A stretch of 34,963 bases of DNA, from positions 1 to 34,963 of the forward strand of contig JAUYHE010000053.1 of the NCBI GenBank assembly GCA_030690175.1. The letters are read 5' to 3'. Position 1 is the first letter of the stretch; each line of letters starts with the position of its first letter. The notes under the pieces are model-generated. The model ran no database searches, was not told the origin of the DNA, and worked only from the letters and a program-made list of their open reading frames with translations. Below are positions 1 to 34,963 of this stretch, one piece after another. Source of the stretch: a bacterium (GTDB lineage: Bacteria > Patescibacteriota > Microgenomatia > Woykebacterales > RBG-16-39-9b). The position numbers were made by a program, and so were the translations under genes.

Positions 1-90
1 GAGCATCGTGGCTTGATGAGGCTAGGTATCGGAATTTTCTTACTGTTGCTTGGTTTTTACATGATTTATTCGCTAAACCCGGTATTTTGA
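1..90 (+). CDS. C-terminal fragment of a membrane protein (5' end outside window)
   Basis: Frame 1 is open from the window edge (...GIGIFLLLLGFYMIYSLNPVF) to TGA at 88-90. Hydrophobic tail; ends 1 nt before the next gene. Confidence 0.3.
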   Translation, partial: EHRGLMRLGIGIFLLLLGFYMIYSLNPVF

Positions 91-91
91 A

Positions 92-598
92 ATGGACGTA
101 TTTTCAAATCTTTTAGCTTTTAGTTTTTGGGAAAAATTTGCCAATACCCACGGTATGTTGGCAATGCTTTCTTTGATCTTATTTGGTTCTGGAATCGTAC
201 TTTACTTTGCCGCTAGGAAAAGCGATGATTTTATTCGTTGGTTGAAGACAAGTCTAATGTTTCTGTTTGCTAACTTGGTCTTGTTGGATATCCTTGGTTT
301 GACGGTTTATATACCTTATCGAGCCGAAGACGGACCAAGGTCACTTCTAAAAGCTTCAGAGGCTACTGCCTGGTTGCACAGTGATATCTTCGAACACAAG
401 GAATTTTTGGCTTTTGCCCCGATGATTTTGATTTTGGTGGCGTTTATAGTGGTGAGTATCTTGGGTAAAAATTTTAATAACGACCGTGTTTCAACCTTGA
501 GAAAATCAGTAATTTTCTCTCTGATACTTGCTTTGATTTTCGTCCTTATAGTGGCGGCTGAAGGTGTGATGGTGACCAAGGCAGCGCCAGTTAGCTAG
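92..598 (+). CDS. hypothetical multi-pass membrane protein
   Basis: 168-aa ORF with about 4 hydrophobic segments; tightly packed with neighbours. No family recognised. Confidence 0.6.
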   Translation: MDVFSNLLAFSFWEKFANTHGMLAMLSLILFGSGIVLYFAARKSDDFIRWLKTSLMFLFANLVLLDILGLTVYIPYRAEDGPRSLLKASEATAWLHSDIFEHKEFLAFAPMILILVAFIVVSILGKNFNNDRVSTLRKSVIFSLILALIFVLIVAAEGVMVTKAAPVS

Positions 599-604
599 AA
601 AGTT

Positions 605-946
605 ATGGAAGAAAAAAACAATCAAGAAACACAAGTGTCCCTGGCCAATGGCTACCTGGTGGCGGCTGGTTTGACATTTATTGTTTTTTGGATAACTAAT
701 ATTCTGAAAGAATCTTACCCATCGGTAAAAGAGTTTTTAGAATTTTATAAACCGATCGGCCCTCTACTTGGCCTTTTCGCTCTTTCCCTGGCCTCCTTGG
801 TTATTTTTTCCACGGTCTTCCAGATTATAAAGATAAAAAATCAGAACATCGCTGTTTGGTTTTTCATCATTTCTGCTGTCCTATTTGCTATTATGGTTTT
901 TCCGCCGGTTTTTGAACCGATCGTCCATACTTTAGCTGTTGAATAG
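605..946 (+). CDS. hypothetical membrane protein
   Basis: 113-aa ORF with about 3 hydrophobic segments, 6 nt after the previous stop. Confidence 0.55.
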   Translation: MEEKNNQETQVSLANGYLVAAGLTFIVFWITNILKESYPSVKEFLEFYKPIGPLLGLFALSLASLVIFSTVFQIIKIKNQNIAVWFFIISAVLFAIMVFPPVFEPIVHTLAVE

Positions 947-970
947 GTTCGCAAAGGAGGTGAAAAGATT

Positions 971-1444
971 TTGAACAACGCAGAAAAAGTTTCTGTCTTG
1001 CTACTTAGGTTAAGCATAGGTTGGCTTTTTTTCTACGCCGGTTGGTCTAAAGTAATAACGTTTTTCACCGACGCCAAGGACTGGACCGCGGCCGGATTTT
1101 TAGGTAACATACCCGGTCCTTTTGCCCCTCTGTTTTCTGGAATAGCCGGAAACGTCCTAGTAGACTATCTGAACGCCTACGGCCTGCTTCTTGTGGGAGC
1201 TGCTCTTATACTGGGAGTATTGGTAAGGTGGTCAGCTTTTTGGGGAATCGTTATAATGGTTCTTTACTACCTAGCTAGTTTTCCAGCCGAGCACTCGTAT
1301 ATTGTGGAAGACCACTTTATCTTCGCCATAGTTCTATTGGTGTTAGCCGCTTTTGGGGCTGGTCGGACGTGGGGTCTAGATAGAACACTTGAAAACTCTG
1401 GGTTTGTAAAGTCAAACCCTTGGTTAGTAAAGCTTTTAGGCTAG
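971..1444 (+). CDS. DoxX-family membrane protein
   Basis: TTG start preceded by AAAGGAGGTG. The N-terminal LLRLSIGWLFFYAGWSKV motif and 4-TM layout are typical of DoxX. Confidence 0.7.
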   Translation: MNNAEKVSVLLLRLSIGWLFFYAGWSKVITFFTDAKDWTAAGFLGNIPGPFAPLFSGIAGNVLVDYLNAYGLLLVGAALILGVLVRWSAFWGIVIMVLYYLASFPAEHSYIVEDHFIFAIVLLVLAAFGAGRTWGLDRTLENSGFVKSNPWLVKLLG

Positions 1445-1479
1445 TCTTTTTTGCTTAGTTGTTGTACAATTAGCCGTCT

Positions 1480-2112
1480 ATGAAAAATCTATCCGAGAAG
1501 TGGATTTTTATTGCTATTGGAGTAGTTAGTTTATTTATTGTTGGTATTGCCGTAATTTCGACCTCCAATAGCCAAAAACCCGAACAAGTCGCGAGTAACG
1601 ATCTACTTAAAAAAGACAGCCAGGTTTTGGGTAGTCGAGATGCCAAGGTGACGATTGTGGAATTTGCTGATTTTCAATGCCCGGCTTGCGGCACCGCTCA
1701 CCCGATAGTAAAGCAAGTAACCAAAGAATACGGCGACAAGATTCTTTTTGGGTATCGCCACTTTCCCATTGTTAGTTCTCACCAGTACGCGCTAAAAGCT
1801 GCGGAAGCCTCTGAAGCAGCGGGCGAACAAGGAAAATTTTGGGAGTATTACGACATACTCTATGACAACCAAGAAAATTTAAAAGCAGAAGATCTTATTA
1901 GTTACGCTAAAAGATTAAATCTTAATATGAGCGAATTTAGGCAGACGCTAGATTCTGGTAAATATAAAGATAAAATTACGGTTGATATGGATGCTGGTGA
2001 TAAATTTGGGGTTAGCGCTACGCCCACCTTCTTTATAAACGGGACAAAATATCAAGGTGTACTATCTTTTGATAAATTCAAATCGATCATTGATGAACAG
2101 CTTGCAAAGTGA
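1480..2112 (+). CDS. membrane-anchored DsbA-like thiol:disulfide oxidoreductase
   Basis: N-terminal TM anchor plus a thioredoxin fold with FADFQCPACG (CPAC active site) and a C-terminal TPTFFING motif. Confidence 0.85.
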   Translation: MKNLSEKWIFIAIGVVSLFIVGIAVISTSNSQKPEQVASNDLLKKDSQVLGSRDAKVTIVEFADFQCPACGTAHPIVKQVTKEYGDKILFGYRHFPIVSSHQYALKAAEASEAAGEQGKFWEYYDILYDNQENLKAEDLISYAKRLNLNMSEFRQTLDSGKYKDKITVDMDAGDKFGVSATPTFFINGTKYQGVLSFDKFKSIIDEQLAK

Positions 2113-2118
2113 TCGTCT

Positions 2119-3899
<1,781 letters not shown>

Positions 3900-4760
3900 T
3901 TATTCCAACGCGATGGCGGCGGTACTAATATCGAGAATTTCCTTGGTAATTACCTCTTGTCTGATACCATTGTAAGTCAAAGTAAGATCATCAACTAGTT
4001 CCCCAGCATTTTCAGTGGCGTTTTTCATCGTCACCATTCTAGCAGAATGCTCACTGGCTTTAGCTTCAAGCAGGATCTGATAAAGCTCCATCAGTATATA
4101 TTGAGGCAGGATGGATTCTAAAACAGTATCGGGATCAGGTTCAAAAAGTGGTTCTAATTTTTCCGTGGTCTCCGCTTCCTTAGCCACCTCTTCTAAAATA
4201 CCCCTACTAATTATCGGCAAAAGTTGCTTTATGGTGGCGATTTGTTTGAGGGTTGAGATAAATTCGGTGTAGACTACGTAAGTCTGATCAAATTCGCGTT
4301 TTAGAAATCCATCGATTATGAATGAAGCTAGCGGTCTAACGGTAGCTAAGTTAGAGCTGTCAGAAAGTGGAAAATCAGCTAATAGATTTTTTCCCGACTT
4401 AACAACGAAATTGCGTGCCTTTTTGCCAAGCGTAAGAAATTTTAGATTTCCAACCAGACTTGATAGTTCCCGAAATAAATTACTGTTGATAGATCCTGCC
4501 AGCCCCCGATCGGTGGAAAACAAAATAATAGCTGCCGTCTCACCACCAGTTCTCGCCAAAAGGGGATGCGAGTCGGCGTTAATTCGGTTCGCAATCGACC
4601 GGATGACATTATTTACCAGATTTGAGTAAGGTTTACCACTGTTAGCCAGATTTTGAGCTCGCTTCATTTTTGCGGCGGCTACTAACTCCATAGCGTGGGT
4701 GATTTTAGCGGTGTTTTGGATTGAGCGGATTCGACCGCGGATTTCTCTAAGTGAAGCCAT
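3900..4760 (-). CDS. atpG: F1 ATP synthase gamma subunit
   Basis: N-terminal IRGRIRSIQNTAKITHAMELVAAAKMKRAQ and C-terminal YNGIRQEVITKEILDI are gamma hallmarks. Confidence 0.93.
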   Translation of the reverse strand: MASLREIRGRIRSIQNTAKITHAMELVAAAKMKRAQNLANSGKPYSNLVNNVIRSIANRINADSHPLLARTGGETAAIILFSTDRGLAGSINSNLFRELSSLVGNLKFLTLGKKARNFVVKSGKNLLADFPLSDSSNLATVRPLASFIIDGFLKREFDQTYVVYTEFISTLKQIATIKQLLPIISRGILEEVAKEAETTEKLEPLFEPDPDTVLESILPQYILMELYQILLEAKASEHSARMVTMKNATENAGELVDDLTLTYNGIRQEVITKEILDISTAAIALE

Positions 4761-4787
4761 ATAAAATTAATAATTCAGAATTAGAAA

Positions 4788-6284
4788 TTAGATCTTAAAT
4801 CCTTTCTGAAACTCTTGGATAGATTTTTCTAATTCTTTAGTTACTTTTTCTTCTAGGGTTTTTTCTTTAGCAATAATTTCTAAGAGTTTTGCTTTCTTTG
4901 TTTTCATAAAATCCAAGAAATTACTTTCAAAACCCTTAATTTTATCAATTGGTATTTCGTCAAGCATTCCGTTGGTCACAGCCCAGATCATAACTACTTG
5001 TTGTTCAATTGGCATGGGTACGTATTGAGGTTGTTTTAATACTTCGACGGTTCTTTTCCCCCGCTCCAATCGGTTGCGAGTTGCCTCGTCCAGGTCGCTG
5101 CCAAACTGAGCAAAAGAAGCTAGCTCGTGATATTGAGCTAAATCCAGCCTCAAACTACCCGCCACTGCTTTCATCGCTTTTATTTGAGCGGCGCCACCTA
5201 CTCTTGAAACAGACAAACCGACGTTTACGGCCGGTCGGGTACCAGCAAAAAATAGATCACTTTCAAGGTAAATTTGCCCGTCAGTTATCGAAATTACGTT
5301 GGTAGGTATATAAGCCGAAACATCACCAGCTTGAGTCTCAATTATTGGAAGAGCGGTGAGAGAACCGCCACCTAAATCTTTATTTAATTTAGCCGCCCGC
5401 TCAAGTAATCGGCTGTGGAGATAAAATATATCGCCTGGATAGGCCTCCCGAGCTGATGGTCGGCGCAGCGTTAAAGAAATTTGACGGTAAGCCCAAGCGT
5501 GCTTGGATAAATCATCGTAGATTACAAGAGCGTCTTTTCCAGCGTCCATAAAGTACTCACCAATAGCACAACCAGCGTAGGGTGCAATAAAGGCCGTTGC
5601 CGCCGAATCTTCTGCCGAGGCAGCGACAATGATTGTGTGGTTCATAGCGCCGTGTTTTTCCAGGTTGTCAACAATCTGGGCGATTTTTGAGGCTTTTTGA
5701 CTAATGGCAACGTAGATGCAGATTACACCAGTATTTTTTTGGTTAATGATTGCATCGATTGTAATCGCGGTTTTGCCCAGGCCCCGATCTCCAATAATTA
5801 GTTCTCTCTGACCTCGGCCAATCGGGATCATCGCGTCAATTGCCTTCAGACCGGTTTGCAAGGGGGTGTTTACTGACTGGCGAGTAATGACGCCCGGAGC
5901 GATTTTTTCGATTGGATAGGTTTGTTTAAATTTAACCGGGCCCCGTCCATCGATTGGGTTACCCAAGGGATCGAGTACCCTTCCGATCAAACCATCGCCA
6001 ACAGGAATAGAAAGAATCTCTCCAGTAGACTTTGCCTCGTCACCCTCTTTTAACAGCTTATAATCTCCGAAAATAATGATACCCACGTTGCTTTCCTCGA
6101 GATTTAGAGCCAGCCCGTACAAGTTGTGAGGAAGCTGGACTAGTTCGTTATACGCCACGTTTGAAATCCCCTCTATCTTGGCGATACCATCGCCGATTTC
6201 AATTATTCGACCGATATTTTCCGCTTGCGAGGAAAGCTTTAAATCCTTTATTTCCTTTTCGAGTTGTTTAACGATGTCGACCAC
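4788..6284 (-). CDS. atpA: F1 ATP synthase alpha subunit
   Basis: Walker A GDRGLGKT, plus [23 protein letters not shown]-type alpha motifs. Confidence 0.97.
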
Positions 6285-6678
6285 TAAACGCCTCCTTAAT
6301 TTGAGCTATTTTTTTGGCTACCGACAAATCCCACTGGGTATTTCCTAACGTTACTTTTATACCTCCTAGAAGAGCGGGATCGATTTTGGTTTCGACGGAA
6401 AGAGATTCACCACTTGATTTATCAAAATATTTTTTCAAGGAAGAGATTTGGTTGGGACTTAGTTTTTTGGCCGATTCAATTAACAGTGTTTCTGCCTCCA
6501 AAAACCGTCTTATTAAACGCAGATAGAGTTTTAAAATCGGTAAGGAAGCACTTTTGGCCGTGTTTTTTATAAAAGCGCTATTTTTTCTTACCTTTACTTC
6601 GTCTAGTTTTCTACCTGTGAAACTAGCCGACAATAATTTTTTAGCCAGTTTCAGGACCTCTTTCTTACTAGTTTTCAT
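6268..6678 (-). CDS. atpH: F1 ATP synthase delta (OSCP) subunit, short form
   Basis: Operon position between atpF and atpA. C-terminal [22 protein letters not shown] matches the OSCP C-terminal motif. Only 136 aa. Confidence 0.75.
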
Positions 6679-7171
6679 TTTTGATATCCTTGATAGCTTT
6701 TTGAATCAATCTTTCCTTGTCGCTATCTTTCAAAGCTTTGCCTACCACTTTTTCGGTTGCTATAGCGACCATTTCCACGATTTGGTTGCGGGCTTCCAAA
6801 ATCATCTTTTGATTGTCCAGCTCCAGAGATTGTTGCGTTCTTTTCACGGTTTCGTCTATCGATTTCTTCGTTTCGTTTTGCAGCTGGTCACTTAGAAGCT
6901 TGGCCTCTTCTTTTGCGGTTTGAATGAAGGTGGTAGCTTCTTTTCTTGCCTGGTCCAAAATTTCTTCCTGCTTTGTAGTCGATTCTTCAAATCTCTTTTG
7001 GATCTCCTCAGCTTGTTTCAGCGACGTGGCTATTTTATTTTTCCTTTCCTCCAAAACTCTAAGTATCGGTTTGTACAAAAACCGCTGCAGAATAAAAATC
7101 AGTATTACAAAATTTACTATTTGAGCCAAAAGCAAAATTGGCTCCACACCAAAGGTTTTTAAAATTTCCAT
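6668..7171 (-). CDS. atpF: Fo ATP synthase subunit b
   Basis: Single N-terminal TM followed by a long charged coiled-coil. Operon position fits. Confidence 0.8.
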   Translation of the reverse strand: MEILKTFGVEPILLLAQIVNFVILIFILQRFLYKPILRVLEERKNKIATSLKQAEEIQKRFEESTTKQEEILDQARKEATTFIQTAKEEAKLLSDQLQNETKKSIDETVKRTQQSLELDNQKMILEARNQIVEMVAIATEKVVGKALKDSDKERLIQKAIKDIKNEN

Positions 7172-7172
7172 T

Positions 7173-7385
7173 TTAGCCAGTAAATGCTAAGACAAGAGCG
7201 TAAATAGCAATTGCTTCGGCAAACGCCATTCCCAAAAGCATTGCCGGTAGTACTTTAGCTTGAGCTTCAGGATTTCTCCCGATTGCTTCCATCGCTTTGG
7301 CACCAATAAGTCCTATTGCTAGGGCTGGTATAGCGCCGCCTAAAGCAACTATTAGACCACCAGTAACAGAAAATTCCATGAGCAC
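7173..7385 (-). CDS. atpE: Fo ATP synthase subunit c
   Basis: 70-aa two-helix hairpin with a GRNPE loop and carboxylate in FAEAIAIY. AGGAGGTG lies upstream. Confidence 0.9.
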   Translation of the reverse strand: MLMEFSVTGGLIVALGGAIPALAIGLIGAKAMEAIGRNPEAQAKVLPAMLLGMAFAEAIAIYALVLAFTG

Positions 7386-7395
7386 ACCTCCTTTC

Positions 7396-8136
7396 CTAAT
7401 GGGCGGCTGACTTTTCCGTCAGAATCACCATAAATACTAATGTAAGCATCATAAAAATAGCCGCCTGTACAAAACCGACAATTATTTCCAAAAACAAAAA
7501 AGGTAGCGGTAGCAAAAAGGCAAAAAGGGACGAAATCGTTACGAGTAAAGTCTCACCAGCGAAAATATTACCAAATAGACGAAAGGAGAGAGAAATAATC
7601 TTTGTTATCTCGGCAACAATTTCTAGCAAACCAACGAAAAGATTCACCGGATTAAAACTAAGGTAGCGTTTTAGGTAAATTACGATGCCCGTAGCCGAGA
7701 TTGAGTAGTAATGAGTCATCCCAACGGATATAAGGGCTAGGGCTAGGGTAACGTTAAGATCACTATTGATACTACGAAATAGGGGTACCAAGACGTGTTT
7801 GCCGTTATGGATTTCGTTTACGCCGATAGTGCTAAAACCTGGGAGGAGACCAAGATAATTTGCCACCACGATAAAAATAAAAAAGGTGGCTACTATTGGC
7901 AAAAATCTCGTCGCCCGCTTTGTGTCCGAGAGGCCTTCGATTGTCGAAAAAATAGTTTCAATTACTATCTCAGCGGCGAGTTGTAGCTTACCTACTGGAA
8001 CCAACGATATTTTTCCTGAGAGCAAAATCGCAAATACTGATAATAAAGCAGTTACTAAAACCGTGGTTAATAAAGTATTGGTGATTGGGAACCCAGCAAT
8101 TGAAGCTATTTTTTCAGCAAAAAGAGTAACTTCCAT
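7396..8136 (-). CDS. atpB: Fo ATP synthase subunit a
   Basis: Polytopic protein with LSFRLFGNIFAGE (conserved Arg motif). GGAGGAGG SD lies inside the 3' end of the upstream ORF. Confidence 0.9.
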   Translation of the reverse strand: MEVTLFAEKIASIAGFPITNTLLTTVLVTALLSVFAILLSGKISLVPVGKLQLAAEIVIETIFSTIEGLSDTKRATRFLPIVATFFIFIVVANYLGLLPGFSTIGVNEIHNGKHVLVPLFRSINSDLNVTLALALISVGMTHYYSISATGIVIYLKRYLSFNPVNLFVGLLEIVAEITKIISLSFRLFGNIFAGETLLVTISSLFAFLLPLPFLFLEIIVGFVQAAIFMMLTLVFMVILTEKSAAH

Positions 8137-8502
8137 TTACCCGACCTCCTCCATCAAATTAAAGTGCGCCATATAAGTTTTGATTTTCATCAGCGGATAG
8201 ATTGCGGACAAAATTTTTTTGGCTTTCACTAAATTAGAGGTGTGGTTTTCCCGACTGTTGTTTTCGCCGTAGGCGCCACAGTCTTCGTGATCGAAAACAT
8301 AAATCTCATCTGGCTCATGCAGCTTGATAGAGGTATTAATACTTTCCATACTTTTGTCTAAATTTAACGAAGCTCCGGGAATGGTGATTAAATCGTAATT
8401 ATTATTTAAACCCTTACCATCCAGGAAAGAAGCGATTTTGGTTACAAAACGAAAGTCAATACAAGTAATCGCAGTTGCTTTACACTTATGCCCGTTTTGC
8501 AT
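8137..8502 (-). CDS. beta-carbonic-anhydrase-like zinc-motif protein, first gene of the atp operon
   Basis: Has C-I-D-F-R and H-E-D-C-G motifs 58 residues apart, matching beta-CA CxDxR...HxxCG spacing. Its stop abuts the atpB ATG. I prefer the internal Met (8502), because the full ORF (to 8634) would overlap the eno start. Confidence 0.45.
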   Translation of the reverse strand: MQNGHKCKATAITCIDFRFVTKIASFLDGKGLNNNYDLITIPGASLNLDKSMESINTSIKLHEPDEIYVFDHEDCGAYGENNSRENHTSNLVKAKKILSAIYPLMKIKTYMAHFNLMEEVG

Positions 8503-8585
8503 GAAGGAATATATTAGCAAAGTAGCCAAGGTATGTCCAGAGGTATTTCCTGGTCGATAAAAGAGTTTAAAATGACCTAACACCC

Positions 8586-8615
8586 TTGTAATAGGTGTAT
8601 TACTTTGTTTAAGAT
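8586..8615 (+). promoter_or_regulatory. candidate eno promoter (TTGTAA-18-TAAGAT), near-leaderless
   Basis: Hexamers at 8586-8591 and 8610-8615. The predicted TSS is a few nt before the eno ATG (8624), and there is no SD. Confidence 0.35.
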
Positions 8616-8623
8616 TAAATATA

Positions 8624-9883
8624 ATGGCTCTCATCGAAAAAATATCCGCCGAGGAAGTTTTGGATAGTCGTGGTATTCCTACTCTGAAAGCGACAGCTTA
8701 CCTTCAAGATGGCAATTTTGGCACCGCGTCCGTACCAGCCGGTATCTCGACCGGAACTCACGAAGCATTTGAACTACGCGACGCAGATGAAAGTCGTTAC
8801 GGCGGTTTGGGAGTCCAAAAAGCCATCGCGAATGTAAACGGTGAAATCTCCAAAATTCTGTCAGGCGTTGAAGCTTCAGACCAAAGAAAAATCGACAACG
8901 CTTTAAACAAGCTTGATGGTACTGGTACTAAAAGAAGACTAGGAGCAAACACCACGCTTTCAGTTTCGTTAGCGGTGGCGGTGGCCGAAGCTAAAAGAGG
9001 CCGGCTACAATTATATGAATACCTACGAAAAAATGTTTTGGGAGAGTCCAATGAAACTTACGAGCTTCCGCTTCTGATGACAAACGTAATTGAAGGTGGC
9101 AGACACGTAGATAAAGGATTAGATTTTCAGGAGTTTTTAGTGATTCCAAGGGGTTTCCAATTTTTTAGCGAAGGCTACGAAAACATAAAAAAATTGATAA
9201 AAAGCCTGGAAGAACTAGCCAAGCAGAAAAAACACGATAGAAGCCTTGGTATAGAAGGAGGCTTGGCCTTAAATTTGAAGAGCAACGAAGAAGCAATTAC
9301 CTTGATAAAAGAAGCAATAGACGCAAGTGGACTGTCTAAAGAAAGGTTTGCAATAGCCTTGGATGTAGCGGCAAACAGCGTATTTAAAGACGGGCAATAT
9401 CACGTTTTAGATTTTGAGTTCCCGTTGGGTAGAGAAGAGTACTATAAATTTTTGACGGGTCTTTGTAAAAAACACAACTTATTTTCAGTTGAAGACCCAT
9501 TTGAAGAAGATAACTGGTATGCTTGGACTGATTTTACGAAGCAGGTTCAATCCGCAACCTTGGTCATTGGTGATGACTTAACGACCACAAATTTGGCCAG
9601 GTTAGAAACAGCAATCTCGAGAAATTCCCTAACTGGTGTAATTGTGAAACCTAACCAAATAGGAACTTTGACCGAAACGCTAGATTTTATCAAACGTGCC
9701 AAAGAAGCAGGGTTAAAAATTGTAGTTTCACACCGTAGCGGAGAGACGCAGGACAATTTTATTAGTGATCTAGCGGTGGCAGTAAACGCCCAGTTTATTA
9801 AAATCGGCTCTCCGTTGCAAAAAGAAAGATACTCCAAATTCAAAAGATTACTAGAAATCGAAAAACAACTGAACAAAAATTAA
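8624..9883 (+). CDS. eno: enolase
   Basis: N-terminal EVLDSRGIPTL, plus KPNQIGTLTET and SHRSGETQD motifs. Confidence 0.95.
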   Translation: MALIEKISAEEVLDSRGIPTLKATAYLQDGNFGTASVPAGISTGTHEAFELRDADESRYGGLGVQKAIANVNGEISKILSGVEASDQRKIDNALNKLDGTGTKRRLGANTTLSVSLAVAVAEAKRGRLQLYEYLRKNVLGESNETYELPLLMTNVIEGGRHVDKGLDFQEFLVIPRGFQFFSEGYENIKKLIKSLEELAKQKKHDRSLGIEGGLALNLKSNEEAITLIKEAIDASGLSKERFAIALDVAANSVFKDGQYHVLDFEFPLGREEYYKFLTGLCKKHNLFSVEDPFEEDNWYAWTDFTKQVQSATLVIGDDLTTTNLARLETAISRNSLTGVIVKPNQIGTLTETLDFIKRAKEAGLKIVVSHRSGETQDNFISDLAVAVNAQFIKIGSPLQKERYSKFKRLLEIEKQLNKN

Positions 9884-9890
9884 TTAAGTT

Positions 9891-11441
9891 ATGATAAATA
9901 AAAAACCGTTAGTTTTAATAATTTTGGACGGATGGGGTCTGGCACTAGATTCAGACTACAATGCCATTTCTTTAGCTCACAAACCCTTTTGGGACCGGTT
10001 GCAAGTAGCCTATCCGCATACTAGTTTATCCGCCTCTGGGGAAGACGTAGGTTTACCAAAAGGAGAAGCGGGCAATAGCGAGGTAGGCCATTTGAATATT
10101 GGAGCTGGAATGATAGTTTACCAAGAACTTCCACGAATAAATATGGCGATAAGTGATGGAAGTTTTTTGGAAAATAAAGCTCTTCTGGCCGCCGCCAACT
10201 CGGCAAAGAAAAACAATAAGAAATTTCACGTCATGGGTTTGGTCGGAAGAGGTAATGTTCACTCTAGTCTAGAGCACTTATACGCTCTTCTTTGGTTTGC
10301 CAAAGTCCAAGGTTTGAAAGACGTGTATTTACATCTTTTTACCGACGGTAGGGACTCTCTGTCGACATCTGGTTTGGGTATCATAAAAGAAATTTTGGAA
10401 AAATGCACTGAGATTGGGATCGGTAAAATTGCTAGTGTTTGCGGACGCTACTGGGCGATGGATAGAGATAATCGGTGGCAACGAACAAGTAAAGCCTACG
10501 ATGCTTTGACTCAAAGAATAGGGAAAAAAATTACCGACCCCCTAAAAACCATAAACGATCTTTACCAAAAAAATATTACCGACGAATTCATCGAACCTTT
10601 TTTAGTTACCGATAAGGACGGCGGTCTAAACCCAGTAGGAGACGGAGATTCAGTGGTTTTTTATAATTTTCGTCCCGATCGAGTCAGGCAGCTAACACGG
10701 GCCTTTATAGAACCAATTCTACCTGATTTTCCCAGAAAATTATTTCTAAAAAACCTGATCTTTGTCACCATGACCGAATACGAAAAGGGTTTACCCGCGC
10801 AGACTGCCTTCCCACCCCCAAATATTTCCTACCCTCTTTCTGCGATACTTTCCGCGCATCATTTGCGTCAGCTGCATATTGGTGAAACCGAAAAATATGC
10901 CCATGTCACCTATTTTCTAAATGGAGGTCGAGAGGACCCTTATACCGGAGAAGATCGAGTTCATATACCCTCTCCCAAAGTGGCGACCTATGACCAAAAG
11001 CCAGAAATGTCGGCACCAGAAATAACCGACTACGTTTGCTCTAGCTTAAGGCAAAAATTATATGACTTTTACGTGGTCAACTACGCCAATGCGGATATGG
11101 TGGCTCATACTGGTCGTCTTGACCAAACGATAAGCGCGATTGAAGTATTGGATATTTCTATAAAGAAAGTAACGGACCTGGTTTTGGGAGAGGGGGGTAC
11201 GGTTGTGATTACTGCGGATCATGGTAATGCAGAATCCACGGTAGATCCGATAACCGGAAAAGCGGATACAGAACACTCAACAAATCCGGTGCCATTCGTA
11301 GTGATAGCTGATAGTTTTAAAACTAGTCAGAGCCTACAGTTACCAAGCGGTATTTTAGCTGACGTGGCGCCAACAATTCTTTCACTTATGGGTTTGGTTA
11401 TTCCAAGTACAATGACTGGTAGGAATTTATTACCGCAATAA
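9891..11441 (+). CDS. gpmI: 2,3-bisphosphoglycerate-independent phosphoglycerate mutase
   Basis: LIILDGWG, NSEVGHLNIGAG and TADHGNAE motifs over 516 aa. Confidence 0.95.
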   Translation: MINKKPLVLIILDGWGLALDSDYNAISLAHKPFWDRLQVAYPHTSLSASGEDVGLPKGEAGNSEVGHLNIGAGMIVYQELPRINMAISDGSFLENKALLAAANSAKKNNKKFHVMGLVGRGNVHSSLEHLYALLWFAKVQGLKDVYLHLFTDGRDSLSTSGLGIIKEILEKCTEIGIGKIASVCGRYWAMDRDNRWQRTSKAYDALTQRIGKKITDPLKTINDLYQKNITDEFIEPFLVTDKDGGLNPVGDGDSVVFYNFRPDRVRQLTRAFIEPILPDFPRKLFLKNLIFVTMTEYEKGLPAQTAFPPPNISYPLSAILSAHHLRQLHIGETEKYAHVTYFLNGGREDPYTGEDRVHIPSPKVATYDQKPEMSAPEITDYVCSSLRQKLYDFYVVNYANADMVAHTGRLDQTISAIEVLDISIKKVTDLVLGEGGTVVITADHGNAESTVDPITGKADTEHSTNPVPFVVIADSFKTSQSLQLPSGILADVAPTILSLMGLVIPSTMTGRNLLPQ

Positions 11442-12098
11442 TATAGTGACCTCCCCTTTGGCGGTAATTTTTTGCTTGCTAAGGTCTTCCAATTTTCCCC
11501 GTAAAAACTCCTCGTGGATTTTAGTAAGTTCGCGCGCGACTGCCGCGTCTCTTTTTGGGAATCTGGCAGCTAAAATTTTAAGGGTTTTTTCCAAACGAAA
11601 TGGTGATTCAAAGAAAATTATCGTAATTGGGTGAGACGCTGTAATTTGTTCAATGAAATCAAGGGTCTTGGTCATTTTACCTTCTTTTTTGGGCAGATAG
11701 CCAAGGAACAAAAAATTATCCGTCGGTAAGCCCGATGGGACCAGAGCGGCCAAAACAGCGCTTGGACCAGGTACGGGAACCACCTGAAACCCCGCCTTGA
11801 TAACCTCCCGGATCAATTTAAACCCAGGGTCAGCAAGGGCCGGTGTACCAGCATCGGAAACCAAAGCCACGTCGGCGCCGCTTTTTAAAAAAGAAATAAC
11901 TTGGCCGGTCTTTTTCTCCTCGGTATACTCGTGAAAAGAGATCAGTTGTCCTTTGATTTCGTATTTTGCCAAAAGTAGACCAGTTTTTCTGGTGTCTTCG
12001 GCGAGAATAAAACCAACTTGGTTTAGAGTTTCGAGAGCCCGCAAGGTGATATCTTTTAAATTACCGATTGGAGTAGATACAATATATAAGACGGACAT
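11430..12098 (-). CDS. rsmI: 16S rRNA (cytidine1402-2'-O)-methyltransferase
   Basis: LYIVSTPIGNLKDITLRALE..., AEDTR and SDAGTP motifs of the RsmI/tetrapyrrole-methylase fold. Confidence 0.85.
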   Translation of the reverse strand: MSVLYIVSTPIGNLKDITLRALETLNQVGFILAEDTRKTGLLLAKYEIKGQLISFHEYTEEKKTGQVISFLKSGADVALVSDAGTPALADPGFKLIREVIKAGFQVVPVPGPSAVLAALVPSGLPTDNFLFLGYLPKKEGKMTKTLDFIEQITASHPITIIFFESPFRLEKTLKILAARFPKRDAAVARELTKIHEEFLRGKLEDLSKQKITAKGEVTILLR

Positions 12099-12104
12099 GG
12101 AAAA

Positions 12105-12116
12105 TATGATATCATA
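12105..12116. promoter_or_regulatory. perfect 12-nt palindrome TATGATATCATA between divergent rsmI and dedA starts
   Basis: It reads TATGAT (-10-like) on both strands. It lies 6-7 nt from each start codon in a 23-nt intergenic gap. Confidence 0.35.
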
Positions 12117-12121
12117 ATTTT

Positions 12122-12751
12122 ATGCTTGATGGACTAATTGAACTGATTGTTTCATGGGTCGTATCTACTATTTCAAACTTAGGGTACTTAGGGATATTTA
12201 TTACCATGGCGATTGAGTCGGCCTCGATTCCACTTCCTTCAGAGATAATCATGCCTTTTTCTGGTTTTTTGGTTTCTCAAGGTAAATTTAACTTTTATTT
12301 AGTGGCTGCCGCTGGTGGTGCTGGTAATCTTTTTGGTTCGATTTTAATGTACGGCCTGGGGTATTGGGGTCAGGAAACGTTTGTCCGACGTTTTGTCCGC
12401 GGTTGGGGTAAAATTTTAATCAGCGAGCACGAACTACTTATCGGTGAGAGGTGGTTCCGCCAGTACGGTGATTTTATAGTGTTCACCTCGAGGATACTAC
12501 CAGTAGCAAGAACGTTCATTTCCTTACCAGCCGGAATAGCGAAAGTGGATTTTAAGAAATTTTGCGCCTTTACACTGGCCGGCAGCCTTGCCTGGTCAGC
12601 TTTTTTGACTTATATTGGTGTAAAACTGGGGGATAACTGGTCAATTTTAGAACCAATTTTTCGAAAGTTTGACATAGCGATCGTACTGTTGGCTATAATA
12701 ATAGCAGGCGGGTACTTATTTTTTAGATTTCGGAGATTGTCTGGATCATAA
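12122..12751 (+). CDS. DedA-family membrane protein
   Basis: ESASIPLPSEIIMPFSGFLV and SRILPVARTFISLPAG motifs. Confidence 0.85.
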   Translation: MLDGLIELIVSWVVSTISNLGYLGIFITMAIESASIPLPSEIIMPFSGFLVSQGKFNFYLVAAAGGAGNLFGSILMYGLGYWGQETFVRRFVRGWGKILISEHELLIGERWFRQYGDFIVFTSRILPVARTFISLPAGIAKVDFKKFCAFTLAGSLAWSAFLTYIGVKLGDNWSILEPIFRKFDIAIVLLAIIIAGGYLFFRFRRLSGS

Positions 12752-12766
12752 AATTAGGAGGTTACT

Positions 12767-13138
12767 TTGCAAAATAAAATATTAATTGTTGAGGACGATC
12801 AATTTGTTTCAGAACTTTACGACCATCAATTTACCAAGTACGGATTCTTTACCAAAGTAGCTAATGACGGTGAAAAAGCGCTTGAACTGGTTCGGACATA
12901 CAAATTTGACGCGGTTTTACTTGACATCATGATACCCAAGCTAGATGGTATTGAAGTGTTGAAGAAACTGAAGGCGGATTCTTCAACCAAGAACACCGTT
13001 GTCGTCATATTAAGTAACCTAGGTCAAGATGATCTGATCAAACAAGCTCTTCAGATTGGCGCTAAAGCTTACATCATCAAAAGTCTTTATACCCCCGACC
13101 AAGTGGTTTCCGAAGTGCGTTCGATAATTGGAGTCTAA
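12767..13138 (+). CDS. single-domain response regulator (receiver only)
   Basis: TTG start after AGGAGG. Has the ILIVEDD acidic pocket, phospho-Asp context LLDIMIPKLDG, and a conserved Lys. Confidence 0.85.
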   Translation: MQNKILIVEDDQFVSELYDHQFTKYGFFTKVANDGEKALELVRTYKFDAVLLDIMIPKLDGIEVLKKLKADSSTKNTVVVILSNLGQDDLIKQALQIGAKAYIIKSLYTPDQVVSEVRSIIGV

Positions 13139-13144
13139 ATCTAA

Positions 13145-14410
13145 ATGAAAAAAATTAAGAAGCTTCTTTCTTATCTGGGTCCCGGATTTATAACTGGTGC
13201 CAGTGATGATGATCCTTCTGGTATAGCAACCTATTCTCAGACCGGGGCGGTGTTTGGTTATTCCCAGGCCTGGACTTCTCTTTTCTCCTACCCTTTTATG
13301 AGTGCTGTGCAGGAAATGTGTGGCCGGATTGGGATGGTTACCGGTAAGGGTTTATCTGGAGTTATCAGACATCATTACTCTGCGTCCGTACTTTACTTCG
13401 CTGTTTTACTCTTGGTAATTGCTAATACGGTAAACATCGGTACCGATCTTGGGGCGATGGCTGCCTCTGGTCAACTGTTGTTTAGTATACCATTTATAGT
13501 GTGGTTACTGGGAGTTACGGCGATAACACTGCTGTTGGAGGTCTTTGTCTCTTATAAGGTCTACTCCAAGTATCTTAAATTCTTGACGTTCTCCCTTTTT
13601 GCTTATGTGATTACAGTGTTTGTAGTTCAGCAAGATTGGGGTAAAATTTTAGTGTCGACTATTTTCCCGAGTTTTTCTTTAAGTAAAGACTACTTGATGA
13701 ATGTTGTCGCTATTTTAGGCACCACAATATCTCCCTATCTTTTTTTCTGGCAAGCTGGTGAAGAAGTGGAGGAAGAAGTGGCTCAGTCCAAGTTGCGAGT
13801 TATGGGTCGGGGAGTACCAAAAATTACGAACAGAGACATCAGAGGAATGAGAGTAGATACTTTGGTGGGAATGTTTTTTTCGAATCTGGTAATGTTTTTT
13901 ATAATCGTCACAACAGCCTCAACACTGCACACCTACGGTATTCAAAATATTGAGACGGCGCCCCAAGCCGCCGAAGCCTTGCGTCCCCTGGCAGGTAACC
14001 TGGCTTATCTTTTGTTTGCGGCTGGAATTATTGGGACTGGTCTGCTGGCGGTTCCAGTTCTTGCTGGTTCAGCCTCTTACGCCTTATCGGAGGCGTTTGG
14101 TTGGAGAGAGGGTTTGTACCGACGGTTTACCCAAGCTCATGGTTTCTACGGTATAATCGCCATCGCTACTTTGTTTGGTCTAATGATCAATTTTACCCCA
14201 ATTCCGCCTTTCAAAATGCTCTACTACACCGCCATACTAAACGGGATTTGTGCGCCACCATTAATGATTTTAATAATGCGTATCTCTAACAATCAGAAAA
14301 TAATGGGTAATAATGTTAACACTCGTCTTTCAAATGTTTTGGGATGGACAATAACAGCTGTTATGGGTATTTCGGCGGTGGCGTTGCTGGTGAGTCTAGT
14401 AACCGGTTAG
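13145..14410 (+). CDS. NRAMP-family divalent metal transporter
   Basis: N-terminal GPGFITGASDDDPSGIATYSQTG and an 11-TM-like profile. Confidence 0.8.
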   Translation: MKKIKKLLSYLGPGFITGASDDDPSGIATYSQTGAVFGYSQAWTSLFSYPFMSAVQEMCGRIGMVTGKGLSGVIRHHYSASVLYFAVLLLVIANTVNIGTDLGAMAASGQLLFSIPFIVWLLGVTAITLLLEVFVSYKVYSKYLKFLTFSLFAYVITVFVVQQDWGKILVSTIFPSFSLSKDYLMNVVAILGTTISPYLFFWQAGEEVEEEVAQSKLRVMGRGVPKITNRDIRGMRVDTLVGMFFSNLVMFFIIVTTASTLHTYGIQNIETAPQAAEALRPLAGNLAYLLFAAGIIGTGLLAVPVLAGSASYALSEAFGWREGLYRRFTQAHGFYGIIAIATLFGLMINFTPIPPFKMLYYTAILNGICAPPLMILIMRISNNQKIMGNNVNTRLSNVLGWTITAVMGISAVALLVSLVTG

Positions 14411-15024
14411 TGGTATCTTCTGATTACGCCCACAACCCGACCCTGAATCGTCGCGTTTTTTGTAATAATCGGATTCATTGAGGAATTGGCGGGCTCAAGT
14501 CGAATGTGGTCGATTTCTTTATAAAACCGCTTGAGAGTGGCAAAATTTTCGTTTATAAGGGCAACCACAATCTCGCCATTATTAGCCTGATTTGTTTCCT
14601 CACAGATTACGTAGTCGCCATCTAAAATTGAGGCCTCGATCATACTGTTTCCGCGCACTTGCAGAGCAAAACACCTTTTTTTACCTACGAGATCTGGAGG
14701 TACATTGACCGCAGCCGTGTGATCATTTATTGCTTCAATCGGCTCACCGGCGGCGATTAGACCCACTAAAGGAATTTCAACCACGCTTTGTACCCAACCC
14801 ATCACTTTTTGATCGACGATTTCTAAGCCGCGACGGACACCCTCGCTTTTTTTCAATACCCCTTTATCGATGAGATTTTGGATGTGCTCGTGGACAGTGG
14901 CTGGAGATCGCAAACCAAGGCCATCGCAGATTTCCGCTAAAGTAGGAGCAAAGCCTTTTTTTTGCATAAATTGGGAAACAAATTCCAGAAGATCGCGTTC
15001 TCGTTTGTAGATTACTGCTGGCAT
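14407..15024 (-). CDS. lexA: LexA repressor
   Basis: wHTH N-domain (PTLAEICDGLGLRSPATVHEHI), cleavage region, S24 peptidase GNSM Ser and a downstream Lys (TLKRF). Confidence 0.9.
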   Translation of the reverse strand: MPAVIYKRERDLLEFVSQFMQKKGFAPTLAEICDGLGLRSPATVHEHIQNLIDKGVLKKSEGVRRGLEIVDQKVMGWVQSVVEIPLVGLIAAGEPIEAINDHTAAVNVPPDLVGKKRCFALQVRGNSMIEASILDGDYVICEETNQANNGEIVVALINENFATLKRFYKEIDHIRLEPANSSMNPIITKNATIQGRVVGVIRRYH

Positions 15025-15142
15025 AAAACCTCGCTTCGCTTGGAATTAAGAGTTAAGAATTCAAAATTAATAATTAAAACTCTTTCTGAACTCTGCCTTC
15101 TGAATTATGAACTCATTAAACCTTCGTGTTTTTTCTGGTTAA

Positions 15143-15172
15143 ATTATCGTACAATTTTCGGCCGTTTGTCAA
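15143..15172 (-). promoter_or_regulatory. candidate lexA promoter TTGACA-18-GATAAT
   Basis: The minus strand reads TTGACA (15172-15167) and GATAAT (15148-15143). This implies a leader of about 110 nt ending in a GAGG SD. Confidence 0.45.
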
Positions 15173-15182
15173 CTGGATAAAA

Positions 15183-15353
15183 GTGTATCAATTCTTTTCG
15201 GACCCCGAGGCTATTCGAATAGCACCAGGTGCCGAACTCACCGTTCGTAACCAGGACACAGGAGACTTCATAGTGGTGCACGGAAGTCCGACGGGAAGAG
15301 TGGAGGTTGTAGACTCTAGCTTTTCGGACCCGGATTACGGCGACAAGCGTTGA
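15183..15353 (+). CDS. possible 56-aa small protein (GTG start) inside GC-rich island 1; alternatively non-coding
   Basis: It is the only ORF in the island (track ORF 15126-15353). Hydrophilic, with no clear SD and no recognised family. Its two FSDP motifs coincide with the 12-nt direct repeat. Confidence 0.25.
   Translation: MYQFFSDPEAIRIAPGAELTVRNQDTGDFIVVHGSPTGRVEVVDSSFSDPDYGDKR
15194..15331 (+). repeat. two perfect copies of CTTTTCGGACCC (15194-15205 and 15320-15331)
   Basis: Direct repeat read from the sequence. Both copies are complementary to GTCCGA at 15286-15291. Confidence 0.8.
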
Positions 15354-15386
15354 GGTTCACACACTCCTGGTAAGACTGACGCATTG

Positions 15387-15450
15387 ACCGCAGCAAGAAA
15401 AGTGTGACTGCAAGTTACACGGTCCTGGCTGCGGTTTTCATTTTCAGTTT
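15387..15450 (+). terminator. intrinsic-terminator-like long hairpin plus U-tract upstream of uvrB
   Basis: ACCGCAGC (15387-94) pairs with GCTGCGGT (15428-35). The inner stem is GTGTGAC/GTTACAC (15402-08/15414-20, with one G-U that works only on the plus strand). It is followed by TTTTCATTTTCAGTTTT. Confidence 0.6.
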
Positions 15451-15485
15451 TAAATCCTACCTTCTTGAGTTAAAATATAAAACCT

Positions 15486-17513
15486 ATGGACAAATTTGAC
15501 TTAAAAGCACCATGGCCGCCGACCGGTGACCAACCACAGGCTATTTCTAGCCTTTCAGAAGGTCTGAAAAAGGGCTTTCGGTACCAAACCCTGCTTGGTG
15601 CTACTGGAAGTGGTAAGACTTTCACTATGGCTAGTATAGTGGCGGATTTAAATCGTCCTACTCTGGTTATCGCCCACAACAAGACCCTCGCAGCTCAACT
15701 GGCAGCCGAGTTTCGCGAGTTTTTTCCAAACAACGCGGTGGAGTACTTCGTCTCTTACTATGATTATTATCAACCCGAGGCTTACGTACCTCAGATAGAT
15801 CTTTATATCGAAAAAGATGCTGCCATCAATGAAGAAATAGACCGACTTCGTTTAGCGGCGACTAAAGCTCTTCTTACTCGTAAGGATGTTTTGATTGTAG
15901 CCAGCGTTTCTTGTATCTACAACATTGGTTCGCCCGATGCCTATAAGCAAAGTACTTTGACATTATTCAAAGGTCAAAACTTACCTCTAGCAAAGGTCAA
16001 GGAGTCTCTTGTGCATTTGCAGTATGAGCGGAGCGATATAGATCTAAGGAGATCGACGTTTCGGGTGAAAGGAGACGCTCTAGAACTTTATCCAGCTTAC
16101 GAAGAATTCGCCGTTAGAGTTTCTTATTTTGGAGATAAAATTGAAAAAATTACTAAAGTGAACTCAACAAGTTTTGAAGAAATTGAAGAATTGAATGAAC
16201 TGATGGTTTTTCCAGCCAGGCATTACAACGTTCCTATAGACCTTTCTTACGACCCGCTTGAGCAAATCAAAGATGAATTTGCGGACTGGAGTAAAAAACT
16301 TAAGAAACAAAAAAAGATAATTGAGTTGCAGCGCCTTACCAATCGGGTCAAGTATGATCTGGAGATGCTACGCGAAATCGGCTTTGTGAAAGGAATTGAA
16401 AATTACTCGCGCTTTTTTGACGGCAGAAAGCCTGGGGAACCACCGTTCACGTTGTTGGATTACTTTCCTAAAGATTTCATTACTTTTATCGACGAATCTC
16501 ATATGAGCCTTCCCCAAATTCGCGGAATGTGGCACGGTGAGAAAAAGCGCAAAGAGTTACTTATTGAGAATGGTTTTCGCCTGCCAAGTGCTATGGACAA
16601 CAGACCGCTTACCTACGAAGAATTTATGAGGACAGTGGGTCAAATGGTGTTTGTTTCGGCCACACCCAATGACTATGAGTTGTCCCTGTCAAACCAAGTT
16701 GCCGAGCAAATAATCCGACCGACCGGTATTGTTGATCCGCAGGTTGAAATACGAAAAACAGCCAGCCAAATCCCAGATCTGATAAACGAGATTCAAAAAC
16801 GTGTCGAAAAAAGACAGAGAGTCTTGGTTACGACTCTTACGAAGCGGATGGCCGAAGACCTGACCGATTATCTTCTTGAAAAAGAAATTAAAGTCATGTA
16901 TATACACCACGAAGTCGATACCTTGGAAAGGGTAGATATTTTACGAGATCTAAGGTTGGGAAAATACGATTGCTTAGTTGGTATCAACTTGCTCCGCGAG
17001 GGCCTTGATCTGCCGGAAGTTTCTCTAGTTGCTATTCTCGATGCCGATAAAGAAGGCTTTTTGCGTAGTAAGACAGCTCTTATTCAGACTATCGGTCGAG
17101 CGGCCCGCCATATCGACGGGAAAGTAATAATGTACGCCGATGAGGTTACCGGCTCTATGAAAATAGCGCTTGATGAGACCAATCGGCGGCGGGAAATTCA
17201 AATAGAATACAACAAAAAACACAACATTACTCCGGAAACAGTCCAAAAAACCATCCGTGACATCGGGGAAAGGTTAAAGCAACTTCAACCAGAGGCAGAA
17301 GTGGCCCAAGAGCTTGATTTATCAAAAGTTCCGAAAGATGAATTGAAAGGTTTGATTCGTGATTTGACCAGCGAGATGACGGACGCCGCCAAAAACCTGG
17401 ATTTTGAACGGGCCGCAATTTTGCGGGATCAATTATTGGTAATTAAGAAGCAACAACTGGAAGTCCCGAAAACAATTACCCCACAAGAAGCCAAAAAGAC
17501 GAAATTTCCCTAG
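15486..17513 (+). CDS. uvrB: excinuclease ABC subunit B
   Basis: GATGSGKT Walker A, DESH box, helicase motifs and a C-terminal UVR domain (LDFERAAILRDQL). Confidence 0.97.
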   Translation: MDKFDLKAPWPPTGDQPQAISSLSEGLKKGFRYQTLLGATGSGKTFTMASIVADLNRPTLVIAHNKTLAAQLAAEFREFFPNNAVEYFVSYYDYYQPEAYVPQIDLYIEKDAAINEEIDRLRLAATKALLTRKDVLIVASVSCIYNIGSPDAYKQSTLTLFKGQNLPLAKVKESLVHLQYERSDIDLRRSTFRVKGDALELYPAYEEFAVRVSYFGDKIEKITKVNSTSFEEIEELNELMVFPARHYNVPIDLSYDPLEQIKDEFADWSKKLKKQKKIIELQRLTNRVKYDLEMLREIGFVKGIENYSRFFDGRKPGEPPFTLLDYFPKDFITFIDESHMSLPQIRGMWHGEKKRKELLIENGFRLPSAMDNRPLTYEEFMRTVGQMVFVSATPNDYELSLSNQVAEQIIRPTGIVDPQVEIRKTASQIPDLINEIQKRVEKRQRVLVTTLTKRMAEDLTDYLLEKEIKVMYIHHEVDTLERVDILRDLRLGKYDCLVGINLLREGLDLPEVSLVAILDADKEGFLRSKTALIQTIGRAARHIDGKVIMYADEVTGSMKIALDETNRRREIQIEYNKKHNITPETVQKTIRDIGERLKQLQPEAEVAQELDLSKVPKDELKGLIRDLTSEMTDAAKNLDFERAAILRDQLLVIKKQQLEVPKTITPQEAKKTKFP

Positions 17514-17552
17514 AGAAAAGATGAAGCTCTCATGCGGGTACGACATGAGAGC
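17511..17552 (-). terminator. minus-strand intrinsic terminator of the large ncRNA
   Basis: Perfect 9-bp stem GCTCTCATG/CATGAGAGC (17526-34/17544-52). On the minus strand it is followed by TTCATCTTTTCTCT. There is no T-tract on the plus strand. Confidence 0.6.
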
Positions 17553-18089
17553 CCAAGGAACGGAATGGTACGGAACGGAACCAGAACGGCAAGGCACTGG
17601 AACGTAGCCGGACCTTATACTTCACCCTCACCCGCTTCCGCTATGGTACCCAAAAGCGGTGGGATTGAAGCCGATTTGAGGCGGAGAGAAGTAGCTCGGT
17701 GATCTCTGGCAAAGGCCGACCCAGCAACTCCCCGCCGATGGTGTCACGCTGGGGTTCAGCAATTCAGCGTGTTCGCACCCAAAGTCAGTGAGGGGTAGCC
17801 CGAGAACGGTAGGCAAATGCAGTGCATCTGTGGACCTCCTTTCGGAAGTTACCACTACCCTCAGTTGTTTATCCGGTCCCAAGACTCAGGCTTCGCCGGA
17901 AGTATGAGCAGGTAGCCATCGTGCATCTCTCTCTATGGCTCCGGCGCTCTTTGGGCCCTGGGACCGCGAAAAGGTTCCGCCCGAACGGCAGGGGCCGAAG
18001 CAATGGGTTACGTAGCCCAGGGAGGGGGTAACGTCACCCGTGCAGACGGCTTCATGCCTTGGGGCGGATCTGTAATAGACACAAAGTGC
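17515..18089 (-). ncRNA. unclassified large (about 575 nt) GC-rich structured RNA candidate
   Basis: Bounded by the TTGACA-17-TATAAA promoter and the terminator above. Contains only short overlapping low-complexity ORFs. Has multiple helices with GNRA/UUCG-type loops and G-U pairs that work only on the minus strand. Confidence 0.5.
17557..17603 (-). repeat. cluster of GGAAC-type pentamers (GUUCC on the minus-strand RNA)
   Basis: On the plus strand: GGAAC at 17557, 17572, 17577 and 17599, plus GGAAT at 17562 and AGAAC at 17583. All lie within 47 nt. Confidence 0.7.
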
Positions 18090-18095
18090 AGGCTA

Positions 18096-18124
18096 TTTAT
18101 AACTCAAAATTTCCGGAATGTCAA
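18096..18124 (-). promoter_or_regulatory. near-consensus sigma70-type promoter TTGACA-17-TATAAA
   Basis: Minus strand -35 at 18124-18119 and -10 at 18101-18096, with an exact 17-nt spacer. It sits in a short AT-rich patch inside the GC-rich island. Confidence 0.5.
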
Positions 18125-18306
18125 CTTAAACGAATTGGAAACAATGAAAGGAGCCGACCCCAGGAGTCCATCAGCCGCTGTAGTAGCGCTGATCATCCAG
18201 GACTTCTGGAGCCGGTAGTGATAGTTTGGAGAGTCAGGCCCAGACACCCTTTTCGGGGGTCCTTTTGAAGGTACCGCCTAGCCTGGACCTGACTCACGCG
18301 ATTGGG
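18125..18306 (-). other. GC-rich structured spacer / 3' UTR downstream of the wHTH gene
   Basis: A roughly 14-bp interrupted hairpin spans 18165-18204. An 8+4-bp stem (18231-43/18283-95) encloses a hairpin at 18244-18260. Confidence 0.3.
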
Positions 18307-18621
18307 TTAGGCGAAATCAGTCTTTGTTGAGGGTGAATATTCCCGCGTGAGTTTACCGATAACGTCCTTCATAGGAAACTCCATGATTGGGTGCGTGAAC
18401 GTAGCGTCCAGATTGACAGTGTAGTGATGACGCCGTCCGTCTTTCCGGACCTTAATCATGTCCTTGCGGCGCAGGTCACCGATGATACCCCAAACAGTAC
18501 GCCTGGTAAGGGACATCTCCTCCGCGATCTGTTTAATGGTGCAGCCTGGGTGCACGGCAATGTAAAAAAGGATAGCGCCGTGGCTAGAGACGAGCCACCA
18601 CTGAGGCTCTTGTTTTCCCAT
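18307..18621 (-). CDS. small winged-helix (MarR/ArsR-like) DNA-binding protein
   Basis: CTIKQIAEEMSLTRRTVWGIIGDLRRKDMIKVRKDGRRHHY forms an HTH plus wing. I prefer Met6, because GGAGG lies 8 nt upstream of it. The ORF extends to 18636. GC content is higher than in flanking genes. Confidence 0.7.
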   Translation of the reverse strand: MGKQEPQWWLVSSHGAILFYIAVHPGCTIKQIAEEMSLTRRTVWGIIGDLRRKDMIKVRKDGRRHHYTVNLDATFTHPIMEFPMKDVIGKLTREYSPSTKTDFA

Positions 18622-18642
18622 GGGATCTGCCTCCATTTCTCA

Positions 18643-18659
18643 AGAATAGATTGTATTCT
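18643..18659. promoter_or_regulatory. inverted repeat AGAATA-N5-TATTCT (candidate operator)
   Basis: 6-bp perfect arms in the 71-bp divergent wHTH/uvrA intergenic region. It overlaps the putative wHTH -10. Confidence 0.35.
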
Positions 18660-18682
18660 ACTACTCTTGTCAAAATTTGCAA
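18655..18682 (-). promoter_or_regulatory. candidate wHTH promoter TTGCAA-16-TAGAAT
   Basis: Minus-strand hexamers at 18682-18677 and 18660-18655. Confidence 0.35.
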
Positions 18683-18695
18683 AAAGGTGTAAACT
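18667..18695 (+). promoter_or_regulatory. candidate uvrA promoter TTGTCA-17-TAAACT, near-leaderless
   Basis: Hexamers at 18667-72 and 18690-95. The ATG at 18708 has no SD. Confidence 0.4.
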
Positions 18696-18707
18696 TTTTC
18701 TCTTCTT

Positions 18708-21572
18708 ATGACCGATAAAATAGTAATCCGCGGTGCCCGAGAGCACAATTTAAAAAATATAAGTTTGGAGATTCCAAAGAATAAACTGGTAGTTATCACT
18801 GGTATTTCCGGTTCGGGAAAAAGTTCGCTTGCTTTTGACACCCTTTACGCTGAAGGGCAGCGTCGCTACGTCGAATCTTTGTCCGCCTATGCCAGGCAAT
18901 TCCTCGGCCTTATGGAGAAACCAGATGTCGACCAAATAGACGGGCTTTCACCGGCGATTTCCATTGATCAAAAAAGCGCCCCAAAAAACCCAAGATCCAC
19001 AGTGGGCACAATCACCGAAATTTACGACTATATGCGTCTGTTTTGGGCAAGAATAGGTCGGCCGCATTGCTCGGTGGACGGTAAGGAAATCCGAACTCAA
19101 ACCCCTCAAGAGATCGTCGATCAAATCGTTCTTATGGGAGACAAAAACGAAAAAGGTGACAAAGGAAAGCAAATTTTAATATTAGCTCCAGTGGTGAAAG
19201 GTAGGAAGGGGATATACGAGGAAAACTTTGCAGATTTAAAGAAAAAAGGTTACGCCCGGGTGCGGGTGGACGGAAAAATTTACGAGCTAGACGAGGTACC
19301 AAGCCTGGGCCGTTACAAGATTCACGACATCGATTTAGTTGTAGATAGGGTTCAACTGCCGACTGATAAACAAAGGCTGGCCGAGTCCGTCGAAACGGCG
19401 TTGAGGATGGGGGATGGAGTTGTTTATGTTTACGACCAAGAGCTGCAAAAAGAAAAAATTTTTTCAGAAAAATATTCCTGCCCAGAGCATGACGTTTCCC
19501 TACCAGAGCTTGAACCAAGGACGTTTTCCTTCAATTCTCCTTCAGGTGCCTGTAGCGCTTGTCAGGGGATTGGTAGTAAGCTTACAATTGATGCTGAGCT
19601 GGTTATTACCAACCGAAATCTGTCAATTAGTGAGGGTGCGATACTACCGTGGCAAAGAATGCTTTCTCACGACACCTGGACGAGCCGACGGCTGGAGGCC
19701 TTGGCCCGACACCTTGGTTTTTCCCTTTCAGAGGCGGTGAGGGACTTGCCGCAAGAAATCTTCAAGACAGTTCTTTTCGGTTCTGAAGAAACAGTTTTTC
19801 CAGTTTCTGGCCGCAATCGGTTTGGTAAACAAATTACTTTTCACACAACCTTTGAAGGCGTAATACCCGAGCTTTTACGTCGCTACAGAGAAACCGAAAG
19901 TGATTGGACCCGCCGAGAAATAGAAAAATACATGCGGGAAGAAATTTGTGATGTTTGCCAAGGATCTAGATTAAAGAAAGAAACCGAATTTATTACCGTC
20001 TCCGGAAAATCAATTATCGAAATTAGCCAGATGTCCATTGCCGATGCCAAAAAATGGTTTGACCATATTTCTTTAACCGAAAAAGAACGCTTTATCGCCA
20101 AACAAGTTTTGAAGGAAATCCAAGCTAGAATCAAATTCTTATCGGATGTAGGTTTGGATTATCTAACGATTAATCGTACCAGTGTTACTTTAGCTGGCGG
20201 TGAGGCCCAACGGATTCGTCTGGCTAGTCAAATTGGATCAGGTCTTTCTGGCGTTCTCTACGTACTAGACGAACCCTCAATCGGTCTGCATCAAAAAGAT
20301 AATTTGAGACTAATTACGACCTTAAAAAACCTTAAACTCCTGGGTAATACTGTGATTGTAGTCGAACATGACATGGAGACAATTCTTAACGCCGATTGGG
20401 TAGTGGACGTTGGACCAGGAGCTGGAGAAGAAGGTGGGTATCTAGTTGCAGAAGGCACGCCAGAGAAAATAGCTAAGTCGCCAAAATCTATTACCGGAGT
20501 GTATTTGTCGGGTAAAAGACAGGTCAAGGGTAGAGTTAAGCCCAGAGAGGGGAATGGCCGAGTATTACGTGTAACTGGAGCAAGAGAGCATAATCTAAAA
20601 AACATTACCGTAGAAATACCTCTTAGTAAGTTTGTTTGCATTACTGGAGTATCAGGTAGCGGCAAATCTACTTTAGTTGAGGATATTTTACACAGAGCGC
20701 TAGCCGCATATTTCTATAGATCCAAAGAAAAGCCAGGTAAATTTGATAGAATTGAGGGTCTAGAGCACATCGATAAAATCGTCGATATTGATCAATCACC
20801 GATTGGGCGGACTCCTCGTTCCAATCCAGCTACCTATACCGGCGCTTTTTCTTACATTAGGGATCTTTTTGCCCAGGCAACAATCGCTAAAACCCGAGGT
20901 TATAAACCCGGACGGTTTTCCTTCAATGTAAAGGGGGGTAGGTGCGAGGCCTGTCAAGGTGACGGGTTGGTGAAAATAGAAATGCAGTTTTTGCCAGATG
21001 TTTACGTGACCTGTGAGGTATGCGCTGGTAAAAGGTATAATCGGGAGGCTCTAGAAATACTTTATAAAGGCAAAAATATTGCTGATGTTTTGGACATGAC
21101 TTGTTCAGAAGCCCTGAAATTTTTTGAAAATATACCAGCGATTAAAAGTAAATTATCAACCTTGGTTGATGTCGGTTTAGGTTACATCAGGCTTGGGCAA
21201 AGCGCGACCACTCTTTCTGGTGGGGAGGCTCAAAGAGTGAAACTCGCGACCGAGCTTTCAAAACGAGAAACGGGAAAAACATTTTACATACTCGACGAAC
21301 CAACAACTGGACTACATTTTGCGGATATCGAAAATCTTCTGAACATACTTCACCGTCTTGTAGACGCCGGTAATACCGTTGTGGTAATTGAACACAATTT
21401 GGAGGTTATCAAAACAGCTGATTGGATAATAGATCTTGGGCCGGAAGGTGGAGATAAGGGCGGGGAGGTTATCGCTGCAGGGGCTCCAAACCAAATTAGT
21501 AACAGCAAAAATTCTTATACTGGTCAGTTTTTAAAAACTATTATTCGATCCGCGAAGCAAATCTCCTCTTGA
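18708..21572 (+). CDS. uvrA: excinuclease ABC subunit A
   Basis: Two ABC modules (GISGSGKSS, GVSGSGKST), zinc-finger Cys clusters and LSGGEAQR signatures over 954 aa. Confidence 0.97.
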   Translation: MTDKIVIRGAREHNLKNISLEIPKNKLVVITGISGSGKSSLAFDTLYAEGQRRYVESLSAYARQFLGLMEKPDVDQIDGLSPAISIDQKSAPKNPRSTVGTITEIYDYMRLFWARIGRPHCSVDGKEIRTQTPQEIVDQIVLMGDKNEKGDKGKQILILAPVVKGRKGIYEENFADLKKKGYARVRVDGKIYELDEVPSLGRYKIHDIDLVVDRVQLPTDKQRLAESVETALRMGDGVVYVYDQELQKEKIFSEKYSCPEHDVSLPELEPRTFSFNSPSGACSACQGIGSKLTIDAELVITNRNLSISEGAILPWQRMLSHDTWTSRRLEALARHLGFSLSEAVRDLPQEIFKTVLFGSEETVFPVSGRNRFGKQITFHTTFEGVIPELLRRYRETESDWTRREIEKYMREEICDVCQGSRLKKETEFITVSGKSIIEISQMSIADAKKWFDHISLTEKERFIAKQVLKEIQARIKFLSDVGLDYLTINRTSVTLAGGEAQRIRLASQIGSGLSGVLYVLDEPSIGLHQKDNLRLITTLKNLKLLGNTVIVVEHDMETILNADWVVDVGPGAGEEGGYLVAEGTPEKIAKSPKSITGVYLSGKRQVKGRVKPREGNGRVLRVTGAREHNLKNITVEIPLSKFVCITGVSGSGKSTLVEDILHRALAAYFYRSKEKPGKFDRIEGLEHIDKIVDIDQSPIGRTPRSNPATYTGAFSYIRDLFAQATIAKTRGYKPGRFSFNVKGGRCEACQGDGLVKIEMQFLPDVYVTCEVCAGKRYNREALEILYKGKNIADVLDMTCSEALKFFENIPAIKSKLSTLVDVGLGYIRLGQSATTLSGGEAQRVKLATELSKRETGKTFYILDEPTTGLHFADIENLLNILHRLVDAGNTVVVIEHNLEVIKTADWIIDLGPEGGDKGGEVIAAGAPNQISNSKNSYTGQFLKTIIRSAKQISS

Positions 21573-21908
21573 TTTCCTCCCAGATCCACTTTATAGTATT
21601 GATGTAATAATTAATAAAACCCTCTATTGAGTTTAATCTATCCTTTACATTAGCAGTATTTTTTTATGAAAAATAAGGTTTTAGCGACAATTTGGGTTTG
21701 ATAGAGCAGATTTATCTAGGTAACCAGACCGGTGAAACCGTTACCCAGTTAGCTAATCAGACAAAGGAGATAATTGCATTTTTGCGGGCGAAGAAAAAAC
21801 CAATAATAATACTTGAGTATTTTATTATTGCCTCTTCTGACAATGGCGATAAGGTGAAGACGTTTGATACAAACCAAGCTGACCGATAGTTAGTTTGACA
21901 AATCCAAA

Positions 21909-24128
21909 ATGATAGGTTCCACCTTCGAAAAACAAAACTTAAAAAAATACAGAAAATCGGTAGAAAAAAAGATAAGTAAATTATTTCCCATTTTTTCAAA
22001 AGCTTCAGTGGGAGATTTCAGCAGACAAATTAGACTCCCTTCAGAAGAAGATGAATTTACCCCTCTGTACGTTGGCACCAACATGATAACCCAAGTAATT
22101 AGAGAGAAAATGGCCGAGTTGGAAAATTTAAATAAAAAGTTTGAAAAGAAAGTAGTGAAACGTACAGCCCAAATTGTTTTAGCCAATCAAGTCCTACGAA
22201 AGGAGCTATCGACACGTAAGGGAGCCGAAACAGCATTAAGTGAGTCAGAGGAAAGATACGCTACTTTAGTGGAGAAGGGAAACGATGGTATTGTAATCAT
22301 TCAAGATAGAGTTCTTAAATTTGTAAATGAGAAGATGGTAAAACTTACTGGCTTCAAGATAACAGATGCAATTGGAAGACCATTTACCGAATTTATCGCT
22401 CCCGAACATAGAGAGCTAGTATTAAGAAACCACAAACTGCGATTAATGGGTGAACCAGCCCCCAAGATCTACGAAGTTGAAATCTTAACGAAAAAGGGCG
22501 GAAAAGTTCCTGTAGAGATAAACGCTTCTCTGATTGAATATAGGGGGAGAAAAGCTAGTATGGCGATAATAAGAGATATTACCGATCGTAGAGAAGTAGA
22601 ACAAACGCTACAGGAGGAGAAAGGAAAACTCGACGCTATTTACAAAACTATAAAAGATGGTTTGGCTCTTTACGATAGAGACGGACGAGTTCTTTTCATG
22701 AACCCATCGCTTAAGAAATTATTCGGAGTAAAAACCAATTTGGTTGGTGTTGAAAGGGTAAAAATTGCTAAAAACAGAAGGAAATACTTTAAATATTACC
22801 TAGAAAGGTACGACGATTCCCTAGAAACACAAAGGCAAGTTTATTCAGGTAGACCAGTTTCAAACGTCCTGATGAAGGTTGATTCAAACCCACCCAAATA
22901 TTTGGAAGGAAACTATGTACCGATTAAAGATAATATGGGTAAGGTAATTGGGATGAGTGCAAGTTTCCGAGATGTTACGGTTTTAAAAAACCAATCCGAG
23001 AAAATCGCTAAACAACTTATCGAAGTGGAAAAACAAAAAGAGAGAATGCAAGCAATTTTCAATAATGTTGAAGAGGGTGTCTATATATTCGACAAGAGCG
23101 TAAAAATAATTCAGGCCAACAGCGCCTGCGAAATAATGGCCGGCTGCGAAGAGAAGGAAATGGTTGGAAAGACTTATTACGACATTTTTGGTTGTCATGA
23201 CAAGGTAGGGCATTTTTATCCAGAATTTGATCCGGTCTCAAAAGTTATTACCGCCAAGGAATCAATTCCTTACGATGAGCATTTACACACAAGTAAAAAC
23301 GGAAGGGAGCGTTGGGTTGGTGTCAGTTATACACCTATATTCAACGAAGCTGGAGATATCGAACAAATTGTCGGTGTGATACGGGATATTACTTCAATAA
23401 AAGAGCTAGAAAAAGCAAAAAGTGAGTTTGTTTCGGTAGCTAGTCACGAACTTCGAACTCCCCTCACGGTTATAAACGGCTACCTGTCGCTTCTTTTAAA
23501 TGGAGATTTAGGAAAGCTCGAAAGTGAAAAGTCGATACTAACGTTTTTCACAATTTTAAATAAAGTCAAATACGAAACAGAGAGATTGACAAAGTTAGTC
23601 GGTGAACTTCTAAATGTTTCCCGAATCGAAGAAGGAAGATTGAGACTGGTACTTAGAAAACTACCGATAATCGAGTTAGTCGATGAAATAACCAGTGACT
23701 TCAAAGCGATGGCCGCTATGAAGGGTGTCCGGCTTCAAGTAATCCACAAGGTGAGAGAAAACGGAAGAAATTACTACGTTATGGCGGACCCAGATAAATT
23801 TAAAGAAATATTGGTGAATTTACTTGACAATGCAATTAAATTTACTGAAAGCGGCGGAGAAATAATAATTAGCTGTGCCGAAAAAAAGGGCCGGATTTAC
23901 ATCGGAGTAAAAGATACTGGAATCGGGATTGAGCCAGGTATGTTATCACGAGTTTTCGATAAATTTCAACAAATTAGCGGTTCTTACTTAAAGGAAAATA
24001 AAGGCACAGGACTTGGTCTTTTTATCGTTAAATCTCTGGTAGAGATGCATAAAGGTAAAATTTGGGTAGAATCCGAAGTGGGCCAGGGAACCGAATTTAA
24101 TTTTTCCTTACCTCTTGTTGCTCCGTAG
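21909..24128 (+). CDS. cytoplasmic multi-PAS sensor histidine kinase
   Basis: No TM segments and about three PAS-like repeats. Has the HisKA H-box SHELRTPL and HATPase N/G boxes (LDNAIKFT, DTGIGI, GTGLGL). The start is uncertain because there is no SD. Confidence 0.88.
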   Translation: MIGSTFEKQNLKKYRKSVEKKISKLFPIFSKASVGDFSRQIRLPSEEDEFTPLYVGTNMITQVIREKMAELENLNKKFEKKVVKRTAQIVLANQVLRKELSTRKGAETALSESEERYATLVEKGNDGIVIIQDRVLKFVNEKMVKLTGFKITDAIGRPFTEFIAPEHRELVLRNHKLRLMGEPAPKIYEVEILTKKGGKVPVEINASLIEYRGRKASMAIIRDITDRREVEQTLQEEKGKLDAIYKTIKDGLALYDRDGRVLFMNPSLKKLFGVKTNLVGVERVKIAKNRRKYFKYYLERYDDSLETQRQVYSGRPVSNVLMKVDSNPPKYLEGNYVPIKDNMGKVIGMSASFRDVTVLKNQSEKIAKQLIEVEKQKERMQAIFNNVEEGVYIFDKSVKIIQANSACEIMAGCEEKEMVGKTYYDIFGCHDKVGHFYPEFDPVSKVITAKESIPYDEHLHTSKNGRERWVGVSYTPIFNEAGDIEQIVGVIRDITSIKELEKAKSEFVSVASHELRTPLTVINGYLSLLLNGDLGKLESEKSILTFFTILNKVKYETERLTKLVGELLNVSRIEEGRLRLVLRKLPIIELVDEITSDFKAMAAMKGVRLQVIHKVRENGRNYYVMADPDKFKEILVNLLDNAIKFTESGGEIIISCAEKKGRIYIGVKDTGIGIEPGMLSRVFDKFQQISGSYLKENKGTGLGLFIVKSLVEMHKGKIWVESEVGQGTEFNFSLPLVAP

Positions 24129-24153
24129 TTTTTTTGGTAGACTCTTTTAGCTT

Positions 24154-24546
24154 ATGAGTCAGATAAAAGAAGAAAAAATAAAAGTACTTTTAATCGAAGA
24201 TGAAAAAGAAGTGGCCGAGCTTTATAAATTAAAGCTTACCTTAGACGGATACGAAGTAGTTACCGCGGATAATGGTCAGGAAGGTTTAGAGAAAGCCTTT
24301 AAAGAAAATCCGGAACTTATTTTTCTTGATATAAAAATGCCCGGTATGGACGGATTTGAAGTTCTCAAGAAATTAAGAGAATCTCCAAAGACAAAGGAAT
24401 TACCTGTAGTGATTCTTTCCAACTTTGACGAACAAGACTTAATTGAAAAAGGGCTTACCCTAGGAGCTAATGAGTTTTTGATAAAATCGCAGTTCACTCC
24501 CGAAGATATTTCCAGAAAAGTAAAAAGCTGGGTAAACGAGGGATAA
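24154..24546 (+). CDS. single-domain response regulator (receiver only)
   Basis: LLIEDE, FLDIKMPGMDG and a conserved Lys. No output domain. Confidence 0.85.
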   Translation: MSQIKEEKIKVLLIEDEKEVAELYKLKLTLDGYEVVTADNGQEGLEKAFKENPELIFLDIKMPGMDGFEVLKKLRESPKTKELPVVILSNFDEQDLIEKGLTLGANEFLIKSQFTPEDISRKVKSWVNEG

Positions 24547-24559
24547 CTTGTTCTAAACA

Positions 24560-26446
24560 ATGAAGAGGGTAATACGCGTATTCTTAGTACTATTTTTTTT
24601 GATTCTCTCCACCGCACCACTCCATAAAACTGCCGGTGAGGATTGTAACGATACGGCCAAAATATTTTCAAGCACCTACGATATTAGCTACTCTTTTGAC
24701 CTAAACGGAAAAGCAAAAATAACCCAAAAAATTATTTTAAAAAACTTAGTTGGCGCTTGTTTTGCCTCAGAATACGCGTTAAAAATAAATTCGACAAATC
24801 TTCAAGATATCTCTGGTCAGGACTCTATTGGCAATCTTTACATTAAGGTAAATAAAGATAAAGAGTCGACGACACTAACCGCCAAGTTAAACGATGAAGT
24901 AATCGGAAAAAATAAAACTGTCGCCTTTCAACTTACGTATACTTTAGAGGGGTTGGCAAAAAAGCAAAGTCTTATTTGGGATATTACCATTCCAAGGGTT
25001 TTAACAAGCGAAAAAGTAACTAATTATAATCTGCAGCTTGTGACTCCAAGTAGCTTCGGTAAGGTTTTTTCTATCGCGGTCCAACCCGATCTAGTCAACT
25101 ACGGAAAAGACCAAACGGATATAAGGTTTAAGAGCAAGGAGATATTAGAGAGGGCGGTTTCAGTGAGTTTTGGTGATTTCCAAGAAATTTCCTTCAAAGT
25201 ACGAATACCACTAGAAAATCACAGCCTTTTTAAACGAAGCTTCGATTTTTATTTACCTCCAGATACCGAAAAGCAAAAAGTCCTTTTAAAAAAATTAGAG
25301 CCAATGCCGGGAATCTTAAAGATGGACCAAATGGGTAATTACGTTGTCCAATACAAAGTTTCTGGTAACTCGCTTGTGGAGATTTATATTGAAGGAACAA
25401 TAAAAATAATTGGTGCTGGTGGTCAGTTTGTCCCGCCAAAGCCAATTTCAAATCAGGAACTGACTAATTTGAAGGAGGCCGCTCCCTTCATCGAGGTTCA
25501 AGATAGTTTAGTGCAAGAAAAAGCTAAAGATCTAAAAGGAGTTAGGGAAATCTATAATTTTGTGGTCAGTTACTTAGACTACGACAAAAAGGGGGTCGAG
25601 ACCGGAAAGGCGGATAGAAAGGGCGCTGCTAGCCTACTACGGAAGAAGAAGTTGGCGACAAACCTAGACTTTGCCGATCTTTTTGTGGCTGTTGCCCGGG
25701 CCGCTGGTTTACCGACTCGTGAAGTAATTGGCTTTCCACTAAGTGAAACTAGTCAGTTAAAACCCGTTTTTGTTGGCTCTCATCTAAATAGTAACCGAGT
25801 GCATGTTTGGGTACAGGTATACGATACGAATAAAAGAAAATGGATTAATATCGATCCGACCTGGGGAAAAACTTCTGGGGTAGATTATATCCAAGAAGAT
25901 CTTTCAGATAGATTTATTTTGCTAATTACTAATTCGGGGGACCTAACTGGAGACATTGCTAATTTACAATCGCTGATAAAGAATTTTGAAATAACCACTG
26001 ACAACAAAAAAGAAAATTTTGTTGCGAATCCCCTGCTTGATATCCAAGTCGACCAAGTTTTTGCCGGGTTTCCTGCGGAGATTACGATCAAGGTGGTTAA
26101 TAATTCTGGCGTGAGTTTAACCGGCGGTAAGATTTCAATTGCTTCAGAAAACGCCAATATTATGGGTAAAAATGAGATAAATGTTCCCGTTATTTTTCCG
26201 TACGAGACCAAAGTTTTCAAAGCTAAACTGCGAGGTGGTAGTTTGTTTGGGACGATCTCGGGAAACCTAAACGTGAAACTGAAACTCCATAACGGCACGG
26301 ACACTATAAAAAAAGAAAAAACCGATAAGATCCTTGTTCGGTCATTTTTTTCATTGGGACAACAGCAGATCCTACTATTTCTTATTACCGTCCTTTTACT
26401 GGTGGGCGTCTTTTTCCCAAAAATAAATAAATATTTCGGCAAATAA
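24560..26446 (+). CDS. secreted, C-terminally anchored transglutaminase-like domain protein
   Basis: Signal peptide and C-terminal TM. Transglutaminase-core pattern DFADLFVAVARAAGLPTREVIGF...HVWVQVY...WINIDPTWG. Confidence 0.7.
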   Translation: MKRVIRVFLVLFFLILSTAPLHKTAGEDCNDTAKIFSSTYDISYSFDLNGKAKITQKIILKNLVGACFASEYALKINSTNLQDISGQDSIGNLYIKVNKDKESTTLTAKLNDEVIGKNKTVAFQLTYTLEGLAKKQSLIWDITIPRVLTSEKVTNYNLQLVTPSSFGKVFSIAVQPDLVNYGKDQTDIRFKSKEILERAVSVSFGDFQEISFKVRIPLENHSLFKRSFDFYLPPDTEKQKVLLKKLEPMPGILKMDQMGNYVVQYKVSGNSLVEIYIEGTIKIIGAGGQFVPPKPISNQELTNLKEAAPFIEVQDSLVQEKAKDLKGVREIYNFVVSYLDYDKKGVETGKADRKGAASLLRKKKLATNLDFADLFVAVARAAGLPTREVIGFPLSETSQLKPVFVGSHLNSNRVHVWVQVYDTNKRKWINIDPTWGKTSGVDYIQEDLSDRFILLITNSGDLTGDIANLQSLIKNFEITTDNKKENFVANPLLDIQVDQVFAGFPAEITIKVVNNSGVSLTGGKISIASENANIMGKNEINVPVIFPYETKVFKAKLRGGSLFGTISGNLNVKLKLHNGTDTIKKEKTDKILVRSFFSLGQQQILLFLITVLLLVGVFFPKINKYFGK

Positions 26447-26471
26447 ATTATCCTGGTGCTAAAATAAAAAC

Positions 26472-27713
26472 ATGAATTTAGATAATTTACCCCAAAATTC
26501 TGGTGTTTATATCTTCAAAGATTCGAAAAACAAGCCAATATATGTTGGTAAAGCGCTGAACATAAGAAAAAGAGTGAAGGGCCATTTTAGCCCGAAGACA
26601 GGTACTCCAAAAGGGAATTTGCTGCTCGAAAAAATAGACGCAGTGGAGTCAATTAGGATTGATTCCGAGATTGAGGCCCTTATTTTGGAAGCTAATTTGA
26701 TAAAAAAATACAAACCACACTTCAATTCGCAATTAAAGGATGACAAAGATTATCTCTATATAAAAATTACCAGGGATCCATACCCGAAGGTTTTAGTGTC
26801 AAGAAAAAAAGATCTTAAAAACGCTAAACTTTTTTTTGGCCCATTTCCATCGGCAACAAAGGTAAGAACTACTTTGAAGATACTTCGAAAAATATTCCAA
26901 TTCACCAGCTGCAACCCTAACCGCAAAAGAGCGTGTCTATACTATCATCTCGGCTTATGTCCTGGTGTGTGTATCGGACTCATTAGCCAGAAAGAGTACC
27001 GAAAAAATATAAGGGGTGTAATTTATATGCTTGGGGGTAAACAGGGTAAACTACTAGATGTTTTGGAAAAAGAAGTAAGGAGATTCGCCCGAAATTTAGA
27101 ATTTGAAAAAGCCCAGATGGGCCAGCAAAAAATTGAAGCTTTGCATTACGTTACCCAACCGATACGAATTTTGGAACATCCAGAAGTGGACCGCGAGGAA
27201 TTGAGGCAACGAGAAATTACCGAGCTAGCTAGGATCTTGGATCTTCCTCAAAGGCCGGCTAGAATCGAGTGTTACGATATTTCTAATTTTTCTGGCAAAC
27301 AGGCAACCGGTTCACTGGTCGTATTCACCAATGGGTTTGCGGATCGCAGTCAGTACAGACGGTTTAAAATTAAATTTGTAGAGGGCCCTAATGATACGGC
27401 GATGATTTCAGAGATACTTGAGAGAAGGTTTAAAAACGACTGGGGACATCCAGACCTTGTTTTAATTGACGGGGGTAAGGGACAACTAAACGCGGCTTTA
27501 AAAGTGGTCGCCAGCTTTAATTTGTCATTGCCCGTTATTTCCTTAGCAAAAAGGCTAGAGGAAATTTATTGGGCCGATAAAACAGAACCGCTACGTTTGC
27601 CAAGAGAAAGTAGTGCTTTGAAGCTATTGCAGCGGATCCGAGATGAGGCGCACCGTTTTGCCATAACTTATCACCGTAAATTAAGAAGCAAGCAGTTTTT
27701 GACCGGGGCGTAG
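26472..27713 (+). CDS. uvrC: excinuclease ABC subunit C, short form lacking the C-terminal (HhH)2 domain
   Basis: GIY-YIG (GVYIFKD...PIYVGKA), Cys-rich segment, UVR motif (LEFEKAQ) and endonuclease domain (IECYDISN...DEAHRFAI). Ends at 413 aa. Confidence 0.9.
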   Translation: MNLDNLPQNSGVYIFKDSKNKPIYVGKALNIRKRVKGHFSPKTGTPKGNLLLEKIDAVESIRIDSEIEALILEANLIKKYKPHFNSQLKDDKDYLYIKITRDPYPKVLVSRKKDLKNAKLFFGPFPSATKVRTTLKILRKIFQFTSCNPNRKRACLYYHLGLCPGVCIGLISQKEYRKNIRGVIYMLGGKQGKLLDVLEKEVRRFARNLEFEKAQMGQQKIEALHYVTQPIRILEHPEVDREELRQREITELARILDLPQRPARIECYDISNFSGKQATGSLVVFTNGFADRSQYRRFKIKFVEGPNDTAMISEILERRFKNDWGHPDLVLIDGGKGQLNAALKVVASFNLSLPVISLAKRLEEIYWADKTEPLRLPRESSALKLLQRIRDEAHRFAITYHRKLRSKQFLTGA

Positions 27714-27735
27714 CCGTTTGTTATCCTGTTTGTAA

Positions 27736-28134
27736 ATGCGAAAAAAATTACGCACAATCCTTTTTTCCGCTGGGGCCTTTGTCATCGTTTGTAGTTTTTA
27801 TCCCGGTTTCTCCTTTAATAATGTAAATACGCTACTGCTAGCCGCCCTTTTCTTCTCCATTTTTTATCTTGTAGTTCGCCCTATATTAAAAATATTGTCA
27901 CTACCTTTAAATTTAATTACCTTTGGAATTTTCGGTCTACTTGCCAATGCGATTATCTTTTATTTGGTAGACACGTTTATTCCCGGTTTTGAAATTCGAT
28001 CTTTTTATTATGAGGGTGGAGGACTGCTAAGTTTATCGCTTCCGTCACTTTACCTAAATATGTTTTTCAGTACTGTGATTGGATCATTATTAACCAGCCT
28101 ATTGACCAGTATCTTCTTTTGGATCTTCATCTAG
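27736..28134 (+). CDS. DUF360 / holin-superfamily-IV-like membrane protein
   Basis: 4-TM 132-aa protein with VVRPILKILSLPLNLITFGIFGLLANAIIFYLV, typical of this family. Confidence 0.6.
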   Translation: MRKKLRTILFSAGAFVIVCSFYPGFSFNNVNTLLLAALFFSIFYLVVRPILKILSLPLNLITFGIFGLLANAIIFYLVDTFIPGFEIRSFYYEGGGLLSLSLPSLYLNMFFSTVIGSLLTSLLTSIFFWIFI

Positions 28135-28143
28135 ATCCAGACT

Positions 28144-28172
28144 TTACGTTTTCTTTAGAACTGTGTTAGAAT
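28144..28172 (+). promoter_or_regulatory. candidate secG promoter TTACGT-17-TAGAAT, near-leaderless
   Basis: The -10 is at 28167-72 and the ATG at 28183, with no SD. Confidence 0.3.
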
Positions 28173-28182
28173 TCTACTCTCC

Positions 28183-28410
28183 ATGAGAACACTTGTCTTG
28201 CTAATACTTATTCTAGTTTCAGTTGCCTTAATGGTGCTGATATTGCTTCAACAGCGAGGTGGTGGCGCTGGTAGTGTGTTTGGCGCCGGTGGAGGTGGTG
28301 GAGAAGTTTATCGAACGCGTCGAGGTATGGAAAAGGCCCTTCATTACTTGACGATTGGGTTGGCTATTATCTTTTCTACCGTGTCTGTCGCCTTAATATT
28401 TATCAAATAA
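28183..28410 (+). CDS. secG: preprotein translocase subunit SecG
   Basis: 75 aa and two TM segments, with LLQQRGGGAGSVFGAGGGG, the Gly-rich loop typical of SecG. Confidence 0.8.
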   Translation: MRTLVLLILILVSVALMVLILLQQRGGGAGSVFGAGGGGGEVYRTRRGMEKALHYLTIGLAIIFSTVSVALIFIK

Positions 28411-28434
28411 ACCTTGCTCAGCTGCCGTGTTGCG

Positions 28435-30033
28435 ATGATTAAAAGGCTAAGATTTTATCTGGCTTTAATTTCAGCTATTCTCAAAAAAGATAAGCGTAAA
28501 ATCTCATTTGGCCTTATTACTGCATTGCTGTTACTGTTTATTTTGAAGGTTATTTTGCCGGTCATCGCGCCTCAAGCAGTTTCCACTTACAAAGAATTTC
28601 GCAAACCCACGTTTGTAGAAGGGGCGGTGGGAAAGCCAGTTCACCCTAACCCGCTTTTTGATAAAAGTGAAACCCAAAAAGAAATTAGTCAATTGGTTTT
28701 CCGCAGTTTAATAAGTGTAGATAAAAAAGGAAACCTAGTTGGCGACCTGGCAAAAAATTTCAAGAAAATCTCGGAAACAGAATACATCTTTTATTTGAAA
28801 AAAAATATATTTTGGCACGACGGAGTCAGATTTACTAGCGATGATGTGCTTTATACTGTGAAAATAGCTCAAGACCCAAGATATGAAAGTGTGGTGTCTT
28901 CTAATTTTAAAGACGTAGCCGTAGAAAAGTTAGATGATTACACGATCAAATTTAAGTTACGTGAGCCTTTTGCACCATTTCCGTTTGCGACAACGGTAGG
29001 TATTATTCCCAAACACGTACCTCTAAAAAAATATAAACCAATAGGTACCGGTTCCTTTAGGGTAAAGTCGATTACAAAAGAAAGAATAGTTCTCGCCAGC
29101 AAAAAATTGAATGTAATTTTTAGGTTTTATATGAATTTTAAAGACGCAAAGATAGCCTTGAAACTTGGTGAAATTCACGCTTTGGGTGGTTTTACTCCAC
29201 AGGAAGTTTCCGAAATAAAAAAATTTGGAAACAAAAATATTTATCAACATGTATTACCCTATCGTCAGGCCATCATATTTTTTAATACGCGAGCGGACCC
29301 TTTAAAGTCCAAAGAAGTAAGGCAAGCCCTTACTTATTCGATAAATAAAGTTTCAATTGCGCAGTTAGCTGGTGGAGAAGCGGCAGTAATTTCGGGGAAC
29401 CAACTACCCCTTATTAGTTGGGTCACAGGTACAAAAAAGGATCGCTACGAATTAAACTTAGAAGAAGCGAAAAAATTACTAAAGAGGGTCGGGTTTGAAT
29501 TTACCAAAGATTCTTGGCAAAAAAAGGACAAAAAGCTAGCGGTTACAATTATTTCTGCTGATGATCCAGAGCTAAACACGATCGTAAATATGTTGAAAGA
29601 GTCTTGGACAGGGCTTGGACTTGTAGTCAAGTCTAAGACGCAAGATGTGGAATCTCTCCACAAGGAAATAATACCCAATCGAAGCTTTCAGATTTTGGTA
29701 GATTTTCAAGAAATTCCACCAGATCCAGATCAATACGTTCTTTGGCACACTACTCAAGTACGTGAAACAAATATTACTGGGATTAGTAGCGCGAACCTAG
29801 ATAAACTGCTTGAAGACGCAAGAAAAGTGGACGATGTGAAAAAAAGAGGCGAAAGCTACAACTTATTTACTACTCTTCTGGCTGATGAGGCACCGGCTGT
29901 CTTTCTTTACTATCCGCAATATATCTGGTTTGTATCCAAAAAAGTACACGGCGTAGATCTGACCAACTTTACTACTCCCTTTGACAGATTTGCATCTTAC
30001 AAAAAATGGCGCATTGATAAGGGATATTTTTGA
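28435..30033 (+). CDS. ABC-type solute-binding protein, family 5 (peptide/nickel type), membrane-anchored
   Basis: WHDGVRFTSDDVLYT and overall SBP_bac_5 pattern. The ATG at 28435 is preferred over the TTG at 28414. No permease or ATPase genes are adjacent. Confidence 0.8.
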   Translation: MIKRLRFYLALISAILKKDKRKISFGLITALLLLFILKVILPVIAPQAVSTYKEFRKPTFVEGAVGKPVHPNPLFDKSETQKEISQLVFRSLISVDKKGNLVGDLAKNFKKISETEYIFYLKKNIFWHDGVRFTSDDVLYTVKIAQDPRYESVVSSNFKDVAVEKLDDYTIKFKLREPFAPFPFATTVGIIPKHVPLKKYKPIGTGSFRVKSITKERIVLASKKLNVIFRFYMNFKDAKIALKLGEIHALGGFTPQEVSEIKKFGNKNIYQHVLPYRQAIIFFNTRADPLKSKEVRQALTYSINKVSIAQLAGGEAAVISGNQLPLISWVTGTKKDRYELNLEEAKKLLKRVGFEFTKDSWQKKDKKLAVTIISADDPELNTIVNMLKESWTGLGLVVKSKTQDVESLHKEIIPNRSFQILVDFQEIPPDPDQYVLWHTTQVRETNITGISSANLDKLLEDARKVDDVKKRGESYNLFTTLLADEAPAVFLYYPQYIWFVSKKVHGVDLTNFTTPFDRFASYKKWRIDKGYF

Positions 30034-30305
30034 TGCTTGATAACCTTCGGCGAAAAATTTATAAACAAGATCAAAGACTACTCCAAATTTTGTCGGGGCG
30101 AATAAAACTAGTGGAAAAAATAGGCAAGATTAAATCAGAGAAAAAAGTATTCGTAGAGGACAGAAAACGGGAAAAGCAGATTTATGATTATGTATCAGAT
30201 AAATCTAAGGAATTAGGGTTGGATACAAAATTTGTTAAAAACGTTTTTAAACTAATTTTAGCCGAATCGAAAAGGTTGCAAAAATTGCAACGAAAACCCA
30301 AATAA
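30030..30305 (+). CDS. AroQ-class chorismate mutase
   Basis: 91 aa, all-helical, with the LRRKIYKQDQRLLQILSGRIKLVEKIGKIK...DRKREKQI pattern. 4-nt overlap with the upstream gene. Confidence 0.75.
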   Translation: MMLDNLRRKIYKQDQRLLQILSGRIKLVEKIGKIKSEKKVFVEDRKREKQIYDYVSDKSKELGLDTKFVKNVFKLILAESKRLQKLQRKPK

Positions 30306-30416
30306 ATGGTGAACCTTCGTTTAATGCTAACGGATGAAATTATAGATCAATTAGTCGAAACTTTCAAAGGGTGGGGTACAGTTTTCAAGGCCTATCCATT
30401 TGTTAATAAGCTCGGG

Positions 30417-31031
30417 TTACAATAAAGTTAATAATAGTGCTCCAGTAGCTGGAAGTGCTAGGTTATCAAACCCATACCCAAGTACAAGTTCTACGAAGGT
30501 AAGAACTAGGGGTATAAGAATTAATGGTAAACCAAACACAGGGGAAAAAATGAATGTTATAACTAAAGCACTTAGAAAAAAGGACAATGAACCCTCAACA
30601 CTCTTTCTATTTCCTAAAATTTTGAAGTTGTGTCTACCAAATCGTTCTCCAATAAGACTAGCAAGTGGATCAGATATTCCCATAACCAAAACTCCAAATT
30701 GAAATTCCCTTACTCCATGAGATAAGAAAACTATTGCTGAAAGGGCTTCTCCAAGAGGTAGGAAAACAGCCCCGTAAGTTTTTCGTTTAACATCATGAAT
30801 TGACGAGAAAAGATTAGAACTTCGACCAGCAAATAACAAACCTGCGAAGAACAAACACGATACTACAATTACGATGGGACTTAAAAATAAAGGTGAGGCG
30901 GCCGCAATAAGGGCTGCTCCAACATGAGTTGCTTTTCTAGTTATATCAGCTGAGAGCTTAAATTGCCTTTTAGCAACTTCAATACTTCCAAGAAGAGCAA
31001 AAGACAAAAACAAAAATATAGCTAAATTCAT
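30417..31031 (-). CDS. CTP-dependent polyprenol (dolichol/phytol) kinase-like membrane protein
   Basis: RKATHVG and ISDPLASLIGERFGRH...KSVEGSLSFF motifs of the CTP-transferase-1/dolichol kinase superfamily. Confidence 0.55.
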   Translation of the reverse strand: MNLAIFLFLSFALLGSIEVAKRQFKLSADITRKATHVGAALIAAASPLFLSPIVIVVSCLFFAGLLFAGRSSNLFSSIHDVKRKTYGAVFLPLGEALSAIVFLSHGVREFQFGVLVMGISDPLASLIGERFGRHNFKILGNRKSVEGSLSFFLSALVITFIFSPVFGLPLILIPLVLTFVELVLGYGFDNLALPATGALLLTLL

Positions 31032-31037
31032 TTGTTT

Positions 31038-32039
31038 TTATATTTTATACTCAAACGCTGCATAGCGTCTAAAGATAACAGCATCGTCTTTAGGAAAATT
31101 GCTAACTTGATTTCCCTCTCGAATTAGAGCATAGATTACTTTCGTAATCCCTACGTCTTTAGCGTCCATATGAACTTTGAATGCCAGAGCATTACCCAAA
31201 CCTTTCCCCTGATATTCTGGCAAAAGGGCTATTGTCTTACAAATAATTGTAGTTTTGTCTTCACTCACAGTGCTGCAATACCCGACAATATCCTTATCTC
31301 TGTACAATAAATAAAGTTTGTTTAGGTGAGCATCTAATTTTTCAGTAGTATAAAGCTTTAGGAACTCTCTATCAGTCAATTCTGTATATCCCCAATTGTT
31401 CTGAAAAACTGTTTTCGAAAGATCTGCTATTATCTTCAAGTCTCCAGCTTCTATATTTTTTGCCTCTTTAATTTCGAAACCAAACGCCTTAAGTTTTTCG
31501 TTACCCTCCTGTATTTTTTGCAAGACTAAATCAAATTTTTCTCTATAGGCGGAGTAATATTGTATCTCCAGGTTAGGCTTTACCAACTTTAGGAAATCAT
31601 AGTAATAAGTCAGTGCGGAGAGTTCTGATTTAAAGAAGTCAGACCCATCAGTTTCCTTAATACAACGATATTGGTGCCAAATACTCCCATTTACCGGACC
31701 TTTGAGAGTGCTAATACCCAAGCTTCGAGCTTTATCTATTAATGCTTCCCAAACCATTTGAAAGCTCGAAACATCCTTCGGAATTTCTAGGAACCCAAAA
31801 AAAGCTTCACCCTTTGGCAACCTTTTATCAATTATTAAAGCAATATGAGCATTTAACTCTCCTTCGTGGCCGACAAACGGATAAAAATAAACATTCTCAT
31901 TATCAACACAAAAATCGAAGGCTTTTACAAAGTCGCTCAAAAGCAAATCAAAGTTCTTCATCTCCCCGTACTTTTGACGTAAGAGATTAACTAGTTCATC
32001 AGAAGGTTTTTTAATCGGTTTGTACTCTTTTAATTGCAT
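31038..32039 (-). CDS. GNAT-family acyltransferase with N-terminal extension
   Basis: C-terminal IVGYCS...LLPEYQGKGLGNALAFKV is a GNAT acetyl-CoA motif. The N-terminal half was not recognised. Confidence 0.6.
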   Translation of the reverse strand: MQLKEYKPIKKPSDELVNLLRQKYGEMKNFDLLLSDFVKAFDFCVDNENVYFYPFVGHEGELNAHIALIIDKRLPKGEAFFGFLEIPKDVSSFQMVWEALIDKARSLGISTLKGPVNGSIWHQYRCIKETDGSDFFKSELSALTYYYDFLKLVKPNLEIQYYSAYREKFDLVLQKIQEGNEKLKAFGFEIKEAKNIEAGDLKIIADLSKTVFQNNWGYTELTDREFLKLYTTEKLDAHLNKLYLLYRDKDIVGYCSTVSEDKTTIICKTIALLPEYQGKGLGNALAFKVHMDAKDVGITKVIYALIREGNQVSNFPKDDAVIFRRYAAFEYKI

Positions 32040-32042
32040 GAT

Positions 32043-34325
32043 TTATATTATCTGTACAATTCCATTAGTCCCATCAATTTCCACAATCTGACCATCGCTT
32101 AGCGATTGTACTGCGTTCTCAGCACCAATTACAGCTGGGATCCCAAGTTCCCTTGCAACTATTGAAGCGTGTGACAACACACCTCCATGCTCTATAATAA
32201 GGCCCTTTGATAACGCAATTAGCGAAGTCCAACCAGGATCAGTGTGAGATGTTACCAATATATCAAAATCAATTTCCTTCGGCATAGAAAACTCCTTGAA
32301 TACCTTCACTCTACCTTTCACGACACCACTTGATGCGGGATGAGCGTAAATAGTTTTAACCTGCAGTTTTTTGCTTGAGATGACTGGAGGCTCTTGTTTG
32401 CCTACAGTTGCAAAGTGGGTTGGTGGAGTAACAGTATTGTAGAATTCATAGTCTATTTTTCTTTTTTGAATCGTTTTATTAATATCTTTGTTGCTTAGTG
32501 TTTCGAGATTCATCAACTCGCTCAAACGAAGATAAAAAACATCCTCAATATTTTTGAGTACTTCCCTCTCTAAAAGCAAAGCTCCCATATGTCTAAATAA
32601 ACCTCTTGTCATACCAAATGCATTTGATCGTAAGAGTCTGAACTCTTCTCGTTGCGAAGAGTATTTTTTAAATCTGGACAAAACAATTCCTACGAGAAGT
32701 TTCTTTTGTAGGGTTAGTTTTAGTGGTTTCTCCTTCCCATATTCTTTTGAGTTATAATTTGAATAAACTCTTAACACAGAAAACAGCTTAGTTTTATCCT
32801 CATCGACACCTATTGATTCGAGCTTTAGTTCATTTGCAAATCTTCCGCCAAAAGTTAAAAGATAAGCATCTAAATTTTTCTTAATCGCATTTTTTTTCAC
32901 TAGTTCTTTATCAAACTGATCTACATCATTTTCTTCAACTGCCTTCCAAAGCGGTTTAATTTTTTCCATCTCTTTACTCAAGAGTGCTAAAGCTCTCACC
33001 TGGTCAGTTGCTTTACTGGGGAATATTATTACATCTCGAAGCAGCTTTTCTCCCAAAAGCTTTTTTAAAAAGCCTAAATAAGTCATTACCAAAAAATCAT
33101 TCTCTGCAGCTACATACCATTTACGAAGCAAATTATTATTTATCTCGCCAAACAAATTTATGCTGTCTTCGTAATTTAGGTGGGAAAAATCTTTCTCCCG
33201 TAGTTTTCTTAATTCTTCTTGAACTGCGGTTTTAAATCTCTGGGAAGTGGAACCAAAAGAGATTAACTTTGTTACCAAGATTAAAGGGTAGAAAGCCCTT
33301 AGCAAAAATGAAGGTTTGATTGAGGTTGTGATGCTCTGTTTAACATTACTAGTAATCATTAGCTCGAAGTTTTCCTTGTTTCTCTGATACCCAGGTAGGA
33401 AAGCTGCCATAAGATACCAATTGTTCATGTTGTAGTACATTCTTCCATAGAAAAACCCGAGTAGGTTCTTAAATATTTCAGAATGTTGTTCTATTTTTTG
33501 CTCTGGCACTCCCGAATTCTTAAGTAAATCCTTATAAACCTGTTCATAAATCATTTGGGCAAAAGAACAAGTGAGTGGTAGTACAATCCCTGAATAGCTT
33601 TCAGCAATATTGGCGCTGTCAAAATACTCTTGACCTGTATTTTTAACCGCAAAGTCTTTAGTAATGGGACGAGACTGCAACAAATACAACTTACCGGCTT
33701 TGAAACACCACTCTATATCCCGAGGTGCTCCAAAGAATTCTTGGATTTTCTTCCCAAGATTTGCTAGTTCTTGAACCTCTTTCTGAGTCAGTGATTCTGC
33801 ACTACTAACTCCTGAAATGATTTTGTTCCCATCAAAAGTATTGATTTCTTTGTTTTTTGAAACTGTTTTACTAATTATCTGACCGTTTTTATCGCAAATA
33901 TATTCGTCGCAAGCTTTACCAGTAACTACTGACAGACACAGACCAATACTTGCGTTTATAACTATCCTGTCATTGTCAACTTCGGTAAACAACACTCCTG
34001 CTTTATCGCTTGGGATGAACTCTTGAATTATTACCGCACCTCCGATATTACCCAATGATTTTTTTACTTTTAAAAATTCTGAGTAAACATTTTTCCTTGT
34101 AACCCCCACGCCTGAATAAAAATGGCCAGCAAAAGATTTTTCAGCGGTATCTTCGTTTAGAGATGAGGAACGTACCGCAAAATGACTAACTTCAGGAAGT
34201 TTCTGCTCCAACTCTGAAAGGATTTTTTGCTCGGAACTAGTTGTATCGCACACAAAAAAAGGAGGGACCAAAAATCCTGCTTTTTGTAGTTTTATTAACG
34301 ATTCTGCTTTGCCGCCACTGCTCAT
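32043..34325 (-). CDS. PEP-utilising phosphotransferase with rifampin-phosphotransferase-like architecture
   Basis: N-terminal PPDK_N ATP-grasp (RSSSLNEDT...FAG, DIEWCF...LLQSRPIT), a roughly 430-aa central domain, and a C-terminal swivel His domain (TSHTDPGW...GGVLSHASIVARELGIPAVIG). Confidence 0.8.
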   Translation of the reverse strand: MSSGGKAESLIKLQKAGFLVPPFFVCDTTSSEQKILSELEQKLPEVSHFAVRSSSLNEDTAEKSFAGHFYSGVGVTRKNVYSEFLKVKKSLGNIGGAVIIQEFIPSDKAGVLFTEVDNDRIVINASIGLCLSVVTGKACDEYICDKNGQIISKTVSKNKEINTFDGNKIISGVSSAESLTQKEVQELANLGKKIQEFFGAPRDIEWCFKAGKLYLLQSRPITKDFAVKNTGQEYFDSANIAESYSGIVLPLTCSFAQMIYEQVYKDLLKNSGVPEQKIEQHSEIFKNLLGFFYGRMYYNMNNWYLMAAFLPGYQRNKENFELMITSNVKQSITTSIKPSFLLRAFYPLILVTKLISFGSTSQRFKTAVQEELRKLREKDFSHLNYEDSINLFGEINNNLLRKWYVAAENDFLVMTYLGFLKKLLGEKLLRDVIIFPSKATDQVRALALLSKEMEKIKPLWKAVEENDVDQFDKELVKKNAIKKNLDAYLLTFGGRFANELKLESIGVDEDKTKLFSVLRVYSNYNSKEYGKEKPLKLTLQKKLLVGIVLSRFKKYSSQREEFRLLRSNAFGMTRGLFRHMGALLLEREVLKNIEDVFYLRLSELMNLETLSNKDINKTIQKRKIDYEFYNTVTPPTHFATVGKQEPPVISSKKLQVKTIYAHPASSGVVKGRVKVFKEFSMPKEIDFDILVTSHTDPGWTSLIALSKGLIIEHGGVLSHASIVARELGIPAVIGAENAVQSLSDGQIVEIDGTNGIVQII

Positions 34326-34347
34326 AAAATCTTTCTTTTACAATACG

Positions 34348-34963
34348 TCAATGGAACTTTAAGAAATAAATAGCCAGGTTTAAGCTTGAGTAGGTTAGAA
34401 CAAAGGATAGTTGCATGAGTTGATTGAACTGTAAAGTTTTTTTATTTTTATTTAGTAGTGCAAAAAACAATAGGATAATAAACACAACTAAGGACAAGAA
34501 AAACCAGAGACTTTGGTTGGGAGAGAAAAATGTTGCAATTCTAAAAAATAACAATAAATCAAAGAAGACCATAATAATGTAAAAAAAGATTGCTTTTTCA
34601 AAGCCCAGATACCAAGTATAAGTATCTTTCCCCGTACCATCGGTGCCAGGAATATATATTTTTCTTATGAATTCAAAAATTAAAGTGCCAGTAAAGGTGA
34701 AGATAAAGTGAAAGGTCACAAGATAGGTTAAAGGAAGTTTACCAGCGAAAATGATGTAAATAAGTATTTGTAGAAGCGCTGTTTGAATTAAGTTTATGAA
34801 GTTGTATAGAAAAAAATAACTACGCAGTTTTTCAGCTAGGAAAAACTCTTTTCTGGCTAAATAGGTGAAAGCAAGAATAAACAACCCAAAGACAAAAGCG
34901 CTCAATCCAAAAAACACTAGTAGCAAAATATAAAGACCAGTTACGAAAACATCTACCTTATCT
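34348..34963 (-). CDS. polytopic membrane protein, possibly UbiA-like prenyltransferase (N-terminus outside window)
   Basis: The frame stays open to the window edge, upstream of the TTG at 34926. It has multiple TM segments and a degenerate DGTGKDTYTWYLG loop resembling the second UbiA motif. Confidence 0.4.
   Translation of the reverse strand, partial: DKVDVFVTGLYILLLVFFGLSAFVFGLFILAFTYLARKEFFLAEKLRSYFFLYNFINLIQTALLQILIYIIFAGKLPLTYLVTFHFIFTFTGTLIFEFIRKIYIPGTDGTGKDTYTWYLGFEKAIFFYIIMVFFDLLLFFRIATFFSPNQSLWFFLSLVVFIILLFFALLNKNKKTLQFNQLMQLSFVLTYSSLNLAIYFLKFH

Follow-up and report, generated by a model that had tools for sequence, protein, structure and literature searches.

Genes and features between uvrB and uvrA

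The window (the whole stretch of DNA analyzed, 34,963 nt) comes from a member of Candidatus Woykebacteria (CPR/Patescibacteria): its UvrB is 84% identical to that of Ca. Woykebacteria RBG_16_43_9, and the remaining named UvrB matches are from Woykebacteria or Patescibacteria. Open reading frame (ORF) calls place uvrB at 15486-17513, with its stop codon at 17511-17513, and the start of uvrA at 18708, the same boundaries as given in the first-pass annotation. The interval lies within a lexA-uvrB-uvrA-uvrC cluster, has lexA, uvrB and uvrA as its neighbours and contains a winged-helix (wHTH) regulator gene; the gene order is uvrA<->wHTH->spacer<-uvrB. The wHTH gene is divergent from uvrA and is separated from uvrB by an ORF-poor spacer of 793 nt (17514-18306). 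The features in the interval are as follows, in the direction of minus-strand transcription.

18637..18707, both strands: divergent, overlapping predicted promoters of the wHTH gene and uvrA (promoter scan and nine-locus alignment)
18307..18636, minus strand: gene of a small, stand-alone winged-helix regulator of 109 aa, 104 aa if translation starts at the second Met (Pfam)
18231..18296, minus strand: module A, in which a long stem closes a three-way junction and a CCC-GAAA-GGGUGUC element is conserved (minimum free energy [MFE] fold; common to loci L009 and L103)
18155..18215, minus strand: another long hairpin, then a U-rich tract, CUCCUUUCAUUGUUU (MFE fold)
18096..18124, minus strand: internal sigma-70-type predicted promoter of the core RNA, TTGACA-17-TATAAA (read from the sequence)
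17976..18068, minus strand: module c, the CGCCCCAAGG...GUUCGGGCG domain (common to L101, RNA positions 720-815)
17875..17969, minus strand: module E, the GGUCCCAGGGC...CAAAGAGCGCCGGAG...CUUCCGGCGAAGCCUG...GGGACC domain (common to L104, 87% in the conserved core)
17737..17871, minus strand: hairpins and conserved block C, CACUGACUUUGGGUGC (k-mers, alignment)
17616..17736, minus strand: module D, with stem Da (GGCGGGGAG/CUCUCCGCC), junction CUCAAAUCGGCUUCA and hairpin Db with apical loop UUGGGUACC (covariance models)
17646..17651, minus strand: nucleotides GGGUAC of the Db loop, forming the 5' half of a loop-loop duplex (loop complementarity)
17514..17554, minus strand: predicted intrinsic terminator, hairpin 17554..17524 and U tract (terminator scan)

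The wHTH gene is the sole Pfam-supported ORF between uvrB and uvrA, which bears out the earlier reading of a single credible ORF of 104-109 aa on the minus strand; the other ORFs in the spacer reach at most 84 aa and overlap one another on both strands. GC content is 0.557 in the spacer, 0.521 in the wHTH gene, which is GC-richer than its neighbours as had been noted, and 0.408 in the window. At 0.56, the spacer is the highest-GC 793-nt stretch in the window, compared to 0.48 for the best such stretch outside the interval (mean 0.41, sd 0.039), and a hand count of 36/60 G+C at 17581-17640 proved correct on recount.

The winged-helix regulator and its promoter region

The regulator matches Pfam MarR_2 at 31.4 bits (cutoff 27) and HTH_24 at 29.7 (cutoff 21.9), placing it among winged-helix proteins, and its PDB profile matches are the DNA-binding domains of NtcA and MarR. 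Searches against NCBIfam gave weak ArsR/CopY-type matches and no specific family at cutoff. Its 509 homologues are 57-72% identical, those genome matches that bear organism names are Chloroflexota, and most of the homologues reside in lgt-glutaredoxin-wHTH loci. GC3 is raised in every orthologue. In four of five wHTH-family loci scanned against Rfam, a SAM riboswitch with a PALP (cysteine-synthase-like) operon is found 3' of the wHTH gene; this riboswitch is unrelated to the RNA described below.

The predicted promoters of the two divergent genes are TTTGCA-17-TAGAAT for wHTH (minus strand) and TTGTCA-17-TAAACT for uvrA (plus strand). Alignment shows that a block of about 45 nt in this region (18650-18695) is conserved in nine of nine loci, including one (L102) that has lost the wHTH ORF. 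The block is probably a shared operator. Matches to a Gram-positive-type LexA box (GAAC-N4-GTTC) occurred at chance frequency, with none in promoters.

The spacer in related loci

In seven other Woykebacteria-type loci, uvrA adjoins either the wHTH gene or the remnant of its promoter, and UvrB identity to the relatives carrying this region is 77-84%. The spacer that extends to uvrB varies widely in length: 304 nt in L037, 607 in L019, 629 in L103, 656 in L102, 994 in L104 and 1286 in L101. In L009 the structured stretch 3' of wHTH is followed by an inserted ORF, and in L010 the contig ends just past the wHTH gene. Every related spacer is GC-richer than its own locus, each beats dinucleotide shuffles in folding (z from -3.1 to -6.9), and the wHTH-sense strand gives the more stable fold in all eight spacers. 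As sequences they are barely alignable; k-mers and BLAST reveal common modules in collinear order, such as the 9-mer ACTTTGGGT of block C in the window, L101 and L103. Module B is found in L101-L104 and L009 and is absent from the window, which carries an extra hairpin of about 70 nt. L037, with about 300 nt, has none of the core modules, and its RNA terminator overlaps the 3' end of uvrB. Turnover of domains on this scale shows that the RNA either can do without much of its length or combines several units.

The spacer and the regulator are separable. L102 retains the RNA even though its wHTH ORF is lost (no tblastn matches), a terminator and an 11/12 consensus promoter separate wHTH from the RNA in L101 and L104, and the RNA was absent when 91 loci of this wHTH family from outside the Woykebacteria (the named ones Chloroflexota) were searched with an RNA model. 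The idea of an obligate regulator-plus-RNA cassette is therefore not supported, and the wHTH gene is the RNA's neighbour, not its obligate partner.

Transcription signals and folding

The minus strand of the spacer folds with an MFE of -318.4 kcal/mol (z = -7.5 with 20 shuffles and -5.1 with 30 shuffles), compared to a z of about -3 for the plus strand, in agreement with the first impression of a region packed with helices. Both transcription signals ascribed to the ORF-less stretch were predicted on this same strand, which has no conserved ORF. The predicted core promoter, located in the only AT-rich patch of the spacer, consists of TTGACA (18124-18119), a 17-nt gap and TATAAA (18101-18096); it is missing from the promoter-scanner list, as the scanner demands T at position 6 of the -10 hexamer. 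The predicted terminator hairpin (17554..17524) is followed by CATCTTTTCT and abuts the uvrB stop codon.

Similar signals are present in the relatives. On the RNA strand of L101 and L104, promoters matching the consensus at 11 of 12 positions (TTGACA-17/18-TAAAAT) follow an intrinsic terminator 3' of wHTH. A TATAAT box lies just past the wHTH stop codon in five relatives, four of which have the extended form TGnTATAAT; the corresponding position in the window reads CCCAAT. The hairpin at 18155..18215 is probably the wHTH terminator, given the clear intrinsic terminators at the equivalent position of L101 and L104.

Compensatory changes in helices and between loops

Helices with compensatory changes were found across homologues, with two to five sequences per module, which lends weight to the earlier interpretation of a structured RNA gene. 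The counts given here are small because the core modules are known in four to five sequences. For module D, 97.6% of cells are paired compared to 45-61% in slid controls, and 10 of 24 pairs show compensatory changes compared to two to three in the controls, these counts being taken from an alignment fitted to the module's own model. Covariance searches located a single module D site in the window, with E = 1e-5 using a single-sequence model from L101 and E = 1e-19 using a four-sequence model. The module was also detected in L102, which is outside the training set (E = 0.002), and matched weakly in L019 (E = 0.23). Module A has 23 pairs common to the window, L009 and L103, of which 11 are compensatory and one is an invariant G.U on the minus strand. 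Module E, compared between the window and L104, has three compensatory pairs among 19. The outer stem of module c reads UCCGCCC/GGGCGGA in the window and AUCGCCC/GGGCGAU in L101, a difference of two compensatory pairs. The G.U pairs of modules A, D and E are conserved on the minus (RNA) strand.

Covariation extends to a contact between distant loops. The loop of the terminator hairpin, GUACCC (17541..17536, minus strand), is complementary to the apical loop of hairpin Db, and complementarity of 5-8 bp between these loops is present in five of five loci, with GGGUAC:GUACCC in the window replaced by GGGAGU:ACUCCC elsewhere. This duplex is 90% paired compared to 40-67% in slid controls, and five of its eight pairs are compensatory. 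The combined model of module D and the terminator (R3) misaligned the window's terminator because of the extra hairpin of about 70 nt, and pairing was therefore counted on fixed 12-nt segments anchored at the invariant GGG and CCC.

Searches for known RNAs, proteins and mobile elements

No Rfam 15 family matched anywhere in the window at the gathering threshold, in a search that included RNase P, tmRNA, SRP, 6S, group I and II introns, OLE, GOLLD, ROOL, raiA and HEARO. At E <= 10, positions 17400-18750 gave one noise match (a eukaryotic lncRNA model at 11.9 bits compared to 40), and six related loci gave one noise match at E <= 1. The covariance search thus returned no confident match to a known family, and the absence of RNase P, tmRNA, SRP and group II intron matches, first judged by eye, was confirmed. 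ARAGORN found neither tmRNA nor tRNA genes in the window. Two segments, GAGAGAAAUCA and AAAUCGGCUUCA, resemble CR-I and CR-V of RNase P by eye; the likeness was discounted, as these strands are unable to form P4, the window lacks the 5' element and none of the models matched.

Comparisons between spacers using tblastx gave matches of at most 29 aa in inconsistent frames, so that no conserved peptide could be recognized in the homologous regions of relatives and a decayed protein gene was rejected as a candidate. Queried with the spacer in blastn, phage and plasmid collections gave no match, and when viral contigs were scanned for exact occurrences of two conserved motifs, all matches were at chance level, with model E values of 0.07 or worse. 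No repeats bracket the interval, the only repeats being of 12-13 nt and at chance level. Of the hallmarks of mobility considered (a flanking tRNA, direct repeats or inverted ends, an integrase or transposase), none was seen, the neighbouring genes being lexA, uvrB and uvrA. A literature search on RNAs of CPR bacteria, Woykebacteria or the uvrB-uvrA locus found no relevant description.

Interpretation and alternative explanations

We conclude, with a probability of roughly 0.7, that the minus strand of 17514-18306 holds a conserved gene for a structured RNA, transcribed independently, and that this stretch is not foreign DNA. Our verdict is that this RNA is large and modular, belongs to a family absent from Rfam 15 and is vertically inherited in the Woykebacteria uvrB-uvrA locus. 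A core RNA of about 570 nt would be transcribed from the promoter at 18124-18096 and would end at the intrinsic terminator at 17554-17524, abutting the convergent uvrB. The 150 nt located 5' of the core promoter, comprising module A and the terminator-like hairpin, follow wHTH and, in relatives, are part of one RNA locus with the core. The RNA would be a series of long helical domains whose stems vary freely between species and whose junctions and loops are conserved. Within one molecule, pairing of the Db apical loop with the terminator-hairpin loop would anchor the 3' end in the fold; if intermolecular, it would join two copies of the RNA.

The first-pass annotation had considered the interval a compositionally foreign island. 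A horizontally acquired cassette of regulator and RNA inserted between uvrB and uvrA would account for the GC content of 0.54 compared to 0.41 for the window, and for a wHTH family otherwise typical of Chloroflexota. In addition, the Woykebacteria wHTH copies are not monophyletic in a crude neighbour-joining tree of about 95 aligned residues, so that an ancient inter-phylum transfer is still conceivable. Against this, all of the recovered Woykebacteria-type loci show the arrangement: every locus spanning the region has a structured spacer, in none does uvrB directly adjoin uvrA, no empty site was seen among the recovered relatives, and the only element missing is the wHTH ORF in L102. As the raised GC3 of wHTH recurs in all orthologues, it is maintained and not recent, which counts against an unadjusted recent transfer, and the high GC content of the spacer is the expected look of a helix-rich RNA in a 41% GC genome. 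As neither tRNA genes nor bracketing repeats were found, and the RNA was not found in Chloroflexota-type loci, in phage and plasmid records or, beyond chance, in viral contigs, we regard acquisition as highly improbable. The locus also shows that an AT-leaning genome may owe a GC-rich "island" to a structured RNA and not to acquired DNA.

It is unlikely that the stretch is instead a long 3' UTR, or a processing or stability element, of the wHTH mRNA that acts in cis. It does lie directly 3' of wHTH and in the same orientation, both in the window and in six of seven other loci, and as the TATAAT box after wHTH is degenerate in the window, module A may be co-transcribed with wHTH. However, the retention of the RNA in L102, the terminator and 11/12 promoter after wHTH in L101 and L104, the TATAAT boxes right after the wHTH stop in five loci (TGnTATAAT in four), the predicted promoter within the window's own spacer and the absence of the RNA from the 91 other wHTH-family loci all speak against this reading. 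A device acting in cis on uvrB, in which convergent transcription from a strong promoter and a shared hairpin tune expression or termination through interference or 3'-end antisense pairing, fits the position of the RNA terminator, which abuts the uvrB stop in the window and overlaps the uvrB 3' end in L037. Read on the plus strand, this hairpin is not followed by a U tract, so that uvrB has no canonical terminator of its own. For such interference, however, neither covarying helices over 570-1000 nt nor a conserved contact between loops would be required, and the overlap with uvrB is nil or a few nucleotides, which makes this explanation quite unlikely. Least credible is a decayed protein gene, or a stack of DNA-level palindromic repeats (REP/MITE-like), with no RNA function. 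Many long, near-perfect hairpins and the differences in length and domain content between relatives would be in keeping with it, but no reading frame is conserved, no repeat family was found in the region and the 35-kb window holds no further copy; one strand is preferred by both the G.U pairs and the MFE, covariation occurs between distant loops as well, and conserved loops and junctions with variable stems are the opposite of repeat decay.

Comparison with large structured RNAs and possible role

CPR bacteria have genomes of about 1 Mb with very little non-coding DNA. A conserved non-coding unit of 0.6-1.3 kb that is retained within the core nucleotide excision repair cluster is therefore costly and probably useful. 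Housekeeping RNAs (RNase P, tmRNA, SRP and 6S) are likewise structured and GC-rich in an AT-leaning genome, but they gave no covariance match to the spacer RNA even at E <= 10, and lengths of 304-1286 nt with core modules missing in some relatives fit poorly with an essential, universal RNA. Large structured bacterial RNAs such as OLE, GOLLD, ROOL and raiA are few, and recent work has revealed unusual RNA architectures in several of them; to our knowledge, most still have no known function. The spacer RNA is so far known in one CPR group only.

OLE (ornate, large, extremophilic) RNA is an Rfam family of about 600 nt in Bacillota with a stress-related role, and is described as part of a ribonucleoprotein complex (PMC9723947, PMC12054373). 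The spacer RNA is similar in its size, its many helical domains, its conserved junctions and loops, its restriction to one lineage and its own transcription signals. It differs in that neither its sequence nor its structure matched the OLE covariance model, its host belongs to a CPR phylum, and its neighbours are lexA, uvrB, wHTH and uvrA instead of oapA/oapB/oapC-type partner genes. The domain content of OLE is also far less variable between relatives.

The raiA RNA is about 200 nt long, so that the spacer RNA is much larger. Both are conserved structured non-coding RNAs with a promoter and a terminator, but they belong to different phyla and no raiA model match was found. The raiA motif is an abundant structured RNA (PMC12968392), and GOLLD and ROOL are large ornate RNAs that form RNA-only homo-oligomers (PMC12286853). 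The spacer RNA is likewise large and ornate, its loop-loop (kissing) contact could also be intermolecular, and the loop in the window contains the palindrome GGUACC; unlike GOLLD and ROOL, it matches no Rfam model and was not found in phage records or viral contigs, and where those RNAs oligomerize, the corresponding observation here is covarying loop-loop complementarity read from sequence.

By analogy to OLE, the RNA may act in trans as a stable folded molecule, most likely a protein-binding scaffold, although we hold this with low confidence. Its fixed place in the lexA-uvrB-uvrA-uvrC cluster suggests, on synteny and position, a possible role tied to the DNA-damage response. The further proposal that it represents a new class of large (0.6-1 kb) ornate RNAs of the CPR lineage, fixed between uvrB and uvrA of a reduced genome as a working part of that response, is speculative and on balance doubtful. 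If true, the RNA could be a scaffold or decoy that binds proteins of nucleotide excision repair, of the SOS response or the wHTH regulator encoded next to it; alternatively, it could assemble with itself through the covarying contact between loops. The spacer RNA thus adds to the large structured bacterial RNAs a candidate with a clear predicted tertiary contact, between the Db loop and the terminator loop, and a defined genomic context.

A large structured RNA between uvrB and uvrA

The stretch between uvrB and the small winged-helix (wHTH) regulator gene encodes a real, conserved large structured RNA without an Rfam 15 family match. The genes here run Nramp, lexA (minus), uvrB, the spacer, wHTH (minus) and uvrA, followed by a PAS histidine kinase, a response regulator, a transglutaminase-like gene and uvrC. 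Within the uvrB-uvrA gap the wHTH gene is the sole domain-bearing ORF, and the 793 nt from it to the uvrB stop hold just short ORFs that overlap one another, none longer than 84 aa.

Features of the uvrB-uvrA gap
15486-17513: uvrB
17554..17524, minus: predicted terminator (terminator prediction)
18096-18124, minus: promoter TTGACA-17-TATAAA in an AT-rich patch (sequence match)
18307-18636, minus: wHTH gene, 109 aa, MarR_2/HTH_24 domains
18708: uvrA start

The first-pass annotation had described an ORF-poor, GC-rich island likely to be a structured RNA gene, and its coordinates and counts were correct on recheck, including an exact hand count of 36/60 G+C. The spacer has a GC content of 0.557 against a window average of 0.408, the highest of all equal-length stretches of the 35 kb; outside the island the best value is 0.48. 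In two runs against dinucleotide shuffles, the minus-strand fold scored far better than the shuffled sequences (z = -7.5 and -5.1), compared with z of about -3 for the plus strand. Of the proposed transcription signals, a terminator is predicted and a promoter match is present, both on the minus strand. The structured-RNA hypothesis stands, with support from the compensatory pairs and covarying loops described below.

With Rfam 15, the whole window gave no match at gathering thresholds; at E <= 10 the spacer region gave a single noise match, and six related loci gave no real match. ARAGORN found neither a tmRNA nor a tRNA in the window, and no sequence similar to the spacer was present in phage and plasmid collections. 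The reading of the spacer as a decayed gene or repeat array is contradicted by at least one result; tblastx recovered no conserved peptide among the spacers of eight loci.

Related loci and shared modules

The host is a CPR bacterium of ~41% GC whose UvrB shares 84% identity with the Candidatus Woykebacteria RBG_16_43_9 protein, and the remaining named close UvrB matches are Woykebacteria or Patescibacteria. Related loci were gathered via the wHTH protein and via UvrB; in seven besides the window, uvrA lies beside the wHTH gene or a remnant of its promoter.

Non-coding sequence after the wHTH gene
Window: 793 nt, reaching uvrB
L019: 607 nt, reaching uvrB
L037: 304 nt, reaching uvrB
L101: 1286 nt, reaching uvrB
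L102: 656 nt between uvrA and uvrB; wHTH ORF absent
L103: 629 nt, reaching uvrB
L104 (RBG_16_43_9 assembly): 994 nt including 35 N, reaching uvrB
L009: ~370 nt structured, then an inserted 137-aa ORF; contig short of uvrB
L010: contig stops right after the wHTH gene

All spacers exceed their own locus in GC and fold better than shuffles, with the wHTH-sense strand more stable in 8/8. The RNA has so far been found in Woykebacteria only. Inside the RNA region, public annotation calls hypothetical proteins with no Pfam domain in L101 (4195-4518, 107 aa) and L009 (489-1088, 199 aa); the GC-rich RNA gene has most likely been miscalled there as spurious ORFs.

BLAST between spacers showed similarity limited to short, collinear and recurrent islands (modules), and therefore almost the whole 793-nt spacer of the window has a counterpart somewhere, while the module set varies from genome to genome.

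Shared modules
A: long stem around CCC-GAAR-GGGUGUC; window, L009, L103
B: GGACGCGAG...GGCCCCCCUUGCGG...CUCGCGUCC; L101-L104 and the end of the L009 contig, not the window
c: window and L101
E: window and L104
C: ACUUUGGGUGC
D: stem Da, junction CUCAAAUYGGCUUCA, hairpin Db
Terminator: counted among the shared modules

A covariance model built from module D of L101 alone found the window (E = 1e-5), L104 and L103, in each case where expected and at no other site; a four-sequence model found L102, which was outside its training set, at E = 0.002 and L019 weakly (E = 0.23). In the module D alignment, whose fitting to the model makes its pairing figures lean towards structure, 97.6% of cells are paired vs 45-61% with slid partners, and both sides change in 10/24 pairs vs 2-3 in slid controls. 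Compensatory pairs number 11/23 in module A (plain MAFFT alignment, three sequences) and 3/19 in module E (two sequences). G.U pairs are retained on the RNA strand, where reading the opposite strand would give C.A mismatches. These data indicate that it is structure, and not sequence, that is conserved.

In L009, module A is parted from module B (1967-2074, contig end) by the 137-aa ORF together with AT-rich sequence that holds an apparent TTGACA-17-TAGAAT promoter (925-1800); the upstream part and core of the RNA locus are therefore separable.

Pairing of the Db loop with the terminator loop

The apical loop of Db is complementary to the loop of the terminator hairpin in all five loci with module D.

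Db loop and terminator loop
L101: GGGAGUGU; AUACUCCC
L104: GGGAGUGU; ACACUCCC
L102: GGGAGUAC; GUGCUCCC
L103: GGGAG; CUCCC
Window: GGGUAC; GUACCC

In segments anchored at the invariant GGG and CCC, paired cells make up 90% vs 40-67% when slid, and 5/8 pairs changed on both sides; just 2-5 of 500 column shuffles reached the observed values. This covariation is the strongest single sign of a defined three-dimensional RNA fold, and shows that the terminator hairpin belongs to that fold. The window's Db loop includes the palindrome GGUACC (17645-17650), which could in principle also bind the matching loop of a second RNA copy to give a loop-loop dimer, in addition to its contact with the terminator loop.

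Relation to the wHTH gene and origin of the locus

A rival reading, contradicted by at least one result, takes the structured stretch as a 3' UTR of the wHTH mRNA. An intrinsic terminator follows the wHTH gene in L101 and L104, and then come promoters matching 11/12 of the consensus on the RNA strand, with TTGACA-17-TATAAA as their window counterpart. In L102 (5029-5684; UvrB 81% identical) the entire wHTH reading frame is lost and the wHTH promoter, the TATAAT (TGGTATAAT) box and the RNA are kept. A TATAAT box lies immediately after the wHTH stop in L103, L102, L019, L037 and L009, in the extended TGnTATAAT form in all of these except L009. A further alternative, that transcription of the RNA interferes with uvrB, is likewise contradicted by at least one result.

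The proposal that regulator and RNA form a foreign cassette did not hold up on either count. The RNA persists without the wHTH ORF in L102 and is absent from 91 further loci of the wHTH family; the two are neighbours, not a cassette. In 4/5 such loci scanned against Rfam, a SAM riboswitch and PALP operon lie downstream of wHTH. No tRNA or bracketing repeats occur at the island, the arrangement is common to lineages with UvrB just 77-84% identical, and GC3 of the wHTH gene is elevated in every orthologue; recent acquisition is therefore unsupported. Among the relatives recovered, none had uvrB directly adjoining uvrA. Elsewhere the wHTH family is a Chloroflexota family, and a crude protein tree does not separate the Woykebacteria and Chloroflexota groups; an ancient transfer of the regulator could still have occurred.

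Four wHTH loci outside Woykebacteria (L002, L005, L006 and L012, the last a named Chloroflexi genome) carry homologues 57-72% identical in a conserved ResB-Lgt-glutaredoxin-wHTH context, with a downstream SAM riboswitch and PALP/NIL/ThiS/CMD sulfur-metabolism operon.

Possible function

The RNA is a new family among the known large ornate bacterial ncRNAs. The evidence points towards a trans-acting RNA that is stable and folded: it has a predicted strong promoter of its own and a terminator, its junctions and loops are conserved while its stems vary, loop covariation points to a tertiary contact, and the reduced genome has retained it. If OLE RNA is taken as the analogue, the most likely mode of action would be as a protein-binding scaffold; the covarying kissing loop would also be compatible with RNA-RNA assembly of the kind seen in ROOL and GOLLD (PMC12286853). 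The only hint of a role in the DNA-damage response is the fixed position in the lexA-uvrB-uvrA-uvrC cluster.

Neighbouring candidate regulatory sequences

Nucleotide-excision-repair genes are clustered at 14407-27713, with a short UvrC (413 aa). A ~45-nt block at 18650-18695 (AGTTTACAC..TTTTGCAAnTTTTGACAAGnGTAGTAGAATAC, wHTH-strand reading) is nearly invariant in nine loci and holds the overlapping divergent promoters of wHTH and uvrA. It is probably an operator, bound by the wHTH protein or by LexA; a LexA box of the Gram-positive type is absent from it. The lexA-uvrB intergenic region (15025-15485) is also long, at 461 nt, vs just 157-207 nt in L102 and L103. Its uvrB-proximal part, especially 15190-15444, is GC-richer and closes with a terminator-like hairpin, CCGCAGC...GCUGCGG then UUUUCAUUUU, at about 15388-15444, ~40 nt short of the start of uvrB. 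L104 shares the final 89 nt at 91% identity. The region may serve uvrB as a leader or attenuator.

Follow-up and report, generated by a model that had tools for sequence, protein, structure and literature searches.

Does the gap between two DNA-repair genes, uvrB and uvrA, in an uncultured, ultra-small, Woykebacteria-like CPR bacterium hold a gene of its own and, if so, of what kind? The original prediction placed there a minus-strand RNA gene delimited by a promoter and a terminator. In the window, i.e. the whole 34,963-nt stretch of DNA that was analysed, the gene order is lexA-uvrB-RNA-wHTH-uvrA, with the RNA on the minus strand. Comparative sequence analysis makes it probable that the gap carries a genuine, independently transcribed, structured non-coding RNA of ∼575 nt, a shortened member of a family known to date from Woykebacteria-type (CPR) loci alone. 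The segment stands out by composition, with a GC content of 0.54–0.585 across 17500–18099 versus ∼0.36–0.50 in the flanking windows, and by predicted folding: the RNAfold z-score is –3.82 for the minus strand (0/100 shuffles as stable) versus –1.93 for the plus strand. Together with these scores, homologs on the same strand, covarying helices and the lack of a conserved frame support a minus-strand, promoter- and terminator-delimited RNA gene.

The sequence signals proposed for the ends of the gene were confirmed. The minus-strand promoter-like site TTGACA-17-TATAAA is present, and the pattern TTGACA-N17-TATAAW occurs a single time in the window, where dinucleotide shuffles give an expectation of 0.01. 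A generic promoter scan overlooked the site because it demands T at position 6 of the –10 box. The site is promoter-like as a match to the sigma-70 consensus, a consensus of E. coli type applied here to a CPR organism; its spacer contains the palindrome TTCCGGAA and transcription is predicted to start at ∼18089. Visual inspection of the promoters revealed no convincing LexA-type operator common to them. At the other end, a terminator scan confirmed the perfect 9-bp hairpin with its U-tract, on the minus strand only: it reports a 12-pair stem (17554–17524) followed by CATCTTTTCT, with the perfect core at 17552–17544/17534–17526 inside a hairpin of 9–11 bp. The U-tract indeed overlaps the uvrB stop codon, and the RNA is convergent with uvrB. 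An equivalent Rho-independent terminator (GC-rich hairpin and U-tract on the strand of the RNA) exists in 8/8 genomes.

Two other identities were considered and rejected. For a riboswitch, T-box or other 5′ leader, a same-strand gene should follow, and none does: the transcript would end at the terminator abutting the convergent uvrB stop codon, and the next minus-strand gene, lexA, lies ∼2.5 kb further, across antisense uvrB. As for a protein-coding gene or small ORF, the longest minus-strand ORF (84 aa, TTG start) has no Pfam match, and tblastn in all six frames found no reading frame conserved among homologs. The similarity that tblastn does find is limited to one 75-nt core block, which scores about the same whichever frame or strand is read; what is conserved is thus the nucleotide sequence. 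Gene callers nevertheless put spurious ORFs over the RNA in some relatives (107 aa in locus L041, 199 aa in L012).

In each of the eight Woykebacteria-type loci compared, a homologous non-coding unit lies on the same strand, within a non-coding gap or unit of 0.6–1.6 kb that has similarity to the window; 7/8 have the uvrB/uvrA setting, and L012, a short member, has another gene context. The UvrB proteins of L039–L045 are 78–84% identical to that of the window. Because L039, L040 and L041 are close relatives, the eight genomes represent about six independent lineages (L045 belongs to the same genome as L027). Every homologous unit has its own intrinsic terminator and promoter-like site, the latter being TTGACA-17-TAAAAT or TAGAAT, or an extended –10 box of the form TGnTATAAT. 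Estimated RNA lengths among the relatives range over ∼0.28–1.0 kb. Compared with the ∼575-nt unit of the window, the RNA of most relatives has additional modules at its 5′ end and is either longer or composed differently. Sequence identity among homologs is patchy, but they share a 3′ domain; an HMM of its core gives one match per locus, in Woykebacteria-type loci only. The useful homologous loci were obtained exclusively via low-GC relatives of the wHTH protein and via UvrB homologs. Most relatives of the wHTH protein lie in high-GC Chloroflexi- or actinobacteria-like loci, in which the wHTH gene is followed not by the RNA but by what we read as a SAM-I riboswitch; a search of these high-GC loci by nhmmer, with the window RNA as query, gave no match, and PDB and NCBIfam searches with the wHTH protein returned no informative relative.

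The shared 3′ domain (17736–17524 in the window) consists, in order, of helix Px, the junction J (UCAAAUYG), helix Pc enclosing hairpin Py, and the terminator hairpin T, and the window has all of these elements as well as the complementarity between the Py and T loops that defines the family. Px forms in 6/6 genomes, with double changes at 7/8 pairs, and its sequences in L042 and L027 are unrelated. J and the GCUUCA that follows it are the most conserved sequence of the family, within a block 88% identical to L040. The Py loop GGGUAC (17651–17646) is complementary to the T loop GUACCC (17541–17536), and we predict that the two form a kissing-loop contact. Such Watson–Crick complementarity, of 5–8 nt, is found in 8/8 genomes and covaries between species: GGGUAC/GUACCC of the window is matched in relatives by GGGAGU.../...ACUCCC, GGGAGUGU/ACACUCCC or GAGGUG/CACCUC. 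Only 4/500 shuffled loops reached the same quality.

Px, Pc, Py, T and the loop–loop pairing form wherever the respective segment exists, with differing sequences. Permuted strands were as good as the cognate ones in 0/20,000 trials for Py and for T, 1/20,000 for the loops, 106/20,000 for Pc and 177/20,000 for Px. In a hand-registered alignment 95.7% of 256 cells are paired, versus 69.2% after shuffling (0/500 as high) and 45–51% when strands are slid; 32 of 34 pairs show double changes, and the covariation score is 0.80 versus 0.27 (shuffled) and 0.10–0.16 (slid). It should be noted that these pair counts lean towards the model, because the helix strands were selected visually and the structure itself set the register of the alignment. 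That register was held by artificial constant spacer tags, used because plain MAFFT, both on the core and on N-padded blocks, lost the register of the helices. Two checks do without the hand alignment: given a plain MAFFT alignment, RNAalifold pairs the Py-loop with the T-loop sequence, and among unconstrained single-sequence minimum free energy (MFE) folds Px appears in 6/6 genomes, T in 8/8 and Pc with Py in 6/8, other pairings for Pc/Py being favoured in L039 and L027. Within the limits of the hand-registered alignment, base pairs of the 3′ domain appear to have been maintained by compensatory substitutions among the eight genomes.

Covariation among homologs, which the original prediction had named as a test of its helices, is found for the 3′ domain, including the terminator hairpin, and not for the three helices listed in the middle of the RNA. 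The terminator hairpin is the one element of this covarying domain that had been listed beforehand. The GNRA hairpin, the helix enclosing it and the GUUCG hairpin do exist where they had been placed, and all three appear in the unconstrained MFE fold of the window. They show no covariation because the GNRA hairpin, like the rest of the domain interior, has no counterpart in relatives, the enclosing helix GAGGGUAG/CUACCCCUC recurs in L040/L041 with unchanged sequence, and the GUUCG hairpin is partly kept (RNAalifold pairs its columns 105–107 with 113–115). The long interrupted helix recurs as an architecture in L039 with C-G to U-A exchanges (GGUCCC/GGGACC to GGUUCC/GGAACC and CCGG/CCGG to CUAG/CUAG). 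Two long-range pairings were dropped: that of UGAAGCCG (∼18052–18045) with CGGCUUCA of the core, because it is perfect in the window and absent in relatives, and that of a 5′ leader CGGAGAG with CUCUCCG upstream of the core, because it is inconsistent across genomes.

Towards the 5′ end, similarity to relatives starts ∼15 nt past the predicted start site (at 18074), and positions 257–311 of the window gap match 937–993 of L040 at 72% (BLAST). The window copy lacks 'block A' and the 5′ leader, which are present in all other members; by this comparison it is a shortened form of the family, and could therefore be a decaying copy. The 180 nt upstream of its promoter (18306–18130) hold a detached copy of a 5′ module that elsewhere is part of the RNA, and which in the window lies in the 3′ UTR of the wHTH gene. 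RNAalifold on this module (window, L043 and L012) gives 23 pairs, 11 of them with double changes. Coordinates of all features are collected in Table 1.

Table 1. Features of the uvrB–uvrA gap and its surroundings in window coordinates.
Feature	Position	Strand	Basis or remarks
uvrB	15486–17513	plus	convergent with the RNA; stop codon 17511–17513
Predicted non-coding RNA gene, ∼575–580 nt	17510–18089	minus	GC profile, fold z-scores, no conserved ORF, colinear similarity to L039/L040/L041
U-rich tract CAUCUUUUCUCUAG	17510–17523	minus	overlaps uvrB stop codon
Terminator hairpin T	17524–17554	minus	terminator scan; stem 17554–17544/17534–17524
GUUCC/UUCCG repeat run GUUCUGGUUCCGUUCCGUACCAUUCCGUUCC	17557–17587	minus	similar run only in L027
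Helix Pc	17619–17671	minus	GCUUCAAUCCCAC 17671–17659 with GUGAGGGUGAAGU 17631–17619; encloses Py
Hairpin Py	within Pc	minus	stem CGCUU 17658–17654 with AAGCG 17637–17633
Junction J, UCAAAUCG	17672–17679	minus	near-invariant UCAAAUYG, probably single-stranded, between helices
Helix Px	17680–17736	minus	GGCGGGGAG 17736–17728 with CUCUCCGCC 17688–17680; encloses variable hairpin
Hairpin ACGCUG...CAGCGU	17770–17746	minus	hairpin of different sequence at the same place in L039–L041
Conserved strand ACUGACUUUGGGUGCGAAC	17789–17771	minus	alignment and RNAalifold, columns 360–415
Three-way-junction domain closed by GAGGGUAG/CUACCCCUC	17790–17862	minus	closing helix 17862–17855/17798–17790
GNRA hairpin GUGG-UA-ACUUCC GAAA GGAGGU-CCAC	17855–17830	minus	inside three-way-junction domain
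Long interrupted helix, ∼26-nt arms and apical sub-domain	17875–17965	minus	inverted repeat I1; MFE folds of window and L039
Hairpin CUGCC GUUCG GGCGG	17977–17991	minus	GUUCG loop and three pairs kept in L040/L041
5′ segment ACAGAUCCGCCCCAAGGCA...	18020–18074	minus	resembles stretch after block A in L040/L041
Sigma-70-like promoter	18096–18124	minus	–35 TTGACA 18124–18119; 17-nt spacer; –10 TATAAA 18101–18096
Detached 5′ module	18154–18295	minus	homologous to RNA 5′ end in L043, L042, L012
Second long hairpin of detached 5′ module	18215–18154	minus	alignment
Hairpin H, small three-way junction with conserved CCCnGAAnGGGUGUC	18295–18231	minus	in detached 5′ module
wHTH gene, 109 aa, winged-helix (MarR/ArsR-like)	18307–18636	minus	Pfam MarR_2/HTH_24; directly upstream of RNA

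Is this RNA a known one? Rfam 15 comprises 4,227 covariance models, including those of RNase P, tmRNA, 6S, SRP, OLE, ROOL, GOLLD, HEARO, raiA, riboswitches, T-box and group I/II introns. None matched the window at its gathering threshold; with E<10 the only match within 17300–18500 was a chance one (11.9 bits) to a human lncRNA model, outside the RNA, and the nine homologous loci gave no match at E<0.1 or E<1. The RNA appears to belong to an uncatalogued, lineage-restricted family. One local resemblance is to conserved region V (CR-V, ACAGAANCCGGCUUA) of RNase P RNA: the family core CAAAUCGGCUUCAA is similar to it over ∼8 nt (AA..CGGCUU). In RNase P the CR-V strand pairs with the upstream CR-I, forming P4, whereas the partner of GCUUCA here is a UGAAG(U/C) strand that lies downstream, on the far side of hairpin Py. 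A bacterial RNase P RNA was rejected, there being no CR-I-like partner and no RNase P model that matches even at E<10, and we treat the resemblance as chance. The idea of a T-box, suggested by GGGUACC..GCGG in the Py loop, was ruled out by topology and by the Rfam results.

The closest known systems are OLE, ROOL, GOLLD, HEARO and raiA, the large orphan classes of structured bacterial ncRNA. Like them, the RNA runs to hundreds of nucleotides and is built of several domains that contain many helices and loops of GNRA/UUCG type; it is far more GC-rich than its AT-rich host genome; and it is non-coding, narrow in phylogenetic range and detected by comparative sequence analysis without a known function. 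It differs from them in matching none of their covariance models, in its CPR host lineage, in the great plasticity of its modules (0.28–1.0 kb) and in its hallmark, a hairpin loop predicted to pair with the loop of the RNA's own terminator. Kissing loops are known to organise folds, as L2–L3 does in purine riboswitches, and have been reported to join subunits of ROOL and GOLLD assemblies. The two loops here resemble these in their covarying complementarity; however, one partner is an intrinsic terminator loop, and the RNA is accompanied neither by a ligand-binding aptamer nor by a regulated gene downstream. Another parallel is offered by RNAs such as 6S RNA and Ms1, which sequester proteins or serve as scaffolds and are transcribed from a promoter to a terminator of their own: the RNA described here is likewise a predicted stand-alone, highly structured transcript, not antisense to a target, and plausibly abundant and stable. 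It lacks the long imperfect duplex with central bubble of 6S RNA, as well as an Rfam match to it.

We propose the following mode of action. After transcription, the Py loop would kiss the loop of the terminator hairpin and lock the 3′ end into a compact, nuclease-resistant fold. This fold would display the near-invariant junction (UCAAAUYG, then GCUUCA) as a recognition surface for a partner, which we judge likelier to be a protein than an mRNA, so that the RNA would be a stable, trans-acting scaffold or sequestering molecule. Its 5′ and middle domains, which vary and to which the GNRA hairpin belongs, would then amount to peripheral decorations. Any link to the DNA-damage and nucleotide-excision-repair cluster rests on the position of the gene.

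Alternatively, the RNA could regulate by base pairing, with the junction UCAAAUYGGCUUCA or a conserved loop serving as a seed for mRNAs in trans and the rest of the molecule providing stability. Its own promoter and Rho-independent terminator are the classic layout of an sRNA, and a short, near-invariant, probably unpaired sequence between helices is what a seed would look like. However, 0.28–1.0 kb with many covarying helices and a conserved predicted tertiary contact exceeds the needs of a seed carrier, and GCUUCA, which makes up half of the conserved sequence, is predicted to form part of helix Pc. Moreover, the complement of the junction was not found elsewhere in the 35-kb window, and pairing with the translation-initiation regions of the window yields no duplex that stands out. 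We consider such a regulator rather unlikely.

A role in cis, in which transcription of the unit or read-through from it would yield RNA antisense to the uvrB 3′ end, or the structured unit would serve as an insulator, with the Py/T contact tuning the efficiency of termination, seems more improbable still. It would fit the overlap of the terminator U-tract with the uvrB stop codon, the convergence with uvrB kept in 7/8 compared loci and the inclusion of the terminator loop itself in the conserved predicted contact. Yet the short member L012 is not beside uvrB, and an insulator would not require 0.6–1 kb of covarying structure and a conserved single-stranded motif. The loop contact and the terminator stem can form together, hence no switch is obvious.

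That the segment is no separate gene but a long 3′ UTR or cis-regulatory tail of the wHTH mRNA we hold to be very improbable. In most genomes the RNA does lie on the strand of the wHTH gene and directly downstream of it, and in the window no good –10 box stands between the wHTH stop codon and the H hairpin module that comes next. A near-consensus promoter nevertheless precedes the body of the RNA in the window, and in L039–L041 the RNA is set apart from the wHTH gene by a terminator hairpin and a new TTGACA-17-TAAAAT promoter. By synteny across loci this gene is a usual but not an obligatory neighbour: it is truncated in L040 and absent in L042, and the RNA is retained in both. Least credible of all is a non-functional remnant, a decayed gene or mobile-element scar that is GC-rich by chance: the locus is mosaic and highly variable in length, with modules gained and lost, and the window copy lacks modules found elsewhere, but compensatory changes preserve five helices and the loop–loop contact across lineages, promoter and terminator signals are kept in every genome, there is no conserved frame, and BLASTN in distant mode (17480–18320 against phage and plasmid collections) gave no similarity. 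Exact-pattern scans of viral contigs yielded chance matches without extended similarity for the 14-mer core, and none for block A.

A structured RNA acting in trans remains our preferred reading. Bacteria rarely have large structured ncRNAs, and every class characterised to date has proved biochemically unusual. CPR bacteria (Patescibacteria) have tiny, strongly streamlined genomes and are not yet culturable alone. That such genomes keep a 0.6–1 kb non-coding gene whose helices are compensated and whose predicted tertiary contact is conserved therefore implies a function that repays the cost. To our knowledge, a terminator loop engaged in a covarying kissing contact, as predicted here, has no precedent among described RNAs. 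More tentatively, and with doubts prevailing, the family may constitute a new, CPR-restricted class of large RNAs, ornate and modular in build, whose core of junction and kissing loops does a biochemical job beyond antisense regulation. If so, this job could be, for example, protein-free or protein-assisted assembly via loop–loop contacts, possibly intermolecular as reported for other giant bacterial RNAs, or the RNA could be part of a ribonucleoprotein tied to the DNA-damage response of minimal-genome organisms. The family offers a defined, testable fold, and its position in the lexA-uvrB-uvrA cluster gives a concrete physiological hypothesis, namely a role in the DNA-damage response. It would also extend Rfam and improve the annotation of CPR genomes.

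The host is a CPR bacterium whose UvrB is 76–84% identical to proteins labelled Candidatus Woykebacteria. Genes in the window run lexA (−), uvrB (+), a 790-nt gap, a winged-helix MarR/ArsR-like (wHTH) gene (−) and uvrA (+). Comparison of related loci shows that the gap holds a predicted minus-strand unit that is delimited and non-coding, with conserved, compensated secondary structure and conserved loop–loop complementarity involving the terminator loop. The original prediction of a promoter and a terminator on the minus strand holds: TTGACA-N17-TATAAW occurs once in the 34,963-nt window (0.01 expected from shuffles), and a terminator scan places the end hairpin on that strand only, with its U-tract over the uvrB stop codon as claimed. 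The GNRA hairpin, its enclosing helix and the GUUCG hairpin also lie where they had been predicted, and all three appear in the unconstrained MFE fold. GC content of the RNA interval is 0.54–0.585 versus ∼0.36–0.50 in flanking windows, and the fold z-score is −3.82 on the minus strand and −1.93 on the plus strand. The promoter spacer contains a perfect palindrome, which the homologs' promoters do not share and which could be an operator.

Coordinates of features in the window and in related loci
Locus	Feature	Position	Strand	Detail
window	uvrB	15486–17513	+	
window	wHTH gene	18307–18636	−	109 aa
window	hairpin H	18295–18231	−	small three-way junction with conserved CCCnGAAnGGGUGUC
window	second long hairpin	18215–18154	−	follows H
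window	predicted RNA promoter	18124–18119, 18101–18096	−	TTGACA, 17 nt, TATAAA
window	palindrome	18111–18118		TTCCGGAA
window	GUUCG hairpin	17991–17977	−	
window	long helix	17965–17875		
window	enclosing helix	17862–17855/17798–17790	−	
window	GNRA hairpin	17855–17830	−	
window	best aligned block	17734–17661		88% identity to L040
window	Py loop	17651–17646		GGGUAC
window	GUUCC/UUCCG repeat run	17557–17587	−	GUUCUGGUUCCGUUCCGUACCAUUCCGUUCC
window	terminator hairpin T	17554–17524	−	12 pairs, then CAUCUUUUCU
window	T loop	17541–17536		GUACCC
window	GC-rich stretch of lexA–uvrB spacer	15126–15460	+	GC 0.55
window	ORF in spacer	15126–15353		75 aa, GTG start
window	terminator-like hairpin in spacer	∼15388–15440		GACCGCAGC...GCUGCGGUUUUCAUUUU
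L027	similar repeat run	∼5140–5165		
L039	block A	∼3471–3301		
L040	block A	∼6498–6331		
L027	block A	∼4595–4745		
L012	block A	1965–2074		
L040	wHTH gene with in-frame TAG	6987–7163		58-aa called product
L042	wHTH gene absent	7028–7685		
L041	spurious gene call over RNA	4195–4518		107 aa
L012	spurious gene call over RNA	489–1088		199 aa
L045	'empty' gap, wHTH gene missed	7028–8586		1.56 kb

Searches using the window RNA alone returned no homologs. Close homologs of UvrB and low-GC homologs of the wHTH protein led to the homologous loci, a sample of eight genomes from about six independent lineages. Synteny and strand are the same in L039, L040, L041 (= L024), L042, L043 (= L044), L027 (= L045) and L014, with gaps of 0.6–1.6 kb; L012 carries a short RNA form in a different gene context. 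In every homologous unit the RNA strand carries a promoter-like site (TTGACA-17-TAAAAT in L039–L041, TTGACA-17-TAGAAT in L027, TGnTATAAT in L014, L042, L043 and L013), and the unit ends in a hairpin and U-tract adjoining the uvrB stop, with estimated lengths from ∼280 nt (L012) to ∼980 nt (L040/L041). An HMM built on the core hits each Woykebacteria-type locus exactly once and has no hit in the Chloroflexi-type loci or in the rest of the window. In L002, L006, L015, L022 and L023, high-GC, Chloroflexi- or actinobacteria-like relatives, the wHTH homolog is followed by what we take, by eye, to be a SAM-I-like riboswitch (UUAUCAAGAGAGGUGGAGGGCACGGCCCUGUGAAGCCCGGCAACC...), with a PALP-family (cysteine/threonine synthase-type) gene beyond it. 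Conservation of the wHTH family itself is unusually high (60–72% identity among hundreds of proteins from metagenomes), and a sequence search found no solved structure for it.

The common architecture of the 3' domain was read from side-by-side sequences and then checked numerically. Helix Px (GGCGGGGAG/CUCUCCGCC in the window) stands directly 5' of the core, and unrelated 13-bp helices occupy its position in L042 and L027. The junction UCAAAUYG leads to Pc, in which GCUUCA.. pairs with ..UGAAG(U/C) and the extensions vary by genome (AAAACC/GGUUUU, ACCC/GGGU, UAC/GUA). Inside Pc lies hairpin Py, whose stem differs in nearly all genomes (CGCUU/AAGCG, UCUCU/AGAGA, ACUUGCU/AGCGAGU, CCGUUU/AAACGG and others) and whose loop begins U-GGGAGU; terminator hairpin T follows 3' of Pc/Py. 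All four helices form in all genomes possessing the segment. The Py and T loops are complementary in 8 of 8 genomes, with matching changes: GGGAGUGU/ACACUCCC in L039, GGGAGCG/CGCUCCC in L040, GGGAGUAC/GUGCUCCC in L042, GGAGAGU/ACUCUCC in L014 and GAGGUG/CACCUC in L027, besides the window pair. A GUUCC/UUCCG repeat run lies between Pc and the terminator in the window, and the window and L027, the two genomes with such a run, are the only ones with CGGAA in or beside the Py loop, which hints at an extra or alternative pairing.

Within each RNA the T loop is one of the few best partners available to the Py loop (0–17 of 500 shuffled loops equal it). Permuted strand assignments were as good as the cognate ones in 1 of 20,000 trials for the loops, none of 20,000 for Py and for T, 177 for Px and 106 for Pc. 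Pseudoknot included, 95.7% of 256 pairing cells can pair, versus 69.2% when shuffled (0/500 as high) and 45–51% when slid; 32 of 34 pairs show double changes, and the covariation score is 0.80 versus 0.27 shuffled and 0.10–0.16 slid. It should be noted that these three counts lean towards the model, since the underlying alignment (A5) holds hand-registered helix strands only, joined by artificial constant tags. Two checks are independent of this registration. With L039–L041 and the window aligned by plain MAFFT, RNAalifold pairs the Py-loop with the T-loop sequence and recovers the three-way-junction closing helix and the subsequent hairpin, and unconstrained single-sequence MFE folds contain Px in 6/6, T in 8/8 and Pc with Py in 6/8 genomes. 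About 17 paired cells in the A5 count are G-U or U-G; read from the opposite strand they would turn into A-C mismatches, in agreement with the strand given by promoter and terminator.

Overall, similarity is mosaic. The window RNA is colinear with the 3' two-thirds of the L039–L041 RNAs, the first aligned block beginning at 18074, ∼15 nt past the predicted start. The architecture of its long helix recurs in L039, with C-G pairs changed to U-A; the three-way-junction closing helix GAGGGUAG/CUACCCCUC is unchanged in L040/L041, and the junction interior, GNRA hairpin included, has no counterpart among relatives. Strand ACUGACUUUGGGUGCGAAC is conserved and is followed by a hairpin of differing sequence in each genome. 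Hairpin H and the second hairpin (18295–18154) correspond by homology to the RNA's 5' module in L043, L042 and L012; among three genomes, 11 of the 23 pairs that RNAalifold gives for H show double (compensatory) changes. In those relatives a −10 box directly follows the wHTH stop and the module lies within the RNA. The window's version of this box is degenerate, and the module, now in the wHTH 3' UTR, is split from the RNA body by a new consensus promoter. Block A, a conserved domain (AUGGACGCGAG...CUCGCGUCCGCCAUCCCC, continuing with UUCCUGAGGGUGAUUCUCUC and hairpin CACCGGUUGCGGGGCUGGUG), is present in L039–L043, L027 and L012 and absent from the window. It has a compensatory change in L043 (GCG-to-GUG/CGC-to-CAC) and no Rfam match; in L012 another ORF separates it from the short RNA, so that it may represent a separable module or else a second RNA. 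As judged from these alignments, the window RNA is a shortened family member, and its retention of its own compensated loop–loop pair argues against decay.

No reading frame is conserved. The longest ORF on the minus strand spans 84 aa from a TTG start and matches nothing in Pfam, and tblastn of six frames of the gap against homologous gaps finds a single 75-nt block that scores about equally in all frames on both strands, which indicates conservation at the nucleotide rather than the protein level. The GC-rich stretch in the lexA–uvrB spacer, closed by a terminator-like hairpin, might represent a small protein or a further RNA. Past the first ∼170 nt of the spacer, nucleotide similarity was found only with L039 (66% over 326 nt), and L039 was likewise the only locus with translated similarity across the entire ORF (40% over 108 columns); the short spacers of L042 and L043 lack the stretch.

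Several other explanations can be weighed. A base-pairing sRNA would need a target, and none was found within the window. L012, with its different gene context, argues against a cis element serving the convergent uvrB arrangement. The promoters argue against a wHTH 3' UTR; moreover, the unit persists with promoter, core and kissing loops where the wHTH gene is truncated (L040) or gone (L042), and so appears independent of it. The covariation argues against a non-functional relic.

Rfam 15 gave no match at gathering thresholds over the whole window and none at E<0.1 or E<1 on nine homologous loci; at E<10 in 17300–18500 the sole match, lying outside the RNA, was a chance one to a human lncRNA model. 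Phage and plasmid collections showed no DNA similar to the RNA, and we found no paper describing it. The core partly resembles RNase P CR-V, a resemblance that holds up neither in topology nor in the model search. The locus confuses automatic annotation, as the miscalled ORFs (neither with a Pfam match) and the missed wHTH gene show. We class the structured non-coding unit as a new family among large structured bacterial RNAs; it would work like the orphans OLE, ROOL, GOLLD, raiA and similar, and covariance models place it in none of them. The predicted kissing contact would compact and protect the 3' domain and may offer the invariant junction to a partner. The RNA would work in trans, probably with a protein. 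By its position alone, it may be tied to DNA repair.
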